A stretch of 20,000 nucleotides of DNA, taken from NCBI GenBank assembly GCA_000182565.2, contig KQ257454.1, one strand, 5' to 3'. Shown one piece after another: positions 1 to 20,000 of the stretch. A model generated the notes under the pieces. It ran no database searches and was not told the DNA's origin. It saw nothing but the letters and a program-made list of their open reading frames with translations. This DNA comes from Spizellomyces punctatus DAOM BR117. Its lineage: Eukaryota. Numbering within the stretch: position 1 is the stretch's first letter; every line of letters starts with the position of its first letter. The position numbers and the translations under genes are program-made.

Positions 1-148
1 AGTGGCCAACATGGGCGGTGGTGAGCGAACGAAGATAGTTCCGAGGGCAACTCTGAGAAACCAACGACGAACAGAACTGGTGAAAGCTGACAATCGTTAT
101 GGACCCCCGGTCTACCATATGTTGCTAATTGCACTTCGATATGTATAG

Positions 149-1045
149 GCGGGTCGAGATTCTTGTGCTCCGATCACATCAATGGACTGGAATGAGACCG
201 ATCCAAACATTGTTATAACGAGCAGCATCGATACTACATGCACAGTTTGGGATTTGTCGGTACGCGTAGTGTCAGATGGAAGAACAGTGGGAAGAGCTTG
301 TGGACGGCACCTAACGTCTGTTAGTTCTAGACTTTGCAAGCTAAGACGCAATTGATCGCTCACGACAAAGAAGTATATGATGTGGCCTTTTCTCGCGGAA
401 ACGACGTGTTTGCAAGCGTTGGTGCCGATGGATCTTTAAGAATGTTTGACCTTCGGTGGGTACAACTTGGCCGTATTCAAGAACGCAACTAACTCGTGGT
501 ATTTGATCAAAGTAATCTTGAACATTCAACGATTTTATATGAAGTTGGACCGGTGCCACGAGAGGCAGAGGTCCCAACAATGGTGGATCAGGCCTCTGAT
601 GGCCTTCCTCTCCTTCGTCTGTCCTGGAATAAGCAAGACCCAAACTATATCGCTACATTTCAAACCGGTTCTTCGGCAGTGCTGATTATGGATATCCGGG
701 TTCCTGCTATTCCAGTCACAGAACTGCGAGGACATGGGTCGGCTGTGACAGCGATTGGCTGGGCACCTCATTCCAGTAGCCATATTTGCAGTTCCGGTAA
801 TTGCTCCATGTTGAGGCTTTCCGATGTCCATCCAAGCTTAACTTCTGTCGTGTCTTATGTGTGCAGGTGATGATGCGCAGGCGCTCGTCTGGGACATTTC
901 GCAAAACAATAAGGAGAAGCAGATCCAAGATCCGCTACTGGCGTACTCTGCTGAGGGGCCCATCAACCAATTGATGTGGTCAGCCAGTTCGCCAGACTGG
1001 ATAGCGATATCATTGGGGTCAACAGTGCAGGCACTGCGCGTATAA
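149..1045 (+). CDS. DCAF7: WD40-repeat DCAF7/WDR68/AN11-family scaffold protein, 3' part (5' exons not resolved or outside window); exons 149-259, 331-455, 513-796, 867-1045
   Basis: Spliced translation [30 protein letters not shown]...[16 protein letters not shown]...[26 protein letters not shown]...[18 protein letters not shown]...[10 protein letters not shown]...QALRV* matches the DCAF7/AN11 family; GT-AG introns keep the frame. Confidence 0.95.
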
Positions 1046-1287
1046 GAAGTTTCTATATTATAATATATCGCATCGATCTACCGTAAAGATACGCAAAAGT
1101 ATGCAATCGTGGTCTCCTCCATAGCTCAAATAGCACGCTTGCCAGTGTGGGGAACGCGACACCTTTTGCTGACGCGATCATGTCATTTTATCCAATCATA
1201 ACGCGTCTACTTTACCCAAATATGGTTATATGAGTAGTTATTTTTCCCGCAGTCGCTGCTGCCCTCAAAAGACCTGTAGAGGTCGGC

Positions 1288-1318
1288 CCCTTCTTGCTCC
1301 TTCCTTTTGCCTCGTCCT
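1288..1318 (+). promoter_or_regulatory. Pyrimidine-rich tract, probable transcription start region of RPS27 (TOP/TCT-like)
   Basis: CCCTTCTTGCTCCTTCCTTTTGCCTCGTCCT about 20-50 nt upstream of the ATG of a ribosomal protein gene. Confidence 0.35.
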
Positions 1319-1338
1319 AGTTCAGACCATTAGCAAAG

Positions 1339-2194
1339 ATGACGGTAAGTAAGCTGCTCGCATCCATCCATCCATCATGCATTCTGTTGCTTCCAATCTC
1401 GGGGAACCCCTCCTTACTTTCTGGGGCATTCATCGTTGTCGTATCGATGATGTGGACCATCCATCCCAACGTGGAAGGAAATTGGACATTGGAGGGATGA
1501 GTCGATGAAATGCTATCAAAGACAGAATTACAGCGGGGAAAGATCCAGAGCTGAGAAGGCTGTGCCATGTCTGTAGCGGGCCGCAGCAAAACTAGAATTT
1601 GTGTAGGGAGCAATGGATTGGAGGATATGTCAAATCTGGCTGGGGCTATCTGGGCTATCTGGTTGATGAAAGTTGACTCTCTTCTGCCGAGTGGATGACC
1701 GGGCAAAAAGGACGAGTGATCCAGTCTTGCTCATCGGCACTAGGAGGAGCCTCTTTAATTGGAGGGTGGTGCCTACTATTTGCGACAACGAGATATCCCC
1801 ACGGCATGCATAGAGATCGTGTCTGCGGCCACTTGCAGAATCAAAAACCTAACCCCTTTCGTTCTCTTTCTTAGTTGGCGGTCGATCTCTTGAACCCTCT
1901 TCCTCAAACCGAGGCTCGTAAGCACAAGCTCAAGCGCCTTGTACAGAGCCCCAACTCTTACTTCATGGACGTAAAATGCCCGGGATGCTTCAACATCACG
2001 ACCGTCTTCAGCCACGCCCAAACCGTCGTTCTCTGCGGAAGCTGCGCAACTGTCCTATGCCAACCAACTGGTGGTAAGGCACGCCTCACTGGTAAGTGTC
2101 CTGGATAGCGATGTTTTCGGTGGTCTGCAATGGAATGACCAACTTACGCGATATCTTTGCAGAGGGCTGCTCCTTCCGTAAGAAGTCCGGTTAG
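1339..2194 (+). CDS. RPS27: 40S ribosomal protein S27 (eS27); exons 1339-1344, 1875-2091, 2163-2194
   Basis: [10 protein letters not shown]...[68 protein letters not shown]4 zinc finger; ATGACG/GTAAGT micro first exon; CTAAC...TTAG acceptor at 1874. Confidence 0.97.
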
Positions 2195-2527
2195 ATCCTG
2201 TACACATCTTTGTAGTGGTGGGACTGGGCATTCTCGAGCTGGATCATCGCTCATTCATTGGCTAGTGGCGAATAAAAGACGCTTCAATGCATACCGATTC
2301 AATGTGGGTGCTCGCCAATTTTTTGGGGCACACGGTTGGGTGATTTGCTTGTGATGTAAATTTTCTGATGAAGGGCGACAACTGCATGTCGCGCCTGTAC
2401 TTAATGGAGATAAATCTCAACTATTCAATATTTGCTGTGCTAGCAAAATGGCTCGATATTTAATTGCAAAGTACATATTCACGATAGGTATTTGTGGTAT
2501 TTTAAATGGAATGTTTGGACGCCCCAC

Positions 2528-4220
2528 CTATCGACGACGCCGCTCACGGTGATCAGGACTCCGACTACGGCGTTCACGATCATGCCGATTATCCCGGTGT
2601 TCATACCTATGACTACTGTCCCGGTTACTCCGTCGGTCTCTGTCCCTGTCCCTATCTTTGTAGTCCTCTCGTCGATGATAGCTCGTATCTCTACGAGGCT
2701 CCCGTGATGGTCCCCTTCGGTCCCCATCAGCTTGTTCCCCATTGCCTCGTTCCCGTTGACCGCGGCGCTGCTTCTCAGCGTCGAGATTTCCCGAATGTTC
2801 GAAGACCAGATCGTATCCCTCATCCTCGCGATCAGCTTCCCCTCTGTAGCGTGTGCGTCTCTCTAGATTAGAGGATCCTCCAAAGCCCCCTTGGTTGCGC
2901 TTTGCCACTACAACATAGTCTTAATATCGCGTCTCATGCCACGGGGAATACATCGGTCCATCACTTACATAAAAAGTCCTGATGCAACTTTGATACACTC
3001 TGGGAAAAGTCAACATGGATACGCCGGTCATCAATCAACACGTTATCCATTTTAAAATACGCCTGCAATCCGCAAAAATTCATAAATGAATAATGGATAG
3101 AGCCGTGGTTCAAATGAACGGAGAGACTACCTCCTCGCATGACTCCTTGTTGTCAAATTCAATAAATGCGTAACATAATGAATCGCCAGACTTCTTGTCC
3201 CGCACCACCTCGCAGCTGCGACGAAGCAACATGTCAGTTCGATGATACTTCGTCACTATAGATATGAAATGTATACCTCAAAATGGTGCCAAATCGTGAA
3301 AAAATCAGCTCCAAATCTTCGTCTCGAGTGACCGGATTCAATTTACACACAAATAACACATTCTCCGGTGGTTTGATCTCAGCAAAGGGCAAATCGCCCA
3401 CCATTTCCAGAGTTAAAGCACGCGCCGCAGCTTCTTCCTGCCGTTGTCTCTTCTCGAGCTCTTCTGGAGGCAGATCGGGAACCAGTTCCTCATCCTCCCC
3501 GATTCGACCAGATTTAAGCATCTCTTCGGTAGGAACTGGAGAGCGATCTGGTATTATTATGCCTTCAGGATCGTCGAAAGGATCATCTAAGATGATAGTG
3601 TGTTTTATTCTGGGCCATAGGATTAGAGGTAATTACAGACAATGAGCCGCTGGCAGCGTTGTCCGTACCTGATGTCCCGATACGGACGCCCGTCCTCATC
3701 GCAAAGCGCCTGATTGATCTTGTCCAAGACATCCAGTCCCTCTACGACTTTCCCAAATACGGCATGTTTCCCATCCAGGTAGTCCAAATGGTTTTCTGAT
3801 AAAGTTATAAAGAATTGGGAACCAGCAACAGGAATGCCTGCTTCGTCCGCTGCTGTCGTAGCAAAAGAGACAGTGCCCTTCGTGCGATGCTTAAGTTTAG
3901 GATGTATTTCGGGGCTAAAGTAACGTCGAGCGGGTCCGTGGATGACCCTGAGCGGTCAGGTAAAGACAGACTTAGCAAATGTTCATCAAAAGAGCGCACC
4001 TCTTACAGTACACTTACCCCCAGACAGACTCACCGCCTTGCCCCGTTCCCAGAGGGTCTCCCGTTTGTGCCATAAAGTTCTTTTGGACATTATGAAAGAG
4101 GACGAAGTTGTAGTATTTTATCTTGCAAAGCTTTAGGAAGTTTGTGCATGCTTTTGGTGCTTTGGTCACCTCGAGGTCGATGACTATCTCCCCCAAAGAT
4201 GTTTCCAGTAATACAGACAT
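2528..4220 (-). CDS. PPIL4: PPIL4/Cyp59/Rct1-type cyclophilin-RRM protein with Arg/Asp-rich tail; exons 4220-4018, 3947-3669, 3609-3277, 3215-3131, 3062-2969, 2907-2528
   Basis: [16 protein letters not shown]...[37 protein letters not shown]...[58 protein letters not shown] (RRM); [29 protein letters not shown]-rich C-terminus. Confidence 0.95.
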
Positions 4221-4532
4221 TACCACCTCGGTTCGGATGTCTCCTTAGTTGCTGGGAGATCAGGGCGAACCCATAACAGGATATTGAGCGAGCCAGTTGC
4301 TATGTCAACAAATGCGCAGCAGCGGACCCAATTGCACCGATGATGTCCTTCTTGCTGCCGGGGTTTGCAGATAGCTGCCTATCCCCTCCTGTCCTCGTCT
4401 TCTATGCCATTAACTAACTGGCTGCTGTTTTGCATATAGGATGGGAAGGAGCTTTGTTATAGTGGGCACCTCTTTATAAACCATTGAGAACGCACTCTGG
4501 AATCAAGCGACATATCTAACTAGCACAACATC

Positions 4533-4847
4533 AAATATCTTCTATGATTACAACTCTCCGGATATGCCACAAACAACTGCTGCATAACCGCCTATGCAAG
4601 TGACTATACACCAATGCTACTCAGGTTGAAGGTGTTTGCGCCCAATACAGGGGTATTTTGTCTGGCACGGATGCGACTTCCAAGGTTACGTTCTGTGTTT
4701 TCCAGTAGTGATTGTTGTCATCCTGCTGGTTTGCTCTATGTGCATCGTAAGCCGCTTTGCAGGATAATATAGGCCCAGGGACAGAGATGAATTGGCTGCC
4801 TACTGAAGGCTAGCAATATCTGGGAGTTGGAATCATAGAAGATATTT
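4533..4847. repeat. Imperfect inverted repeat (arms of about 33 bp, 17 bp perfect) enclosing about 250 nt with internal hairpins
   Basis: 4533-4549 AAATATCTTCTATGATT is the exact reverse complement of 4831-4847 AATCATAGAAGATATTT; pairing extends via CAACTC(4551-56)/GAGTTG(4824-29) and GATAT(4561-65)/ATATC(4816-20). Confidence 0.85.
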
Positions 4848-5664
4848 AATCCTCAAGATCGTAGGGGAAGCTCGTCCCCAGTCAGATCGGCCTCTATCAG
4901 GAAAAACATCGCGTTCGGGGAGGATCCCAGCACTCCTACGAGTTGAGCGACGTGGCGAGCCAGAGTCACACCATGGGCATAACGTCACTCGACAAGGCAA
5001 AAGATAGTTCGTTTGGACACCTCGATCTTGCGAAAAGAAAAGATTCTGCTACCGCTCATGCACTGCAGCTTTCCTACGGCTTCCTACCACTACTGATTGT
5101 GGACTTTAAATAGACGATAAGTTGCCTCTGGGAATAGATCTGAGCATGAAAGATAGTTAATTTTGGAAAATAAAAGAATAAAAGCTTCAGAGAAGTTGAT
5201 GCAAGTTCAGACATTAATATTCATTATCCTTAAATCAAAGTGCTGGCTTGGCTGTGTATGTCATATTCATTGGGAACCTTATGAGTGACAAATGTTACGA
5301 ACCTATTAGCATTCTTTTCAACTTCCATCGAAACTTCAATTCCATTGGGAAGAGAAGATCTACTAGCATGAATTGTGCTTCACATCAAACCCAAATATAA
5401 AAGCTACATCTGCCTGCTCTGGGGGAACTTCCCAATTGATGCTTTATAACACCAACCAATGTTCATCATCTTGTTATGTGCGCATGAGCATACTCATTCG
5501 CCCAACATACTTATCGTTATCCTTGACCCTGCGTGCATATCGCAGCCAAGATGTCAAGCAGTTGGGAGCTGTGCCACTGGTTAGATCATTTCCAAGTTAG
5601 AGTCGTTGGAAAGCATGCGCAACCATGAGCCCGCCAGAACTCACCGTTGGGTGAAATCAACGCC

Positions 5665-6622
5665 ATGGTACAAAGCCTGAACTTCTCTAGTCTCGCCTCC
5701 ATAGGGAAAATAGTACGAAGCCCGTCTCTTCTGATCCCACATCTTTCTGTACCTGGTAGAAATGACCCATGCACTATGCTCTATCCGTCGGCTCCTTGCC
5801 CTAAACCCAGACCACTTGAATAGATATTCGGTATATAAACTTTATGGCCCTGAAGGCAGCTGGTATTCGGGCGGTGGTGTTTGATAAAGACAATACCATT
5901 ACTGCCCCGTATGTAGAACAGGTTCACCCTACTTTTGCGAAGTCTTGGGAAAGCTGCAAAGACACGTTTGGGCAGGACCGACTGCTTATTGTTTCGAATT
6001 CCGCTGGTACACCCGATGACGTGGGTCATAAGAAGGTAGCCCCTCTGCAAAGTTTGCGACCTGTCATTGGTAGTAATGTAGAATATCTATTCTAGGCTGC
6101 TACCGTGGAGGCCGCATTGGGTATGTCATCCTTGGGTATCGGTTCTCCTATTTGTTAATGCTCACATGAAAAGATAGGAATTCCAGTTCTTCGACATACA
6201 TTAAAGGTAACAGCTAGCTCTGATCATACATAAGCGCCGCTGGACGCTCAAACGGATACGCACATTACCCCAGAAACCAGCCGGAGGGGATGCGCTTTCA
6301 TCATACTTCGGCTGCCCTTCTCATTGCATAGCAGTAGTCGGTGACCGTGCGTTCACTGACATCGTTTACGGAAATCTCAACGGCATGCTCACTGTTCATG
6401 TCACCAAGATTGTGACTGAGGAAGGGGATAACAAAATCGCAGCGTTGGTAAGTCATTCAATAGCGGCTGCAGACCGTGTTGATCACCGCATGAATGTGCT
6501 CTGTGTAGATTCGAAAATTGGAGTACCCATTGGTGAACTGGCTAAGACAAAGGGGGTTATCACCTCCACACCATCCGGCATTTGAAAAGCATAATCCACA
6601 AGATTTTGTGCTGGAATCATAG
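5665..6622 (+). CDS. GEP4: Mitochondrial phosphatidylglycerophosphate phosphatase (Gep4/YqeG-like HAD IIIA); exons 5665-5755, 5824-6035, 6096-6120, 6178-6206, 6274-6447, 6509-6622
   Basis: MVQSLNF...PSLLIPHLSVPDIRYINF..LKAAGIRAVVFDKDNTITAPY (HAD motif I DxD), LLIVSNSAG (motif II), GIPVLRHTLKKP (motif III), VVGDRAFTDIVYGN (motif IV). Confidence 0.92.
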
Positions 6623-7001
6623 TATTACATTCATGGTTAGAAACAACGTTAGTGGGAAGCAGCTGGAGACGGTATATGAAGAGGGGCAAACTCCACTCCC
6701 GCGTCATAATACCCGCCTGGGTAATGTCCTTCGCACCTCGTCGTTACTGGATTTCGAACTATGTCCCAGAGGCGCAGGCACATTAGGGCCATTGACCAAA
6801 GGGAAGGGTCCGAACGACTGTGTGTATAGGGATCTAAGTGGATATGCGACATTAAAATTTGGCCATTGCCTAATGGACGCCCCGTGCCTGACTAGCAATA
6901 CACAGCCGCACTGAGATTGAGTATCTGACGTGCAGGTATTTACAATTCTGTTCCATGTAAACAAGTGTGAAGACAGTTCCCTCCAATCTTTTGCTGTACT
7001 A

Positions 7002-7917
7002 TCATTGTTCCATATCCTCAGTTGCATCAGCGAACTGATCGGCTGGATTTGAATTTCCGCCAAGGTTTCCGAGGGGGTTTGGTCCTTCGAATACTGAGTC
7101 AAGATGCTGCAACGCGGCCTGCGCCCATATAGGCGGGGTTAACTTCGTAGTACGATGGTACCTGAATTGATATCATACCTCCTGCAGGCCGTTCAACTCT
7201 TGTGGATCATCAGGAGTGTAGTACCAATCGCCTTCTTCATTATCATCCTCTTCCGCGTCAGGATCGGGATGCAATGCCGCACAATCGGATATCGCCTGGA
7301 ACATTGCATCCACTATATGATTTTGTCAGCATCGCCAAGGATTGCCCCACTTCGAATGTAACAACGTTCAATACGTACACGCAGTTAGATCATCTGGAAC
7401 CAATCTAAACTCGCACGCCTGCTCCTCCTCCCCATCGCTCTCCCCGTCGTGATCCATGGCATCGGTGCGTTCCTCTCTGACTATCACCATACTATCCAAC
7501 TGCCCGTATACGTGAGGTTTTCCTTCAGTCAAAGCATCGCCTTGACGTGAAATGGCATGTATGCCGATAGAGGGATAATCGATTGCAATAGATAGTCGCT
7601 TTTCGGGGCTGTACCAGACGAGTTGACTATGATATCGGTTCGAATAGGCAGGATCAACACAAAATACTTTTATTCATGTTTAAATTTAACTTGTAACATG
7701 CGCACCTTTCTGCAATATACAAGTCTCCCTTCCCTGGAATCAGATTGCTGGAGAGGGGCGGATCGAACAATAATGAGACACTTTTCTGCAGGTGTCGAAC
7801 TCGCGGAGATGTTGATTCCGCTGAATGCAAGTGACCGTTTACGCCGTTCGCTGGAGATCTCCAGGCTTCCTCAGGCACCAGAAGGTCGGGAAGTTCGTTG
7901 GATATGTGTATAGGCAT
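7002..7917 (-). CDS. CLNS1A: pICln / methylosome subunit (CLNS1A, Lot5-like, Voldacs domain); exons 7917-7706, 7626-7379, 7312-7179, 7118-7002
   Basis: Spliced translation GKGDLYIAESQLVWYSPEKRLSIAIDYPSIGIHAISR...EFRLVPDD..LDAMFQAISDCAALHPDPDAEEDD...AALQHLDSVF...DQFADATEDMEQ* carries the pICln hallmarks YPxIxxHAxSR and CxxLHPDP; mostly missed by the ORF track. Confidence 0.9.
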
Positions 7918-8174
7918 TTTTTTATTGCGTAATTTTTTGGAAAGGAACTGTGAACAAGTACGAGATCACAAAGGCTCGACAGGTTCAAGCTAAGTGGGAA
8001 GCCATGCCAATCGTCGGTACAAACACGTGACACATTCGTTCCACATCGAAAGCACTTGGGATGCCAGTTTTGACCAGATTGACTTTCATGCACTAACCCA
8101 TTGCAAACACACGAGTGAACTAATTGGCAAGGAAAAGAGTAACGTTGACATCAACGCAGGAATGGAACTCTGAG

Positions 8175-8180
8175 AAAAAA
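8175..8180 (-). terminator. RNA polymerase III terminator (T6) of the tRNA-Asp gene
   Basis: AAAAAA on + (TTTTTT on -) about 19 nt past the tRNA 3' end. Confidence 0.75.
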
Positions 8181-8198
8181 TCTGGCGAAAGAGATCAG

Positions 8199-8280
8199 CT
8201 CCCAGACGGGGAATCGAACCCCGATCTTCCCCGAACTGCCTATTGACAGGGGGAGATACTAACCATTATACTATCTGGGA
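8199..8280 (-). tRNA. tRNA-Asp(GTC) with a 10-nt intron at canonical position 37/38 (intron 8234-8243)
   Basis: Minus strand TCCCAGA TA GTATAATGGTTAGTAT C TCCCC CT GTC A [ATAGGCAGTT] C GGGGA AGATC GGGG TTCGATT CCCCG TCTGGGA G; acceptor, anticodon and T stems pair; G discriminator base. Confidence 0.95.
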
Positions 8281-8556
8281 CTGTTATTCTGGTAAGGCAG
8301 CATTTAATATTATGGGATCCATTATTACGTGGACAACCTTCAACTGACGGACACTTTGCACTGCACTTTCCAACAATTTGCAAAATAACCTTATTGATAA
8401 CAAATAGGGTAGTATACACCAATGAAACAGTCATCTAAATCGTCTACAAGCTCAAATTACGAAAAGGGAATAATAGGATTCATAGCTTTGGTAAACTACA
8501 TTGTACTTGTAATAACCAAGCCAAACGGTAATCAAGTAATGTTGCAGCAACCCTTT

Positions 8557-9450
8557 TCATTCTGGCACATCTTGTTCCGCATGATTGCACTGCACTTCAA
8601 TATCAAAAAAGGCAGATGCTGACCGCATACTTGGACTTTTTCCGAAAGACTTAATTTTGCCAGCTTCGTCATATGACTCGATAGATGCTGGACTCGTCAG
8701 AGGATTGCTGATTTGGCCTGCCTGTACGAGAATATCGGTGTTCTCAGCTTCAGCAGGACCCGGCGTAAGGACTCCTTCTGGCAAGATAAATGGATCCATG
8801 GCCGGTATAGGTGAATCTGGCGTTGACGGTAATGCAGCAACGCTCTGTGCAGCCGCAGTACGATCTTGGTAGATCTAAATAGTGCAGATGTTGTAATGAG
8901 CTGTCCATCATTTTCTTTGAGATAAAAAATACAACCTTCCGCTCCTCGGGTGTGAGTGCGTTCCATAGTTTTCCGATAGCTTGAACTATTTCTCTTGAAG
9001 AGAGATTAGGATTATCTTGCTGCACCATGTGTCTAAGAAAGGTTGAGCTTAAAAGGGTACAATCAAATATTAAACTATTAAGCAAGAGAATGCAGTCACC
9101 TTTTCTCCTGGAAGAAAAGTACGTATGGTCCCTTACGTCTCTTGTTGGTATGATTTTCACTGCCTATCCCAGTACGAGCTCTCCCTCTGTTTGATGATGA
9201 TTGGCCTTTGGAAGGAAGGAGTCTCCTTTTTCTACCCTTCTGCTTGCTGATACCCGTCAAAGGCGAGCTCTTGAAATCTTCCTCAGCCTGGCTATGCAGC
9301 GATGAGCTCATTCTTCTGTAGAGTCCGTATGGGCGATATCTGGCTTTGTTATCTGTCGTGATCGACGACGGATAGAAGCTTTCTAGTGGGTATGCTGCCC
9401 ATCGAGAGGATACCTCGATAGTAGATAGTTCATAGAAACTTACGATCCAT
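8557..9450 (-). CDS. Single HMG-box protein with low-complexity flanks; exons 9450-9444, 9382-9100, 9032-8936, 8874-8557
   Basis: Spliced KRRKGPYVLFFQEKRHMVQQDNPNLSSREIVQAIGKLWNALTPEERKIYQDR fits the HMG-box three-helix pattern (Y/FxxF...NP.LS..EI...G..W..L..EE+..Y); all introns GT-AG and in frame. Confidence 0.82.
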
Positions 9451-9770
9451 ACCTTGGTATTGAAAGTTGCCTGTGTTTATGTTGGGAAAGAATAGGGAAG
9501 ATACGTGGGAAAACCATTGGGATGCCCTTAAATAGACCTGCCAGCCACTCTCCACGTGTTTGCATTCCAGCCTGGTTTAAGAGGGTGAGTGGAATGCACA
9601 AAACGCGCCGTTCAACAAGTCGCAACCAAAACAGGGAACTTCACTTCTGTCTTCTTGGGTACATAGGGCTTGCCACGTATACTTTACAACGTTGCCGCGG
9701 TGCGAACTAGAAGCCCGCGACATCCTCGACGATCCCGAGCGAGGGAGCTTATACGGCAACACCAACAAAG

Positions 9771-12700
9771 ATGCTGTCCAAATTCGAAACAAAGGTGAGC
9801 GACAGGACAAAATGCTTTAGTCGCCTTTGAAAGTTGGCAAGCTGACGATGACCACGATGCTCAGTCGAACAGAGTCAAAGGGTTGGCCTTTCACCCCAAG
9901 CGACCATGGATTCTGGCAGCGCTTCACAATGGTGCTATTCAGCTCTGGGACTACAAGATGGGAACGCTCATAGACCGGTTTGACGAACACGAAGGTAAAT
10001 ATTGAAGAACGCGCAGAGGATGAGTTCGGGGGGACTGTTGGTCCAGGCCGCTTTTCATGCTTTTGGTGCTTGCTGTGAAATGCAAAATGCTCACATTATG
10101 TGTTTGGAAATCATTGGCGCACATTCAAATGGCATTTGACATCTCTTGCTAGGTCCTGTGCGAGGAATTGCGTTCCACCACACTCAGCCTCTCTTCGTAT
10201 CCGGTGGGGACGATTACAAAATCAAAGTGTGGAATTGGAAAACGCGGAGATGTCTCTTTACCCTCAATGGCCACATTGACTATATTCGTACTGTCTTCTT
10301 TCACCATGAGAGTCCGTGGATCATCAGTGCATCTGATGATCAAACCATTCGTATATGGAATTGGCAGTCCCGGAATTGTATTTCTATTTTGACCGGGCAT
10401 AACCATTACGTTATGTGTGCGCAATTCCACCCCAAAGACGACCTGGTTGTTTCCGCCTCTTTGGATCAGACGATAAGAGTATGGGACATTTCAGGTATGG
10501 CACTGTAGAAACTGTCTCCGGAGACTTTTGAAAGCATCATATTAATTTTTCTTATTGCTGACAGGTCTCCGAAAGAAGCATGCCGCTGCGCCAAGTAGCA
10601 TCACTACCGATTATGAACATCGCCTGGGAGCTGCAGGCCAAGCTGATATCTTTGGCAACACGGACGCCATGGTGAAATACGTATTAGAAGGTCACGATAG
10701 AGGAGTCAACTGGGCAACCTTTCATCCAAATCTGCCGCTCATTGTCTCGAGTTCGGATGATCGAACTGTGAAGTTGTGGCGCATGAACGGTATGCAAGTC
10801 CTATAATAATTTAATGTGTCTCGTGCTTTGCTCACTTTAGCGACTACTGTAGAGACAAAAGCTTGGGAAGTGGATACCTGCCGTGGACATTACAACAACG
10901 TCTCGTCCGTATTGTTCCATCCTCGACAGGATCTCATCATTAGTGATTCTGAGGATAAGACAATACGGATATGGGACATGACGAAGAGGACTGCTTTGCA
11001 AACCTTCAGACGGGAGCACGACAGGTTCTGGATTCTTGCAGCGCATCCAGAGCTGAACTTGTTCGCAGCTGGTATGGACGAAGAATGCCAGTGTAACTCC
11101 ACGCTGGCTTAACCCCTCTGTTTAGGTCATGATAGCGGCCTAATCGTGTTTAAGCTTGAGCGTGAGAGACCGGCCCATGCAGTTCATCAGAACGTGCTAT
11201 ATTACGTGAAGGACAAATTTATTCGCTCTTACGATTTTTTGAGCTCGAATGACGTGCCAGTCATTACCATTCGCCGCGGCACTACTGCGCAAACAAGTCC
11301 TCCGCGGGCGCTTTCCTATAATCCGGCTGAGCACTGTGTTCTCATCACCACGGTATGTGATTTTACTTGCCATTGTACTGCCGTAACAACAATCATCAAC
11401 AAGACGCCGATTGCAGCCACAGGACGGTGGTTCGTATGAACTCTACAATTTGCCTAGAGGACAAGGAAGCGGAGAGTCTGTGGAGTCAAAGCGTGGTGTC
11501 GGTCAGTCAGCCATCTTTGTGGCCCGCAACCGGTTTGCGGTCCTCGATAAGCCAGGGCAGGTGGGTGTCAACTCGGCAACATTGTTAGGCCGATATCCTG
11601 CCTATTGATAGTCTTTGTTATGCACAGCAAATTTACATCAAAGATTTGAAAAACGAGACGGTGAAGCAGTTCAAACCGACTGTAACCGTGAACGACATCT
11701 ATTACGCCGGTGCCAAAAACATTCTGTTAATCACCTCAACTTCAGTTGTCCTCTATGATATTGAGCTTCGAACATCAGTTGCTGAACTAACTGTGAACGG
11801 CGTCCGATATGTGGTATGGTCTCCGGATATGTCTATGGTCGCATTCCTAAGCAAGCACAGTAAGTTTGGTTTGGTCTACTTCGCACTCTAAGAGCATTGC
11901 TAATGGATACGTGTCTCCAGCTATTGTCATTGCCAACAAGCAACTTGAGCAATTGTGCTTGATTCATGAGACCATTAAGATCAAGAGTGGTGCTTGGGAC
12001 GAAATTGGTGTGTTCCTCTACTCGACCTTGAATCACATCAAATATGCCTTGCCACAGGGGTAGGTTTGCTGTGGCGTCGATCGATCGAGATGTGTCTCTC
12101 ATGTTTGTTTTTGCTTTCAGCGACAATGGAATCATTCGTACTGTAGAGCAGCCAGTGTATCTGACAAAGGTTAAGGGAAAGAACGTCTCTTGCTTGGACA
12201 GGGACGGAAAGGTTCGCGCTATTGCAATCGACCCTACCGAGTACCGTTTCAAGCTGGCCTTAGTGCGCAAGAACTACAATGAGGTACTGCACCTCATTCG
12301 GACTTCCAATCTGGTCGGACAGTCCATTATCGCATACTTGCAGAAGAAAGGCTACCCCGAAGTACGTTACTCTATTCAATTAGCTCGCTAAGTATTCTTG
12401 TGCTCACTCCGTAACTTTTGAAAAGGTTGCCCTGCATTTTGTGAAGGATAATAAGACTCGATTTGATTTGGCCATTGAATGCGGTAATCTGGGCGTAGCC
12501 CTTGAGACGGCAAAAGCGCTTGATCGGGAAGAGTGCTGGCAGCAACTTGCGGCCGAAGCTCTCAAGCAAGGAAATCATCAGGTAGGTTTGTTGCAGTGAC
12601 CATGGGTCATTTCGGCCTCTGATCAACCTTTGCACATGTTAGGTTCTTGAGATGGCATATCAAAGGGTGAAGAACTTCGAACGTCTTTCGTTCCTTTACC

Positions 12701-14516
12701 TTGTTACGGGTAACGTGGATAAGCTGAAGAAGATGCTGAAGATCGCTGAAATGCGAAATGACACCATGTCGCGATACCATAATGCTTTATACCTTGGTGA
12801 CGTTGAAGAACAGATTCGGTTGCTCAAGGAAGTTGGACAGTGTGAGTTTTTCATGTTGTCTTAGTATATATCATCCATGCTGATCGATCACAATAGTGCC
12901 TCTGGCATATCTTGCAGCGCAAACACATGGGCTAACTGACGAGGCTGCCGAGATCCTTGCAGCCGCAGGATTGGATGCCCCACCCGCGGGAATCGCTCCC
13001 GGTCAGCTTCTGAAGACGCCAACGCCAATCCTGCGTCAGCAAGACTCGAATTGGCCCCATCTTCCTGTTGCGCGGAGCTTCTTCGAAGAAGGGCTACTTG
13101 GAGGTGCACCTGTAGCTAGTGCGACAAAGGTAGAAGATCAGGTTATGAAGGATGTCGCGGGCTGGGAGGATGCCGAGGACATTGATGTTGGAGCACGCCC
13201 AGGGCTCGAAGTAGAGAATGGTCAAATAGATATTGACGTTGGAGGTGGGGAGGGATGGGACTTTGAGGGAGATCTTGACATTCCTAGTGCTCCGCAAGGT
13301 GTACCGAGCGCCGCTTCAGAGACGGCCACAGGCTTTACACCTCCCACCGCGGGTACCAACTTTGCAGACCTCTGGGTTCGCAATTCGGCATTAGCCGCAG
13401 ATCACGCGGCTGCAGGGTCGTTCGAAACTGCCATGCAGGTAAGAATGCTATCACCCAATCAAGATGCACCAATAATTCGTGATTGACTTCTCTGCTTTAC
13501 AGTTGTTGAATAGGCAAATCGGTGCTGTTAATTTTGCATCCTTGAAACCCCTGTTTCTGACCATGTGGCAAGCGTCGAAAGCTTACATGCCTGCAAATGT
13601 ATCGCTGGCACCATTATCCCTACCGCTCCAGCGTCAGACAAAAAAGCAGCTTCCAGTGATCCCGTACACCCTTGGCGGTCTGCTCGGAAAGTTACAGGAG
13701 GCGTACGCGGCAACAACAAACGGAAGGTAGACATGGTATATTTGATCTGTTATTGCCAACGTGCTAACGTTGAGATCAGATTTTCAGATGCACTCAGTCT
13801 GTTCAAAACGATCCTCCAACACATTATCTTCACCGTGGTGGAGCGAGAGGAGGAGGCCACAGAGGTACATCAACCAAAGTTGTTGCTTGAATTTTCTGGT
13901 GCATGCTAAAACATATTTTTTTTTGAGATTCAACAGCTCATTGACACCTGCCGGGAATATGCACTAGGTTCACAAATGGAAATAGCGCGGAGGAATCTGA
14001 ACCAAGAGACGGATGCAAAACGGGTCATAGAGCTAGCGGCTTACTTTACCCACTGTCAATTACAGCCCGCCCATCTGCAATTTACTCTGCTTTCAGCAAT
14101 GGTATCTTGCTACAGAGCAAGGAATCTTGCATCCGCGCTAGTGTTTGCCCAACGCCTCCTTGAACTGAATCCAGCGCCCGGTCTTGCTCAAAAGGTTTGT
14201 GCAATTCCTTCATTTGATTCGTTTCCAAGCGACTTTTACTTAACCGCACGTTACATCATTTTCGTTTCAGGCGCGCAACATGCAAGCATATTGTGCCCAA
14301 AATAATCCAACAGATGCTATTCAAGTCGAGTACGATCAGCACAATCCGTTTGTGACATGCGCCATCTCATACACCCCCATCTACCGCAACAGTCCGTCCG
14401 TGCAATGCCCATACTGTCGGGCATCCTACAAGCCAGAATATAGTGGGGGGTTGTGTCAAGTATGTGAGATTTCCCAAATCGGGGCGACGGCTACTGGATT
14501 GAGGAACATGTTGTAG
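9771..14516 (+). CDS. COPA: Coatomer subunit alpha (alpha-COP), multi-exon
   Basis: [25 protein letters not shown]...[27 protein letters not shown]...[15 protein letters not shown]...[12 protein letters not shown]...[12 protein letters not shown]...[22 protein letters not shown]...[15 protein letters not shown]...CPYC...[18 protein letters not shown]. Confidence 0.98.
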
Positions 14517-14549
14517 GGCCAGAGTTGTTTGGGCGGTTTGGTGATCAAT

Positions 14550-14562
14550 CAGAGAGAGAGAG
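14550..14562. repeat. Short (AG)n microsatellite in the COPA 3' region
   Basis: AGAGAGAGAGAGA. Confidence 0.6.
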
Positions 14563-14928
14563 ATGGTGGAGGATGGCGGGGTCGCGCGTTGTCGACGTCA
14601 TATCTAGTGCTGTCGCGACAATTATTTCTAAAATATTTTGAAGGAAAGCTATGATTCTTAAAAAGCCCTATCAGATATAACTTGCTGGATGCGTGCACAG
14701 TTTTAAAGTGTCAAAGTGATCGTCCAAGCCACTCTTACGTGACTAGAGTTTGACGCGGTGTCCGACGCGCCCTCGCTTCCCAAGGTTCCCGCATTGAGTT
14801 GTTGAAACTGCGTCGACGCACTCCAGTCGGTCCGCTACTGACCATTTTAGGGCACGAGCAGTCAACCTAGATGAAAGAGAATTGAAGGAGAACTTTTGAA
14901 ATCCACTACATCTCCCGTTTGTCGGACC

Positions 14929-17388
14929 ATGTCCACCAGCGTCCCCGACACCAAAGTCGACAATGCCTCCCTTCAAAACATATTTCTAAGCAACAGACCT
15001 ACTTCCAACAACGAAGAAGATGACGCATGGGACGATGTTGAGCTTCCAGATGACGGGCTAGGAAATGATATCTTTGCAGAAGCTCCGCCCGATGAGTTAT
15101 TTGATGGAATGGGATGGGATGAGGATCCTGTGCTAGCCCTTGATGACCTTGGTGGGTCAGTAGAGTCTGGAGTCGGGGATATCAAGATGGAGACGGATGA
15201 GAGCAAAAGTGGAAAGGAGTGTGATTCTGTTACGGGTACAGGCCGTACTGGGGAGGATCTTGAGGATTTGGATCTGGATCTTGAAACTTTGGAGATTCCC
15301 GTTGCACAGAGTGAGACGCAACGTCATGAATTGGGTGGTGCGGATGCATTTGGGGGTATGGTGTGCGATTTGTCATTGTCGTTCAAGAACAAGTCCAAGG
15401 GGCCTATGCTGATTCCGGCGTGGGAGGGGACGACGTTTGATTTGCCTTTGGATTCAGCTGTTGCTGCGAGTCACCCGGATTTTGAGGGTCCGGANNNNNN
15501 NNNNNNNNNNNNNNNNNNNNNNNNNNNNNNNNNNNNNNNNNNNNNNNNNNNNNNNNNNNNNNNNNNNNNNNNNNNNNNNNNNNNNNNNNNNNNNNNGGTC
15601 AGCGCAAAAGCATCCAGCCGATAATAACTAGTGATATAGATCTATCTTTTGACGGGTGGAGCGATACGCTTAGTGTTTCACAAGGATCTTCCTTTTCAGA
15701 CCGTTTCCTGGCTAGTCCTACCCAAGTTCAACGGCCAGCATGATTGCCTCCGAGAGTGAAGACGAAGCTTTTGACGATATTGAATTTCCGGATTCAGTTG
15801 AAGCCTTGCGATTGGGGGCGTATCGACATACAGGACAGTCATCCGAGGTTGAAATGGATGGTGAAGATGATGCTGATGACCCATCAGCTGGGTTGGTCAT
15901 TCCCGATGATGGGACATTGCATCCCGGACGGCTAAAGGTGACTCCAATCGCTGGGCCTACACCTAGTCCGCGCGCTGCCTCACCTTCAAAGATACCGCGG
16001 CTAGTCCCAAGTGCATTCGTTTCTTCATACGTTCAAGCGGACATGCATGGAAAGCCAAAACCTTTGACCGGAACTTACATTAGCGGGCCAGATCGGAGAA
16101 CCGGTCCGTCCGCTCCGATATCCCCGTCACTGGGTCATATCCAGAGGCTGAGCTCGCAATTGATAAGTCAACGAAAGCTTCATGGGGACTCACCAACCAA
16201 GCTTATACGCAAACCCAAAGGTGCCCAGCAATATGGAGATGGGACAGAATTGGACACGTTTGATGATTTACCAGTCTCATCAACGACGGAGAACAAGTTT
16301 GTAAAAACGATAAAAGTTACACCAAAGATAAATCCTGCCAAACCTGTTCACAACACTTCTCTGAAACGGAGCTCGTCGAAAGCTGGGTCAATGGGCAGTA
16401 TCGTGTCCTCTCCTGGTAAGGTTCCAAGTCAAACTTCCATTATCCGTACATGTACTCAAGCTTGCAACTCTGCTTAGAAGAGCGCGAGAATAGACGACCG
16501 TACACAGCCGGAGGTCCCGTACACCATCGACCGAGTCAAACTTACCAGGACCGACGTCCACCGACTTCTCATAAAAGAGTACGTAAAAATGACTCGGGGG
16601 AAGGGATGAGTGCCAGAAAAATAAACCCTCCTTGTCTGCTTAGCGACCGCGAAAGAAGCCTACCCTCATACGCAACCTCAACAACAGTAATGCCGTAAAA
16701 GGTGACGACAATGTACGCCGCAAACCCAAGTTATAATATTCTTAACATTGGACCTTTTTGCAGTGGTGGGCGACATGGTCTACAACCCCGCCCTCCAAAA
16801 ATGGGAAGGCAATGAAGATGTCCTCGCCGAGTTTGATAAAGCGTTACCCTCACGTCCAGCCCTCATTACAAACAAAGGGGGATACAAAATGCCTCAAGTG
16901 GTCGGAAACATGGTGTTTGATCCGATCAAAATGTGTTGGGTGGGGAATGATGAGGAGGCGGATGTGTTTGCGGATATTTCGGATGATATGTCTGTTGTGA
17001 CGGAAATGGGTAGTGGTGGTGGGTAACCTGCTTTTCGTTTGTTGGATATTTCACTATGGGATTGAATAAGGTGTTTCATTTATAGGTTTCGTTCCCGAGC
17101 AAACGGAATTTAACTTGTCGAAAAGTTTCAAAGAAGCCATGTGCATTGCTGAATCGTCACATAAACTTTTTATGGGCAAGTGGTACCCAAAAGCTGTACT
17201 GGATAGTAGGACCATGATGCGGGATACGTCCAAAACGCACTTGTACGAAATTCGCTCGGTAAGTAGTTACCAAACATGTCAATATGGCGACTTGAATGGA
17301 TCTAATCGCCGTCATTCATTTTGTTGAACAGCATACGAACGGGGATCGGAGACCGAAATTAATGGGTCGGCATGCTATTTGGCGGTGA
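14929..17388 (+). CDS. byr4: Byr4/Bfa1-like two-component GAP scaffold (septation initiation / mitotic exit network); interrupted by an N gap and an apparent frameshift near 15720; last exon tentative
   Basis: Acidic N-terminus; YGDGTELDTFDDLP; KPTLIRNL; two repeats GDMVYNPALQKWEGNE and RPALITN...GNMVFDPIKMCW, characteristic of Byr4/Bfa1. Confidence 0.82.
15495..15596. other. Assembly gap (102 N)
   Basis: Run of N inside the byr4-like gene. Confidence 1.
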
Positions 17389-17681
17389 AATATTGGCAAG
17401 CAACAACACATGTTCGAGTAGTAGTTTTTTTATTGTGTAGATATTGTTAATTTCAAACATACTGGCTTTCGTGATCGATTCATGCTGGCATTGGCGGTAT
17501 CAGGTCAGGTATACCCGCCCGTTGCGCCCTGTTCCTCTGTGTCGACGACATTCAATTACATAGGCTATCATTCTCTCGAGTCTTGCATACAAGAAAGATT
17601 ACCACACTAAAAAATTCGTCAAAGCTATGTACAAAACCGCCTAACAACACACACTAGTCCATCATAAACGCTACACTTTTA

Positions 17682-19625
17682 CTAATCTACTCTACCCTTA
17701 TCCACAACAATCTCCTTCACATCTGCCTCATGAACAGTGGCCCCATCTCCTGCTGTACGTCCACGAGACTTGTCAAGAAGATAATTAACCCAAGACGGGT
17801 ACAAATCCTTCATTTCCTTTGGTCCCCACTCTTCTTTATTCTCAGCATCAGGAGGGACCCACCGGCCCTTTGAAGCTTTTTTCAAAAGCAGTAGGACGGT
17901 GTTGATGACAATGTAGGATCCAATACCGGCAATCAGGCCATATGCGATCGAGTAGGTGAGGGGCATGATGACGATGGTGAGAAAGGCGGGGATGGCGTCG
18001 GGAAGGTACTTGAAATTGATTTCGGAGAAAGCGGATTGGGCCATCATGGTGCCGACTAGAATGAGGGCGGGACCAGTCGACCACGGGGGAAATGAGGCAA
18101 AAATGGGAGCAAAAAACAGACTGCGAGAAATTGAAGGTTATGAAACAGGGAAACGCAACAACGAATGAACAATAAAATGTGTGGATTTCTTACCTGAGAA
18201 GGAAAAAGAAACTCGTAACAAGCGCCGTGATCCCTGTTCGTCCACCTTCCGCAATCCCAGCTCCACTCTCAATGAACGCGGTACTAGGTGACGTTCCCAG
18301 AACCGCACCCACGGTAATCGCCGTAGCATCCGACAAAAACGCCGGATAAGATCCATCAAAGTCCCCAGACTCATCCATGAATCCCGCATATTTGGCCATT
18401 GAAAACATGGTACCGGTCGTATCGAGAATATCCACGTACAAGAATGTAATGAGTGCCACCCAAACTTGACCGGATCCCAATGAAAAGTCGAGTGCACCGC
18501 CAATGTGACGAATACGAGGGACGTCGACTACTTTTTTAAAGTAGTCAAAGGCGTCATTTCCGGATGGAGTGTCTGGGAAAAAGGTCACTGGTGTATGACG
18601 GAACCAGGACACGGCGGAGATAAAGATGATGCCAATGAGGATGGATCCTTTTACCCGAAAGATTGTCAAAAAGGCAATGATGAGAAAACCAAGGATACCG
18701 AGCTGTAGCATGTAATATCAGTTTCTTAGTGTCAATACATTGAATCATTCTCTGGTATGTCGGAACGTACCCAAGTGTGACCGCCTTCCATATGATGTGC
18801 CAAGCACACTCCACCCTTCTTTTCACTCTCTGGACAACCCCCAAGGGCAACCAACGTAGCCCCATCCCCAGTGACAAGTCCAATTCCAGCAGAACTCTGC
18901 AACCCAATAAACGTCAAAAACAACCCAATACCAGCCGCGGATGCCGTTTTGATTGACATGGGAACAGCTTTCGTCAAGAGTTGACGTAACCCGAGAGCAG
19001 AGAGCACCAAGAAAATGATACCCTCGATAAACACGGCTGCCAAAGCGGTTTGGTATGAGACGTTACCGCTCCCGTGGAGTCCAACAACTTGGTAAGTAAA
19101 ATACGCTATGCAAAAAAAGCACCAACAGTTAAATCCCACCGTTAAACACCATCACGATAAAGCTTAACACGAACCATTCAACCCCAATCCAGGCGCAATC
19201 GCTAATGGCAGATTGGCAAACGTCCCCATAAGAAAGCATCCAATAACAGCAATCGCCGATGTAGCAGTGATCAAATCCTTTTTGATATCAGCCAGACAGA
19301 CGAGGTATTCTGGGTCCTGGAGACATACAGAAGGTGCACGAGGACTGCATCCGCATGTACCTCCGGAATCTGTAAGGATATTGGCATTGACCTAACAACC
19401 AAAAACACCGATTAATCAATCAAACTCATGTCTGATATGAAGGCATGGAGCGTAACGTACACTAATAATGTACGCCATCGTGACAAACGTTGCAAGACCC
19501 GCTCGCACTTCAGTCGTGAACCGTGTTCCCCTTCGTTCCTTGATTGCTCCCGATCCTTCGAGTTTGAACCATTTTCCTGCTCGGCTGGCTGCGATACGGG
19601 CATTCAACGTCTCCAACGCGCCCAT
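17682..19625 (-). CDS. azgA: AzgA-type adenine/guanine/hypoxanthine permease (NCS2/AzgA family), multi-exon
   Basis: [109 protein letters not shown]. Confidence 0.93.
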
Positions 19626-20000
19626 CGTTGCAACTTTGAACCTCTTATTTTGGCTTGAAAGGACGCTGATGGACGGCCTCTTTAAAAAGTGTAAAGTCAA
19701 GCAGTGTCTTGCATCTGTCCTTTTCTTTCCCCATTTTTTTTTCTTCCTTCCGCGGGTGGTAAGAAGAACTGATTGCTAATGTAAAACAAAAAGCGACAAG
19801 ACGCGCAGATAGTGTGAGATTGTCTAATCAACTTGAAATGTAACCATATTTGGATAGATTACCACTGCCGATCATTTCCGTGTCTTTCAGACATACCTCC
19901 TGGCAGAATAGATAACGAGCGAACGGATGGCAAGATATCAACATTTTCACAGTAATATAAATATGTAAAAGAATGCACATGTACACATGAAAAAAAGCAA

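Follow-up and report, generated by a model that had tools for sequence, protein, structure and literature searches.

The PPIL4-GEP4 spacer and its long-range stem

The window analysed here is a stretch of 20,000 nucleotides from Spizellomyces punctatus DAOM BR117, in which an intergenic gap (4221-5664) separates two divergently transcribed genes. On the left, a PPIL4-like cyclophilin-RRM gene starts on the minus strand with its ATG at 4220 and is transcribed away from the gap; its first coding exon (4014-4220) was taken from the list of open reading frames, and its later exons match the Pfam family Pro_isomerase, with a weak additional match to RRM. On the right, a GEP4-like PGP phosphatase gene starts on the plus strand with its ATG at 5665. 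Its 5' part (5665-6092) matches PF09419 (E 1.3e-19), and the nearest named relative of this exon is that of Geranomyces michiganensis, at 64% identity. The same region is covered collinearly by two contigs from a DNA run of a closely related organism, here called X9, and within PPIL4 exon 1 (4044-4134) all five listed substitutions relative to X9 share one codon position. The gap itself is non-coding and under no clear sequence constraint, since its divergence from X9 is intron-like, it carries indels of 1-2 nt, and codon periodicity is absent. A protein-coding gene within it was rejected on the latter two grounds and on the lack of a Pfam match for any of the eight gap ORFs tested. An 82-aa frame in the gap returned only summed weak matches to bacterial MBG repeats with phmmer, and the protein matches of the ORF at 4865-5110 were rejected (pairwise E 0.034). 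Elsewhere in the window, a tRNA gene on the minus strand (8199-8280) carries an insertion at its anticodon loop that is probably an intron.

The preliminary description of this gap had proposed a helix-rich RNA of about 0.8 kb (4340-5180) with an Sm site at its 3' end, possibly a telomerase RNA. All of the helices it listed (i, ii and iii), their inner hairpins, the Sm-like motif AATTTTGG (5159-5166) and the AATAAA hexamers are present, but helix (ii) is the only one of these helices that exceeds chance. Its left arm (4530-4565, plus strand) and right arm (4816-4850), delimited by inverted-repeat search, pair probabilities and folding, enclose a loop of 250 nt (4566-4815). The stem spans 36 columns at 88.9% complementarity, or about 33 bp, of which 17 are consecutive perfect pairs (4533-4549/4831-4847), as had been described. 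Its score of 44.6 bits compares with at most 27.4 when the gap was shuffled 150 times by mononucleotide, and its predicted pair probabilities reach 0.95-1.0. Stem and loop together fold at z -4.36 on the plus and -4.10 on the minus strand, while the loop alone (z +1.76 and +1.6, respectively) folds no better than chance and contains just a weak hairpin (4720-4765). The slightly longer hairpin at 4718-4767, chosen post hoc, reaches z -2.5.

As such, the idea of a helix-rich RNA of 0.8 kb finds no support, since one helix alone beats shuffled sequence; the interval 4340-5180 as a whole folds at z -0.60 (+) and -0.94 (-) in 20 shuffles. Sliding windows of 120, 200 and 330 nt, none of which contained both arms in full, gave no value below -2.4. 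Helix (i) (4346-4450) has a z of -1.8 and is unaligned in X9 over 4349-4414; it lies upstream of a TATAAA at 4475 on the plus strand, and if that box is used on this strand the helix would be promoter DNA, so that it is probably promoter-side sequence outside the RNA. Helix (iii) (4852-4947) has a z of -1.7, and its left arm is unaligned in X9. The G-U wobbles of helix (ii), which had been taken to point to the plus strand, are weak evidence: one pair works only on the plus strand (4560/4821) and one only on the minus strand (4532/4848), as read from the arm sequences, and these pairs therefore fail to fix the strand. The element is nearly strand-symmetric in its energy (-107.6 versus -98.1 kcal/mol). 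In the genome searched (24.1 Mb in 38 contigs) it is single-copy by both DNA search and arm pattern, although such searches may miss very common words. The arm pattern gave two exact matches, both local, and four matches with two mismatches versus three in the control.

Transcription of the gap is suggested, but not established. The TATAAA (4475-4480, plus strand), which also reads as a TATA box on the minus strand, stands 55 nt before the left arm and would set a transcript start near 4510. In the genome's three U3 genes and its MRP and SRP genes, a TATAAA precedes the RNA by approximately 30-45 nt, and the background frequency of this hexamer is 0.43 per kb per strand. From one raw RNA run, of which 6% was read (26.4 million records with a mean length of 39 nt), 23 records fall within the approximately 2 kb of 3880-5900, and the 5' parts of the flanking genes are covered equally thinly. 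Between 4628 and 5103 there are about 250 read-bases on the plus strand versus about 19 on the minus strand, taking the strand of the first mate as that of the RNA, as judged from the flanking genes. One plus-strand read lies inside the stem loop, and at the very low depth of this run no read bridges the two arms, nor does any contig demonstrated to be RNA. Two AATAAA hexamers (5169-5174 and 5177-5182) precede a possible 3' end at 5189, where six of seven molecules end, 15 nt after the first hexamer. However, the reads ending there appear to align over only some 18-20 A-rich bases each, and may therefore be misplaced short mates; eight records are just 90-95% alike. Accordingly, a poly(A) site at 5189 was downgraded.

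The remainder of the gap may hold a second small transcript, on the minus strand of 5237-5644 and divergent from GEP4. This region has intron-like sequence from GTGAGT (5644) to CTAACCAG (5577), an ATGATGA at 5469, TATA boxes at 5448 (-) and 5396 (+), about 46 minus-strand read-bases, and the best-conserved long gap block relative to X9, with 27 changes in 265 nt. For the minus strand at 5240-5560, the U3 gene on the metagenome contig described below suggested a likeness to U3, which was rejected, with alignment scores of 27-29 versus shuffle means of 29-30 and a fold z of 0.07.

The same region in related organisms

A metagenome scan with PPIL4 exon 1 yielded 176 confirmed loci, of which 80 were kept; 56 of these, mostly from distant eukaryotes and some of them redundant, had at least 600 nt upstream. 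Among the loci kept, the best PPIL4 match is that of the related, chytrid-like contig L041, with 82% identity in exon 1 and 73 of 92 identical residues in exon 2. Its gene has the same two intron positions, as read from the sequence, and the U3 on this contig resembles those of the S. punctatus genome. This PPIL4, too, is preceded by an inverted repeat, 34 bp long and perfect, whose loop measures 216 nt. The repeat lies 164-448 nt before the start codon, and the stem of the window 310-630 nt before its own. The L041 element folds at z -9.3 and its loop alone at +0.3. Among the 56 upstream regions, L041 is the only one with a repeat above 31 bits. Inverted repeats that precede PPIL4 in L054 and L096 are simple-sequence artefacts. 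The next neighbour of the L041 stem is U3, not GEP4, and no significant similarity was found between the sequences of the two loops (P 0.99 and 0.56; with the letters of X9 allowed, 0.58 and 0.87). A likeness of motifs between the loops that was seen by eye is not significant either. The upstream region of L041 has no DNA match in the genome of the window, and viral and prokaryotic collections, when scanned, yielded no relative of use. On the minus strand of L041 itself, a run of seven T follows the right arm (626-635), where the window has no T run, and at 450-600 a splice-acceptor-like site (CTAAT...TAAG) is followed by an open frame of 49 codons.

How rare such repeats are was measured in the genome of the window, in 80 stretches of 10 kb (797 kb). 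With loops of up to 1 kb, this sample contains nine repeats of at least 28 bits, and five of at least 35 bits, the latter amounting to about 0.7% per 1.1 kb. These five comprise one 533-nt duplication, three members of one terminal-sequence family and one 20-bp stem. The duplication (L136:6818-8285) is inverted, with 91% identity and a 433-nt spacer, and the family (L176:2159-2918, L202:9108-9683 and L206:582-1327) shares a 30-nt terminal inverted repeat and is MITE-like. The remaining one (L199:766-949, or G000:C7:400766-400949), the sole short-armed repeat of at least 35 bits in the 797 kb outside the shared-terminus family, is a perfect 20-bp inverted repeat with a 144-nt loop; it stands right after a splice-donor-like GTACAT and downstream of a weak box C/D snoRNA match (E 0.013).

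A shared 8-mer provides a weak lead towards a promoter element common to both loci. The motif GAGCTTTG (4449-4456, plus strand) occurs 81 nt before the left arm in the window and 82 nt before that in L041, and it ends an aligned block in X9 (4415-4456). Its sharing has a P of 0.012 in 5000 shuffles, in one of four regions tested. A 7-mer that lies in register near the right arm of both (P 0.036) is broken in X9, and was discarded.

The alignment with X9 sets the arms apart from the sequence around them. Within the gap, X9 aligns at 4294-4348, 4415-4456 (3 differences in 42 nt), 4564-4819 (39 substitutions and 14 gap letters), 4917-5160 (33 substitutions and 9 gap letters) and 5237-5502 (27 and 19). 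The left arm thus falls inside the unaligned 4456-4564 and the right arm inside the unaligned 4819-4917. The segment of X9 that corresponds to 4456-4564 is 32 nt shorter, approximately the length of one arm. The ends of block 4564-4819 both lie within 3 nt of those of the loop. This coincidence was noticed after the fact; among 1122 placements of the element, three match the block ends this well, and 45 leave both arms unaligned. The loop differs from X9 by 15%, with indels in addition, and so has diverged at least as far as the PPIL4 intron, where 8 changes are listed over about 66 nt. Two further datasets were excluded as evidence: X1, with low-depth contigs that are unspliced over part of a GEP4 intron, and X11, with two pieces of 151 nt.

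Compensatory change within the loop was assessed from the 22 of its 39 block substitutions that were listed, or the first 15 in the best-helix test. On the plus strand, covariation is not significant, either against random placement (P 0.20-0.38) or in the best-helix test (0.54-0.81). The minus strand gave nominal P values of 0.01 and 0.03, on pairs with probabilities of 0.3-0.7, but this signal did not hold in the best-helix test (P 0.28-0.91 over both strands). A seemingly covarying hairpin at 4605-4638, in which five of six changed pairs are kept, has a P of 0.54 against random placement and was rejected.

Known RNA families and rival explanations

Searches with Rfam gave no family match in the gap, in line with the lack of U1, U2, U4, U5, U6, RNase P, MRP and SRP signatures in the preliminary description. 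At the gathering threshold only a tRNA is found in the window, and at E <= 10 the gap gives two chance matches. The models for U1, U2, U4, U5, U6, U11 and U12 were run over the window, whereas genes for U3 (three copies), RNase P, MRP and SRP RNA map elsewhere in the genome. Of the snoRNA signatures, the box C/D motif RTGATGA is absent on the plus strand of the gap, and H/ACA geometry, judged by eye, is confined to the 3' hairpin within the loop of L041 and does not occur in the window. An initial idea that SRP RNA is missing from this genome was dropped: Fungi_SRP finds nothing real, yet Metazoa_SRP matches a gene at G000:C1:2056154-2056446 with 151 bits. Similarly, the U3 genes (G000:C12:4344-4565, C7:269496-269717 and C1:1419532-1419754, and L041:3-215) score 52-64 bits against a Fungi_U3 cut-off of 95, which is why standard Rfam annotation misses chytrid U3 genes. 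Downstream of U3, at a distance of 20-85 nt, a 22-nt motif is invariant in two of the three U3 genes of the genome and in L041 (sites in L162:1390-1721 (-), L163:1501-1800 (+) and L041:299-320). Within this motif is a hairpin, TATG-AGGT-CATA, whose tetraloop is of the AGNN type and which resembles the Rnt1p signal in yeast U3 3' processing.

That the locus encodes a telomerase RNA or an Sm-bound, snRNA-like RNA is highly improbable. A TERT gene is encoded in the genome, our literature search surfaced no description of a chytrid telomerase RNA in the texts it covered, and the long enclosing helix recalls the core-enclosing helix (PMC4993307). However, the template with its alignment region is the defining part of a telomerase RNA (same source), and it is on the missing template that this reading fails. 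The telomere repeat, taken from arrays at contig ends, is TTAGGG, and no template of at least 7 nt occurs on either strand of the gap or in the upstream region of L041; matches to the telomere complement extend to no more than 6 nt in either region, the one in the gap being on the minus strand, in agreement with the earlier remark that a CCCTAA template is absent. No Rfam telomerase model matches the gap at E <= 10, although such models miss distant members. One telomeric array, at the start of contig C16 (L019:1-80), mixes CCCTAA and CCCTGA units. As for an Sm-class RNA, which has no Rfam match here, AATTTTGG occurs at chance level and lies in a segment unaligned in X9 (5160-5237): the background of such motifs is 0.17 per kb per strand over the 797 kb of genome, so that 0.25 would be expected per strand of the gap, and the sole Sm-like motif of L041 sits upstream of its stem. 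Even less probable, and largely refuted as judged from sequence comparison, is a MITE or other transposon of about 320 bp with terminal inverted repeats. Its size and terminal repeats would fit, and the genome does have such families (L176, L202 and L206), but the element is single-copy, its flanks are without a target-site duplication, and its interior is present in X9 in the same orientation. Because X9 carries this orthologous interior, the element is not a lineage-specific insertion.

The strongest rival, by contrast, and a real possibility, is that the stem is a neutral accident, in which a template switch during replication in this lineage copied one arm beside the other within a weakly transcribed spacer, the repeat of L041 having arisen independently as a small transposon or through another switch. 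The neutral divergence of the loop, without fold or covariation, would be expected from this, as would the segment of X9 that is shorter by about one arm and the lack of any sequence in common with the L041 element, and a one-step origin of long stems is documented (PMC8794818). Yet a single new arm should have left the ancestral arm alignable, and neither aligns in X9; furthermore, on this account another such rare repeat must have arisen in the corresponding position of the closest PPIL4 relative found. Less probable by far is a role in splicing, in which the stem, as a zipper or a helix between exon and intron, belongs to the long intron of a small transcript, non-coding or 5'-leader, where it would bring the 5' splice site closer to the branch point, or hide the branch point. 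A candidate intron (GTAAGC...TTTAAT...TAG, 4747-4864, plus strand), known from its motifs only, would contain the right arm and place it over the branch-point-like site, and with a GT at 4455 or 4461 the linker would fall into the range of 42-85 nt that PMC12350175 sets for zipper stems in yeast. On the other hand, these upstream GT sites are unlike the GTA with which the introns of both neighbouring genes start, one plus-strand read lies inside the loop, and the RNA run, at its very low depth, holds no spliced read or joint for this intron and no plus-strand read over 4696-4899. Very unlikely, finally, is a function at the level of DNA, as a cruciform or chromatin boundary between divergent promoters that is never used as RNA. 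The near symmetry of the stem between strands, the perfect repeat in L041 and the location near a promoter in both species are compatible with it, but the few RNA reads speak against it, and a spacer of 216-250 nt disfavours cruciform extrusion.

A duplex possibly kept without its sequence

We tentatively favour, at somewhat less than an even chance, the reading that the gap yields a weakly expressed, divergent non-coding RNA of Pol II with a long stalk that is maintained for its pairing, and that this RNA is probably a substrate of an RNase III- or Dicer-type enzyme. A low-abundance transcript would start near 4510, heading away from the PPIL4 promoter, and end near the AATAAA signals at approximately 5190. 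Its first 340 nt or so would fold as one stalk of 33 bp and a loosely folded loop of 250 nt. Selection would maintain the double-strandedness of the stalk and not its sequence, and the two arms may change together, for which template switching from one to the other would be the simplest route; this process can create and repair stems (PMC8794818). If the arms are rewritten in pairs, relatives should have a stem of different sequence in the corresponding position. The duplex would most likely be cut by the RNase III/Dicer family, which could set free small RNAs or the RNA that the stalk encloses, or bring about turnover of the transcript. Three loci of the genome carry two RNase III domains each, and chytrid Dicers are covered in PMC12663654. 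Since a stem with unrelated arms stands at the same place in L041, and the arms are unalignable in X9, selection for a duplex with free letters is the simplest account.

Several observations run against this favoured reading. The cross-species case depends on one metagenome contig, L041, and its loop and that of the window share no significant sequence and fold no better than shuffles, the loop of the window diverging neutrally from X9. Functional stems usually align better than their surroundings, and here the arms align worse, which is the opposite. Covariation is not shown, and the RNA amounts to 23 of 26.4 million records. A structured non-coding RNA at this locus, as initially proposed, is thus plausible but unproven: the single long-range stem, the sparse plus-strand reads and the stem of L041 speak for it, and what falls away from the original proposal are the many helices, the Sm site and the telomerase assignment. 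Rather unlikely is the more specific form in which a chytrid-specific RNA gene is co-promoted with PPIL4, only a stalk of at least 33 bp around 220-250 nt being conserved, with arms completely rewritten between species and the enclosed RNA, or small RNAs, released by an RNase III-family enzyme. Such an RNA would escape sequence and covariance searches.

Among known systems, the candidate can be compared with the fold-back precursors of RNase III, which include fungal milRNA precursors, plant miRNA precursors with large loops, hairpin RNAs and the stalks cut by Rnt1 and Pac1. Like these, it has a predicted long, near-perfect duplex in a putative Pol II-type non-coding RNA, within a genome that has RNase III genes. 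It differs from miRNA precursors, in which the sequence of the arms is conserved, whereas here they are the least alignable part. A further difference is that no AGNN tetraloop caps the stalk; an AGNN within the loop, at 4649, is broken in X9. The zipper stems of long Saccharomyces introns (PMC12350175) are likewise long-range helices that enclose a few hundred nucleotides and whose position can be conserved without their sequence, but the candidate splice sites that flank the present stem are weak and known as motifs alone. Like fungal telomerase RNAs (PMC4993307), it would be a long, fast-evolving, helix-bearing non-coding RNA, but it lacks a TTAGGG template, structural enrichment inside the stem and a conserved Sm site. 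Template-switch hairpins (PMC8794818) also have arms that are near-perfect reverse complements and arise or change blockwise; the hairpins there have local loops, and a spacer such as the 250 nt found here is raised only as a possibility. Our literature search, outside whose coverage subscription papers mostly lay, found no description of this locus, nor any on long-range stems cut by Rnt1p.

Either way, the locus drops off the list of telomerase RNA candidates for a genome that has both TERT and TTAGGG ends. If the stem is not conserved in position, it would be an ordinary chance repeat in a spacer. If instead its position is conserved across chytrids, it would represent an element of RNA that is retained for its long duplex alone. 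As such, it would allow a natural test of whether template switching maintains stems whose arms are separated by a long spacer, and the RNase III/Dicer enzymes of early-diverging fungi, which have been little studied, would gain a candidate substrate.
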